Positions 1-64,000 of a stretch of 64,000 nucleotides of DNA are shown piece after piece; positions within the stretch are counted from its first letter, which is position 1; every line of letters begins with the position of its first letter. The DNA lies in the NCBI RefSeq assembly GCF_021869535.1, contig NW_026262734.1, forward strand, positions 87,420,001 to 87,484,000, in the 5' to 3' direction. This stretch comes from Mytilus californianus (Eukaryota). A program made the translations under genes and the position numbers. The notes under the pieces are model-generated. The model ran no database searches. It was not told where the DNA came from and worked only from the letters and a program-made list of their open reading frames with translations.

Positions 1-738
1 AAAGCAAACTAAATATTATTGTTATATACATTTACACATTCATGGATCTACAATCTGTCGATACCTAAATCTTGGCATTGCACAAGGTCATGTTTTTCTC
101 CGATTGTTTATGACGTCTTTACACTAAATCCATTGGATGTTGGATGTGTACGGATTGATAATTTAGTCTTAGATGCATGATTTTTTTTATTAGTTGTTAG
201 TGGCTTTGAACTAGCTGTCAGTAACTGCGAGTACTCTCTGATCTGTATACGTACTTAGTGTCTTTTTGTTTTTTGGATGTACAAGTACCCGGCCACGTCC
301 ACTTGTAGTATTTGTATTTTTATCCATCTGATGAGTTGAGACTCTTTCAACTGATTTTTATAGTTCGTTCTTATGTTGTACTGTTACACCACTATCCCAG
401 GTTACGGGGAGGGTTGGGATCCCGCTAACATGTTTAACCCCGCCACATTCTGTATGTATGAGCCTGTCCCAAGTCAGGAGCCTGTAATTCAGTGGTTGTC
501 GTTTGTTTAAGTGTTACATATTTGTTATTCGTTCATTTTTTGTACATAAATTGGGCTGTTAGTTTTCTCGTTTGAATTGTTTTACATTGTCATTTCGGGG
601 CCTTTTATAGATGACTGTGCGATATGGGCTTTGCTCATTGTTGAAGGCCGTACGGTGACCTACAGTTGTTAATTTCTGTGTCATTTGGTCTCTTGTGGAG
701 AGTTGTCTCATTGGCAATCATACCACATCTTTTTTTTT
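1..738 (+). mobile_element. 3' tail of an abundant dispersed repeat (probable Penelope-like retroelement 3' end), cut by the window edge
   Basis: Contains the motifs CCGCCACATTCTGT..CCCAAGTCAGGAGCCTGTAATTCAGTGG and ends CTCATTGGCAATCATACCACATCTT. These recur at ~13400(-), 20400, 25350, 28480, 41515, 43885(-), 45990 and 54735(-). Confidence 0.7.
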
Positions 739-1990
739 TATATGTGTGGGTTTCTATATTCAAATAAAATTGAGAATAAAAATAGGGAATGTGTCAAAGA
801 GACAACCACGTGGAGACAACAACCTGACCAAAGAGCAGAAAAACAGCCCAAGGCCATCAATGGGTCTTCAACACAGTGAGAAAATCCCGCACCTGGAGGC
901 TGGCATCAGCTGGCCCCTAAACAACAATGTGTACTAGTTCAGTGAAAATGGACATCACACTAAACTCCAAAACATATAAATGAACTAAAATTAAAGAAAC
1001 ATACCAGACTAATAAAGGCAAGAGGCTCGTGAGTTTGGACAGGCGCAAAAACATACCAGATGTCACTGAACATTTTTAATGGAAGAATGAGCATGTACCA
1101 ACGTAATTAAGTAGACAATTTGTTCTTGAAAATAAACAATAAATTACATATAAAAAATGAAAATATTGGTGGTATATATATATTTCAATTCCACAAAAGT
1201 TAAGACTCAAAATACATTTTAAAACATTTTTTGCTATGCCTTCACCCACACTATACATGAATATTTATTAATAGACACACAACTTCCTATGCAACACATG
1301 AAAATTCACATCGTTTAGTTCAAATGTGAAATGCAGAAAAGTATTTTCACAATAGATGCATTTTATCAGCTTACACTATTGTTCAAGCAGATTTCGTCAT
1401 GTCAATCATTCCGCACTACTCAACAATGTATACAGTTGACAAAATGAGTTTTTTTTTGCATTCAATGTTTTGCTAATAATCTGGAGTTAAATTAGAGTGG
1501 TCTATCATTTAACTCTGATGGGGGTGGGTGAAATTTTTCTTACATTTTGTTTTTTTTTCCTTCTTACTAGGCAAGCACCAAATTATTATTTTTTGTTGTA
1601 GGAAGGGCATTATTTGTTGAAGAACTAAACATTCAATGTGATGGCTAAAACTCTCAACAAAATTTTGTTTTTTTTCTTCCTGAACAAAATTTCTGTTCTT
1701 GAAAAATGGTAATCATAATTGTTTTAGAAAACAAGACATAACCCCCACCCTCAGATTTAAATGTTCATTCATTCCCTTAGTGGGCAAGATTCCACTGAAA
1801 TTTTGAAACTTGCATAATCTGTATTTGTATGTACTGGTAAATCATGACTATATATTTATGAAAATGGGGACATTGTAACATCTTAAAAATACATGTATAT
1901 TATGTTTGTCCAAAAATAAAAAGTGAGCAGTTATTTCAATAACTGTTGGCAATTTGACTCTGTGTTTATGCAAAAAATATATAATACTTA

Positions 1991-2153
1991 TAGAATAACT
2001 AATCGAAGAATTCAAATAGAGAAAAATATTCAACAAGTGACCGAACAACACATTAATTCACGAATGCGCGTAGCGCATGAGTTAATTATCAGTGTTGTTC
2101 GGTCACGAGTTGAATATTTTTCGATATTTGAATCCTTTGATTAGTTATTCTTT
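1991..2153. repeat. Fold-back (palindromic) element, ~160 bp
   Basis: Arms AGAATAACTAATC..GTGACCGAACAACAC / GTGTTGTTCGGTCAC..GATTAGTTATTCT surround a central GCGC-GTA-GCGC stem-loop. Confidence 0.8.
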
Positions 2154-2368
2154 TTATTACATTGGCAAATGGCTTTTTTTAATGACATTAATGTAGAAAA
2201 TGTAAGGAACTATATCTTTTTTCTACGCATTCACAATTTGTTTTGATCCGACGTTATCGACGTCTTGACAACGCCTATTGTTGTATGACGTCAGAGAGTG
2301 AAATAACCACGTTTATTTCACATGTGAAATTATCGGTTTTTATTTGACTGGGAAATCAAAGTAATTCA

Positions 2369-2628
2369 GGGGCCTCGGTGGCCGAGTGGTCTAAGTAGTT
2401 ACTACTGTAATCACTAGCCAGTCAACACTGAGGTTGTGAGTTCGAACCCCGCTCGTGCGGGTGCACTCGACTCCAATCTTAATTGACTAGGATTGTCAGT
2501 TTTCCTATCGAAGGTCGGTGGTTTTCTCCGGGCACTCCGGCTTCCTCCACCAATAAAAACTGGCCGCCACGAAATAGCCCAAAAGCGGTGCTTAAAAGTG
2601 GCGTTAAAATACCAAAAATCAAAAAATC
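2369..2628 (+). mobile_element. Full-length tRNA-derived SINE (V/Meta-type central domain) with target-site duplication
   Basis: A box TGGCCGAGTGG, B box GTTCGAACC, central GGTTTTCTCCGGGCACTCCGGCTTCCTCCACC and an (AAATC)n tail. The 16-bp TSD AAATCAA(A/T)GTAATTCA lies at 2353-2368 and 2629-2644. Confidence 0.88.
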
Positions 2629-4131
2629 AAATCAATGTAATTCAATGGTACCAATGTAATAAATGTATATATCCGGCAAATTGTGTATTTGATTGATATT
2701 TCACAAAATACTTTCTGGAAATTGGAAGACTTTATGGCTTTTTTTTATCTCCCCCCCCCCCCCCCCCTCTTTAACATGTATTAAACATATGTTGTAATTA
2801 AACCATGACAGCATATTTTATCATATTTTTAGGACATTTAAGTTTTTGGTATCGGAAAAGCGTAAACAAAATTAAAATAGTGATCTATCAAAAAGTAAAC
2901 AAAGCATTCATTGTTGAAAAAACATCAACTTTTGTTAATACTTAATATATGAATTAGTAAGAATGAATAAAGAGAACTAATTTCAATGATTTAAATGTTA
3001 TTGAGCATTCTAAAAATGGGAAGAACTTTTTTTGTAAAACAATAAAAAAAAAAGTAATACATTGGTTACTGTAAAAAAGACAGCATCCTAACAATAGAAT
3101 GAAAATAGATATACATTTATGATTGCCAATGAGAATAATAATCTACACACCAAAAACCAAAGATATGAACAACAGGATTTTGCAAAAGAGAGGAAGAGGG
3201 GCACCATGGAAAAGTTAAGAATTGGACTTGTAAAAGTAAATGCAGTGATAGTATATGCAGGGGTCCACTCCCCACATCACACTCGGAAACAAATAAGTAA
3301 ATTGTTGAACTACTGAACCCATTATATGAAGTAATTGTATTAAAATATGTACATTCGGTTTGAGGAAATGATTTTTGCCATATCTTGAATATTGTAAGTA
3401 AATTACAACGGAGTATAATAATTATTTCAATTTCAAAAACATTATTTCTATATATACTGTAAAGATAAAAAAAAAAAAAACACTTTTACAAAAGTTTTAT
3501 CACAAATTTAATATCACAACCTTTGAGCACTTTTCTTGCTATTTTTACTATCAATATTTCTGTTATTAATTAAGTAATAATTTTCATCTTAACTAATAAA
3601 TTCTAATACAAAAAACGTTTAAAAGTTTCGCAAATAAGGCAACATATCTAATTCTTAGCATACACTTTTCAATTTAATTCTATTATAACTGTATACAACC
3701 ATAAAAACTTAAAATTGATTTTGAGAGTTTGTTTAGACAGAGTTTCTGTGAAAGCTTTAATAAATTACAAACCACAATGAATTTCCCAAACCAATAATAC
3801 CAGGGGTGCATCAAGGATGTTGCCTTATATTGGGGCATGAAAAATAGGGACAACCTTGCCCTCCAAAAGGTCTATGGCTGAAGCCCCCCAAAGTTCCAGA
3901 CATTTCAGGATTAACATGTTGTTAACATTTTCTTTCTTTTCTTCTCTCTCTCTCTTTGTACTTTCAATCCATACTTTGACACTGCCAAATCCGCCCCTGA
4001 ATTCCTTTTTTTTTATTAGTGACATTTTCATCTCTAAATACAAATGCTTTTACTCTCTGCTCCATTAATGAAATTTTCTCTTTTGAAAAATTAGCTACTC
4101 ACAGCTATGATCAAATGTCTTATTGGTTTAC

Positions 4132-4474
4132 AATAGACTATTTTCATATTACCGACTTTTGACTCCGGATTATATAATTTGTCGACTGGTTCCCTTGGAC
4201 ATCATGGTACCAAGTCAGGTAAGAGCAAGCTAAAGAAGTAAAACCAAGCGTTCAATCGGTACAATTTTGGGGGAAAATTACCTGCTTAACATTTTTTTTT
4301 CACTACAAAATCATCGGAAAACAATAAAATTTCCCCTCAAATTACACCGATTATATGTTTGATTTTACTTATTTTGGTTGCTCTCACTTGACCGAGTACC
4401 ATGAAGTCCAAGGTAAACAGTCGACAAATTATATAATCCGGAGTCAAAAGTCGGTAATATGAAAATAGTCTATT
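4132..4474. mobile_element. MITE with long (~90 bp) terminal inverted repeats
   Basis: AATAGACTATTTTCATATTACCGACTTTTGACTCCGGATTATATAATTTGTCGACT at the left end is matched by its reverse complement at the right end. Confidence 0.8.
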
Positions 4475-5119
4475 ATAAAAAAAAAAATCATACTTTTGAG
4501 CTTTATCTTTTAGAAATTTTGTTTTTGAATAATAAGAATTAAACATTAAAATTCATTTTATATATATAACTTCAAATATTATTAATTTTCCCTGTTTTTT
4601 ATTTTCCTTGTATTTACTCACGGTATAAACATCTTTGACATTTAAAAAAAAAATCTCATTTGACTAGACCATATATAGATACAGTGCCATAATTGTAGTA
4701 ACATTTGACAAGAGAAATAAAGAACGATTGAAAATGTCACATAAATTGAAATTCATAAAATTAATGTTGTTTATCTTAGTAAACTAATAGTTCTAGGACA
4801 TTAAGCTGAAAGCAAGCATACATTTTATAAGTGGGGCAAAAAGATGAAATGATTAAAATGTCTTATCTACAATTTTCAATGGAAACATTTATAATCATAT
4901 ACATGTATTAACTAAAGTTAAATTAAATAAATGTTTACGAACAATAAAAAGTACATTTAATCAAACAATGAACTTCAATTTGATAGTATAACTTTAAACT
5001 CACTCTGGTACAAGAATATGGTACAAATGATAGATTTGTCTGCACAACCATAACAACAGAATTCAATCATGACCAAGAACTTAATGTTTTACAAAATGTT
5101 AGCTTGTTTTAAGCCTTTA

Positions 5120-5419
5120 GGGAGCTACCTTTTGATTTTTATGGGGGGGGGGGGGGGGGGGGGGGTAGGATGAAAAATTGTGTCCTGCCTTTTTTTCAAT
5201 TGTAATCTCGGTCCAGTGCCTTTTTATTTTTCACTTTATTCGGTCCTGCCTTTTTTTTTTATTAGTTTATCCTGAATTTTTATACATAATTTGTCATCCT
5301 GCCTATCTTTTTTGGCAAGTTGCTCATCCTGCCCTTTTTTTACTCAAAACTTCTGTCCTGCCTTTTTTTCAAATTTCATCCTAGCCCCCCCCCCCCATTA
5401 AAATCAAATGGTAGCTCCC
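5120..5419. mobile_element. PIF/Harbinger-like MITE (TTA TSD)
   Basis: TIR GGGAGCTACC..GGTAGCTCCC, flanked by TTA on both sides, with internal TCCTGCC repeats. A sister copy lies at 11022-11305. Confidence 0.75.
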
Positions 5420-5674
5420 TTAGAGAATAACACAAAAAAGGGAAACAAGCTTATCTTTTCTCATAGTCATTCAACTTAATTTATGTGGAAGCTTGACATG
5501 GAACATTGAAGGTAAACTCCCAATCCATATGGTGGTGGAATATGTGTACACTCTGAACACTGTTTGTAATCAAGATTTAAATTTTTGCTCATTGTTGATG
5601 GTGACCTATATTTGCTTAAATCTACATCCTTTGGTCACTGGTGGGTTCTTGTGTCATTGGCAATCATAACACAT

Positions 5675-5890
5675 CAGGGTCAGAATTGGGGTTCTTCATT
5701 TCTGTATTCTTAATTTTTTTAAGCCTTTTTTTCTCCATTCTTTATAAATTTTGACAATTTTTCTCTATTCTTTATATTTTAGCACCCCATTATTCTATAT
5801 TTTTATTTTTTGGGCTATTTTTCTCCATTCTTTATATTTTTTGCCCTTTATTCTGCACATTACTTTTTTATTCTACCCATCCAGACCCTC
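5675..5890. mobile_element. MITE with GAGGGTCTGGATGG-type TIRs and 6-bp TSD, nested in an older repeat tail
   Basis: TSD ACACAT at 5669-5674 and 5891-5896. It splits the CAATCATACCACATC motif of the abundant tail repeat. Confidence 0.72.
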
Positions 5891-6695
5891 ACACATCATA
5901 ATGTGATGACCTGATTTTTATTCTGAATGGCTATGATACCTTGTATTGTTCTAGATCTATTATTGTACATGTTATTAATACTGAGTCATATTTATGTATT
6001 AAGAAGAATAATGTTTCAATAAATATCTGTGTATGATAAAATGCCCTATTGTGTCTTCTCCTATATACTGATCTATTTATCTACATAAGCCAATGTTTTA
6101 TAAATTTGGTAATGTATTTGGGCTGGACAAGAGATAGGCGAAAGATGCCAAAGGGACATTCAAACTCATAAGTAAAAAAAAATTGACAATGCCATGCCAA
6201 AAAAAAAAAAATGAAAAACGACCAAAAGACAAACAACAGTATACAAAACACAACATAGAAAAGTACAGACTGAACAACATGAGCCCCACCAAAAACCAGT
6301 GGTTGATCTCAAGTGCTCTGAAAAAAATATGCAGATCCTGAACTCAGAAATACTCTCAAATCTTTTTTTAATCATAACAGTTCGCTGATAACTGGGCTCT
6401 AGAGAATTTCATTTCTTTAAAGCTTAGACCTTGCACTTTTATTTTCAATGTTTTTGTAGTAAGAGATATAGGTCATTTCAAGATAAAACTGTTTAAAATC
6501 TACAAAATTCTTAGGTTTTTGTCCTATATTCACTATTAATGCTGACAATACAAAAACTTTTCAGACTAAAAATGTTTGACAAACAATTTAACATAAATAG
6601 CACACATAAACATTGTTAACATTTTTGGATCTGTCTAGTTTTGCATAAATGGAAACAAATATTACCATAACCAAAATATGGCAGATTTATCTTAA

Positions 6696-6969
6696 GGTGG
6701 CACATAACACTACAGGGAGATAACTCTGTGAAAATCAGCTGAACGTTTTAATCAGGTTCTATTGTTAAGGAAATATTAAGCTTCTCAATGATCAAAATTA
6801 GTGTTTTTCAAACTGCTATATATCCAATGAAATTTTCACAATAAAGTGTGTGGTTCAAGTTTTTTGAAATATTTATATTTTTGTCAAAGGGTCAAAGCAA
6901 ATATTTTGTTAAAATTTTATGAAAATTAAATGAGCCAAATTAATTTTAGTCAAGGTGTTTGGTACCACC
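6696..6969. mobile_element. 274-bp MITE with TTAA TSD (Kolobok-like)
   Basis: TTAA|GGTGGCAC...GTACCACC|TTAA. A second 274-bp copy lies in the opposite orientation at 60619-60892. Confidence 0.75.
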
Positions 6970-7799
6970 TTAAATTATTTGATTGATTTTTATGTAGTAC
7001 TGTATGTGCATGTAAATGAATAATGCTTACTTATTGAAAACTTGTAAAATATGGCACTTATTAATAAGTTAAAAAGCTAGAACTACCAGTAGATTGATTT
7101 TGCCATTATTTTGCTATTTCATTACATGACTTGGAAAATCAACCTTAATGATAAAGTAAACATGTCAAATTACAACACTTTAGTTAAGAATTATTAGACT
7201 TCTGAAGAAATAAAAGCACTACAGAAAAAAAGGCCAATAATAAAAAATGATCGTTTGACAATCAAGGCCTTTTGCAGTTCTAACATTTTCATTCAGCATG
7301 TTCAATATTTTCTCAAATCCCTTAATAAAAATCCATGTCTCAATATGCATATGATATTAGGAAAAATACAGTTTTCACATTTTTTACATAAAAAAATGAT
7401 AACACAAGAATGATTTCTGGTATAACAATATTGGACTTAAACTACAAATGTTAAATGATGAAAAAAATGGATCTAACTGAAATACAGATCTGGTGTCCTC
7501 GCTTAAAATTAACTTAGATCTTATAATTCTCTGTTTTCTATCTGTTGTGAGCTTAGGGATCCTTGAGCTTGTGTAAACAATATTCACCTTAAAAAATTTA
7601 GAGGAAGAAATTTCATTGGTTGATGTAATAATTAACAGAACAGGGTCTCAAAAATGTTTGTAAGCAAAGCCTGGACACAGGATCTTGCATCTGTATTTCA
7701 ATTACAAATGAAAAAAAATGTCACTGGGTTAACAAAATTTGCTTTGACAATATCACATCATATCACAATCATTGAATTGTATGAAACAACATGTATCAA

Positions 7800-8085
7800 T
7801 TACTTTGAGCTTTTAGACTGAAACATTGCTGAGATTTCTGTGAAGGTGTCATAAGATATGTCTTCTTTCACTTCAACGGCCCAATGTCCAAATTTTTTGG
7901 CTTCTTTAGTATTGTCTGTATCATCGTCGAAAAGGATGACTTCGTTTGGCTTAATAATTTCATGTCTATTTTTGTACAAAGAAGTTAGCACATCAGCAAT
8001 ATGAGCCTCTTTCCCGTTTATTTCGTAATTATTCCTCTCCAAAAAGTCAGATGTGTTCCCTCTCACTACTATTTTCAATGCATCT
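7800..8085 (-). CDS. HAD-superfamily phosphatase-like protein, coding exon 2 of 2 (C-terminal half)
   Basis: Acceptor TTTTTTTTTACAG|A completes the phase-2 codon AG|A from exon 1. Encodes DALKIVVRGNT..GKEAHI (motif III Lys)..VILFDD (motif IV)..SKSSK*, with TAA at 7800-7802. Confidence 0.88.
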
Positions 8086-8329
8086 CTGTAAAAAAAACCA
8101 AAAAAAAAAACACTTCAATATATTTTGAACAATATTTTAACACCATTAAACAAGCTTGATACAGCACTGAATTTGGATTGTGATTAAATATTTGACAGAG
8201 CTTAGGTTTCTGACACAGAATGAATGTGGTCTAAGAACTTAAAATTTTTTAATTTACCTATTCAAACCATATCATTATTATTTGCTTTTATATATAAATC
8301 AGAAATAACCAGTTTAAAATGGAAAATTT

Positions 8330-9868
8330 GAAAGAAAAAAAAAGGAAACCCCCCCCCCCCCATTTTTTGAACCCCCTTATGATTCATCACCCCCAAACTC
8401 AATCCCAGCCTTCCTTTTGTGGTATGGTACCTTGCAGTACAATTTCAGAGAGATCCATACACTTGAACACCAGTTATTGTCTGAAAACTAGAAAAATGCT
8501 TGTTTTTTGGCCCCTTTTTGGCCCCAAATTCCTAAACATTTAGGGCAATCACCCCCAAACTCAAACCCAGCTTTCCCTTTGTGATATGGAACCTTGTAGT
8601 ACAATTTCATAAAGATCCATACACTTACACACAAGTTATTGTCCTGAAACTAGAAAAATGCTTGTTTTTTGCCCCTAATTCCTAAAATTTTGAGGCAATT
8701 ACCTCCAAAATTATTCCCAGCCTTCCCTTTGTGGTATGGTACCTTGCAGAATAATTTCAAAGAGATCCATACACTTGAACACACGTTATTGTCTGGAAAC
8801 TAGAAAAATACTTATTTTTGGCCCCCTTTTGGCCCCTTATTCCTAAACATTTTGGGCAATTACCCCAAACTCAATTCCAGCTTTCCCTTTGTGATATGGA
8901 ACCTTGTAGTACAATTTCATAAAGTTCCATACACTTACACACAAGTTATTGTCTGGAAACTAGAAAAATGCTTCTTTTTTTGCCCCTTTTTGGCCCCTAA
9001 TTCCTAACATTTTGAGGCAATTACCCCCAAAATCAATCCCAGCCTTCCCTTTGTGATATGGAACCTTGTGGTACAATGTCAGAGAGATCCATACACTTAC
9101 ACACAAGTTATTGTCCTGAAACTAGAAAAATGCTTGTTTTTTGCTCCTTTTTTGGCCCCTTATTCCTAAAATTTTGAGGCAATTACCCCCAAAATCAATC
9201 CAAGCTTTCCCTTTGTGATATGGAACCTTGCATTTCAATTTCAGAGAGATCCATACACTTGAACACAAGTTATTGTCTTGAAACTAGAAAAATGCTTATT
9301 TTTGGGCCCTTTTTGGCCCCTTTTTCCTAAACCTTTTGGGCAATTACCCCTAAACTCAATTCCAGCTTTTCCTTTGTGAAATGGAACCTTGTAGTACAAT
9401 TTCAGAAAGATCCATAGACTTACACACAAGTTATTGTCATGAAACTAGAAAACTGCTTGTTTTTTGCCCCTTTTTTGGCCCCATATTTCCTAAAATTTTG
9501 AGGCAATTACCCCCAAAATCAATCCAAGCATTTCCTTTGTGATATGGAACCTTGTGGTACAATGTCAGAGAGATCCATGATACACTAACACACAAGTTAT
9601 GTCTGGAAGTTACAAAAATGCTTATTTTTGGCCCCTTTTTGGCCCCTAATTCCTTAACTGTTGGTACCATAACCCCCAAAATCGTTCCCTGCCTTCCTTT
9701 TGTGGTATTGAACCTTATGGTAAAATTTCATAGAGATCCATTCACTTAAACTAAAGTTAGAGTGCGAAAACCAATGTGTCTGCGGACGACAACGACGCCG
9801 GATGACGATGACGACGCTAACGTCATACCAATATACGACCGCAAAATTTTTTTGCGGTCGTATAAAAA
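8330..9868 (+). mobile_element. HINE/pearl-like element carrying 9 tandem ~162-bp units
   Basis: The AGATCC anchor recurs at 8451, 8613, 8763, 8923, 9085, 9247, 9408, 9571 and 9734. It is followed by a (GAC)n microsatellite, the terminal hairpin ATACGACCGCAAAATTTTTTTGCGGTCGTAT and an A-run. The 5' boundary is approximate. Confidence 0.8.
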
Positions 9869-11021
9869 TACTGTAAAGTCAGAAATTAATGCGTGCATTT
9901 ATTATTGCAAATCCTTGACCTCTGACAAAAATGTGAAACATTATAAATGATTGAAAAGGAAAATCACAACTGACATTATGAATGCAATTTTTATTATTGC
10001 GACAATGATACTGTTGCATTTATTGAATTAATAAAAACATTGCAATAATTTCTGAATTTACAATAATCACATTTAATCATTTGTCAATGACATAGTCATG
10101 ATTGTCACCTTTCTTATGCTGTTTAAATTAATTACGTGTATGGATTTCAACTGTTAAAAACATGCATGCACATTGCACATTCTAATGCATTGCAAAAGAT
10201 TGTGGATTCCTCTAATGTTTTTTTACCTTTCTGTATGAAAGATACTTTAAAGTTTTACCATCAGATTTGATTGAATGATCCGTGTGGTGTGTTATTCATG
10301 CAGAACAGAAGCGTTAATTCTTGCTATTCCTACATTTTAATATCAGTTGTAAGAAATCCACCAGGGACTTTCTATACTAACGCATAGACTGTCCCTGAAT
10401 TCATGTAGGGATATGAGAAATAATTGATTAAAACAAAGGATTAAATCAAATTAGGTTGTAAAAACATTAACCTAATAATCATGATAATATTAAAACCCCT
10501 TTAGTTGTCTTCACCGGCCTTTTGCTTTTGCACCAATTGGCATTTCATTTGTGCCACAAACCATATTTCATTAGCGCAAAATTTATCCACTCTCGACGAG
10601 CCTCGCGTTTTAAATTTGAAAATTTAACTGTCTCAAGTGGATAAATATCGTATCACACTCGATGCAGTGGTAGAATCTATATATATTGAAAAAAGACTTT
10701 TGATAATTATGTTACAACAAAGTTTTGATAGCACAATGAAATATATATCCATTATGAACCACATTCATCATAATTTTTTTTTTAAATGCTGACATTGTAC
10801 TTTCTGAGTCTCTGAAACTGTGGTTGACTGTTCGTTTAATGTTTTCATAATGGTTTTGCTGTCAACATATATACGTTGTGATTGTGACTTTGCAACTTTT
10901 TGGGGTACATCCATATACATGATAGATGACGTGTCTCCTTTTTCAATAATTTTGTTATTTTGATCTTTCATGTCTGGTCAACTTGACCATGTGAACACTA
11001 TACAATTGAATACCTATATTA

Positions 11022-11305
11022 GGGAGCTACCAATTGATTTTTAGGGGGGGGGGGGGTAGTATGAAAAATTTTGTCCTGCATTTTTTTTTAGTTGTAATCT
11101 CTGTTCTGCCTTTTTATTTTTCACTCTATTCAGTCCTGCCTTTTTTTTTATTAGTTTATCCTGATTTTTTTTTATATAAATTGTCATCCTGAGTTTTTTT
11201 TTTTGCAAAGTTGATTATCCTGCCTTTTTTTTCCCTCAAAACTCCTGTCCTGCCTTTTGTTCAAATTTCATCCTAGCCCCCCATAAAAATCAAAGGGTAG
11301 CTCCC
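11022..11305. mobile_element. PIF/Harbinger-like MITE (sister of 5120-5419)
   Basis: Same GGGAGCTACC TIRs and TCCTGCC internal repeats, with TTA/TAA flanks. Confidence 0.72.
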
Positions 11306-12089
11306 TAAATGACTCAGTTTTGTATAAGAAATGAGTTTGAATTCACTTATCCAGGGTAGATACTCTAGGAAATTTCTTGTACGATCCTGATACACCTGAT
11401 ATTAAAACGTTTCTGGTATATTTTACCTGTGTTTGGCCCAATTGCGGTATTTATTTTTGGCGCAATGAATAACCTTGCAGCGCAAATGAAATACTGAATA
11501 TTTAAAAAATTGGTGCAAATGCAATGCACCCGTCTTCACTGTGCAATTTTGAAAAATACTTAAAGAAGAAAATGTTATTTCGTTTTAAATCAAATACAAG
11601 TTCTTGAACGTTCTTGTTTCATTCAAACTATCCTGAATGTATCTTTATTCTGTTTTTTTAAAACCTGTTGTGCTTAATTCCCTGTGTAAAGAAAGATCTT
11701 TATCAATGAGTGTATTATAACATACAATAAATCAAATCGAATCAAATTGGTAAACTCATTATACTTATTTACATTGTTCATGTTGTTTGTAAATCCTCCC
11801 AAAAAAAGTTTACAACAAGAATCACTATAAACAGTACAGGGTATGACTTTAATAGACCGTCGTCAAGGGATTTCATTATGAAGTATATTAGTGGTGTCTT
11901 CCTGGAATACGTACATTTTATAAAATATCTAATCCTAGACTTATAATTGAAACAAATAAATGAAATAAGTTGTGTTTATAAATAATAATAATTTTATTTG
12001 CAAAATACACCCATATGGGTCAAGCAAACACAAATACAAACATATATAATACAGAAAGTGAAGAATTACAAATATAAACATAAAAAATT

Positions 12090-12972
12090 CGTAAGGGTTC
12101 CGCGGAACCCAGTGTCTCGCCTACTTTTGCTGTTAATCGCAGGCTCAACAAAAATGAGGAAAAAAATTAATAAAAATATTCCTCTCTATACTATCTGTTG
12201 ATTGTAAGTAGCTTCTGTCCAAGTTTGGTAAAAATCCAGGATAGTTTATCAATCTAATAAATGTTTTAAAAACTTAAAGTGCAGACTGTATGTAATGTTA
12301 ACTGGAAGAAAAACTAAGTCCATTTACAAGTAAAATACGGAAAAAATGGAATTTATTTTTTACTTTTTTACAAAATTTACTTCTGGATACTATCTTTTGA
12401 TCATAAACAAGGTTCTTTCCAAGTTTGGTAGAAATCCAGGATAGTTTAAGAAAGTTATTAAAATTTCAAAAACTTTAACCACAGAGTGAATGTAATGTTT
12501 CATGGCAGAAAAACTAAGTCCATTTATAAGTAAAATACAGAAAAAATGGAATTTTTTTTTTACAAAATTTACTTCTGGATACTATCTTTTGATCATAAAC
12601 AAGCTTCTTTCCAAGTTTGGTAGAAATCCAGGATAGTTTAAGAAAGTTATTAAAATTTCAAAAACTTTAACCACAGAGTGAATGTTATGTTTCTTGGCAG
12701 AAAAACTAAGTCCATTTATAAGTAAAATACGGAAAAATTGGAATTTTTTTTTTACAAAATTTACTTTTGAATATTATCTTATGATCATAAACAAGCTTCT
12801 GTCGAAGTTTGGTAGAAATCCAGGATAGTTTAAGAAAGTTATTAAAATTTGAAAAACTTTAACCACAGAGTGAATATTTGTGGACGCCGCCGACGACGAC
12901 GACGACGACGCCGACGGAATGTAGGATCGCTATGTCTCGCTTTTTCGACAAAAGTCGAAGGCTCGACAAAAA
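12090..12972 (+). mobile_element. HINE-like element with ~192-bp internal tandem units
   Basis: 5' palindrome GGGTTCCGCGGAACCC and sub-terminal TGTCTCGC at both ends. The CCAAGTTTGG anchor lies at 12219, 12419, 12611 and 12803. It ends with (GAC)n and the 3' hairpin TTCGACAAAAGTCGAA. Confidence 0.78.
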
Positions 12973-13398
12973 ACATAGTTATAAATGGTAATGTAACCCT
13001 TGATGAACATGGACCTCATTTTCACAGTTCTAAAGATTGCTTTATAAAGTCACCAACTTCTGTCAAAAGCTCAGATTCAGGATTTAAAAGTTGTTTTAGC
13101 TTTAAAAGTGGTTGATAATTTGTATAATCAGGGTTTAAATTATTAATCTTTAAAAATACGCCATCTCTTAAAGTTTAGTTCAGTTTGCAATATAGAAAAA
13201 AATGGTATTCATCATCAAGTTTATTACAAAGTTTACATAACCATGATAACCTTTGATTTCTGGGTACATTTTTATATCTTCCCATTTCAACTTCTAGGTT
13301 ATGGTCACTAACCCTTAATTAAGAAATTAATAGTCTGGTTTTAAAATTTGATTCATTTAATAAATAATTCTCAATTTTTATCTCAGATTTTTTTTAGA

Positions 13399-13710
13399 TA
13401 TAAGAAGATGTGGTATGAGTGCCAATGAAACAACTCTCCATCCAAGACAAAATTTATAAAAGTAAACCATTATAGGTCAAAGTACGGTCTTCAACACGGA
13501 GCCTTGGCTCACACCAAACAGCAAGCTATAAAGGGCCCCAAAAATTACTAGTGTAAAACCATTCAAACGGGAAAACCAACGGTCTAATCTATATAAAAAA
13601 ACGAGAAACGAGAAACACTTATGAACAACATCAACAAACGACAACTACTGACCATCAGATTCCTGACTTAAGACAGGTGCCAACAATTGCAGCGGGTTTG
13701 AACGTTTTTT
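13399..13710 (-). repeat. Copy of the abundant tail repeat
   Basis: Reverse complement of the ..CTCATTGGCACTCATACCACATCTTCTT terminus and its body motifs. Confidence 0.7.
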
Positions 13711-14954
13711 AACGTTTGACTATATAGTAATAATTTTGAACTGTCTGTTATAGAAGGAAGTTTATTCAATACTTTTTTTGTATAAACTTCATGTGATGTC
13801 TGTTTTAACTTCATCTTTAAGGAATATTTAATTTTATTGTATCATGGTTTATCATAATTTTCAAAATCTTCAGCATTTAATCCGGTCTCTTTAAATATAT
13901 TTAGAGCAAATGTATACCAACTATGAAAACCATCATTATGCAGTGACTTATTTAATTCATAGGCTTCTTTTAACAGAGGATTAATATCATGGGTATGATT
14001 CTATGAAATCTACAAAAATATAGCATAACTTGTGGTTTAATAAATGAAGCCATAGAATGTTTTTAAAATTACCCGAAATGGACTTATTTTGTTTTAAGGT
14101 AAACACTGTTTGAAATGGGACTAAATTGTAAATTTTAAATATATGTGTGCTAATTTGTTCTTTATCTTGGTACATGTATCTATGTGTTCGCTTACGTGAT
14201 TATTCCGAGAGAAATCTGTTTGTGCCAAAAATGTGTCCTGTTGTACCACAACTCACTTGCCCCAATAATATGTTTGCCCTACTCGGTTTAGGAATAACTA
14301 GTACCATTTTCACCAAAAATTTAATATTCGATTACACTTATTTGTAGAAATTTTTTTTTACTCTTTACACTATATAATTAAAGGCTGCTTTTTTTTTTAA
14401 AGGTAAATACCAAAAATCGAAGTTTAAACATGTGACGACTCCACTTGAAGGAACCATCAGCAAATACATCTTATATGCATCCCAATAGAAAAGTTTCAAA
14501 GAATTTCAAAATCAACAATTATAAACATACTTTTCATACTTTTAAATAAAACGAAGTTGTCAGTACTACAAGCTCTTGTATTTTTCTGAAATTCTATATT
14601 CTTGGATATAAGGTGGTGTTGTAAAACAAAAAAACTATACTGCAAAACTAAATGTGTTTTAATATGTACAGATTCTTTTAATATAATCTATCGGTCTCAT
14701 CCGAGTGCTCCTAAACAGGAGGGCATTATGAAAGAAGAAGAAGGAGCAAGCGTGTATTCAGATGAGCAGTGCATTACTCTTTGATTGAAAGAAATTAAAT
14801 ATCATTGATGCAGAACATTTGTGTAATTGATAAAAAAAATAATCATAATCAATAGCACGGTTTATTCCTTGAATGGCAAATTAAAATATTTTTACCTATA
14901 TTTTTTTCGGCAGATCAAAGGATATATATATATAGGTATTCAAGGAATAAACCA

Positions 14955-15375
14955 TTTTAGTGATCTGAAAATTTCCGTAATCACATATTTAAGGAATTTT
15001 GGTGTTTCCTTTGATCTTCAAATGCTAATTTCACTAATTTTCAAGTTTTTCTGCATTAAATTTTCCTACATTGATGAATTATCCCTTTCTCTTGTATAGT
15101 AATTAAATTTCAGCAGTGCTCTTGGGCTGTATAAAGTTAGTGTGCTAAAGCTTTAAAACGTACCCTTGGGGATTTCTCTGTAATCAAATATTCTTTAACT
15201 ACTCTTACAATCTGACAAAGGTCAACAATGTTAAGTAACCTAATGGGTCATCTTTATACTTAGAAAGATCAAGTTCGAGGTTATGTCCAGATCTACAAAT
15301 TATTCCAGTTTAAACATATTTCAAATAAATTGTAAAAACTGATAGGCTCATCGAGCTAAAGATAATTTCTGTAGG
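14955..15375 (+). repeat. Dispersed repeat, second copy at ~21590-21995
   Basis: Shares GGTGTTTCCTTTGATCTTCAAATG..CCTACAT..AATTATCCCTTTCT..GCTAAAGCTTT..ACAAATTATTCCAGTTT with 21590-21995. Confidence 0.65.
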
Positions 15376-16285
15376 AAAATTTCGTAAAATAGCGATAAAA
15401 ACATTTATGCACTACAATACAAAGGTTATTACTTTAAACGGAGAGAAAAAAAATATGAAAGTAATTTAATATTAGACAATAAAATAGGTTCAAATGTGGG
15501 GATTTATCATAAAACCAGTCAATACGAAGCAAGAACTTATGCACTAGCTAAATGTGATAACATAAGTGTTGAATATATATATATTGATAAATATAATTAA
15601 TGGCTCCAAAATATCAGAATTTATCACAAAATCAGTATACATAAAGTTAGTCTGATCTGGAACTAATACATGAATTGTTCCCATATATTGGTACAAATTT
15701 AGTGTGATGCAGTATTTGGGTATTGTGGTTGGTCTGTCTGACTTTGATTTGTAATGTAGTGTTGTTTAAATTTGGCTTGGCTGAATCAACCTTATAATTT
15801 TGTACCATTTATCCCAGCATCAAAGCTATCTAATTAGATTAAGGTTTCATGTCTAATGAAGTTTGTCAGACGATATAATTTCACATTTCTTTTTCTATCA
15901 ATTAATTCATTACTTTTCATTTAATAGTACATTCATCATGTTCATCTTAAAACTATTTTCAAATCTTAGATTAAATATTTAATATGACTGTATAATTAAT
16001 TCAACTTTGTACTTTTTAATACTTTATTAAGCTTTTATTACCTATCAACTTTTCATATTTGAAATGTTTTTTTTACATAAAAGTACATTTATATAGAGAT
16101 TTAATTTCCTATTTCTTTCTCTGCTATGCATCATTATTTCTATCTTCTTCTTTTATTCTTTCTATTACAAAATAAATTTAAAAAAAAGGTTATTTTTTTG
16201 CATTTATTTACTTTAAAAAATGTTTTTCTACTTTAATTTGGGGTTTCCAAGTCGATTGCAGATCTCTAATATAAATACAATATAG

Positions 16286-16503
16286 GAGGGTCTGGATGGG
16301 GGTTCCTTCAATTCTGTAATTCTTCATATTTAAGCCATTTTTCTCTATTCTATGTAAATTTTGCCCATTATTTTCTATTCTTTATATTTTAGCACCCCAT
16401 TATTCTCCATTGTTCTCTGCCATCTTTTTTTTGTCCTTTTTTTCTCTAATCTTTATTTTTTGGGCCCATTATTCTCTATTCTGTAATTCCCATCCAGACC
16501 CTC
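16286..16503. mobile_element. MITE with GAGGGTCTGGATGGG TIRs and 6-bp TSD
   Basis: Perfect 15-bp TIR, with TSD ATATAG on both sides. Confidence 0.8.
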
Positions 16504-16929
16504 ATATAGTCTCAGTCAAAATTATTCACAACTTTTTTTAGACACAGAAGGATTTAGAGCTAGACAAAAAGTCAGGGGTAGTACTTACATGTATACAACT
16601 GTTTTTTTTACTAGAAGTGGTAATTTTAAATTTATTTTGGAGATATATAGAATTATATGCTCCTTATGTTTTATTCTTTTCTAGAATTTGTCTTTACTAA
16701 ATAGATCTAGAGTGTTTAATTGCCTGTCTTCAAAAGTTGTCTTTATTATTTATATAAATATAATTTTACAGACACGAAAATCTCAATCGTTCTTTGGTTG
16801 GAACCCCCCTTTTTTGAAGATCAATGATTTTGAATGGGGACATATGGTGGGAACCCCCTTTTAAAAATGGCTGGATCCGCCACTGTGGTTCCAATTCTCC
16901 AGATAAAAGGTTGAACTGAAATTTAAATA

Positions 16930-17931
16930 AACAGCTGCGCCATGAGCGCATGATACGCCCGTCGTCTTGTGTGTGAATTTTTATGCAATAAGCATAAATA
17001 GTTTCTGACATACGACGTGACATGCGAAAACCCCCCTTTTTTTTTAACAAAAAACTCAATATCTCTAAAATAAAATGTTGAATCAAAACCAAAAAGTATA
17101 CAGATCTTTAGATTAATATAACTAAGAAGTGTGTAAAATTTTAAGCAATAATCATAAATCGTTTTTGAGATACGGCACGACATGTGAAACCCCCCCTCCT
17201 TTTAAAAAAAAAATCATTATCTCAAAAATAAAATTTTGAATCAAAACCAAAAAGTATACAGATCTTTAGATTAATATAACTAAGAAGTGTGTAAAATTTG
17301 AAGCAATAATCATAAATCGTTTTTGAGATACGGCGCGACATGTGAAAAACCTCTCCCCCTTTTTTACAAAATACTCAATAACTCAAAAATAAAATTTTGA
17401 ATCATCACCAAAAAGTATACAGATCTTAATGTTAATATAATTAAGAAGTGTGTAAAGTTTTAAGCAATAATCATAAACTGTTTTTGAGATACGGCGCGAC
17501 ATGTGAAAAAGCCCTCCCCCTTTTTTAACAAAATACTCAATATCTCTAAAATAAAATTTTGAATCATCACCAAAAAGTATACAGATCTTAAGATTAATAT
17601 AACTAAGAAGTGTCTAAAGTTTTAAGCAATAATCATAAATTGTTTTTGAGATACGGCGCGACATGTGAAAAAAAACACACACCTGTTTTAGTTACTGAGT
17701 CCCGTAACTCAAAAAGTTTTAATCTTATTTTCACCAAAAAGTATACAGATCGTTTGACCATCATAAGAAACGTTTCAACTATGTTAAGTTTCATGAAATT
17801 TGAATAAGTCATTCTCAAGTTACGGTGCCACATGTTTATGCCGGACAGACAGACAGACAGACGGACAGACAGACGCCGGACATTTGTATACCATAATACG
17901 TCCCGTCAAAAATTTGACGGGCGTATAAAAA
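16930..17931 (+). mobile_element. HINE-like element with five ~161-bp tandem units
   Basis: The AAGTATACAGATC anchor lies at 17094, 17252, 17413, 17575 and 17739. It has a (GACA)n microsatellite and the 3' hairpin ATACGTCCCGTCAAAAATTTGACGGGCGTAT; the 5' sub-terminal GATACGCCCGTC matches this hairpin. Confidence 0.8.
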
Positions 17932-18729
17932 TCTGGTAAAAAGTAAGTGATAATAACCTTTATTCATTAACACGTTTTATCTTTTTTTTAAAGATTAAAA
18001 AAAAACAAAAATTCCCATGGAATAAATATTTTATGCATATAGCCTTTTAGTTTTACAGTAATTTGAATTCAAAAGCATAAGACTAAAAAAATTAGTATGT
18101 ATAGTATAGAAAGTCCCTGGTCTGGTGGCAAACCTATCAATCGAAATCAACGAATTAATAAACATCCTATAAATTCTAAACCTGACAATCTCCTATCCAT
18201 ATATAAAAACAACTGTAGGCATCAATTATTATGTATGTAAACTTAAAGATTGGTCAATTACAAATTAGTAAATTACATGATATTTTCAAGGAGTGTGAAA
18301 CAATCTCGTTTTTTTTCAGCCAACTCTATGAATGTACGTGTATAATAACAGCTTTTAAAAAAATATCTTGATTGTTATTTAAAAATAAATGAATGTACAT
18401 GTATTTGTGGATATTTTAATATCACCATAATCACGTTTTGAAAATAATCTAGAAATAAATAAATGGGTATATATTATGCCATGTTATTACGCCTATTTCT
18501 AGAATAAGAAACAAACTTAAAGTAGTAAAAGTACAGTAACTCACAAAGTAGTTCGTGTGTACATGTATACCTGCCAACATATTGCAGGAGTAAACAATGT
18601 GAATGCGGTATGAAGTATTCAAGTAAACATGGTAAAGACTACACAAAAGTTCTTACATGTGTACATGTACATACTGGTAACCTAAACTACACAAAAAACC
18701 TGTAAAAAAACATTTCATATCAGCCTCTA

Positions 18730-19760
18730 GATAGTAAGTGTTCAACAATCTAATCCTTCAGTGCTATTAACCGATTCCTCAACTATTTTTAAAGATCTAA
18801 TCATGCTAATAATTAACTTTTGTAATAAAGCATAGGAAAATAGTGGATTAACCTTTTTTGGAGTGTAAAAAAATCTTTGGATATTTTAGATAAAAAAAAA
18901 CACACTTTTGATGGTCCTTTTAATTCAGTAGACAGGTTTGACTTTTCAACTCTTTACACTTAACATTGCTTAAGTCCTATACAATCTTATAAAAAAAAGT
19001 TTGACCATTTACTTAAATGGTCCTTCAAACTAGACAAATCTGATTGCAAATTTATCTGCTGCAACTCATAAGATTTAAAATGTACATTGTATACTTACTG
19101 GAAGTGTGGTGAGATGATTAAAGTTGTAAATTTTCTATATTTTTGATAACATTCATGTACTTTTCGGCAATACAGTTTACATGTATCAACAGGTATTCCT
19201 ATGGGCACCCATTGTGCCCATTTAATAGCAGACTTGATCCTAATATACTGTTATGAATCACAGTTTATGGCCCAACTCAGTGAAGACCCATCTTAATATC
19301 ATTTAATAGATAAAATCAACAACACATATACATGTATCTTTAACTTGACGATAATTTTTTTGTTAAACAATCAAGTTCTCTTAATATGCTAGTGTCAAAA
19401 TTTACACAAAGGAACTTACTCATGTTACTTTAAATACATTTTGTAAATCAAATATAAATAGCTATAACAGTCCTTTCTTTGAGATTTAGAAATTTTAGAA
19501 CCAGTTTTACTTTTACACAGGAACTCCACACAAAAATTTATGACAAAAGGAATGATTTTTTTTCCCCCTAATGTTCCCTATATTGTAAATTTTCCTTTTT
19601 TGGATACTGTTTCCTGCAGCTCATGAAAAGTGCAGGTAATTTTTTCTTAGAGGGCACTCTTAGCAAGATTGGCTATGCACCCTTTGCATGGAGGACTACA
19701 CTTTAAGGGCACCTTTTACATAGATATAAAAAGACTATTATGGATGGGGATTTAATCAAA
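18730..19760 (+). pseudogene. Decayed Penelope-like reverse transcriptase
   Basis: Frameshifted remnants FWSVKN.., DRFDFSTLYT, GIPMGTHCAHLIADL..YCYESQFM, (Y)LDD and LHTKIYDKRNDF..IVNFPFLD appear in RT order. Confidence 0.75.
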
Positions 19761-20696
19761 TATACCATTGTTTCATATTTCCTGGTAGAAAATAAAGATA
19801 TATATGTATTCTTTTTTGTAATAAAATTATCACTTCTAGACCATGTAGACTCAGCTAATAGAATCTTGATGGTGTAACTGCCTCATAAATCATGACTCCA
19901 GTTTTACTTTTTAATACTGAATCACTGTGACTGATTGTCTACATTTAGCTAAGAATGTGTTGTGAAAGTGTCAAGACTTGCATGACAAGTAGCTAGCATA
20001 TGCATTGCTTTTAGCTGCACAAAAGAATAAGTGCCAAATACTTTTGGATATGAAATGTTTATACCAAAGCTGCAATTACCTTGGGACTATTATACAATAT
20101 ATAACATGTATGTCCCAGAATTACCTTGGCTCATAATTGTACAAACTTTTTAGGCTATATATAGTATTCATCTTTTTTTTCCATTTAATTCTGTATTTTT
20201 TGTCTATTGGAATGTACTAATCAAAGCTATTTATGCTATTCTCTCAACTTTAATTCAATTTTTATTTAGATAACAACAGTAAGAAAGCCATTGTAAATTT
20301 ACACCCACCATTTGCCCACTCCGTCGTCTTGGCTTATGTGCTTTGTATTGATCTGACACTGTCTGATGAGTCAAGCTTTTTCAACAGATTTTAATAGTTT
20401 GTTCTTATAGTTTGTTGTTACACCACTGTCCCAGGTTAACTTAGGGGAGGGTTGGCACGGCCACACATATGTTTAACCCAGCCACATTCTGTATGTGCCT
20501 GTCCCAAGTTAGGAGCCTGTAATGCAGTGGTTAGTGTTTGTTGCTGTATATCATATTTGCTTTTTGTTTGTTGTTTACAATTTGTACATTAATCAGGCCG
20601 TCAGTTTTCTAGTTTTAATTGTTTTACATTTGTGTCATTTTGGGGCCTTTTATATGCTGTAAGGGTTTTGCTCATTGTTAAAGGTCGTAGTCACAA

Positions 20697-21492
20697 CATA
20701 CCTGCAAACCTCTGAAACCTTCAAAGAGGGAGATCTTCCTCTCAGCTATGATAGCTGCGGGGGAGATTTCACACAAATGACATTTTCAAGCTAAATATAT
20801 GACCTGTACACTTATTCATCTACAAAACACCAATCATGCCAATAAGAGTTAATAAATATACTTTATTTCTTCAATTCATTTTTGTAATCTATACAAGATG
20901 GGTTTTTTTTTATTTATTCAATACCTCCTAGTCTCATAACTCATAACATTCCATATTTTAATTTTGTTGTGAATCTCACACTAAGCATGCTTTTGAATGT
21001 CATACAGACCACCAGAAGCAACCAAAAAGTTTATTGAACATAATGTGCACAATATAGATTCATTGTGTCGAGTTAACTTGGTCGTAAAAATTGAAATTTT
21101 TCATCCAATCTGCTTGAAATTTGCAGTTATATTTCTTCTTCTTTCATGTGTCTTTACACTGCGCTTGGTCCAGACAAAGAACTCTATCTTTATGATCTTG
21201 TTGAAGTTGACATAGCAGAAATGATTTTTGTTTACTTATAAATCGAACATAAAAACTATTGCCCAAAGTTTTCAAATGCTCGCTGATTGTTTGTCTCTTT
21301 TTATTGATCTGACAGTTAAGAAAATTCGTGTGAAATACGAACGCGGGTCATTCAGGGTTAAAATACATGATATATACGAAAACGGGAGATTTTATACTCC
21401 CTCGCTGGAGCAGAACGGCAAGTGGGAGAATTCTGGAATTTCGTAGTTTGCGCGGGAGACTCCGGCTCAAAACGGGAGGATTGGCAGGTATG
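20697..21492. mobile_element. hAT-like non-autonomous element inserted into a tail-repeat copy
   Basis: TIR CATACCTGC(A/C)AA..TTGGCAGGTATG with flanks GTCACAA / GTGACAA (imperfect TSD). Confidence 0.55.
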
Positions 21493-22718
21493 GTGACAAT
21501 CAGAACTTTGCTAACCGTCTACATCAGTCAGGGGTACTACTTAAACATGTGATTTCATTATCACCTATTTCAGTGATTTGATAAAATCAGTTATCACCTT
21601 TTAAAGTGATTTTGGTGTTTCCTTTGATCTTCAAATGACATAATTTTCATTGATTTTCCATATTTTGACAAACTTTTCTATAATTTTCCTACATAGAACT
21701 AATTATCCCTTTCTTTTGTATATCAATTTCATCAGTGCGCTTGGACAGTAAGTTAGTGCGCTAAAGCTTTTAAAAGTACGCTTGGGAATTTTTCTATAAT
21801 CAAATATTCATTAACTACTAGTACTCTTACTATCAGACAAAGATCAACAATATTAGGTAACCTGATTGGTTTTCTTTAGAGTTATAATGATCTACTTCAA
21901 GGTTATGTCCTGATCTACAAATTATTCCAGTTTTTGCATATTTTAAATAAACTGTAAAAACTGACAGGCTAATCAAGCAAAAGACAATTTCTGCATGTAC
22001 ATAGTTGTTTTTTCAATGGAATTCTTGTCTTTTTACCAATAAAAAAGGCAAGCTTGTGGGAAAAATATCAAGAAAATGTTATTAACACTTGTTGAAGTGA
22101 TTACATTTTAACTTCTCAAATTACTTGTTTTAGTGATTTTAAAAAGTCTGTGTCTATTTTTGTCATGTTTGTTAAAATTTTTAATATTTCACAGCCAAAA
22201 TCACTGGGAGCGCCTTTTTACCACAGAACACCACAGAAGAAGTGATTCTGAAATCACTTATATAAGTAGCACTTCTGACTGTACATCATGCTCATAAGCA
22301 CTCATACCCATATACCACATCTTCTTATTTTTATATTTTCACTAAAATAATCATTTGTTTAAGTAGTACCCCTAACTGCGAAAAACCTTTTCTTACAGAC
22401 AAGTGTCTATCCAATAATTTTAACACGTCAAATCACCCAGAGACTGGAGCTCAATATCACTGTGAACAAGCATGTGAGTGAGCTAAACATTTCTACAGTG
22501 GCCATCATCTTAAATATATAAAAATTCCAAAGGCAAATTATTGTGCGTACAAGCCTCTTACACCTAATGTTGTGCATTTGCAAAGAAGCAGCAAGTTGGT
22601 AATTTGTTTGACCCAGCTACATGTAAGAAACCGACAACCTCGCATATCACATTATAGCAATCTACCACACAACCAGAGAGGCTATATGGTTAATATAAAT
22701 TGTATGCTTAGACTATAC

Positions 22719-23002
22719 CTATCATATAAATTTTTCATCAGATCTTTAATCAACCAAGACTGTGCCGAGTAAGTAACAATGGCAACGTAAATCCCCTTTT
22801 CAAGGCAAGCAGGAATCAAATCTTTCATGCAGGGACGGACCTCTTTGACTAGATTTTCAATTGTTTCTTTCCATCGACCACCAGAGTGAATAGATATCAA
22901 TGTCTGATCGAAATCCATCGCAAGAAGACGAATGCCTTGTTTGTGCATGGCGTTGACCAGTGCTTTGACCTTGCTTACGTCTGTTCCTTTGTCAGCTGAC
23001 AT
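22719..23002 (-). CDS. HAD-superfamily phosphatase-like protein, coding exon 1 of 2
   Basis: ATG at 23002 starts MSADKGTDVSKVKAL..LLAMDFDQT (motif I DxDxT)..VAIVTYS (motif II). The donor is AG|GTATAG at 22719/22718 (phase 2). The joined CDS is 570 nt, giving 189 aa. Confidence 0.88.
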
Positions 23003-23124
23003 ATTCGCCGGTATAACCTTAAAATGTTTCTCAAGCTGTAGTCTTACTGAAACATTCACACAATGCTTAACAGTTTCACATTTTGCTATATTTATAGCTT
23101 TTCATGTTTTAACTTTAGTCGGAT

Positions 23125-23200
23125 TTTCGTAACCGGAAACAACAAATAAAGTAAATGTAAATCGGAAACGAAACTAACACGAGACATTTTCCGGACACTT
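23125..23200 (-). promoter_or_regulatory. Probable TATA-less promoter region of the HAD gene
   Basis: Three (C/T)CGGAA / TTCCGG ETS-like cores cluster 130-190 bp upstream of the ATG in otherwise CpG-poor DNA. Confidence 0.35.
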
Positions 23201-24939
23201 GAAGACTAATCGATCAAACTTGTGGTTTTAAATTATTCTAAACAAGGAATTACAAATCCTTGCTATGAATAATAAATATGAGACAGGCGTTACCTGTGAA
23301 AGAGCGCCAAAAATGAATCATTTGCGCCACAACTTATTTGCGGGGCAATAATACTACTGCGATTTTGAAAACTATAGGTTTCATTTGCGTCACTGAATAA
23401 AACAATCAATCAATATCGCAAATTTTATCAATTTATTTATTTTTACTTATATATATCTATTAAATGATTCAAGTGATTTTTATCAGCCACATCTTTTGCC
23501 ATTCAAAAAAACGCTAATTATATCCGAAGAAAGAAAAAATGGTGTTACTATTTACTAACGTACGTTAGTTACATTTTGCTATGCACTCATTCTCAAAAAT
23601 CTAGTAATTGGCTCAAATAGAATCTGCCCTAAAATTGCGGGACTTCTTTTTTCTTCAAAATTAGATAAATAATATAATTTGCATTGATCAAGGATTTGTA
23701 TAGTCTTACTATACAAATGCTTGCATTGCCCGGATGTTATATTATCAATGATTTGTCGCGATAAAAGTATATGTATATAAAAGATTAAAGCATAGATAAA
23801 GTTGTATTTAACATTTGTACACTACTTTATCAAGATTTAATAGAAGAAATATTAAAATATATTTCAGCTTTATTCTGATCCAGTTTGATCAGTGGGTTTT
23901 TATGAAGTAGCTTACCGGGAATGACATGCTGCAATTTTAAATTAGAAAAAAAACAATATAATTCTACGTGAAGAAAAATTCAAGCTATATTTTCTTTCAG
24001 TCCAATGTTTGAGATCAGGCATGTATGTACTTTTTTCCAGTTTTAAGTGGAGCCGTTATATTGGCCGGTAGACCCTATGAATTTTCCGGGCAATATTGCA
24101 ATAATGTGTACCCTAGTGAGTCAACAAGTCTTGTGTTATGTTGCTGACCCACTAACCTTTTACCTAATATATTATCAACAATGTTTTAATTTATACTCGC
24201 AAGACATATACAAAATAGCGATAAAAATGACAAACTTCTAAAAAATAACCATTGCCAATTTTTACTGGAGATATAAAGGAAAAATCTAAACAGTTGTGTC
24301 AAATTTATTAAACATTATTGTTTCCTAGTCACGGATATATAAATGTTAAAGTTGAGGTTGACTATGGGTTCCCTACTTCTTATTCTTCACATCGCTATGA
24401 AATCGCATAAAAGTAAGTACGGTATAAGGTTTGGTCCATCACCCGTCCCTTTACTGACATGGAACCACGCCTCTCTTTTGTTAATAGTTCCTGGATCCCC
24501 TGCTGATTAGGCGTGGATAAGAATAAGAATAAGAATTTTATTACGGTTTAAAATCCAAACAAAAGGATTGTTACGAAAGAAAAACATATAAATAACAAAA
24601 CGATAGACAGAAAACAATACAAACATGTAGCATTGAAAAAAATGTTAATATTTATTACAATACTTTTTATCACAACATGCCTCCTCTATAAAGTTATCAT
24701 TTCAAATATCTTGATTATACATATTATAATATTAGTCATGAATCATACACAGTTCATGTATTGACGTCGACATTATAGTTGTTTCTCTCATATACTGTTA
24801 ACAAAGATAATTAATATATCACATTCTTCACAAGAAAATATAAAATCAAATTTGTTTTTATAACTCATTGAATTAAAACGGGGAACAATATTAGCAATTT
24901 CATTAAACATTTTGATCCTAGGTTTATTAAGTTCTGCAC

Positions 24940-25651
24940 ATGTTACGAAAATGGAATTCCTTTTCCACCTCGTTATGGCATAAGGGACATATTCTATTTT
25001 CTAAGGCTGTTTTATTGTATCGGCCATCGGCGTAAACTTATCGATCGTTTGTAAAAATCCATTCGAAAAGATTATCAATTTAGCACTGTAATAATTTAAG
25101 ATCTTGTAATATTGTTTTACAAGTCTTAACATTTGTTTAAGTAGTTGTCAATAAATTAAGCCATAACTAAATATGTATTCCTATATACAGTTATGCATAC
25201 TTATTAAAGGTACTATATCATGTAGATACTTCTTTTTTGGGACTGCACAAAGTCATGTTTTCTTGGACTATTAATGAAGCCTTTACACTAAATCCATTGG
25301 ATGTGTACCGATTGCTATTTTCCTTCACGTTAGAAACATGATTTATTAAGTTAGTTGTTCAGTTGGCTCGAAAACCCCGCCACATTCTGTAAATGCCTGT
25401 CCGCAATCAGGAGCCTATAAGTCAACCATTACCGTTGCTCGCTCCCTATTAGATTTGTTTTCGTTTATTGTTTTGTTCATAAATCAGGCCGTTTTATTTG
25501 CGTTTGAATTGTTTTACATGTTTTCATGTCACGGTCACATGATTGGATTTGCTCATGGTTGAAGATTGTTCGGAGAACCAGGGTTGCTTACACGTATTTC
25601 ATTTGGTCTATGTTGGATAGTTATCTTATTGCCAAGCGTACCACATCTTTT
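24940..25651 (+). mobile_element. Degenerate Penelope-like 3' end (RT C-terminus remnant plus tail repeat)
   Basis: The AAACTTATCGATC segment matches the RT C-terminal fragment at 44616-44798 and runs on into the tail repeat. Confidence 0.55.
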
Positions 25652-25929
25652 AATATTATATAGTTAGCAAGGATATTTAGACAACCGAACATTCTGTATC
25701 CAAAGCAAGGGCTGCAAGATTCTAGATTTATGGCCATTTTGATTTCTCAAGGATTGTAGGAAGACAAATTCGTGAGCGGGTGTCTGTTGGGTTATTTTAT
25801 ACACAGTCACGTCCAATCGGAAGGGGAACATTGAATACATGCATTATCCTGCATATGAAGAGAGCCTACGGAGAGATTGTTATCTGTATCATTAATTCAT
25901 CAGCCATTATATCTTGGGATCGTCCCAGT

Positions 25930-26230
25930 AAACTGTGCGTCAGTACTTTGAATGTTTTCTGTTATTGTTTGCTTTTCAATTTAGCGCCAGCTATAGCGGT
26001 GACATGGCGATATGAAATTTGCCAAACTTTGAACTGTTAAATGAGAGGACAGTATTTATATAGCAAAAGGTGAACTTGGTGACGTTAAAGAATAATGTTA
26101 GAATCTTTTCATTTTTTCTAATAGGCTCCCGTATGAATTCAACCTCATTGGAGTTAAGGGCTAAGTTGAGGAGCACAGTTTGTTTTCATTGGAATGCCGA
26201 TTGTTTGTTGAAAAACACGTCCCCTAAATT
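25930..26230 (-). pseudogene. Penelope-like RT fragment (domains 4-5)
   Basis: Minus strand reads GRVFQQTIGIPMKTNCAPQL and FTFCYINTVLSFNSSKFG, a decayed form of GIPMGTNCAP / FRYIDDVLSLNNSKF. Confidence 0.72.
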
Positions 26231-26989
26231 GATTGAATCAGAGCGGGGGGGGGGGGGGGGGGGGGGGGGGGGCAAAGTATGAAATATCCCCATTGTATCT
26301 GCGTTGACATTTCTTTTTAAGGAACAAAATCAGGCTAATTATTTCAATCTGTCTTTAAGTTCAGAAATGAGGAATTCTAGTGTAATGGATAGAGAGGCCA
26401 AATGTTTTATACAATTGAACTAGGGAAGTGACTTAGATTTTATATATATATATATATGTTCTCGAACAGATCTTTGGAATTTTTAGTATCCACACTTGAT
26501 TCAAACCGCCTCTTTAGTATGTAGTATTTCGTGTTGCTCAGTCTTCAGTTTTCTATGTTGTGTTTTGAATACTATTGTTTGTCTGTGGGTCTTTTTCTGT
26601 TTTAGCCATGGCGTTGTCAGTTTGATTTTGACATGTGAGTCTGAATGTCCCTTTGGTACGTTTCGTCTCTCTTTTATAGTAACTCTAAAGCCCGGTTTTA
26701 ATTGTTGAAAAGATAGATGTGTATTTGGAAAGAGGTTACATAAAGCATTCGACAAATCCAGTAATATAACGTGATTATCAGGACACTTATATCATTTGGG
26801 TATCCAATACAGTGAAGGAAGATCAAGTTTTCATTGATTTTTCAAATAAAAATACATATGATTGTGCATTATTTTCTCTTTGGTAAGTATCATGGGAACG
26901 AATGGACAATACCTAATTAATCCTTTATTAATCGGTTTCTTCAACGGTTTTGGTTCTTATACATCCTGGGCTTTCAGCTATTCGGCTTT

Positions 26990-27033
26990 GAGAGTTCCTG
27001 ATGAAGATAAGTCCAATAAAGCGCTTCGGATGC
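26990..27033 (+). ncRNA. Degenerate minimal hammerhead-ribozyme motif (PLE type)
   Basis: GAGAGTTC-CTGATGA-AGATAAGTCCA-ATAA-AGCGCT-TC-GGATGC. The stem III palindrome AGCGCT is kept, but the GAAA core is mutated. Confidence 0.45.
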
Positions 27034-28444
27034 ATGCAATTTATAACGTGTTGTTTTCATCTTTTATGAATGTTTATTTTGGAAATGCATATGTTGGCCT
27101 GGTAACATCTGAAAAAAATATCAACCAAAGGCAGGATGATAATAAATAGTTTGCCCTGCAAAATGCAATACATTATTGTGTAAAAAAAGTTATAAATGAA
27201 TAAGCCAGCATAGAAAAAGCTAGGTGGTTGTCCCTCCGCTCTCCCCAATATCAAATGGCCTCCCTTACTATACAGTAAACATGTTGTTATAAAGCTACAC
27301 TTTATTAATTCATAAGTAGATAAGAAATGTACTTCTAATTTATAATACCACACTACTAAGATAATGAGAAGATAGTAACGAGCTTTATCTTGACCCGTCC
27401 TTGCATTTTCCCATAACCGGTCTACAACCACGTGGAACTATAGTAGAACAGGTAACGCAGTCTGTTTCTTTCTTAATTTTACATTACTCAATTTAGATTT
27501 AATTGCATTCTTTACTTGAAACAATTTTAAAAGTGCGTAGTTGCAATATTCATTGTGACAACTTCTTTACTATTCATAATATATATATTTAGTAAAAACT
27601 ATCAGTAAAGATAGCGAGAAAGTAAAGTGACATTTGTTACACAAGACAATGCACACATTGCTTTCCTCATTGTTTCCATTCACTTCCGTATTTAGTAAAT
27701 TTAATTCTTCAATCGTTTGTTAATCATTTTTTTTTTTTTTATATTGAATCTTGCATTACCGGTGAAAAATCTATACCACAAGCGTTTTTTCGTCTGGTTA
27801 CTTTTTATGCATTTGATTTATGCTCTAAACTACTGGTGGCTAAATACATGTATGCTGGCATAAATATAACTGCCCTCCATATATATATATATATATATAT
27901 ACATACATAATGGTACCTGTAGGCTGACTAGCTATATATACATGTAGCATACTATCATAATTGGTTTTAATAAAGTGTTCGTATTCGTATCTTAGCGAAA
28001 CATTATTTATTTGAAAAAATCAATATGAAATAACCTTATAAGTATAATAGTTTTGTAATTTACACATGTTCTTTACAAAAAAATAGAATATTTGCATTGA
28101 ACAAATTGAGGGCCCATTAGTTACAAAACATAACAGTACAGCAGAAAGTAGTTATGATAAAAAGAATGGAATATGGTATGCTAATTCAAACTGGATTTAT
28201 AAAGGCTATATCACATTGGATAATATCTTCGTATTGCATTCGTAAATATCAATTTATCAAGCGCCTGGAAAAAAAACCTCTTCTGCACTTTTGGTGCTAT
28301 TTCAAGAGCCTTAATTTGACACAATCTCTCATACATGTATATGGATAAATTTACAAAACGCGAATTTCTCTAAGACTTGGAAAATGGATCGAGTTGAGAC
28401 AAGTGGTATAGCATTATGCATTACATACTAGAACTATAAGCAAG

Positions 28445-28788
28445 GTTGACTAGATTAGGGGGAGGGTTTAGCGCCAAAAAACTAATTCAAACCCGCTGCA
28501 TTTGTTTGCACCTGTCAGGAACCTGATGTTCAGTGGTTGTCGTTTGTTGATGTGGTTCATAAGTGTTTCTCGTTTCTCGTTTTTATATAGATTAGACCGT
28601 TGGTTTTCCTGTTTGAATGGTTTTACACTTATAGTCATTTTTGGGGCCCTTTATAGCTTGCTGTTCGGTGTGAGCCAAGGCTCTGTGTTGAAGGCCGTAC
28701 TTTGACCTATACTGGTTTACTTTTAGAAACTGTGACTTGGATGGAAAGTTGTCTCATTGGCACTCATACTACATCTTCTTATATTTAT
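28445..28788 (+). repeat. Copy of the abundant tail repeat
   Basis: CAGGAACCTGATGTTCAGTGGTTGTCG..CTCATTGGCACTCATACTACATCTTCTT. Confidence 0.7.
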
Positions 28789-29674
28789 AAGCTGTAAAAG
28801 GCACTTAGTGATGCCTCGAGTCTAGCCAGTGGTCAAATTATATATAGAACAGCAAACTTGTGTTTTATCAGTAGTTCTTAATATGAATCAGTCAATATAA
28901 ATGTCATGCAATGTTAAACAAAAGTAGTTAACATAAATAAACAAGCCTAAACATACTTTGAAACTTTGTTATTTTACTAACTTTCATGAAATGGATAATG
29001 GTTCGTCCCATGACTGCTTATTCATGGAAGAAAATCTACTCGAAAGTAAAAAAAAATAATAGGCTGGAGATCAGGGAGTTTTCTCCATTTACAGAACATA
29101 ATCTGAAAACAGTTTAGAGTAGAAATCATATGTGTAGCTTTTGATATAACTTTGCTTTCTGAACAACATATCAAAACTCACTATTTGAGTATATAAATCA
29201 CCTTCTGCGTGATTATAGGACGGGTGCTACCTAATAATACGTGTATAGTTCATAATTTAAAATACAGGAAGGAGGACAGTGATATAACTAAATATGAATA
29301 ATAAGAAACGTTGAGTGTATACGTAAATGAGACAGCAACCCAAGGACACAAACAATCAAAAGATATCTAGAAACCAATATAGTCCACCTTGTGCTCAATC
29401 TAGAAAATTCGCAAAATTTGATCGCTACCAAAGGAAGGTACGAAGCCACAGATGGTTGAATACTGCCACTCATAATTAACTAGTAACCACTTTGTATACA
29501 TGAACCAGTTTATCAGATTCACTTAGATCAATAATATTGATACGGGAATACTTAATTTTGAAACATATACTATGTAAAACTTTTGTGCAGTTTGGAATTC
29601 TAACGTATAAACGTTGACGAAAAGAAATTACATGAACAAATTTTGAAATCATATATGTCATGATCAGAATTTTT

Positions 29675-29722
29675 GAACGCCAGACTCGGCTTTCGTCTAG
29701 GAAAGACTCATCAGTGACACTC
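29675..29722 (-). ncRNA. Type I minimal hammerhead-ribozyme motif with intact catalytic core
   Basis: Minus strand reads GAGTGTCA-CTGATGA-GTC TTTCCTA GAC-GAAA-GCCGA-GTC-TGGCGTTC. Stem I is 8 bp and stem II is 3 bp; stem III carries a G.G mismatch. Confidence 0.65.
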
Positions 29723-31580
29723 AAAATCAAAACAGTTAAAAAGGCCAAATAAAGTACGAAGTTGAAAAGTTGTAAGTGTAAAAATAGACCAATGATCGGC
29801 CAAAGGGAGATAACTACAATAAATTTAGAAAAAAACTACCGAATCGTATTTCCTATTTTTGATAATAAAAACGTAACGTGGAATACCATATGTTTTAAAT
29901 TTAGCTGTAATTTTCAGCTGAACAATGGTACAAAAAGGGCACAAAAAGAAGGAAGGAGGAAAAGATCTGGGCAAACTGATACACGAACATGATGCCAAGT
30001 TGAAGGTAATTATGGCATTAATTGGTGCTTTGCAGCTTAATTGTTTCTTTGCCATGGTGCTAGAATCTTAACCCCGAATGCTTCGATTGTTGGACGCGTC
30101 AAAGACATCAAAACTATAATGTGTAGAATCTCAACTAAGCACCGAGCATTTAGGAGTCGGATCAAAGACGGGTAAACTCGGAAGTCGGAATAATATGTCC
30201 AATTTAAACGTGTCTTCCTGGCCTTGAAGTTGTAGCAGCTGGCCTGCATGTGGGCTGACACGTGGTTAGAATCCAGTTCTGCACGTCTAGCATCTGTGCA
30301 CGGACGATACTACTTACATCGAGTGCGAATAAATGACAATGGCATGTTCAAGGAGGAAATTATAAACTTCAGATCAAAAAGTAGATATAGCACACCAAAT
30401 GTATGGAAAGCCAGAAAAAAAAATAAATAAAAATATTTAAACAATAACAATGACAGCAATGCAGGTTTCATATTGATCTTATATACTAGTATCTCGCCAT
30501 AATCTGATAATATGATTGAAAGATTGCAATCTTAAATTAACGATGTCATACACGATTATATAGAAACATGTTTGATAGGTAGTGCAATATTTTGTCAAAC
30601 TGTTTTCAGACTGAGCATTTGTGTCTATTAAGAAAAGGTTTTCTGTACGTTTTTCTTAAACCAAGAAAAAGTTTTCAAGGTAAAGCCTACACTATATGAG
30701 ATTTGTTGTCAAATTTCCATTTCTTTGGAACTGAATGCCTGTACCAAGTCAGGAATATGGCAGTTATTTTTCACTTGTTCCGTTAATTGATAGCCGGCGT
30801 TGATAGCATTTCATTTTGTCAGTTTTTATAGACTTCCCCATTTTGAATTTGCCTTGGATTTTGGTATTTTTGTTATACTTTTTTCCATGTTATACCGAAA
30901 TACAGGTCTGTAATAATTTGTTTTTTAAGGTTGTGAAACTAACAACCCGCAATGGATTATACCAATTTTTTTTCTATTCCATTATTTTTCTTCTTCTTCT
31001 TCTTCTTCTTCTTCTTAAATTTCTAATAAACGCAATATCAAGTACTGAGTCTCCCTGAATTAAAAAAAAGTGTTTGGTAACTATTGTAAAAAAGTGTATA
31101 TTTATACACTCTCAATTTTGAAGTTGTAGTCTATTCTGTTACTTTCTGCATATAGTACATGTAACAGGATAGACAAATTTCTATATTGAATGCTGTTGTG
31201 TTATAACTACTCCTTTTTGTGAAGTGATAACTTTATCTTTTATTGACGTGAGTTTCAAAAACGTAATTGCACTTTTTACAAAGATACTTTTTTTTTACTA
31301 CCATTAATACATTTATTAATTCCAAAAACATAAACAAAATAATTTGAAATGTTTATAGAACACTGATTCTGTATGAATAATCGGCAAACATCGGCATATT
31401 CCGCTGAAAAAGAGCGTTGGATATGTCGAAATTACGCTAAACACGAAATTGTATATATTTTGAAATAGCCAAAATAGATGTAAATCATATATTTTATTGG
31501 CGGAAAAACTCATAGATTCTACAAATCTTCATTTGAGCTTCATTTGGTACATTACTGAAAATTCGAAATTTGTTATAAAT

Positions 31581-31727
31581 AAGGGTCTGGATAGGAGGTC
31601 CTTTAATTCTGTATTCTATAATTTTTTAGGTCATTTTTCTCTGTTCTTTGTATCTTTTTCCCATTATTCTCTATTCTTTATTTTATTGCTCAGTATTTTA
31701 TATTCTGTAAACCCCATCTAGACCCTC
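31581..31727. mobile_element. MITE of the GAGGGTCTGGATGG family, 6-bp TSD
   Basis: TSD ATAAAT on both sides, with degenerate TIRs. Confidence 0.7.
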
Positions 31728-32096
31728 ATAAATGACCAGTTAAGCAAAACAAGAACAAGTTACCAATCTAATTAATGCATTACACACACTTGGGGTATAC
31801 CAGAAGTTTTTAGAAGCAATTGACAGGCAAAAAAGGGAGGAAGAAAAAAGTAAATTCAGAATGCATTAATTGACTTGTTTTACAAAGAAAACCACATATT
31901 ATTAAATGAAAATTGAATTTATTTTGATGCCAAGGTTTGAATTTTCGTGACACATATTTTGGTAATAGACTAAATTGATAGATATTTGTAAAAAAAAAAA
32001 TTTCTGAAAAAGATTTCGGCCTTCAATAAACAACTAAACTCTTTCCAACTGACAGATCTTCCATGTAGCCACACCAACAATGAAATAGACGAACCG

Positions 32097-32682
32097 GAGT
32101 CTCTGTAGACATACATTATCGTTTTGTAAGACTGAGTGATAATGATATGGAATATTTTGAAGCGAGTCTCGATAAACATACATTATGGTTTTTTTGTAGA
32201 GCTCATTGATATGGAATATTTTGAAGCGAGTCTCGATAAACGTACATTATCGTTTTTTTTTGTAGGTCTCATTGATATGGAATATTTTGAAACGAGTCTC
32301 GATAAACATACATTATCGTTTTTTGTAGGGCTCAGTGAGATGGAATATTTTGAAGCGAGTCTCGATAAACGTACATTATCGTTTTTTTGTAGGGCTCATT
32401 GATATGGAATATTTTGAAGCGAGTCTCGATAAACGTACATTATCGTTTTTCTAGGGCTCAGTGATATGGAATATTTTGAAGCGAGTCTCGATAAAACACA
32501 TTATCGTTTTTTTTGTAGGGCTAATTGATATTTAATATTTAATATTTTGAAGCGAGTCTCGATAAACGTACATTATCGTTTTTTGTAGGGCTCAGTGATA
32601 TGTAATATTTTGAAGCGAGTCTCGATAAACATACATTATCGTTTATTTTTGTAGGGCTCATTGCTATGGAATATTTTGAAGC
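32097..32682 (+). repeat. VNTR, 9 units of 62-71 bp, derived from the 5'UTR and first codons of the AADAC-like gene
   Basis: Unit GAGTCTCGATAAAC(A/G)TACATTATCG(T)nGTAGGGCTCA(T/G)TGATATGGAATATTTTGAAGC. Unit ends lie at 32163, 32227, 32293, 32356, 32420, 32482, 32553, 32616 and 32682. Confidence 0.92.
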
Positions 32683-32819
32683 AATCTGTTTTTGCAATTA
32701 TAGTGGGTATATTGGCACTGTGTTTGTTTAACTATATGGATACACAGGTACCAGAAGGAGTTACGGAAGTATGGAGCGCCAGAATACTAGATACATCACT
32801 CAGAACAATGGGCAAAGTG
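32661..32819 (+). CDS. AADAC/NCEH1-like carboxylesterase, exon 1 (signal anchor); start codon uncertain
   Basis: Open frame LLWNILKQSVFAIIVGILALCLFNYMDTQVPEGVTEVWSARILDTSLRTMGKV with a phase-0 donor GTG|GTAAAA. This is a typical hydrophobic anchor plus xPxG..W..R.LD N-terminus. The in-frame codon at 32661 is TTG, not ATG. Confidence 0.7.
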
Positions 32820-35800
32820 GTAAAATAATCTTTATGTTTACATGATACATAATCATCCGACACTGTCCTCTACACTATTACACCTTTATGTTTTAATGAG
32901 ACCTCGATCATGTCGATGGCGCATGTTCAATTGTGAACACAATGAATGGCGTAGGAGTAGTGGAGAGAAAAAAAGGGGGGGGGGGGGGGGTGCGCAAACT
33001 TCTGAAAGTGACAAGCAAAAAAGAAAGAAGAAAAAAGAAAAAAACTTTTATAGTCTAATAGATAGTCAGAGTCCTCTATCATTTTCATTTTATATTTGAC
33101 CCCTAACCCACCACTCACCGCCCCTCGCGGCTCCTACGCCCCTGACAATCCAAAACGGACACACAATGATCTTAAGTCTACCTTTATATATACATTGAGG
33201 TTCGTCATAGGGTTTTCTCGTTTTCAACTACTTATTTACCAAAGCTCTTTCTTTTTTATTACCTAATTACATTATTATATATATATATATCAAGGCAGTA
33301 TATCAACCATGCACGGTAGGTCTTTTCACCACCGCACACCGCCGAACACATTAAAATACCATCTAACACACCTAAATATATTGTTTTCATCTTTATTTAT
33401 ATATTTTACTTACCTTCTGAACGAGGATGAATATGTTTATACATAGTTACATAAATTAATAAGAAATGATAACAAGAGAACCAAAAAGGACAGTCTTGCA
33501 GGGCTGTTGTCAGAACAGTACACTTCAGTCAAGTCTAACATTTTTTTAAATATAATTTATTGTGATAATTTCACATTAAATAAAATGTTTCAACTTATTT
33601 GAACGATTTCATGAATTTATTTCTAATAATTGAAAAGTAAAGACCATAAGATAATATATAATGAAATACAGAAAATGTAAATCCGGAAAAAATATTGCTG
33701 GATCCGGAAGCGTTTTTTAAAATTTTGATTCTCAACTTTAACATCAGTAATGCACATAAAAATGTGAAAACATGAGAATAGGATTAAATTTTACGTAATT
33801 TAATCGAATTAATTGTTTTATTGTGTAACATTACTGTTTTTCTTAAGGGTTAGTGGTCTTTTTGGGTGTGCGGTGGTGTTCGGTGGTGAAAAGACCAACC
33901 CCTTCCAACATAGCCCACAATTAAGTTGTGTGAAAGTAAAATGCATATAGTTTTGTTGTAAAAATGCATGACAAGAAATGATGCATAATTTATTCTGCAG
34001 TCCTGAGCGTGTAAATTTTAATAAAGAATTAAAAAAAAGATTTAAGTTAAAAATTGTTTTTCTATTAGTGAGTTATCTCCTCAGGAATTACTGTTTTTCT
34101 CTGCATTATATAGACCTGTTTGCATATCGTCCTGAACATGCATAAAATATTTGCCACTGGACGCAACAATCAATCATGCATATGTTTGCATATATATATG
34201 GAACACTATACTTTTTGGCTTTTTGGCACTTATCAAACCAGCTTTTTAAATACATGTGTAATACGTGGTCAATTTGGTGTGTTCTTCCAAACCAATAACC
34301 ATCCTCCGACTGATTCTTAACAGTAACAATTTAATATGGTTGTTAATGGGTTGTTAAAGCCTGAATTAAGATTTTTGGTACTAGGAAAATTGATTTTTAA
34401 TTTTTGTTTTACCTGCCTTATCCATAAATTTTTATGCTTTCTTGCTTTTTCGAATTTTGTAACAAGCTTTGTCAAAATTAATGAAATGCCATTTTCTCTC
34501 TCTTTGATGTGGTTTCACCGTCTGCAGTACTTACTACTATTCACGCTACTCCCTATAATCCTTTTTATATAGTGTTCAATATTTCAGTGGAGAGTAAAAT
34601 AATAATTTAGAATGTAAATTATTTTGAAAAGGGGGGTGGGGGGCGTGATTCCATAAAATTTATTAGATACTTCGAGCTCGAGCGGGGAGAGACTAAAAAA
34701 ATTAGAACAACTTTATGCTTCAAAATCATTTAAATCGTGGTAGTTTATTATTTTTTTTTGCAATCAAAAGGGGGGGGGGGGTGGATCGCCCTATTCTGGG
34801 TCCGCCACTGGTGTATGTCGCCAAAAGGTGATTCCTGCAATTGTATGAAAACTAGCAAGTTACCTTATTTTTGACAATACAGTTTATAATAGTTTATCCT
34901 CAGTGTTAAAAAAATATTTATAGAAAATATATGTACAATCTATGACAGGTGTGACTGCAAATAAAAATCATGAGTAGCAGCTATTTTCCCCGGAAAACGG
35001 ATTTTTTTGGACGATTTTAAAAATTCATATAAATCGTGAAAAACTTGATTTTAAAATTTATGTTTGGCGATCAAAAAGGTGGTGGGGCGTTCACCCTCTA
35101 AGTTCTATCCTGGATCCACCAATACCCCTCGTCTTCATTTTCTTAACATGGTACAGTAACTCTGATATGATTATTTTAATTCTTTATTTTATTCGAATTT
35201 TGTAACAAGCTTTGTGAAATTAAAATTAATGAAATTCCATTCTCTCTCTGTCTCTCTTTTTCTTTGGTGTGGTCGCAACGTCTGTTTTACTGTCTACTAT
35301 TTTTGCTAATCCCTGTTGTTCTTTTTTGATAAACTAAGTGCTCAATATATTTCAGTAGAGAGTTAAATAGGAATTTGGCATGTATGTTGCAACATAGTGA
35401 TTCCTGTAACTATTCTAAAGCTAGAATGATACCTTAGTCTTGACCATACAATTTATAGGGAGTTTACCCTCATTCTTTGAACAATATTTATTGACAACCA
35501 TTATTATGTACCATCTTTAACAGGTGTGACTGCACATACAAATCATGTGAAACAGCTATTTTTTTATTTCTCAAAATAATCTGTAAGACATTACTTTTTG
35601 CCTCTATCCATAGTTCTCTCTTTCAGATGACAGTCAGTGCACTTCCTCTCCATTCACTAAACCCGGTACACTCACTCTGCAAAACCAAATCATTGTGCCA
35701 CGACTTTACTTGAAAAACTAGTCCAAAGCCTATTACAACTAATACATTAATCATGGTCTCCCAGACTAAAGTATGTTGGTTCATTAAAGTTTCTGTGTGT

Positions 35801-35883
35801 CTACAAACAAATTGAACGAATTAATGAATGAATGAAACGGAATTATTTAATCAAATGCTAGTATTTCATCGTTGTACATATAC

Positions 35884-35992
35884 GTTATATAGATACAATG
35901 GATAAGCGTGGATTCTTGAAAAAGAAACCATGAGCCCGGAGGGCGAATGGTTTGTTTTTCATGAATCTACGCTTATCCATTGTATCTATAAC
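35884..35992. repeat. Fold-back element in AADAC-like intron 1
   Basis: ~47-nt arms TAGATACAATGGATAAGCGTGGATTC../..GAATCTACGCTTATCCATTGTATCTA surround a GAGCCCGGAGGGCGA loop. Confidence 0.8.
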
Positions 35993-36595
35993 TTAAACTA
36001 TTGTGTTAATTTCTTTTCAAAATTAAAGCCTTTACTTAATTAGAAGGTATTGTAAGTGAGTTTAAATAACCATGTCATCGTGTCCAACGATGCATTGATA
36101 AATCTCAGATCACAATTAATTCGTTAACAAAATACAAATATAACACTTCTACCTTTAAAGATCTTTATATTACCAGGCATATGAATATTATCTGTTTATT
36201 AAAAATAAGACATATTCGAAATTATTTCAAATAAAATTGAAAATGGAAATGGGGAACGTGTCAAAGAGACAACAACCCGACCAAAAAGCATATATAAAGT
36301 ATATATAATAAGTATGTTATCGAAATTTTTCTAGCACTCTAGGCACATCACGATTTTCTCGCATAGGAATTTGCGAACAAACCTTTGTAAAATTATGTAG
36401 TAAAACAGATGAAATCATATTATATTTATAAAACAAAAATTGACAAATAGAATGTAATCATTTTTGTTTCAAACATGTGAAATAGCCAATAATAATAAAA
36501 AAACACAATAAAACTCGCCATTATTACAAAAATATACACTATAACATGCAAAATTAGAAAAAAACAGGATAACTTAAGAATTGGAACAACAGAGA

Positions 36596-36872
36596 GAATA
36601 CAGGGATTCGAACCTAAACCGACAAAACCCTATCTTTAACTCATTGATGTTAACCATGCTAACCTCGCGGCTACCAACTCATACTATACGACTGCCTATT
36701 GTGTCTATATAAAGGTACAAGCCCTGTGTGTCCGATGAACCGATGTAAATCAGATGTTCATTTAAATATATAAAATAGACATCTATAGTGTAACCCATTG
36801 GTAGCCGAGAGGTTTCGTCGATGTGTTGATGTCAGTGACACATAAGAGATTTCAAGGAAGGGTTCGATTCCC
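36596..36872. other. Two divergent tRNA-like (Pol III A/B-box) heads
   Basis: Minus 36676-36596: TTGGTAGCCGCGAGGTT..GGTTCGAATCC. Plus 36798-36872: TTGGTAGCCGAGAGGTT..GGTTCGATTCC. Confidence 0.55.
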
Positions 36873-37167
36873 AGTGAAGGCATATAAAAATTACAAAAAT
36901 TAAAGGTAAGTTTTTAAATTATTTCCATTAGTGAACAGAAATCAGTAAATTAGCCAATTCAAACTTAATGAAATTAGGCACACAAAGGAAACAATTGAAT
37001 ATAATTTGGTGAGTCAATTTCAGCGGCAGATTTAGGAAGCGTTGATTCTAGAAAAAGAATCCACGGTAAATGAATAGGCTGACGTCACCACAATGGTTTA
37101 AACACATAGATCCTCTACTTGAATGATTTTGGTATTTCATCGTTGTACATATACACATTTTTTTTAG

Positions 37168-37296
37168 ATCCTCTACTTGAATAATTTTGGCGTACACGGA
37201 GGTGTGTGCAGATTTACAAGAAAAGGGGTTGATATGATGCTAACAACACTGATCACCGGAAGTCCATTTGGTTTGGGTTCAGATCCAGAACTAAAG
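37168..37296 (+). CDS. AADAC/NCEH1-like, exon 2
   Basis: TTTTTTTTAG|ATC..AAG|GTATAG, 129 nt, phase 0/0, encoding ILYLNNFGVHGGVCRFTRKGVDMMLTTLITGSPFGLGSDPELK. Confidence 0.75.
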
Positions 37297-39795
37297 GTAT
37301 AGATATATGTTATTGTATTCATATATAAGCATACGTGACAAATTATTTAAAGAGTGTACATTTTTACAAGAAATCAAAATCCGAAGTGGTAAATAATTTA
37401 AATGCCAGTAAGATTAAATAATTCAGTTAATATTTTATTACATTCAATGTCCAATGTACTGTTTCTGCTACTTCTTTATTACGGAGTATTCATGGTTTCG
37501 TGTACCTAGCACTCGCATAGACTAAAAGGGGGTAGAGGGGGTCAAATTCAGACTAAGTAAAATTGATATTTACTGCTTTATTTAGTGCACATCAAAATGA
37601 AGTAAGGGCAAATACTGATCGGCTTGTAAAGTATCAGGCTAAGATGATACGTCGTTTAATGGACTGCGATGCATGTAATCTTGTCGTTAAATAATAGACT
37701 TATCATATATGTCTAGTACAACGCATGGTATCTTCATACCACATAAACTTGCAATGCGATCGTCCCAAATATCATTATAATCTCTGCTGCTGGACGTCAA
37801 GCAATCGATTGATTTTATTTTCTTTTTAATATAAGCGTTTGTGATATCTTATAAGTAAAAATACAACCAACATTAGTACCAGTGTTTACTAAATGAAAGT
37901 ACAGTAAATTCAGTACTAAGAGCGTGTATTTATGATTGCGATTTGTGAAAAATTCAATACGATGCTAAAAACTGTAACTTTGTATTTTTAATGTGTGTGT
38001 GGCAAAATCTCCAATAATAGATAATCTTATTAATAACGTTAGATTGTTTTTTTTTTCTGTATTTGAATGAAATGAAATATTAAAATGTAAAAGTACAAAC
38101 AAATTAACCGATTGAGGGTCTGACGGCGGGCAACTCTTACATACAGTACTTGTAACTTACCATTGTCTCTTTGTGTTTCCCTGACTACAACACAAGTATG
38201 CTTGTAAAACATAAAAAAATCCTAATTGTTGACGAAGGGCTATGGAAGCAACAAACCATTTTACTCACGTGCCAAATTCGTATTCACATAATAAACACAA
38301 AGAGCTTGTGAATTCTCTTGCAGATTTCCTAAAGACTATTTATGCCAATATTTTGATTTTTGCAATTGGTGGAGACAAAAGTGCTTTCTACGTTATGGCA
38401 CAGGATTACATGTTGAAAAGTAAAATTGCACATAGCAATATGAATGCTTCAACTATATATTTTACATGCATTTCAATTAGCTTATATGCTCTTTTCTTTT
38501 TTCCCTCACGGATATAAATTAAATTAAATTATAATACTATTTAACATGTTTAATTTATAATGCTTTCTTTAAGATAAAATGCTTCCAAGTGGTATTGCAT
38601 ATTAGAATAAGTATTGTTCTTATTTCTGAACCTGTTTTTAATATGATATTAAAACACAATAATTATTTTAAAAATATTGTTTTTTCTTTGACTGCACGGA
38701 TATTCTCTACACAGATACATAAGATATCAACCTATCCCAAGTTTTATAAAGATTAAGATGTTGCCTGCAATGCATATTTTAGTAGATGCCTTATATGTTT
38801 TCTAATACTATTCAAGCCTGCTGACTTTTGAAGAGTTATCTCAGTTTTAATGTTTTATAACCTTTGAACAAAAAAAAAAACCAAAAATGACGTATGACAT
38901 CATTTACCGTTAAACGTTTTTATTGCTATTATTCATATTTCTTAACCCACGATTTTTTTTTGGGGGGGGGGGGGCATCCTCCTACCCTTTTAATCCGCCC
39001 TTGTGACAAACCATTTTGTCGAATATTGGAACGTGCCTTCGTATTTTCTTCAAGTGTACTCAGTATTAATTTATCAGTTTTATGAACTCCACAAATGATT
39101 TGTTTCCACGGATAGAAAATGAACTAATCAATGAAAGAATGAATATATATATATATATATATATACAAGTCTAAATTGAAAACAACGTTCAAACCTATGA
39201 TTGCGTTGGATAAAAACCGCAATTTTTATACGTGTGCATGCAAAACAAATTTCTTGTTAGAGGGGTCTAAATACAGCACAAACAACATTTTCCAAAAGAC
39301 CAAAAAAGTGAAAAAGTATATTTTAACAAAACGCATTTGACTAACAGGTCGAACAACAAATGTTCTTAAATCCTGCTGACTGCCATTGGCGATTGCCAAA
39401 TAAACGGATCACAAGGTGTAATAAATGGATCTTATTTATAAATTAATACCAAACAGAAAAGAATAAACTTGCGGCAAAGATGGTATACCGCAAACAAAGG
39501 TGCAAAGATTTTTTGTACACCATATCCGGATTTCGACAATTAATGTCTCTTCAGTGATGTTAGGAATCGAAACGGTTATTGGAAGGCCACATAATTTACC
39601 TCAATTTAGTATAGACTCTGGAATTTTGAGGAGTCAAAATAGGATGAACGGATCATATAAACCCGAAGGCAAATATAATACAAGCCCATATATATATAGA
39701 CAAATCTTAGATAAGAAAATTTAATAGTAAAAAAATAACCGTGATTTACTCAAATAAAACAGTTATTACTGCATACATTTGTGTATCTACTGTAG

Positions 39796-39916
39796 ATATA
39801 TGATACAGAGTTTGATGGAGTTGGTGTGAGAGTTTATGAACCTGTCAATCTTAAATCAAACAAAAGACCAGCATTAGTGTATTATCATGGCGGTGGTTGG
39901 TCCTGGTTATCTGTAG
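39796..39916 (+). CDS. AADAC/NCEH1-like, exon 3 (HGGG oxyanion motif)
   Basis: TGTAG|ATA..GTAG|GTAGGT, 121 nt, phase 0/1, encoding IYDTEFDGVGVRVYEP..RPALVYYHGGGWSWLSV. Confidence 0.92.
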
Positions 39917-40745
39917 GTAGGTTCAAGTATAGACTATGATTAATGTATTATTATGGTAGTTGTTGGTGGTTATATATGTATAGGTAGGGCGACGTTTATA
40001 TCACTATTTGTGTATTATCATGGCAGTGTTTGGTCCTGGTCATTTGTAAGTAGGTGCACATATAACACTATATTAGTGTATTATCATGGCAGTGTTTGGT
40101 CCTGGTCATTTGTAAGTAGGTGCACATATAACACTATATTAGTGTATTATCATGGAGGTGGTTGGTCCTGGTCATTTGTAAGTAGGTGACCATATAACAC
40201 TATGTTAGTGTATTATCATGGAGGTGGTTGGTCCTGGTTATTTGAATGTATGTATACGTATAGCCCAGCATTAGTGTATTATCATGGCGGTGTTTGGTCC
40301 TGGTTATTTGTTGGTAGGTATACGGATAGATCAGTATTAGTGTATTATCATGGCGGTGGTTGGTCATGGTTTTCTGTAGGTAGGTACATATATAAATCGG
40401 CATTTAAGTATTTTATTATACTGCGGTGGTTGGCCATTGTTAGGTACATGTATAGACAAGCCTTTATGTATTATTATGGTAGTTGTTGGTGGTTATGTAT
40501 AGGTAGGGAGAAGTTTATACCAATATTTGTGTATTATCATGTCATTACTTTGTCCTGGTTATCTGTAGGTGCACATATAAACCTACATTAATGTATTATA
40601 TGGAGGTGGTTGGTCCTGGTTATTTGTAGTTAGTTACACGTATAGACCAATATTAGTGTATTATAATGGCGGTGTTTGGACCAGGTTATTTGTAGTTAGT
40701 TACACTTATAGACCAACATTAGTGTATCATTTTTTGGTTGGTCAT
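39865..40745 (+). repeat. Tandem array (~14 units, mostly 66 bp) of the exon-3 3' end plus splice donor
   Basis: Repeated TAGTGTATTATCATGG(C/A)(G/A)GTG(G/T)TTGGTCCTGGT(T/C)AT(C/T)TGTA(G/A)GTAGGT. The units translate as VYYHGGGWSW variants. Confidence 0.9.
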
Positions 40746-41514
40746 GATTTACTTATCTGTACGTATATAGGTACAATTGTTAGTACACTGTATATCATTA
40801 GCAGTATTCAATAACTGTCATGTTTTAGGAAACAAACAATCAAATATATCGAAATTATCGATCTTTATCAAGGTTAAGAAGAAAAAACTGCGTTTGACTC
40901 TAATGGATTTACAAAAAGCTGCATTTTTATTTTAGAAACGCGACTGTTTTGTGCGTGATGATTAGTCCGTACGTCATATTACGTTTTAGCTTTTCAAGCA
41001 CATGCACTTGTCTCTGAACAAAATACCTAGTATATATACTTTAATATTAAAGTAAATAGGTTTTATTTTCAATAAGACAAGTGCCTGTGTTTTCAAGGTT
41101 ATTTTTGATAGCAAAAAAGATATCTCAATTGGTCCATTGCTACTAATAACATTTACTGGGTATGCTTAGCTTAGAGGTATAACGTCGGTAAACGAAATAT
41201 ATGATTTGTATATTTTACTGGAAATGTCGAAAATTTGAGCGGTTTGTTATTTTTCAATACACAAAACTTTCATTCGGGGGTCAAATTTGCGAATCGAACG
41301 GAAGTTGTCCCTTCACATATATAATGCTGATTTGTATACAAACGAATCGCGAAAGGGGCATTTACGCGCAATTAATGTGATTGCGAAATAATTGAAAATA
41401 ACACCCGCTCGAAAATTTCCACGTCTACAGTATAAACATCTGTGTTATTTAAGAGTACCGTGCAGCTGTCGTTACTATTTTTATTGTTGTATGAATGGTT
41501 ATAAATATCAATGC

Positions 41515-41789
41515 TTAGTCAGGAGCCTGTAATTCAGTGGTTGTCGTTTGTTGCTGTCTATCATATTTGTTTTTCGTTGATTATTTTGTACATAAATCAG
41601 GCCGTTAGCTTTCTCGTTTGAATTGTTTTACATTAATTTAGTCATTTCGGGGTCTTTTCTAGCCGACTATGCGTTATATGTTTTGTTCATTGTTGAAGGC
41701 CGTAATGGTGACCTATAGTTGTTAACTTGTATGTCATTTGGTCTCTGGTGGAGAGTTGTCTCATTGGCAATTATACCACATCTTCTTAT
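41515..41789 (+). repeat. Copy of the abundant tail repeat ending just before the exon-4 acceptor
   Basis: CAGGAGCCTGTAATTCAGTGGTTGTCG..CTCATTGGCAATTATACCACATCTTCTT. Confidence 0.72.
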
Positions 41790-41813
41790 GTTTATATTAA
41801 CAATTTTTTTCAG

Positions 41814-41877
41814 ATGTGTATGACGGAGCAACAAGGGCATTAGCTAAGCGAGTTGGTATGGTTGTAGTTTCTGTGAG
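41814..41877 (+). CDS. AADAC/NCEH1-like, exon 4
   Basis: TTTTTTTCAG|AT..AG|GTGAGT, 64 nt, phase 1/2, encoding (D)VYDGATRALAKRVGMVVVSV(S). Confidence 0.9.
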
Positions 41878-41920
41878 GTGAGTGTACACAATTTATCATT
41901 TAATTTTCAATTGAATAGAC

Positions 41921-42178
41921 TGCTATGGTTATCCTATTATATTTACACATGTATGATGAGAAATGCTATGGTTATCCTATTTTATTTACACATGTATGAT
42001 GAGAAATGCTATGGTTATCCTATTTTATTTACACATGTATGATGAGAAATGCTATGGTTATCCTATTTTATTTACACATGTATGATGAGAAATGCTATGG
42101 TTATCCTATTTTATTTACACATGTATGATGAGAAATGCTATGGTTATCCTATTTTATTTACACATGTATGATGAGAAA
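41921..42178 (+). repeat. Near-perfect 43-bp minisatellite, 6 copies
   Basis: TGCTATGGTTATCCTATTTTATTTACACATGTATGATGAGAAA starts at 41921, 41964, 42007, 42050, 42093 and 42136. Confidence 0.95.
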
Positions 42179-42744
42179 CTATCCGCTTTATTTGTAATCT
42201 GCAAGTGTGATAAACAAATGGCTTCAGTTTACACTGTTACATACTATGCAAAATGACAAAGATATAATGTGAAATAGCATTTTCTGTTTGAAGTCTTCAA
42301 TCAAATACAGTATATTATATAGGTCACTAGCTTTTGATATTGTGTCTGCTTAGACTCTTTCCTTTAATCAAGAAATGGCGCTTTTGATAATGTTTCTTTT
42401 TTATGACCGGTATAAGATAGTGAAATTTGTAGTAGATGAAGTTGTGGTCAAGTCAACATGAAACATAGCACACATCCATGTTCACTCTGATAGGAACTTT
42501 CAATGATTATGACAAATCATGGTTTTGATCCACATTTGCGGTTCTTTGCATATATATATATATATATATAGAAATATAAAGGTGTAAGCAGGGCCTGTTG
42601 TCTTTTGGACACATATCCTTGTTTCATATTGGCTTGGAAAAAAAAGTACTAAAAAACATTTCCTTTCATGACATTAAAAAATTGTTTATTGCAATATGAA
42701 AATGATGTTATAATATAAGTTTTTTGTTTTGTCTTGTTTTACAG

Positions 42745-43525
42745 TTACAGACAGTCGCCAGAGCATCCTCATCCAATACCCTTCGAAGACTGTTTAACTG
42801 CAACTAAGTACGTCGTCAATAACGCAAAATCTTTACATGTAGATCCGTCACGTGTAGCTATTTCCGGTGACAGTGCAGGAGGCCACTTATCAGCAGCCGT
42901 TGCTATGGCAATGAAGAAAGAAATCAAAATTTCCGTCCCAATTTACCCTTGTTTACAATTATTTGATCTACAAACACCGTCATATATTGAAAATAAAGAT
43001 TACATTCCAGGAATGCTTACCGATGTGTCCATGTTGACCTATTGGCTAAATTATGGAAATATCAGTTACAACTATATTGATGATATCTTAGCTAACAGAC
43101 ACACGTCTCAAAAACTGAAAGAATCATTGTATGCTAAATATGTTAGTCCAGATTGGTACATGACGGAACATATAAGAACACCAAGTTTACGAAATATGAA
43201 GAAAAAAACAAATTTTGGAAAAACTGAATTATCAGATAAAATACAAGAGACAATTTTAAACCCTGATTTTTCACCTCTGATGGTGCCGGACGCAAAATAC
43301 AAAGACTTGCCGCTTACATATGTGTTAACAGCCGGATATGACGTTTTACGTGATGACGGACTAATCTATTATCAGCGCCTAAAAAAGGCTGGTGCTAAAG
43401 TGCATTTGGCACATTATGCAGATGGTTTCCATGGTATGATTTTCTTTTTTGACGGTCCCATGCCATTTCAAGTAGGAATTCGTGCAATGAATGACCTTGT
43501 GCAATTTTTGAAGAAAAATTTATGA
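42745..43525 (+). CDS. AADAC/NCEH1-like GDXG-family lipase/esterase, exon 5 (catalytic exon)
   Basis: TTTTACAG|T completes the Ser codon. Encodes YRQSPEHP..GDSAG (nucleophile Ser)..GYDVLRDDG (Asp)..DGFHG (His), ending in TGA. AATAAA lies at 43600. The joined CDS from 32661 is 1254 nt, giving 417 aa. Confidence 0.95.
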
Positions 43526-43748
43526 TAAGGTGCTCAATATTTTAAAGATCTGTTATTGTCTAGATTATAGATTTATATGCAAGGGAATTGTAGCGAAGAA
43601 ATAAAAATATCTAAAATATGCAATGGTTTTATATTATCTGCATGAAATGAAGTTCATTTTGTGTTTTACTGATTAGTGAATTATTAATTGTTTCTGAAGA
43701 AGGTAAATACATTCATAGTGGATCGATCTTGTATAATTTATGTTTCGA

Positions 43749-43885
43749 TTGGTTGATTGTTTGTGTTAAACGCCACTTTCAGCACTTTTGGCTATACATC
43801 GTAGCGGCCAGTTGTTGATGGAGGAAGCCAGAGTGCCTGGAGAGAACCACCGACATGCGGCAGGAAAACTGGCAATCCTAAAACA
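43749..43885 (-). mobile_element. 5'-truncated copy of the tRNA-derived SINE
   Basis: Reverse complement matches 2490-2620 (GGTGGTTCTCTCCAGGCACTCTGGCTTCCTCC..GTGGCGTTTAAC). Confidence 0.75.
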
Positions 43886-44830
43886 ATAAGATGTGGTATA
43901 ATTGCCAATTAGATAACTATTCACCAAAGTTCAAATGAAGTGGATGTAAGCAATTAAAGACAACCATACGGCCTTTAGTAATGAGAAAAACCCAAACCGT
44001 ATAATCGGCTACAAAGGCCCCGGCATAAAAAATATAAAACAATTCAATTGTGAAAACTAACGGCGTGATTTATAACAAAACAATTTACCAAAAATAAATA
44101 TGACAGAGATGAACCAACGACAACCACTGAATTACAGGCTCCTGACTTGGGACAGGCGCATAGCGAATGTGGCGGGGTTAAACATGTTTGCGGGCTGTAA
44201 ACCCTCCCCTTACCTGGGACAGTGGTGTTAAAGCACAATATATGAACAAAATATCAAAATAAGTTAAAAAGAACCGAACTCATCAGATCGATACAAAGCA
44301 CAGACCGGACATTGCAAACCACAACAAAAAACACACTAAATACAGATCTGAGCGTACTCGCAGTTACCGACAGCTATAGTTCAAAGGCAATAACAACTAA
44401 TTAAAAAAACATTTATCTTAGACTAAAATATCAATCAGTACACATCCAACATCCAATGAATCTTGTTTACAGACGTCATTAACAGTCAGAGAAAAACACG
44501 ACCTTGTGCAATACCAAATTACAGGAGAACCGTGAATATGCTTATGCATTATACAAGTAACAATATTATTTAGTTTGGTTTTAATTTGCAGATCACAAAA
44601 TCAATATATATACCATTAAAAACAATATTCAAAGATCTCATTAGTGTTGAATAGGTAACCTTTTAGAATAAGTTTATTGAAAAGATCGATAAGTTTATCT
44701 GGATCGTATCTAAGTTTTTGGACTCGGTAAACAACATCTCCGTAAAAATTAGGATGTGCTATCCAGTTTCTACAGGTACAGCCAAACTTACAAACCAAAT
44801 CTGTGTATCTATATATGAAAGAATCATGTA
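43885..44830 (-). mobile_element. 5'-truncated Penelope-like retroelement: RT C-terminus plus long 3' tail
   Basis: ORF 44798-44616 (..IAHPNFYGDVVYRVQKLR..FNKLILKGY..) is homologous to 53592-53873 and continues into the abundant tail repeat. Confidence 0.7.
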
Positions 44831-46642
44831 CAGGATTTAAGTTATTTTTTGCAACGAAATCCCTGACTTAATAATTTACCAGAATACATAGATTACGTTC
44901 ATTGAAATCCAAAATGTCACTACAGACATGGGCATAGCGAACGAGTTGTGATATATAAACTAGTCAATTTAGTTGCAGACGAACGTTCCTGCCACGTGCA
45001 GGGTTCGTACTCACAACTTTAGTGAAAACAAATGACAGTATTGTGGCTTTCCAGTAGCTGTTGCAACAATTCTAACAAAATTAGCTATGCCAGCTATAGT
45101 GGACAATTTCACCTAAGCAGCCACGAGTGTAGAAACCAAGAAAAAATGGCAACCAAGAGAGGACAGACCAACACCGGATCAAAAGAAAAAATCCCTAAAG
45201 ATTTGTATTGCATGTCCCTCTTTTTGCTTTCTTAAAATTTTTAAAAATAATTCCAACCCGCCATTTATTTATGGAAGCTGTCCAAAGTCAAAGGTTGTCT
45301 TTGCTTATATTTAATTGCAATCGCCTTGTCCTTCCGTCTGTTCGTCAGTACATCTGTTTGTACAACAAATACACGCATTTCTCAGAATATGCTGGACATA
45401 ACATATACTGGATATGATGACTGTCCTAATATTTAGCAGCAGTTCAAGACGGATATGTCGAAACGTGTACAATGGACTTTTCTGGTCTGTGACACACCTA
45501 CTTCGTGTTTTCTGATACGTTGAAGACAACTGAAGGGTATCGATAGCAACACACCACAAGCATTTTTGTTAGTTTTTTTTTTGTGCGTATGTTTATTATT
45601 TGTCCAAATAAAGGTTTTTCTAAAAATGTTTTTTTTTTTCAAAAGTAAAGTCCCGCGTTGAATATTGTTAGTCGAGCGATAGAGATGGACACTCCAGTGC
45701 TAAAGATATAAAGTTGTTCAATGTGTCTTTGGTTGGCGTATTAAGGGTCGATACGGGCGGTAGGGACACAAAAGGGAAAGTTTCCTTTTAAACAAAAATA
45801 ATATATAGATGACTCTCTCGCTATATTTCAAACTCTCTACCCATAACAAAACCTAAAGAGAAACTTATAATGCATTCCAGACATATGTTATAGTTGCGCC
45901 AAATGTATTTCAATTGATTTTTGGCCGTTGCACTCTATAGGGACTGCTAGAAAATTGTGTAGCATGCCAACAAACTAGTTCAACTCCGTCACATTTGTGT
46001 ATGTGTCTATCCCAAGTCAGGAGCCTGTAATTCAGTGTTTGTCGCTGTTTGCTGTATATCATACTTGTCTTTCATTCATTGTTTTGTACATAAATCAGAC
46101 CGTTAATTTTCTCGTTTGATTTCGGGGCCTTTTAAAGCTGAATATGCCGTATGGCTTTTGCGCATTGTTGGAGGCCGTACTGTGACCTATAGTTGTTCAT
46201 TTCTATGTCATTTAGTCTCTTGTGGAGAGTTGTCTCATTGGCAAGCATACCACATCTTCTTATTTTTATAATTAATATGTATTGTACTTGTTTGACATAT
46301 ACATTGTATCTATAAAATATATTTGGTATTGTGATTCCATTTGAAGTGGTAAGGACTAAAAAAAGGGTTGATAATCAAGAATCCTCGTCCTTTGACCTGT
46401 GGTGGACAGTTGTCACACTGCCAATCACATCATATATCCTTAGTGTTATCAATTAACTCCCCCCCCCCCCCCCCACAAAAAAAAAACAACAAAAAAAACC
46501 AACACAAAAAACAACAACAAAAAAACACTCGGAGAAAAACGTTGGCTTAAGTTAGAAAATACATGTACTGCTCAATATACAAATTTATTCAATGAAATAT
46601 TCAAATATTTGGTCAATCGTTGTAATTTCCATCTTTTTGTCA

Positions 46643-46647
46643 CTAAT
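46643..46647 (-). CDS. Secreted Cys/Gly-Tyr-rich peptide A (173 aa), terminal coding exon (5 coding nt)
   Basis: CCTTGCAG|AT TAG completes the Tyr codon T|AT. The 3'UTR aligns with that of paralog B (56838 onward), and AATAAA lies at 46589-46584. Confidence 0.8.
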
Positions 46648-47533
46648 CTGCAAGGAATAAACACATGCTGTTCAAGGAAATCTATTCTTTACAATTCAAT
46701 GATATTTTGTGTACTATATATATATTTGTAAAATATCATTTGAAATAAGACTTTACGTGATACAACTGCTCATTCGTTTAGGAAAGAGGAAACAGGAGAT
46801 GAAATGTTTTTGCGATTTAAGTCTCTTAACTAATGTTATTTCTTTTCAGTCCGTGAACATTCGTGTATAATTTTGCTAAATTTCATTTATGTAAATTAGA
46901 AAGATGAAAAGCCTTAGGAAGTAATCTCTCATATCTTTACATAACTTTTAATTTAGGGAATAATAACTCTTCTATATACTCGCAGTTTTATTTGAAACTG
47001 TGTTTATATCTAGTCATTGCTTATAATCACTTCGAAAATGAAAAAAAAAAAAAAAAAAAAAACAACTAATGAAATCATTAATGTGATATGAAAGTAGTTC
47101 AAAACGTTCTTCCGTCAGTACAATACTAGTAGTAGTATTCCACTGTTTGTACATATTGATAGCTTAATCAATATTTGATTGGTTGAGACTATCCCACGAG
47201 TCAATGAACAAAACTTCATAGTCCCCTCTGAGCATCATATTCTCCTCTGAGCATCATATTCCCCTCTGAAGGTCGGGACTTCATCGTGCGACGTTACGTG
47301 CGATTAACGTACACAACGTTTTGAAGGTTTTTTTTTCGTTTAAAATAGCGATAGTAAAGTCATTATCGTCTTCAAATTTATTCCAGAAGACCAATATGTA
47401 TATTTTGATCCGTACTGTTTATCAATGTTTATGTCGTGTTCAGTTATAGATAAAAGGGGATAAGATAACAAATGTATGTAAATTAATATTTTATATTCAG
47501 GTTGTAAACAAATCATAGGCTGTGGAATACAAC

Positions 47534-47673
47534 TTTCATTTCCCTTGACTTCGGGAGATATGAAGATTTGTCTACCCTCGAAAAATCATATTTCACTCGG
47601 GCAAAGCCCTCATGTGATATGAATCTTCTTGGGTGAACAAATATTCATATCTCCCTCAGGCACGGGAAATAAA
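47534..47673. repeat. Fold-back element in the last intron of peptide A
   Basis: Arms ATTTCCC..GGGAGATATGAA / TTCATATCTCCC..GGGAAAT surround a CGGGCAAAGCCC loop. Confidence 0.72.
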
Positions 47674-47887
47674 TATATAGTATTAGATAAAAACTGTTTG
47701 ATACAGTACAATTGAGAGATGCTCGATGTGCCATTTTCTTAAGATAATGGTGAAAGTTTAGTGACACCAATACATATATCAAAATGCAATAGCATTAATG
47801 ACATTATTATTTATACTTATAGTATAATTTATACATATATTAAGCAATTAAAAAAATAATTATAATCGAGCCGTATTTCATACTTAC

Positions 47888-48320
47888 AAACTCGTTTCTT
47901 TCTGCCATAACTTCTAGATCCATAACCACCAGATCCAAAACCGCCAGACCCATAACCGCTATAACCACCCATACTGCCACCTCCGTAACCACCCATACTG
48001 CCGCCTCCGTAACCTCCGTAACCTCCGTAACCTCCCATACCGCCACCGCCGTAACCACCCATACCGCCTCCGTAACCACCCATACCGCCTCCGTAACCAC
48101 CTATACCGCCACCTCCATAACCACTCATACCATAGCCTCCATAACCACCAATACCGCCACCTCCATAACCCCCTCCTCCCCTGCCGTAGCTACTCCAACT
48201 ACCATAGATTCCCATATTCCAAGGACTTCCTGAATTTCCATATCTCCATCTTTGAACACATTTGTAATATGGGTACCATGGGAGAGGAATGCATTTCTTC
48301 CAAGGTGGACATACTCTAGG
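47888..48320 (-). CDS. Secreted Cys/Gly-Tyr-rich peptide A, main exon
   Basis: TTTAG|CCT..GTT T|GTAAGT, 433 nt, phase 0/1, encoding PRVCPPWKKCIPLPWYPYYKCVQRWRYG..(GGYGGGMGGY)n..SYGRKKRV. Confidence 0.9.
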
Positions 48321-49073
48321 CTAAACAGAAATAATAAATATTTGATGAATTGTAGTCTTAATAAGCTTAAAGAAATTAGAGAAAGCTTATTTGATTTTAA
48401 TCCAATACATTCCAATTAAATTTTCAAGGAGTAGAAATTGTACGTTAATTCTGAACGACCAGTAGTGTTCCGAATGACAACATATTTTTCAAATATATTC
48501 CAATTAAATTTTCAAGGATTATTAATTGTGTGTTAATTCTGAACGACCAGTAGTGTTCCGAATGACAACAAATTTTCAATACATCGTTTGTTTTGTTGTA
48601 TGAGATAAAAGTCCCAAATGAGGTTACCAAAGAATAAATGATTTTGTTTTTATCTTCCCATTATAACAATTTATCTTCCCATTATAACAAAAACAATTAA
48701 AAATAAAAAAGATAAGACTATTATTATAAATTAACATGATCATAAAATTTTTTTTTGACAAAACAAGAACAACAATTTAAACGCGTAAAAGAGAGCCGCA
48801 AGATATTAAACGGATATTCAAACTCATAAGTCGAAAACAATCTGACAATGTCATGGCAAAAGCGAAAAACGACGAAAAGACAAACAACAGTTCACAAATC
48901 ACAACATACAAAACTAAAGACTGAGCAACACGAACCCCACCAAAAACAGGGGTGATCTAAAGTGTTCCAGAAGGGTAAGCAGATCCTGCTCCAAATGTGT
49001 CACCCGTCGTGTTGCTAATGTAAGTAAAAACCCGGTACTAAGTATAATCCAATAGGTCAAATGATAGTACTTA

Positions 49074-49305
49074 GGGAACGACCATTTAACTTCAAAAGGG
49101 GGAGGGAGGAGGGGTTATGGTTTTTCCCTAAAAAAAATATTCTGATCCCCAATTCGATGAAAAAAATGTTGTGGTCAAGCAGATGACAAAAAAAAAATAT
49201 TCTGAATCTAGATTTTCCCCGTACCTTATAGTGTTAAATTTTGAGAAAAAAAAATCTGACTCAGACAAAAATCATAACCCCCCTTGAAGTTAAATGGTTG
49301 CTCCC
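49074..49305. mobile_element. PIF/Harbinger-like MITE (TTA TSD)
   Basis: TTA|GGGAACGACCATTTAACTTCAA..TTGAAGTTAAATGGTTGCTCCC|TTA. Confidence 0.75.
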
Positions 49306-49335
49306 TTAGATAACCATGTATAACATCTATCTTAC

Positions 49336-49361
49336 CCATGAATAGCATCTAGCAGTTGTTT
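49336..49361 (-). CDS. Secreted peptide A, 26-nt microexon
   Basis: TTTCAG|AA ACA ACT GCT AGA TGC TAT TCA TGG|GTAAGA encodes (E)TTARCYSW; 25 of 26 nt are identical to the paralog B microexon. Confidence 0.9.
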
Positions 49362-50560
49362 CTGAAATAATAAGAATAAGTGATATCACATATAAGGCAA
49401 TGGGTAACACATACTAAGTTACAAGTTTCTGACACTAGGAGTACGTATACGCTGTAAACATTATTGAATCAATAAATGCTTGGGGTACACGTTAATGAAA
49501 TTATCGAGAGCTTAACATAGTTTTTATATAAGTGTCTACTGTTGAAGACTGTATGTTGCACTTACTGTCGATAAACTATCAACAAATGAAATTATCGAGA
49601 GCTTAACATAGTTTTTATATTAGTGTCTACTGTTGAAGACTGTATGCTGCACTTACTGTCGATAAACTATCAACAAATGAAAGACTTTTACTAACACAGA
49701 AATACATGCTCTCTTGCAAGGTGGGTTTCATTATTAAAAACAACATATGTGACATATTGTGTTTGCTCATTTGTGAGCTGATTTGAGCCCCTTAATAATA
49801 GTTCATTGCCTACTTGAAGGGACAAAGTGGATACAAATTTTGTATCATGTTTATATTTTATGGGACAGTTTTCCTGAAATGACAGTTTTTTCTCCAAACT
49901 TCCATAATGATATCATGCTTTAATAAAAGCGATATACATAGCAAGTTCGTTGTCTGACTCAGCTAGGCAAGACCCTTCCTATTGTAAGTCGAACCTGATA
50001 TATTACAATATAAATATATGTAAAATCCCGCTTATTGTTTCGTCCTATTCCCGTATCCCGCTTTTCATTGTAATAATAACGCTTGTAATTCCACTGTCCC
50101 CCGACCTCGTTTCCCGTTTTCACGTATACTAATTTGACTTTCACGTGTCACGCTTACAAAAAATCGACCAAGCCCGTTTCACACTTAAACAAAAAGAGAC
50201 CCACTTCTTATAGGGAACGTTTTTTTCAGAATTATCACATTTCTGTATTTATGTAATTTGTTTAATAGGCCAACATTTTCTATTTGTAGCTTAAACGTAA
50301 TTATCTTTGAAACTCATGAGATCGGACACACACAAGAAGCATCCATAACCATTTGTTTTAAAGCTTGGGGTTCGACTTTGTCTAAGACCTTACCCGTGAC
50401 TCGAAGCGATTCTGTAAGGGAGATGTAGATTTATTTGGATACTAAGCCCCTCTTGTCAAAAATACATGAAAATAATGCTATCATTTTTCACTTCATCCAG
50501 AGTTGTGCAATAGGATTCAAAAGCATTTGATACTTTGCTTAGACATGGTTGAAATCATAC

Positions 50561-50618
50561 CTTGTATTGCTATTCCAAACAAGAAAATGCAGACTAAGAG
50601 GCAAGTCATAGGCTTCAT
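50561..50618 (-). CDS. Secreted peptide A, signal-peptide exon
   Basis: TTTTAG|ACAACC ATG..CAA G|GTATGA encodes MKPMTCLLVCIFLFGIAIQ. Confidence 0.9.
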
Positions 50619-52206
50619 GGTTGTCTAAAACAAAGATTTAAATTATTCATATGCTGATTGGTAAAATGGGTAAAATTAATAAAATAATGACCTCTGTGCG
50701 TACGAAAATATTTTTCTTATTTTTTAATGATATAAAACAATCACTAGTTACCTCAGTGTTTTAGTGGGGTTCGTGTTGCTCAGTTTATCAGTTGTAAGTG
50801 TTCTGTGTTTAATTTTGTAGACTGTTCATTATCGTTTCGCCTTCTTTGTTTTTAGCAATGTTATAGTCTGTTTTTTTTTATTAGAAACACTTATTAAGGA
50901 TTTTTATCAGAAAGACTCAAACACTAACATTTGAAAGCCAAGTATGAAAATTTAATTGTGGATGTAACACGTCTCCTAATTGGCTGAAAGTTGTTTGTCT
51001 ATCAGTTCATAATTTTGTCATGTGACCGTGACGTCATCAACGGTTTTTCATGATTTACTCCTTAAAAATGGAATTTAGAATTAAATTATAACTAGTGACT
51101 TTTTTTTTCTGTCTATTTGAAATATCCTCAAAAATGTGGTGCATACTTGTTAAAACTTATTCAGTGAGCACCGCATTTTAAGGTTATTTCTTCACAGTCA
51201 TTCCTTAAATAATTGAATAAGCGATTTTTAATAATTTCGAAATTTATCAATGTGGAATTTCAGAAAAGTTTGTTATTATTCATGTGAACACCGAAACACT
51301 CACTTACTACTGAGGTAATGATTTCATCGGGAACCAGACGTCTAACATCAGCTCTAAGTCGAGTTAGAGCTTGGCATCGAAAGTAAATTAAATTAAAATT
51401 AACTTGGTGTTCGACTTTAAAGTCGATTTAAAATTTTAAGTTGAATTTCGAATTGAAAATACAAGGTAAAATTCAAGTTTAAGATAAAATACAATATCAA
51501 AATAAGAAGATTTGGTATGATTGCCAATGAGACTATTCTCCACCAGCAAGATATTAATAAACTGACATATGTTAATGTTAAATCAGTATAATCTGCGTCA
51601 AATAAAAATCGACCTTATGCAAATAAATATCAATATATCTGTTAACCTATTTCGGGTTGAAAAAACCTCCATGCAAAGTCTATAACTGCTTGAAAATTCA
51701 GTTAATATCAGAACCCTACAAAACAGACCACCATTCATCTCTTATTTCATATTTGAAGGTTCGAAAATCAAGCAAAGTCTTACACATGTACATGAATACG
51801 TTCACTTGCGTAAGGTCGATTTCTATCCGATGCGGCTCATATGTTGTCGACGGAAATATGATATACAAGTCCCTCATTAATCGACACTATTATCCAAATT
51901 ACAAAGCGAAATTTATTGAGGTAGTCAATCAGTGTTTTATGCGTAATCATTAGTTTGAACTAAATTGTCTTCACATAGAAACTGTTTCATAAGAAATTTC
52001 CAAGAAAGATAAAAGGTATTTTCAAGATATTATTAGCTCATGTATATAGAGCATATATATAATTCTTGCTTATCGTTTAACAATGCTTTTATTTCTGTTT
52101 CTTCCAATCAAAATGTTCTGCCACCCCGCTAATAAAAGCTAGTGCAAACCCTTTGTAGTTTTCATCTTTAACGTTATATTTATTTCTAAAAACTATTATT
52201 TCTTAC

Positions 52207-52263
52207 CTTTGATGCAACCTTGATACGGGAATGTAATTATCTAATCTTGCACTCGTATTTATA
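52207..52263 (-). promoter_or_regulatory. TATA box (52263-52256) and short non-coding first exon of peptide A
   Basis: Minus strand reads TATAAATACGAGT..TTACATTCCCGTATCAAGGTTGCATCAAAG|GTAAGA, homologous to the paralog B promoter. Confidence 0.8.
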
Positions 52264-52650
52264 ATACAGCAGCGTGTTTTGAAACGTGAATCAGAATTGT
52301 TTTTAATTTCATACTTTTTGACTTTATTTGTGTTTGTCTTGTTCAACAATCAAAGTACATTAAACATACAATGCTATAAAGTAGAGAAAAATGAAATGCT
52401 TTGTTGTTAACTCATTTTTACTATTATTCAAAACATATGTAAAGTACAAAAATTCTACGTCCTGTCAGTAATAAACAACAAAATTACAAATGTTCAAAAC
52501 AAAAATCGACTTATAAACCATAGAGTGATCTATCAATATATAAAAACCATATTTTCCTGGATGTCAAACTGCTCATCATTTCAGTGACAAAACCACATTA
52601 ACAAATTGCGGTTATATTGGTCAGCAACGCTTCAGAACTCGTTGCAATAC

Positions 52651-52707
52651 TATAAATACGAGTTGAATATTCAATATTTACATTCCATAATCAAGGTTGC
52701 TAAACAG
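52651..52707 (+). promoter_or_regulatory. TATA box (52651-52658) and short non-coding first exon of peptide B
   Basis: TATAAATACGAGT..TTACATTCCATAATCAAGGTTGCTAAACAG|GTAAGA. Confidence 0.8.
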
Positions 52708-53483
52708 GTAAGACACAATAGGTTTAAAAATATAAAAAAATATATCGTTGTAAACCAGCGATTTTAGCAAAAGCTTTTATAAGATGGTCAAGAAAAAGAG
52801 GCATACATTCTCTGCACGAAGGGAAAGGTAATAAAAGCATGGATTTTTTATGTAATACTAAGATTAATTAAGGCAACAGTTATTCAACGATGTTCCGAAA
52901 TATCCTTTTAATGTTTCCTTGGAATGGATTGTAAAAAGTTAGTTGTACGAGAAGTAACAGTTATTAATAAAATCCATAAAATCAAATAAAGTACGTCGGA
53001 AAATATTCTAAAGGTGTAAACTAAGGACAAACATAAAACACTGATTTACTCCCTTTATAAAGTTCTCTTTGTAATTTGGCGATTGATGTGGCAATTATTA
53101 TATCATAATCGCAATTGACAAGTAGCATATGCATCTTTCTATTCTTAAGGTATTTTGCTTTACATCAATGGTTCAAATCATTATTAATCAATTTAATGTA
53201 AAAGTTTTACCATGTATATTGACCAAAAATTAAGTCACTGTGTTGATACTTAAAGAAGCGTATTGTATGTACATAATTTTATATCGAACTGCTGCCTTCA
53301 CATCTTCCAATATACCAAATTTGACACTATTTTATGTTTTTATTACGAAGTTTAACTTGAAGTAACAACTCGAAGTTCAACTTGAAATTTAATTCGAAGT
53401 TAAATGATTATTCTAACTAGATAACCAAGGTTTCTTAAATTCAACTAAATTTCGAAGTGAAAGAGTAATTTGATATTTATATA

Positions 53484-53873
53484 TATCAAGCACTATCCCT
53501 CCCGTTAGGGGTTTAGTATCATACCATCATAAAATATATGAGAAGAACATAACCCGTATTATGCCAACAACTGGTTTTAGAATAAATGTGTTTATTTCCG
53601 ATGCAAAGACCCTATAAGTGAATCAATATTAAAGCCAACATATGCCATCTTTAATGACCTGACAACAGTATCGTAACTATATCCCTTCTTAATAAGTCTG
53701 TTTAAAGGTTTTGTTAGCTTTAGAGGTGAATGCCGACATTTTTGTGCTTTGTAAAGAATATTACCACAAAAGATTGGATGTGAAATACCTGAACGTATCA
53801 GATGTCTGCATGTTGATTTATATTTACGAATGATGTCCTTGTACCGATGATAAAATTTAGTAAATGTTTTGAC
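53484..53873 (-). mobile_element. 5'-truncated Penelope-like retroelement (open RT C-terminus plus short 3' tail)
   Basis: Uninterrupted 93-aa frame 53873-53592: VKTFTKFYHRYKDIIRKY..GISHPIFCGNILYKAQK..NRLIKKGY..LHRK*. Confidence 0.72.
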
Positions 53874-54010
53874 TTGTTTGTGATATCGAAAACCCTGGTG
53901 TAATAATATTTCAGTAATACATATATTTCTTTCGCTAAAATCTAATACGTTGTTACATATACGAGCAAATCATGTATATACATAATTTGTATCTTTCGTT
54001 TTAGCTAACC

Positions 54011-54068
54011 ATGAAACCCATCACTTGTCTCCTCTTCGCCATTTTCCTGTTTGGAATAGCAATACAAG
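54011..54068 (+). CDS. Secreted Cys/Gly-rich peptide B (101 aa), signal-peptide exon
   Basis: TTTTAG|CTAACC ATG..CAA G|GTATGA encodes MKPITCLLFAIFLFGIAIQ. Confidence 0.9.
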
Positions 54069-54499
54069 GTATGATTTCAGCCATGTCTAAGAAAATGTTA
54101 AAATATCCTAAAATTTTATCGTAAAAATCTGACTAATTGAAAAATGAAGATGATAGATAGCATTTTCATTTATTCCTGACAGGAGAGGCTTACCACCTAA
54201 ATTAATTTCACATCTTCTTTTTGAAATCGCCTTTAGTAGAAAAAGTCGAACCAAAAACTTTAAATTGATATTGTTTGTTTTTCCTTATTTTCTGACTTTA
54301 AAGGATACTCACAGTGAAGGTACAAAACGATATTGTTGGTACGTTCACCAAATACATGAATAAATGAAAAGGATAGGTTTACAGGGAACATTGACTATAT
54401 TCACATTGTAATTACTGCTGTTCTTCATATTTACACTCCTATGACATATCACCTGTTACCTCACAAGTATGTAAAAACACAAATCTTATAGCTAAATTT

Positions 54500-54547
54500 C
54501 GTGCGTCTAACACGCTTTTTCTGAATTTACCTTCATCAGGAACACTC
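54500..54547 (-). ncRNA. Degenerate minimal hammerhead-ribozyme motif (PLE type)
   Basis: Minus strand reads GAGTGTTC-CTGATGA-AGGTAAATTCA-GAAA-AAGCGT-GTT-AGACGC. The core is intact and the stems are mismatched. Confidence 0.5.
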
Positions 54548-55089
54548 ATACCAACGTATTGAAAGGCTAAAGACGTATACAATCTTGAATACATGTACAT
54601 GAGGACCTATATGATCAAAAGGAGACATAAAAGGAATAACTCAATCATATACAGGTCAAATTTGTATGAATACTAGTTTCTGAATTCATTTTGTAATGTT
54701 AGAACCGACACATTGACTATCGGGGACTATATATAAATAAGAAGATGTGGTATGAGTACCAATGAGACAACTATCCATCCAAGTAACAATGAGTAAAAAA
54801 TAAACAATTATAGGTCAAAGTACGGCCTTTAACACTGAGCCTTGGCTCAAACCGAACAGCAAGCTATAACGGGCCCCAAAATGACTAGTGTTAAACAATT
54901 CAAACAGGAAAACCAACGGTCTAGCACTCCACTAGATGCAGTATCGACCATATGCTAGAAAATGAGAGAGAGAAAAAACCACACTATATAACTTTGGTAC
55001 GTCAGAAGCTCTTTTAAGGATTCCCCTTACTAGGGCATGCTGATCCACAAAATTTTGAATGCCAATGTGTATAATCCTGTATATATAAG

Positions 55090-55203
55090 CAATAATTGTT
55101 TAGTGTCTTTAAATATCAGCTGTATTTGTACGAGGCTAAGAAACAGGTGTAATGCGAGCTTCAACGTACAATAACTGTAATTAAAGACACTAAACAGTTA
55201 TTG
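55090..55203. repeat. Fold-back element in intron 2 of peptide B
   Basis: CAATAATTGTTTAGTGTCTTTAA / TTAAAGACACTAAACAGTTATTG arms. Confidence 0.72.
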
Positions 55204-55679
55204 TCTTTATCCTGAAATTAATTTTGTACCTTTTTTCCCATCCCAATCGCTGAATTTGTTTTTGAATGAAATCGACATGACTTAAACGCGGACTGCAATG
55301 ATGACCCCAAATTGAACTGTGATGTAAACAATAATTTGACATAACCGTTCGCTCGCAACAGAAACAGGATATCAGGAGACTATAAACGTCTAGTATACGT
55401 TTATCGCCTCGTGTTATCTGTACACCTGTATTAGTATAGTAGACAGGTCGATTGCAGGATAAATACTTGAATACCCGAGGAGCTATATAACCAAAAAGGA
55501 TGTACATGTCATTTGGTTTGATTATGTGTGACGTTTTGTGGCTGTCTCATTGACGTCTTTCACACCTTTTTTTATTGTTGCGATAATGTTTACATAGTCA
55601 TTGCCTGAAACTTATTATTTGTTATCCATTATCTTATATGTGACATTGCTGCTCTTCATTTAATTACTGACTATTTTAG

Positions 55680-55705
55680 GAACAACTGCTAGATGCTATT
55701 CATGG
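55680..55705 (+). CDS. Secreted peptide B, 26-nt microexon
   Basis: TTTTAG|GA ACA ACT GCT AGA TGC TAT TCA TGG|GTAAGA encodes (G)TTARCYSW, phase 1/0. Confidence 0.9.
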
Positions 55706-56141
55706 GTAAGACTGAACTTTTACAATTCTAAATAAGTACTTTTATGTTTGGGGTTTAATTTCAAGCTTTTTTATTTTCATATTTTGTTTTTGTTTTATTC
55801 TTCTAGTATTATTATTTTCCTTTGCTATCTTAAATTTATGGATTTTTTTTAAAGGAATGATAAAAACAAAACCAATACTTCTTCATTTAGGAATTTCATT
55901 AAAAAAAATCGTAATTATTGAATGTAATTATGTTATTAAAGCACAATAGTTATATTTAAACTTGTTCATATCAACTTATACAAAAAAGCAATCCACGATT
56001 TGAAAATCTGTTGTCACTAGTAGTATCCCTTGAAAAGTTTATTGAGATGTATTTGAAAAGTTACTAAACATAAACACTTTTTGATTTCATTTAGACAATT
56101 AAAAATTTCATTCATCGGATCTGTCTTATTTCTTTGTTTAG

Positions 56142-56358
56142 CCTAGAGTATGTCCACCATGGAAGCGATGTATACCAACTCAATGGTACCCATATTACTA
56201 TTGTGCTCAAAGGTGGGGACATTCAGGAGGTCCTTGGAAAGGCGGAAACTATGGTATCTGGGGTAGATACAACAGCGGAGGTTGGGGTAACCGAGGTGGA
56301 GGATGGGGTAGCCGAGGTATCAATTATGATAGAGGATTCGGAAGGAAGAAAGGTGGTT
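56142..56358 (+). CDS. Secreted peptide B, main exon
   Basis: TTTAG|CCT..GGT T|GTAAGT, 217 nt, encoding PRVCPPWKRCIPTQWYPYYYCAQRWGHSGGPWKGGNYGIWGRYNSGGWGNRGGGWGSRGINYDRGFGRKKGG. Confidence 0.9.
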
Positions 56359-56629
56359 GTAAGTATATAATATGGTTAGAACATTTATATTTCTTTGAAT
56401 TTATAATTGCTTAGATATATTATAAATTTCTCAATCAATATAACTACATTTTAATTGTAAGTTGTAAGTTTCTTATAGTCTTCGGTGTCACAAGACGTTT
56501 TTTTGGTATGGAAAAATATGGCACAAAGAGCATTTCTCACGTTTTAAAAACATGTTTCTTCAGATTACGATATTGAGCTGACGGAAATACAGTAGTTTCG
56601 AGAGATTTTAACTGATCAAACACTTTTTT

Positions 56630-56659
56630 TCTTTCTTTCTTTTCTTTCTTTCTTTGTTT

Positions 56660-56699
<40 letters not shown>

Positions 56700-56712
56700 T
56701 TTATCTTTCTTT
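56630..56712 (+). repeat. (TTTC)n microsatellite
   Basis: A TTTC run is directly visible in the last intron of peptide B. Confidence 0.9.
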
Positions 56713-56837
56713 AAAAGAATTAACAGTTGTATAACATAAAGTCCTTTTTTCAGCATGTTCAATGGCAATTTTGTGAAATAACACATAAACACTCATGGTA
56801 TGGATTTGATTTCAACTTCATGCTTTATCATTTGCAG

Positions 56838-56842
56838 ATTAA
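56838..56842 (+). CDS. Secreted peptide B, terminal coding exon (5 coding nt)
   Basis: TTTGCAG|AT TAA completes Tyr-stop. AATAAA lies near 56896 and 56930. Confidence 0.8.
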
Positions 56843-59800
56843 TTATAAAAGATGAAAACTGCGAAGATTGACCAGATAATTGAGAGATTTTATGAAATAA
56901 ATTTGTATTGAACAGTACATGTATTTTCTAATAAATGCCACCGTATTTATTTTATTTGCGCAAGGGACAATTTGAATTTGAAGCTTGAATGTCCTAAATC
57001 GTTATTTGCTTCAATATAGATACATTTTACACTGAAATGAAGATCACTAGATTTAATTGTTGAACTATAATTATTTAAATCTTCAAATATAACTGTGTTT
57101 AGTTTGCTACTGATGTTTTTTTAATTTTGTGACTAATTCGTCATACCGGATGAAAATGTGACTTGACGCAACACAAATTAAAAAAAGTCACGGCCTCAAA
57201 TCAGTTGCTGATGTCAAAGCTAATTACAAATTACGAATTAATATAAATTCACATTCACAAATATTATTTAGAAACAAGCAACAAGTGCTTATATCAATCT
57301 TTCTCTAATTTTCATGCTATTTTCATATGTCTCGATCGGTGTAAGAAAAAAAATTCTTATCTCTGTTCTCGGCAAATGATTGGTCGAAATTTCAATTATG
57401 ACGTCAATTTTCTTGATTTCTACTGAATTTCCTATTGTAAGGTCATGAAAAAAGGCGACCATGCCTGATGACGTCACTTATAAAGAACACAACTTTCTAC
57501 AAATCTTTGAAGAGGAAGGATAAACTTTTTTCGATATCGTCTTACAATAATTAAGGAAACAGATTCCTACACTATACGTTGTAGCTCGTGTATTACGTTA
57601 TTTCTCCACTCTCAACGTTTAAATTTTTAATATTCAAAAAGCTCGACAAACCTCGCGTTTTAAATTTTAAGATTTAGCTGTCTCGAGTTAAGAAAAATTG
57701 TACCACACTTGATGCAGTGGTGGAATTAATCTTTCTGATTTAGAGTTAATCCCTCAGTTTTTGTTTGTTACCGTGATTTGTTTATGGCTTTATGCAATTT
57801 GAACAACATTATATTACTGCCTATATGTAACCAAATGCGAGATATTTAAGAAAGAAAATCAGTTGTGATTTCCAAGTTAAAAATCATTTCAGAAAGATAA
57901 CGAAAGCTTCTGGTAAATAAATATTTGTGGGAGTTCTAGATCTTGTTGCTGTATTATATTTCACATCTCAGTCATTTATATGTTTTAATTTGTATTGACT
58001 AATTCGCCTTTTCAGAATCTAAAGGACTATGGGTAATCTCATTGTTCGTACACCAAAATGAAAATAACGTTGCGTCATTGGTTCAATTTCCATTGTTTAG
58101 AACGTTTTAAACAAATCAAAACGTTTTGGTGTACGCTTTTGAAAATATAACCCAGAATGCATTATATTCTGAAACGGCGAATTGATTTCTATATTCAATC
58201 AAAACATATCCAGGGTTTGACATTTTTGCTCATATCTATGAAATCAGTGTTATGTCGGGTACACACCTGGTGAGTTTTATCAAATCATACATTATCATTA
58301 AGGTCACAGCTGCTTTTTATGCCAGTTAACACATAAGATTTTTTAAACACATTTTTTTAAATGAGATTCACTCTGTACTTCGTACAGGTTATAAAAGTAA
58401 CAATATTTGTGTATAAAAGAATTTTCGAAATCCAGAACTAGTTTTAAATGAACATTTTACAGATACAAAGAATAAACAATTGGAGAACTGTCATGTTTCT
58501 GCAGAGCCGTGTGGTCTCAACAGTTAAGGTCATTAATGTCTAGATCTGCAAATTAACACTAAGCGCTCAGGATGTAAACTCTAGTGCTGAAGATGTAACT
58601 CTAGCGCTTATATAGAGTTTATACACCCAGCGAGGGACTCTATATGCCTATCAGATGATTTTACATCTTCGGCGTTTGAGTTTAAATTTTCAGCTCTACA
58701 GTCAACAGGAGCCGTTTACAGTTCTACGTGCATTTACTATTGCAATTGTTTTATAACGAAAAAGACTGTGATTTAAATTCTTGTAAAGTTTGTTTCAGAA
58801 TATTTATTTTCCCCCAGTAGAATAAGACCATGTGAAAAAAATACGGACGATGTATGCCGTAGTTAGAACTTCGAGTAGAGATAGTAGCTTACATGACCCA
58901 AATATTTCTCATAACTTTAGGAATCTTTTCTTATTTGAATTTTATATTTGAGACTTCTTTGTCAAATGACTTATGAATTACATTTTCCTAACTATTCCGA
59001 AGACTCTTATTAGAGTAATCCGGTACCAAAATTACCCAAATGTTTTACTTATTGAAAAATTACAGCCATGCGTAGGAACTATTTTGTTTATAAGATGTAC
59101 TACTGGTACTTTCTTGTATGTTCTGACGGATTGTTAGTTCACGAGGGTACAACTAGCTCAGTAGCCAGTGCTTCGGTACTGGCATGGAAATACGATATTG
59201 TGTAATTAGATTTGCTGTTACAACGTTTGGAAATCATTTTAAATTAAAAATACATCTCCCTTATACAAAGCTCTAATTCCTTGCCCAGATTTGGCTATAC
59301 ATTTTATCCTTTTTGGTTTCTAGCTCTTCATTTTTAAAATAAGCTTTGGATTTAAAGAAATGTCGGACTCAAGTATCACCAAAGAGACGCATCTGGTGCA
59401 GAAACATTAGTAACGTTAATGTTATTCTTTTTGATCGGGCCTTATTTAGAGGTTCTATACCTACCAATTAAAACAATCTCTATTGCTAAAAATTTTAGTA
59501 TGTAACTTAAACCTAACATTGCAGAACTGTATGATGTAATGAAGTCTTTTAGTAATGTGATTATGGTCAAATAGCAAATACATGTATGTCGGCCAGATTC
59601 AATCTTTGATTCTGACTCGAATTTCAAAGTTAAATAGTGAGTGAACAAAGTTGTGAACAAAGGGTTACACTATGTTGAAATATTATCAGTGAATTTATTA
59701 TCTCATCTGTAACATGTTGTACCGATATTATTTTCGTTTTCCAAATCCCCAAGTCATGTTCTTCAACTGTGAAGTGTGGGATATTTATATTTATTATAGA

Positions 59801-60037
59801 CTCAGTAGTAAATACAGATAAATTGTATGTGTAATACGGTCAACGGTAATCGTGCTGTATCAGCCATCCGTGATGATATCAATATCAGTCACGGTTGCAA
59901 AGTCTTTATCATACCTTTAATCTGTATGACGCCACGTCATCGATATCAGTCACTGTTGCAAAGGCTTTATCAAACCCCTAATCTGTATAACGTCATGTCA
60001 CATAAAAAACATCTATTTGAGGTATATAATAAAGTGT

Positions 60038-60169
60038 ATATGATATGGCTTTTTCAATATCACACACCGTATCAACCCTCAACCAATATAATCCCGCGAG
60101 CAGAGCTCTTGGGATTATATTGGTGTCTCGGGTTGATACATATGTGATATTGAAAAAGCCATATCATAT
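60038..60169. repeat. Fold-back element with perfect 27-bp outer arms
   Basis: ATATGATATGGCTTTTTCAATATCACA / TGTGATATTGAAAAAGCCATATCATAT, with further inner stems. Confidence 0.85.
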
Positions 60170-60618
60170 TCTCTATGTATATGCTGATAGGTATTCATGG
60201 TATTATACCTATTATATATGATAAACAATTCTACTGGGTAACACGTTATTACGTGACATAGAATAATTCAGTTAGTTTTCATTTAAATGCCAAGAAGGAT
60301 GAATATCCCTCACAATTACACTCAGCGACAGAAACCTTATTTTTCACTAGTGAATAACCTTTTGGGCTTCTTGATTTGTATATGAGTTATCTCAAATCAA
60401 AAAGACGTCAGAGACGATTGTAAACAAAATGGTAATGGGCACGTTTACAGATGCCCATCAAGTGACGATGAAAGAAGGCTTTCAAATTCATCTAGTGTCA
60501 GGGATAACTCAAAGATCTGTCCTTTCCAAGGCCGTCCATATTTGTTGTACATATACATGAAATTCTAAGACACACAATAATTTGCTTACTTTGAAACTCT
60601 GTTACTACAGTACGTTAA

Positions 60619-60892
60619 GGTGGTACCCAACACCTTGACTAATATTAATTTGGCTCGTTTAATTTTCCTAAAATTTTGACAAAATGTTTACTTTGACCCT
60701 TTGACAAAAATATAAAAATTTCAAATAATTTGAACCAACCACTTTATCAGAAAAATTTCACTGGTTATATAGCAGTTTGACAAACACTAATTTTGATCAT
60801 TGAGAAGCTTAATATTTCCTTAACAATACAACGTGATTAAAACGTTTAATTGATTTTTACAGAGTTATCTCCCTGTAGTGTTAGGTACCACC
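60619..60892. mobile_element. 274-bp TTAA-TSD MITE (Kolobok-like), sister of 6696-6969
   Basis: TTAA|GGTGGTACC..GGTACCACC|TTAA. Confidence 0.78.
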
Positions 60893-61422
60893 TTAAGTGC
60901 TTCTTCAATGGTTCAAAGGGCCCTTCCACTATTAGTTTGATAAAATAAAACAAGTATTGCCCTTTAAAAGCGATGCATATCCATCAGTGGTTTCAAAGGT
61001 CTCTGGAACGAGGTATCTTTTCTTTGGGCCGTAATTGTATGATATACCCAGCTAGCTGCTAAGAATGAGATTATCTTACATGGTACATGGATCGACAGAC
61101 AGACAGACACACAGAAATACGAACGGACAGGGAGATTTTTATATTCAGTAACATCCTTTGTTTAAGAGGTGTATACAAATAATTGTTTCTGGCTGTTGAA
61201 TGTATAAAAATATATTTTCAAACGAAAATGAGAATTTGAGACTCCAAGAAATAGATGAAAACAAACATCAATTCGTCGTAGAGTGACCCACATTGTAATG
61301 CCTAACAACTGTTTAATTTTTTTTGCTTCATTTGAAAACAACTTTGCTGCGTTTGACGTCAACAATTAAGAAACGTTATACACTATAAAAACTTCTCAAA
61401 ATTTTCAAGCCTGTCATTTGGT

Positions 61423-61468
61423 ACACCAAATGCGCGTTTCGTGTACTTAAGTCTCATTGCTGGCGCTC
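61423..61468 (-). ncRNA. Heavily decayed hammerhead-like motif
   Basis: Minus strand reads GAGCGCCA-GCAATGA-GACTTAAGTACAC-GAAA-CGCGC-ATT-TGGTGT, the same layout as 29675-29722 with a mutated core. Confidence 0.35.
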
Positions 61469-62219
61469 GAAACAAAACAGTTGGAAGGACAAACAAAATA
61501 AAAGGATGTTCGGTGGTGAAAAGAGGTCGTCAATTTTTCGTCATATTATTGGTGAAAATGTTTTCTCAGAAATTATTGCGTGCATTTATTATCGCGGTTT
61601 TTGAAGAATTATCAAAAATGAGAGTTAGATTATTGCGGTTTAAGGAAAAGCTACATACAGATATATATATTTGATATCAGAATGCGAGTTCTTATTATTC
61701 ATGTTATTGCGATACTCAAGTAATCGGATTATTCGCATCAATAAAAACCTCGCCATGATTTCTGAATTTACAGTATAACTAACAAATGAACGACTACAAA
61801 ACATCTGTCATAGTGCTGACTTGGGACAGGCATTTTATGGCGAAAATAGTGGGTTAAACTTGGTTTTGCAGGTAGCTGAAGCTTAAACTTGTATGACAAT
61901 TGACAATCATTCCGTTATTTTGACTAAATAAGTTTGGGCAACACATATGAATGTAATTGGTTAAAGCGACAAGAATTGGAAACAAGCAGCTAAAAAATTG
62001 TGTCAACAAACAATAGTTCTATAACACAACAAAATAAAATAATAATATAAAACAAAACAGACATACAGACAAAATAATCGTTTATTCGGTAAAAGATATA
62101 AGCCGATAACAGTCCATTCTGTCAAAATATTTTACAGAATGAACTGTTAGAGGTTTATATTTTACTTAAAACATTGTTTAACATGTCAAAAAAGGTGAAA
62201 AAAAACAAACTTTTGTTAA

Positions 62220-63534
62220 TGTCTAGGTTATACATTCACGGATCACCTAGCCGGATCCACTACGGATTAAATCTCACGGATGATCACGGAAATGCAGTTT
62301 CCGTAGTCCGATACGGATCCGATACGGATGCACAACGGTATGACTACGGGTTTTGACGTTACTACCACGAAAAATGAAAGACATGGGTCATTTGGCGACA
62401 TGAGTGATACGGGTTCTTACGGTGAGACACGGTTCAATACGGAAATGACACGGTTTAGTACGCAACGAAACGTGTCGGGGCGTATGTACTGCGGTCTGAA
62501 ACGGAATAGTACAAACCGCCACATTTTCTAAAAGCCGTTCATCATTTCTATAATTAAGCTTGTGATTTATCATTTCTTTATGGCAGTAATCTTAGATTTT
62601 TGTTTTGTTTTGTTAAATAAATTATTTATCTGTTTGTCTGTACCATGTGGGTGGTCACGGTTCTTCGTAATCCTCGGACCAACGACATGTAACAATTCTT
62701 GAAACATATTTGGGACTATTCTTACAAAGTTCTTAAATGTAACTGGATTTTCCGGACAAAATTCAGTCATGAGGGGCTCGTACTGGCCATGGATAGGCAA
62801 TCAGTCCCTAGTCCACCATCTACTCTGCCTCCCGTCACCTCTTCGTCTGTCATCAAGTAGCTCGACCACTGCCCTTGCATTTTTATGCCATATCAATATC
62901 CTATTCCAGCGGCTGCCAATTAATTGTAAGCAGCAGTTGTTGATCATTCATGTTGGATAATGTTATTTTACCTCAACGGCAAGACACAGAATACGTTGGA
63001 CCCTATAAGTAGGGAGTATTTATACAGAATAATTATGTCATCTTGTCGTGAACCGTAATATTCTGTATCTTGTCGTGTTGTAACGTAGTAAACAGTAACA
63101 GACTGTCAGAACCCTGGCTGATCCCTAGCTATCCGTATTGCAACGTAATGAAATCGTGCCGTTCCGTGACAAACTCGTTACAAATCGTATTGTATCCTTA
63201 ACATATACGTAGTGCTACCGTACTAGTACGTAATTATCCGGAATTAAACGTAGAAATAATTCGGGCCTACAACTAAGTACGTGTTAATACGGTTTTGATA
63301 GGGACTAATACGGATTTGTACGTTCTAATACGGTTTAGTAAGGTTTACTACGGTTGTTTGATCCGTGGTCAAATTTTGCGCATGTTCAAAAAGTGTCAAG
63401 GATATACAAGTACTACTACGTATGACTACGGCTACAATACGGAAATCTACGGACAAATACAGATCGCCACGAATGATGCCGGATCGTATCCGTAGCTAAT
63501 CCGGCAACAAATCCGTGAATGTGTGACCTAGGCA
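62220..63534 (-). mobile_element. Non-autonomous PIF/Harbinger deletion derivative (1.3 kb)
   Basis: TIRs TG(T/C)CTAGGT(T/C)A(T/C)ACATTCACGGAT with TAA/TTA flanks, and many subterminal ACGGA/TCCGT motifs. A transposase N-terminal remnant on the minus strand reads WTRD*LPIHGQYEPLM..FKNFVRIVPNMFQELLHVVGPRITK. Confidence 0.8.
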
Positions 63535-64000
63535 TTAGATTTATTTTCATCAAGTGTGTAAATTGTTTTGTGGATATACTTTTATTAACATTATCCTACA
63601 TGTTAGCCCCTTTAATCAGTAGCTCAACTTACGCAATAGACAAAAAAAGTACAGTTGAAGTTAAACATATGTACATGTATAGGTACATGTGCATGAAGAC
63701 ACAGAACGTTTTCATCATGCTTTTTGTGCGCGCTAAGACTACATTATATATTTTCCGTGAATACCTTCACATGCGTTTGTAGTCTCAAAATGGATAAACA
63801 CGATGAGAGTATATTCTTAATGCAAAAAAGAAAAAAAGAAAAAAATTAAAATGTCAATTGTTCTTGAACAATTGAGAGGTCTTTCCTTTTCGTTATATAA
63901 AATATATGTTTCAATAGGCGTAGAATGCATTGAAAAGCTCTAAAACACACACAAAACCCTTAAAATATGGTCAAAAACACATAGTTCGGAATTTGGGACA

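What the first reader, a model, noticed from the sequence alone, without database searches (positions are those of the whole stretch)
46560..56950. Head-to-head pair of unannotated secreted Cys-knot-like/Gly-Tyr-rich peptide genes
Two paralogous genes face away from each other and share an identical exon plan: non-coding exon, 58-nt signal exon, 26-nt microexon, main exon, and 5-nt Tyr-stop exon. A (minus, 173 aa): MKPMTCLLVCIFLFGIAIQETTA-RCYSWPRVCPPWKKCIPLPWYPYYKCVQRWRYG..(GGYGGGM)n..GRKKRVY. B (plus, 101 aa): MKPITCLLFAIFLFGIAIQGTTA-RCYSWPRVCPPWKRCIPTQWYPYYYCAQRWGHSGGPWKGGNYG..GRKKGGY. All splice phases join without frameshift in both genes (seen). The ORF track reports most of this region in wrong frames, so automated annotation could miss it. 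I do not recognise the family. Established parallels are the Gly/Tyr-rich bivalve shell proteins (shematrins end in RKKKY-type motifs; KRMPs combine a Cys/Trp basic domain with a Gly/Tyr tail), G/R/Y/W/N-rich mussel foot proteins (mfp-3), and Gly-rich cationic antimicrobial peptides. The function (shell, periostracum, byssus or host defence) is open; this is inference.
Basis: partly seen in the sequence, partly recalled or inferred. Interest (0 to 1): 0.9.

Follow-up and report, generated by a model that had tools for sequence, protein, structure and literature searches.

The report
Mussel-only secreted Gly/Tyr-rich protein gene pair
Two back-to-back California mussel genes encode small secreted, basic proteins with a conserved four-cysteine head and a glycine/tyrosine-rich tail. 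They are real, already in RefSeq as "uncharacterized", found only in Mytilus, and built like pearl-oyster shell-matrix KRMP proteins, but their function is untested.

Summary
The window is Mytilus californianus (GCA_021869535.1). Gene B (+, 101 aa) is identical to RefSeq XP_052073245.1 (LOC127711290). Gene A (-, 173 aa) matches an annotated 173-aa product with exactly the same CDS span. So "unannotated" is wrong; both are only uncharacterised.

Both genes use GT-AG introns and the same plan: non-coding exon, 58-nt signal exon, 26-nt microexon, main exon, 5-nt Tyr-stop exon. They share a mirrored TATA promoter block. The head-to-head pair, beside an AADAC-like esterase gene, is conserved in M. 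coruscus and M. trossulus.

The mature proteins have 4 Cys (C-x6-C-x5-C-x10-C), which is not a cystine knot. The Trp/Tyr/Pro-rich basic head is under purifying selection. The tail is a length-variable Gly-rich repeat ending in G-(R/K)2-4-x0-2-Y.

A profile search of 1.84 billion proteins found relatives only in Mytilus. Pfam and fold searches found nothing.

The architecture matches Pinctada KRMPs (signal, basic Trp-rich head, Gly/Tyr tail, basic-Tyr end), but without detectable homology. My best reading, at about 0.5, is cross-linkable structural matrix proteins of mantle secretions. Rivals are byssal proteins and Gly-rich antimicrobial peptides. Gene A also resembles the never-sequenced periostracin in composition; this is speculative. 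I saw no expression data.

The parts
52255..52262 (-). Gene A TATA box (TATAAATA on the minus strand)
   Evidence: It lies in the identical 14-nt core CTATAAATACGAGT shared by both arms of the mirrored promoter block.
52207..52232 (-). Gene A non-coding exon 1. The donor position (52207) is seen; the transcription start near 52232 is inferred from TATA spacing.
   Evidence: A conserved segment ends in AAAG|GTAAGA. The block is conserved in M. coruscus (94%) and M. trossulus (81%). I saw no transcript.
50561..50624 (-). Gene A exon 2: 6-nt leader plus the 58-nt signal-peptide exon (ATG at 50618)
   Evidence: Acceptor TTTTAG, donor GTATGA. It encodes MKPMTCLLVCIFLFGIAIQ. It pairs with the B exon in inverted repeat I1.
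49336..49361 (-). Gene A 26-nt microexon (E-TTARCYSW; carries the signal cleavage site and the first Cys)
   Evidence: TTTCAG|...|GTAAGA. It pairs with the B microexon in I6. It is conserved in M. coruscus (26 nt) and M. trossulus (29 nt, in frame).
47888..48320 (-). Gene A main exon, 433 nt: rest of the Cys/Trp/Tyr/Pro head, the (GGYGGGMG)n tail and GRKKRV
   Evidence: The tail is a 24-nt tandem repeat of about 9 copies at 47962-48170.
46560..46647 (-). Gene A last exon: 5 coding nt (completes Tyr, then TAG), the 3' UTR, and AATAAA at 46584-46589
   Evidence: TTGCAG|ATTAG. The annotated 173-aa product ends at 46643. The same junction is conserved in M. coruscus and M. trossulus.
52651..52658 (+). 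Gene B TATA box
52682..52707 (+). Gene B non-coding exon 1. The donor position (52707) is seen; the start is inferred.
   Evidence: AACAG|GTAAGA. It lies in the only intergenic block that still aligns with M. trossulus (window 52184-52846, 77%).
54005..54068 (+). Gene B exon 2: 6-nt leader plus the 58-nt signal exon (ATG at 54011)
   Evidence: It matches XP_052073245.1.
55680..55705 (+). Gene B 26-nt microexon (G-TTARCYSW)
   Evidence: The RefSeq protein contains exactly this join.
56142..56358 (+). Gene B main exon, 217 nt: head, Gly/Trp/Arg/Asn/Tyr tail, GRKKGG
56838..56925 (+). Gene B last exon: 5 coding nt (Tyr, then TAA) and the 3' UTR, with AATAAA at 56896-56901 and 56930-35
   Evidence: The final Tyr of XP_052073245.1 needs this junction. 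It mirrors the A 3' end in I9.

Best explanation
This is a conserved, divergently transcribed pair of five-exon genes in Mytilus californianus: LOC127711290 (gene B) and its neighbour (gene A). The two genes share a bidirectional promoter region of about 400 bp that carries two TATA boxes.

Each gene encodes a pre-protein with four parts:
- a 23-residue signal peptide;
- a basic head of about 30 residues, rich in Trp, Tyr and Pro, with four invariant cysteines (C-x6-C-x5-C-x10-C), probably a beta-hairpin held by two disulfides;
- a disordered Gly-rich repetitive tail, which is (GGYGGGMG)n in A and shorter and Gly/Trp/Arg/Asn/Tyr-rich in B;
- a basic end, G-(R/K)2-4-x0-2-Tyr, whose last codon is split onto a tiny final exon.

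The family is restricted to Mytilus and arose by an inverted duplication that predates the split of M. californianus/coruscus from the M. edulis complex.

Inferred function: these are secreted structural 'linker/framework' proteins of a tanned extracellular material, most likely mantle secretions (periostracum or the shell organic framework). In this model the conserved head docks onto chitin or acidic matrix. The Gly/Tyr tail is cross-linked after tyrosinase turns Tyr into DOPA/quinone. This is what has been proposed for Pinctada KRMPs, whose architecture the family copies without detectable sequence homology.
For: Gene models (shown):
- The splice plan and translations were rebuilt from the window.
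- B is identical to XP_052073245.1.
- A 173-aa annotated product has exactly A's CDS span.
- All five main exons examined have lengths of 1 mod 3 (217, 433, 163, 529, 397 nt) despite many repeat indels. The M. trossulus microexon differs by +3 nt.

Conservation:
- The pair and its AADAC-like neighbour are syntenic in M. coruscus and M. trossulus.
- Against M. trossulus, the alignable blocks coincide with the exons, their immediate flanks and the shared promoter.
- The head evolves under purifying selection, with omega 0.07-0.34 between orthologues and 0.20-0.24 between A and B.
- Twenty-five columns of the 7-sequence alignment are invariant, including three of the cysteines. The first cysteine lies in the microexon and is present in every sequence that covers it.

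Secretion and chemistry:
- The signal has an n-region MKP, a 15-residue hydrophobic core and a TTA|R cleavage site.
- Mature A is 15.0 kDa, pI 9.65, Gly 43%, Tyr 15%, with no Asp or Glu. Mature B is 9.0 kDa, pI 10.1.
- AF2 on the head alone gives pLDDT 67-80 with a hairpin at residues 13-17/24-28 and a disordered tail.

Architecture parallel (literature):
- KRMPs are about 10 kDa and consist of a signal, a Lys/Trp basic domain, a Gly/Tyr domain and an RKYKY/RPKKY/RRKY end (PMC3896809). KRMP-3 is 101 aa.
- The KRMP Gly/Tyr region binds chitin, and the protein sits in the insoluble prismatic matrix (PMC4498902).
- A Pinctada paralogue swaps the Gly/Tyr tail for G(R/W)RR(N/Y/W) repeats, just as B differs from A (PMC3120837).
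- Freer et al. reported KRMP-like Trp-rich lead domains and RnKmY ends in M. edulis mantle transcripts (PMC3896809).
Against: - I saw no expression, proteomic or functional data, so tissue and material are pure inference.
- There is no detectable homology to KRMP or shematrin. The N-domain profile over 1.84e9 proteins finds only Mytilus, and the tail search finds nothing at E<=1e-3.
- The head is Arg/Trp/Tyr/Pro-rich with Cys, not Lys-rich.
- The B tail has few Tyr-Gly repeats. It looks as much like an adhesive mfp-3-type or Trp/Arg antimicrobial sequence as a framework protein.
- An aromatic-Gly-(K/R)n end could instead be a convertase/amidation signal, as in secreted peptides.
- I could not check that the Freer et al. 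isotigs are these genes, because no supplement is held.
Confidence: 0.5

Rival explanations
1. Host-defence peptides. The precursors would be cleaved after the basic cluster, trimmed and C-terminally amidated. This would release cationic Gly/Trp/Arg-rich peptides with a disulfide-stapled hairpin head that act on microbial membranes. Known parallels, recalled from my own knowledge, are the Gly-rich acanthoscurrin and armadillidin and the Trp/Arg-rich peptides.
For: - Mature B is small (60-78 aa), has pI about 10.1, and is 10% Trp and 12% Arg.
- An aromatic-Gly-(K/R)2-4 end is present in 7 of 8 sequences, which fits the convertase + CPE + PAM processing described for mussel peptides (PMC5577615).
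- The head is predicted to be a two-disulfide beta-hairpin.
- A 5'-UTR-only first exon with an intron just before the ATG also occurs in myticalin genes (PMC5577615).
- The family is taxon-restricted, like most mussel AMPs.
Against: - The head and signal are strongly conserved between species, and the genes are single-copy and syntenic. Mussel AMP families are multigenic and hypervariable in the mature region (PMC5577615).
- There is no anionic propeptide.
- A carries a tail of about 110-150 residues of GGY/GGM repeats, which is typical of structural scleroproteins.
- One sequence (P0004) has Ser, not Gly, before the basic cluster.
- In a tail with 43% Gly, a Gly at that position is not surprising.
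Confidence: 0.2
2. Byssal (foot-gland) proteins. B would act as an interfacial or primer protein like mfp-3. A would act as a Gly/Tyr-rich matrix or cuticle component whose Tyr is converted to DOPA.
For: - The B tail (GPWKGGNYGIWGRYNSGGWGNRGGGWGSRG...) has the Gly/Asn/Tyr/Arg/Trp bias of mfp-3. That resemblance is recalled from my own knowledge and was not tested here.
- Both proteins are basic and Tyr-rich, and their Cys could serve redox or cross-link roles.
- The family is confined to Mytilus, a strongly byssate genus.
Against: - I could fetch no mfp sequence, so there was no comparison.
- Known mfp-3 has no Cys-rich head (my knowledge).
- None of the held foot or byssus papers contains these motifs or accessions.
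- The full architecture (basic Trp head + Gly/Tyr tail + basic-Tyr end) is the KRMP one, and KRMPs are mantle proteins.
Confidence: 0.15
3. Another secreted role unrelated to materials or defence, for example a signalling peptide precursor or a gamete/egg-coat component. In that case the Gly-rich tail would be a spacer.
For: - There is a dibasic/furin-like site (RKKR in A) and a possible amidation signal.
- The conserved small disulfide domain could be a ligand.
Against: - Neuropeptide precursors rarely carry 100+ residues of GGY repeats.
- The tail length varies freely between species (138-182 mature residues in A), which suits a material better than a ligand.
- Nothing positive points to this reading.
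Confidence: 0.1

Closest known systems
Lysine-rich matrix proteins (KRMPs) of pearl oysters (Pinctada)
   Same: Both are small secreted basic proteins with the same module order: signal peptide, short basic Trp-containing head right after the signal, Gly/Tyr-rich cross-linking tail of variable length, and a short basic motif ending in Tyr (KRMP: RKYKY/RPKKY/RRKY; here GRKKRVY/GRKKGGY/GKRRGY). KRMP-3 and gene B are both 101 aa. A Pinctada paralogue with a G(R/W)RR(N/Y/W) tail parallels B against A (PMC3896809, PMC4498902, PMC3120837).
   Different: There is no detectable sequence homology. The head here is Arg/Trp/Tyr/Pro-rich with four invariant Cys rather than Lys-rich. There is a five-exon plan with a microexon and a split terminal Tyr; I could not obtain the KRMP gene structure. 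The family is restricted to Mytilus, whereas KRMPs are reported as pearl-oyster novelties (PMC5400390). Tissue and localisation are unknown.
Shematrins (Pinctada Gly-rich shell framework proteins)
   Same: The gene A tail is a Gly-rich repeat with Tyr and a hydrophobic residue (GGYGGGM/I), like the shematrin XGnX repeats. The basic-Tyr C-terminus resembles RKKKY/RRKKY (PMC3896809).
   Different: Shematrins lack the Cys/Trp head. There is no homology hit. Shematrins are reported only in pearl oysters (PMC5400390).
Periostracin of Mytilus edulis (Waite et al. 1979, as cited in PMC3821031)
   Same: Periostracin is a basic protein of 20 kDa with 55% Gly, 10% Tyr and 2.2% DOPA, from the same genus, and its sequence was never determined (as of 2013, PMC3821031). 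Mature A-type proteins are basic (pI 9.4-9.65), 14-17.4 kDa, 40-47% Gly and 12-16% Tyr.
   Different: Gly is 8-15 points lower and the mass is 3-6 kDa lower. I had no full composition table or peptide sequence to compare. Other Gly/Tyr-rich Mytilus proteins exist, for example the GGGYGGYGI isotig in PMC3896809.
Myticalins and other mussel antimicrobial peptide precursors
   Same: Both are secreted, cationic and taxon-restricted. Both have a 5'-UTR-only first exon and a dibasic site near the C-terminus (PMC5577615).
   Different: The signal peptide differs (myticalin consensus MKGxxLLLLTI...). Myticalins have no Cys, a 35-75-aa anionic C-terminal extension, three exons and a hypervariable mature region. 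None of these is seen here.

Membership tests
KRMP (lysine-rich matrix protein) | N-terminal signal peptide, small size (about 10 kDa) | tested here: met
   There is a 23-aa signal with a hydrophobic core (mean Kyte-Doolittle hydropathy 2.4). Mature B is 9.0 kDa and mature A is 15.0 kDa. No SignalP run was available.
KRMP (lysine-rich matrix protein) | Short Lys/Trp-rich basic domain immediately after the signal (PMC3896809) | tested here: inconclusive
   The head is basic (pI 9.4-9.7) and Trp-rich (4 of 34), but it has only 2-3 Lys, more Arg, and 4 Cys.
KRMP (lysine-rich matrix protein) | [quoted passage not shown] | tested here: met
   Mature gene A is 43% Gly and 15% Tyr, with GGY repeats in its tail. 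The B tail is Gly/Trp/Arg/Asn/Tyr-rich instead.
KRMP (lysine-rich matrix protein) | Short basic C-terminal motif ending in Tyr (RKYKY, RPKKY, RRKY) | tested here: inconclusive
   The ends GRKKRVY, GRKKGGY, GKRRGY, GKKGGY and RKKSVY are a similar kind of motif, but 1-2 non-basic residues precede the Tyr.
KRMP (lysine-rich matrix protein) | Detectable sequence homology to Pinctada KRMPs | tested here: not met
   The head profile searched against 1.84e9 representatives found only the two Mytilus clusters plus two spurious satellite translations. The tail search gave nothing at E<=1e-3. I could not fetch KRMP sequences for a direct pairwise test.
KRMP (lysine-rich matrix protein) | Mantle-edge expression and presence in the insoluble prismatic matrix | not testable with these tools
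   There is no expression or proteome data for these loci.
Shematrin | Protein dominated by Gly-rich XGnX repeats with an RKKKY-type end, and homology to Pinctada shematrins | tested here: not met
   The repeat style and the end are similar for A. There is no homology hit, and an extra Cys/Trp head is present.
Cystine knot (knottin / growth-factor type) | Six cysteines forming three disulfides with a threaded ring | tested here: not met
   There are only four Cys in every member, spaced C-x6-C-x5-C-x10-C. AF2 gives a simple hairpin. Foldseek against PDB gave no hit at E<=0.001.
Myticalin | Conserved signal MKGxxLLLLTIxxALCMIxECEG, Cys-free cationic core, KR site followed by a 35-75-aa anionic extension, three exons | tested here: not met
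   The features in PMC5577615 were compared with the models. The signal differs, there are 4 Cys, there is no anionic extension, and there are five exons.
Periostracin (M. edulis) | Basic, about 20 kDa, 55% Gly, about 12% Tyr+DOPA | tested here: inconclusive
   A-type proteins have pI 9.4-9.65, 14.1-17.4 kDa, Gly 40-47% and Tyr 12-16%. The reference values come only from PMC3821031.
Periostracin (M. edulis) | Extractable from periostracum / periostracal groove; DOPA-containing | not testable with these tools
   This needs proteomics or Edman sequencing.
mfp-3 (mussel foot protein 3) | Sequence or composition match to known mfp-3 variants; foot phenol-gland expression | not tested
   No mfp-3 sequence could be retrieved with these tools. 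The resemblance of the B tail is recalled from memory only.

The most novel reading that the evidence does not exclude
Gene A and its orthologues encode periostracin. Periostracin is the basic, Gly-rich, DOPA-bearing precursor of mussel periostracum that was purified in 1979 and, as of a 2013 paper, had not been sequenced. Gene B would then be a shorter partner from the same bidirectional promoter. That would give the first molecular handle on how the periostracum is assembled and tanned.
Probability: 0.12. Interest if true: 0.6.

Novelty: new variant of a known kind. Interest (0 to 1): 0.35.

Why it matters
If the structural reading is right, mussels and pearl oysters arrived at the same modular design from unrelated sequences: a basic aromatic head, a Gly/Tyr cross-linking tail and a basic-Tyr end. 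That would be a clean case of convergent (or unrecognisably diverged) evolution in shell-secretome proteins.

The conserved 30-residue two-disulfide head would be a compact, synthesisable module to test for chitin or matrix binding.

The locus is also a tidy example of a bidirectional promoter driving two paralogues with different tails.

If gene A proved to be periostracin, a question more than 40 years old would become testable.

Otherwise this is one more lineage-restricted secreted low-complexity protein family, which is a common class.

Tried and rejected
- Pfam on both main exons gave only a sub-threshold 8-residue FIMAC match.
- ESM-Atlas look-alikes gave a 0.79 hit to an unnamed mollusc cluster for B and nothing for A.
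- In the profile search, the two extra hits P0007 and P0008 are translated tandem satellites, not relatives.
- A word-index search with the Gly/Tyr tail, meant to pull in named KRMP or shematrin proteins, scored 8000 candidates and none passed. So I could make no direct alignment to KRMPs.
- Full-length AF2 gave pLDDT 49 and is unusable. The head-only model is moderate, and Foldseek against PDB found nothing significant.
- Exact-protein look-ups found only genome records and no transcript contigs, so I obtained no tissue information.
- Literature searches for the accessions, LOC number and six sequence motifs all returned zero papers.
- McDougall et al. 2013, which covers KRMP/shematrin evolution, is not held.
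- The Freer et al. supplement is not held.
- I rejected the cystine-knot reading (4 Cys), the myticalin reading (different on every defining feature), and a link between the neighbouring 'HGGG' array and Gly-rich proteins. That array belongs to the AADAC-like esterase gene.

Full report
**Source and observation**

The window is AT-rich eukaryotic DNA of about 32% GC. An exact protein match places it on Mytilus californianus GCA_021869535.1, scaffold JAKFGE010000008.1, near 87.47 Mb.

- Gene B (+): CDS 54011-54068, 55680-55705, 56142-56358, 56838-42. It encodes 101 aa.
- Gene A (-): CDS 50618-50561, 49361-49336, 48320-47888, 46647-43. It encodes 173 aa.

All introns are GT...AG with good polypyrimidine tracts. 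The exon phases are 58 + 26 nt = 28 codons, then a main exon of length 1 mod 3, then 2 nt plus a stop. A tblastn of both proteins against the whole window finds only these two copies.

**Independent confirmation, and the 'unannotated' claim**

A search with the B main exon returned XP_052073245.1, 'uncharacterized protein LOC127711290 [Mytilus californianus]'. It is 101 aa and identical to the spliced model from Met to the final Tyr.

Fetching that locus with 10-kb flanks shows a second called gene of 173 aa on the opposite strand at L005 2633-6608. This is window 46643-50618, exactly the start and stop of gene A.

A 26-nt microexon and a 5-nt terminal coding piece are not something gene finders predict ab initio. 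I therefore infer that the annotation rests on transcript alignments, though I did not see them.

B-type orthologues are annotated in three more species:
- M. trossulus (XP_063448512.1);
- M. edulis (XP_071178176.1);
- M. galloprovincialis (VDI25076.1, 83 aa, with the same start and the same split terminal Tyr).

An A-type orthologue is mis-modelled in M. coruscus (CAC5394788.1, which reads into introns) and in an ENA contig. So the genes are real and already catalogued, but nobody has named or studied them. Searches of the paper library for the LOC number, six accessions and six peptide motifs all returned nothing.

**Anatomy of the locus**

Inverted-repeat detection pairs every element of A with its counterpart in B:
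- promoter and exon 1: 52184-52287 with 52627-52730;
- signal exons: 50498-50634 with 53995-54131;
- microexons plus flanks;
- main-exon starts;
- 3' ends: 46535-46577 with 56906-56948.

Aligning the two promoter arms shows three shared features:
- an identical core, CTATAAATACGAGT;
- a conserved segment (ACATTCC...ATCAAGGTTGC) about 25-30 nt downstream;
- a consensus donor (AG|GTAAGA) at 52207 in A and 52707 in B.

An acceptor, TTTTAG, lies 6 nt before each ATG. The transcription starts themselves remain inferred.

**Conservation across species**

I fetched the M. coruscus (L003) and M. trossulus (L004) loci. Both carry the same head-to-head pair next to the same AADAC-like alpha/beta-hydrolase gene. 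The inverted duplication therefore predates these species' divergence.

All five exon types of both genes are found by blastn in both species. I rebuilt three orthologue models:
- M. trossulus A: 206 aa, with a 29-nt microexon that adds one codon in frame;
- M. coruscus A: 161 aa;
- M. trossulus B: 83 aa.

The five main exons are 217, 433, 163, 529 and 397 nt. All are 1 mod 3 despite extensive repeat-number change, which is a strong sign of coding constraint.

Against the closely related M. coruscus the whole locus aligns at about 85%. Against M. trossulus the surviving blocks coincide with the exons, their immediate flanks and the promoter block 52184-52846.

The 30-codon head has omega 0.07 (B) and 0.20 (A) between M. 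californianus and M. trossulus. Between A and B, omega is 0.20-0.24 at dS of about 0.5. The substitution counts behind these ratios are small.

**The proteins**

The signal peptide has an MKP n-region, a 15-residue hydrophobic core and a TTA|R cleavage site. It is followed by RCYSWPRVCPPWK(K/R)CIP..WYPYY.C.QRW.

There are four cysteines with spacing C-x6-C-x5-C-x10-C, in every sequence that covers them. Four cysteines allow two disulfides, not a cystine knot.

AlphaFold on the full protein is unusable, with pLDDT 49. On the head alone it gives pLDDT 67-80 and a beta-hairpin (residues 13-17 and 24-28) that places Cys15 and Cys26 on opposite strands. Everything after residue 31 is disordered. 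Foldseek against PDB finds nothing significant.

| Mature protein | Length | Mass | pI | Composition |
|---|---|---|---|---|
| A (M. californianus) | 150 aa | 15.0 kDa | 9.65 | Gly 43%, Tyr 15%, Ser 9%, Met 5%, no acidic residues |
| B (M. californianus) | 78 aa | 9.0 kDa | 10.1 | Gly 24%, Arg 12%, Tyr 12%, Trp 10% |

The A tail is a 24-nt tandem repeat of about 9 copies encoding GGYGGGMG.

All members end in a basic cluster followed by 0-2 residues and Tyr: GRKKRVY, GRKKGGY, GKRRGY, GKKGGY or RKKSVY.

**Relatives**

Pfam gives nothing. A HMMER profile of signal plus head, run against 1.84 billion representative proteins, recovers only the two Mytilus clusters. Two further hits are translated satellites. 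The Gly/Tyr tail alone gives no hit at E<=1e-3, and Atlas look-alikes are uninformative. The family is therefore Mytilus-restricted at the level these tools can see.

**What it most resembles**

The literature defines KRMPs of pearl oysters as small (about 10 kDa) secreted proteins. They have a short Lys/Trp-rich basic domain directly after the signal, a Gly/Tyr-rich domain of variable length, and an RKYKY/RPKKY/RRKY end (PMC3896809).

KRMP-3 is 101 aa. Its Gly/Tyr region binds chitin, its basic region affects CaCO3 crystals, and the native protein sits in the insoluble prismatic matrix (PMC4498902). KRMPs are proposed to link acidic proteins to the hydrophobic framework, with the Gly/Tyr domain cross-linked. 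A Pinctada paralogue keeps the head but replaces the tail with G(R/W)RR(N/Y/W) repeats (PMC3120837).

The mussel pair copies this design module for module, including the A/B tail dichotomy. Freer et al. noted KRMP-like Trp-rich lead domains and RnKmY ends in M. edulis mantle transcripts (PMC3896809). I could not verify that those isotigs are these genes, because no supplement is held.

Because homology was tested and not found, I do not file the family as KRMP. It works like one on paper only. KRMPs and shematrins are themselves described as pearl-oyster novelties, and such repetitive low-complexity secretome proteins are common lineage-specific inventions (PMC5400390).

**Mechanism and rivals**

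My best reading, at about 0.5, is that these are secreted structural linker or framework proteins of a tanned mantle secretion. The conserved disulfide-stapled aromatic/basic head would act as the docking module. The Gly/Tyr tail would be the tyrosinase-dependent cross-linking module.

Shown: gene structure, secretion signal, conservation, composition and disorder. Inferred: tissue, binding partner and cross-linking.

The rivals are:
- Gly-rich cationic antimicrobial peptides (0.2). In favour are the B paralogue's size, charge and Trp/Arg content, and a possible convertase/amidation end. Against are the strong conservation, single-copy synteny and the long GGY tail of A, in contrast to the hypervariable multigene mussel AMPs (PMC5577615).
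- Byssal proteins (0.15). The B tail recalls mfp-3, but this resemblance is from memory and untested.
- Other secreted roles (0.1).

**Most novel reading not excluded**

Periostracin of M. edulis is described as basic and water-insoluble, 20 kDa, with 55% Gly, 10% Tyr and 2.2% DOPA. A 2013 paper states that it had not then been sequenced (PMC3821031).

A-type proteins are basic, 14-17.4 kDa, 40-47% Gly and 12-16% Tyr. The M. trossulus orthologue has 12.1% Tyr and 46.7% Gly. The match is suggestive but loose, and other Gly/Tyr-rich mussel proteins exist. I put this reading at about 0.12.

**Verdict**

The genes are annotated but uncharacterised, and they represent a new mussel-specific variant of a known kind of secreted matrix-type protein. 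Interest is moderate at 0.35. Expression and proteomic data would decide the function quickly.

Noticed in passing
L004:9956-10045 (M. trossulus gene A signal exon) compared with window 53998-54088 and 50541-50686: The M. trossulus A-type signal exon (MQPITCLFFAIFLFGIAIQ) is closer to the B-type signal exon than to A of M. californianus: 88% to window B against 77% to window A. This suggests gene conversion between the head-to-head paralogues in the M. edulis-complex lineage.
   Followed up: partly
L003:6700-8700 (M. coruscus, intron 1 of gene A); single copy at window 50709-50784: A unit of about 76-83 nt that occurs once in the M. californianus intron is expanded into a tandem satellite of about 24 copies in M. 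coruscus.
   Followed up: no
window 46160-46270, 51495-51546, 54730-54840 (also several sites in L003 and L004): Copies of a short dispersed repeat containing ...GGCAAGCATACCACATCTTCTT..., probably a MITE/SINE-type element, lie in both orientations around and inside the two genes.
   Followed up: no
window 42734-43525 (+), with upstream exons near 32-41 kb: The neighbouring gene is an AADAC-like alpha/beta hydrolase (Pfam Abhydrolase_3, E 4e-37). It is convergent with gene A and syntenic in M. coruscus and M. trossulus.
   Followed up: partly
window 48404-48584 and 49494-49682; 56623-56712; 46460-46530: There are intronic tandem duplications (88-nt and 91-nt units, about 2 copies each) in gene A, a (CTTT)22 microsatellite in the last intron of gene B, and a poly-C / A-rich tract just beyond the gene A 3' end.
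   Followed up: no
P0002 (M. trossulus) and P0006 (M. edulis) N-termini; L004:7803-8722: The RefSeq B-type models in M. trossulus and M. edulis carry 21-25 extra N-terminal residues that read through sequence upstream of the true ATG. The called M. trossulus A-type gene is a 142-aa model truncated at the 5' end, but it uses the correct terminal 5-nt exon. The microexon plan is error-prone for annotation pipelines.
   Followed up: partly
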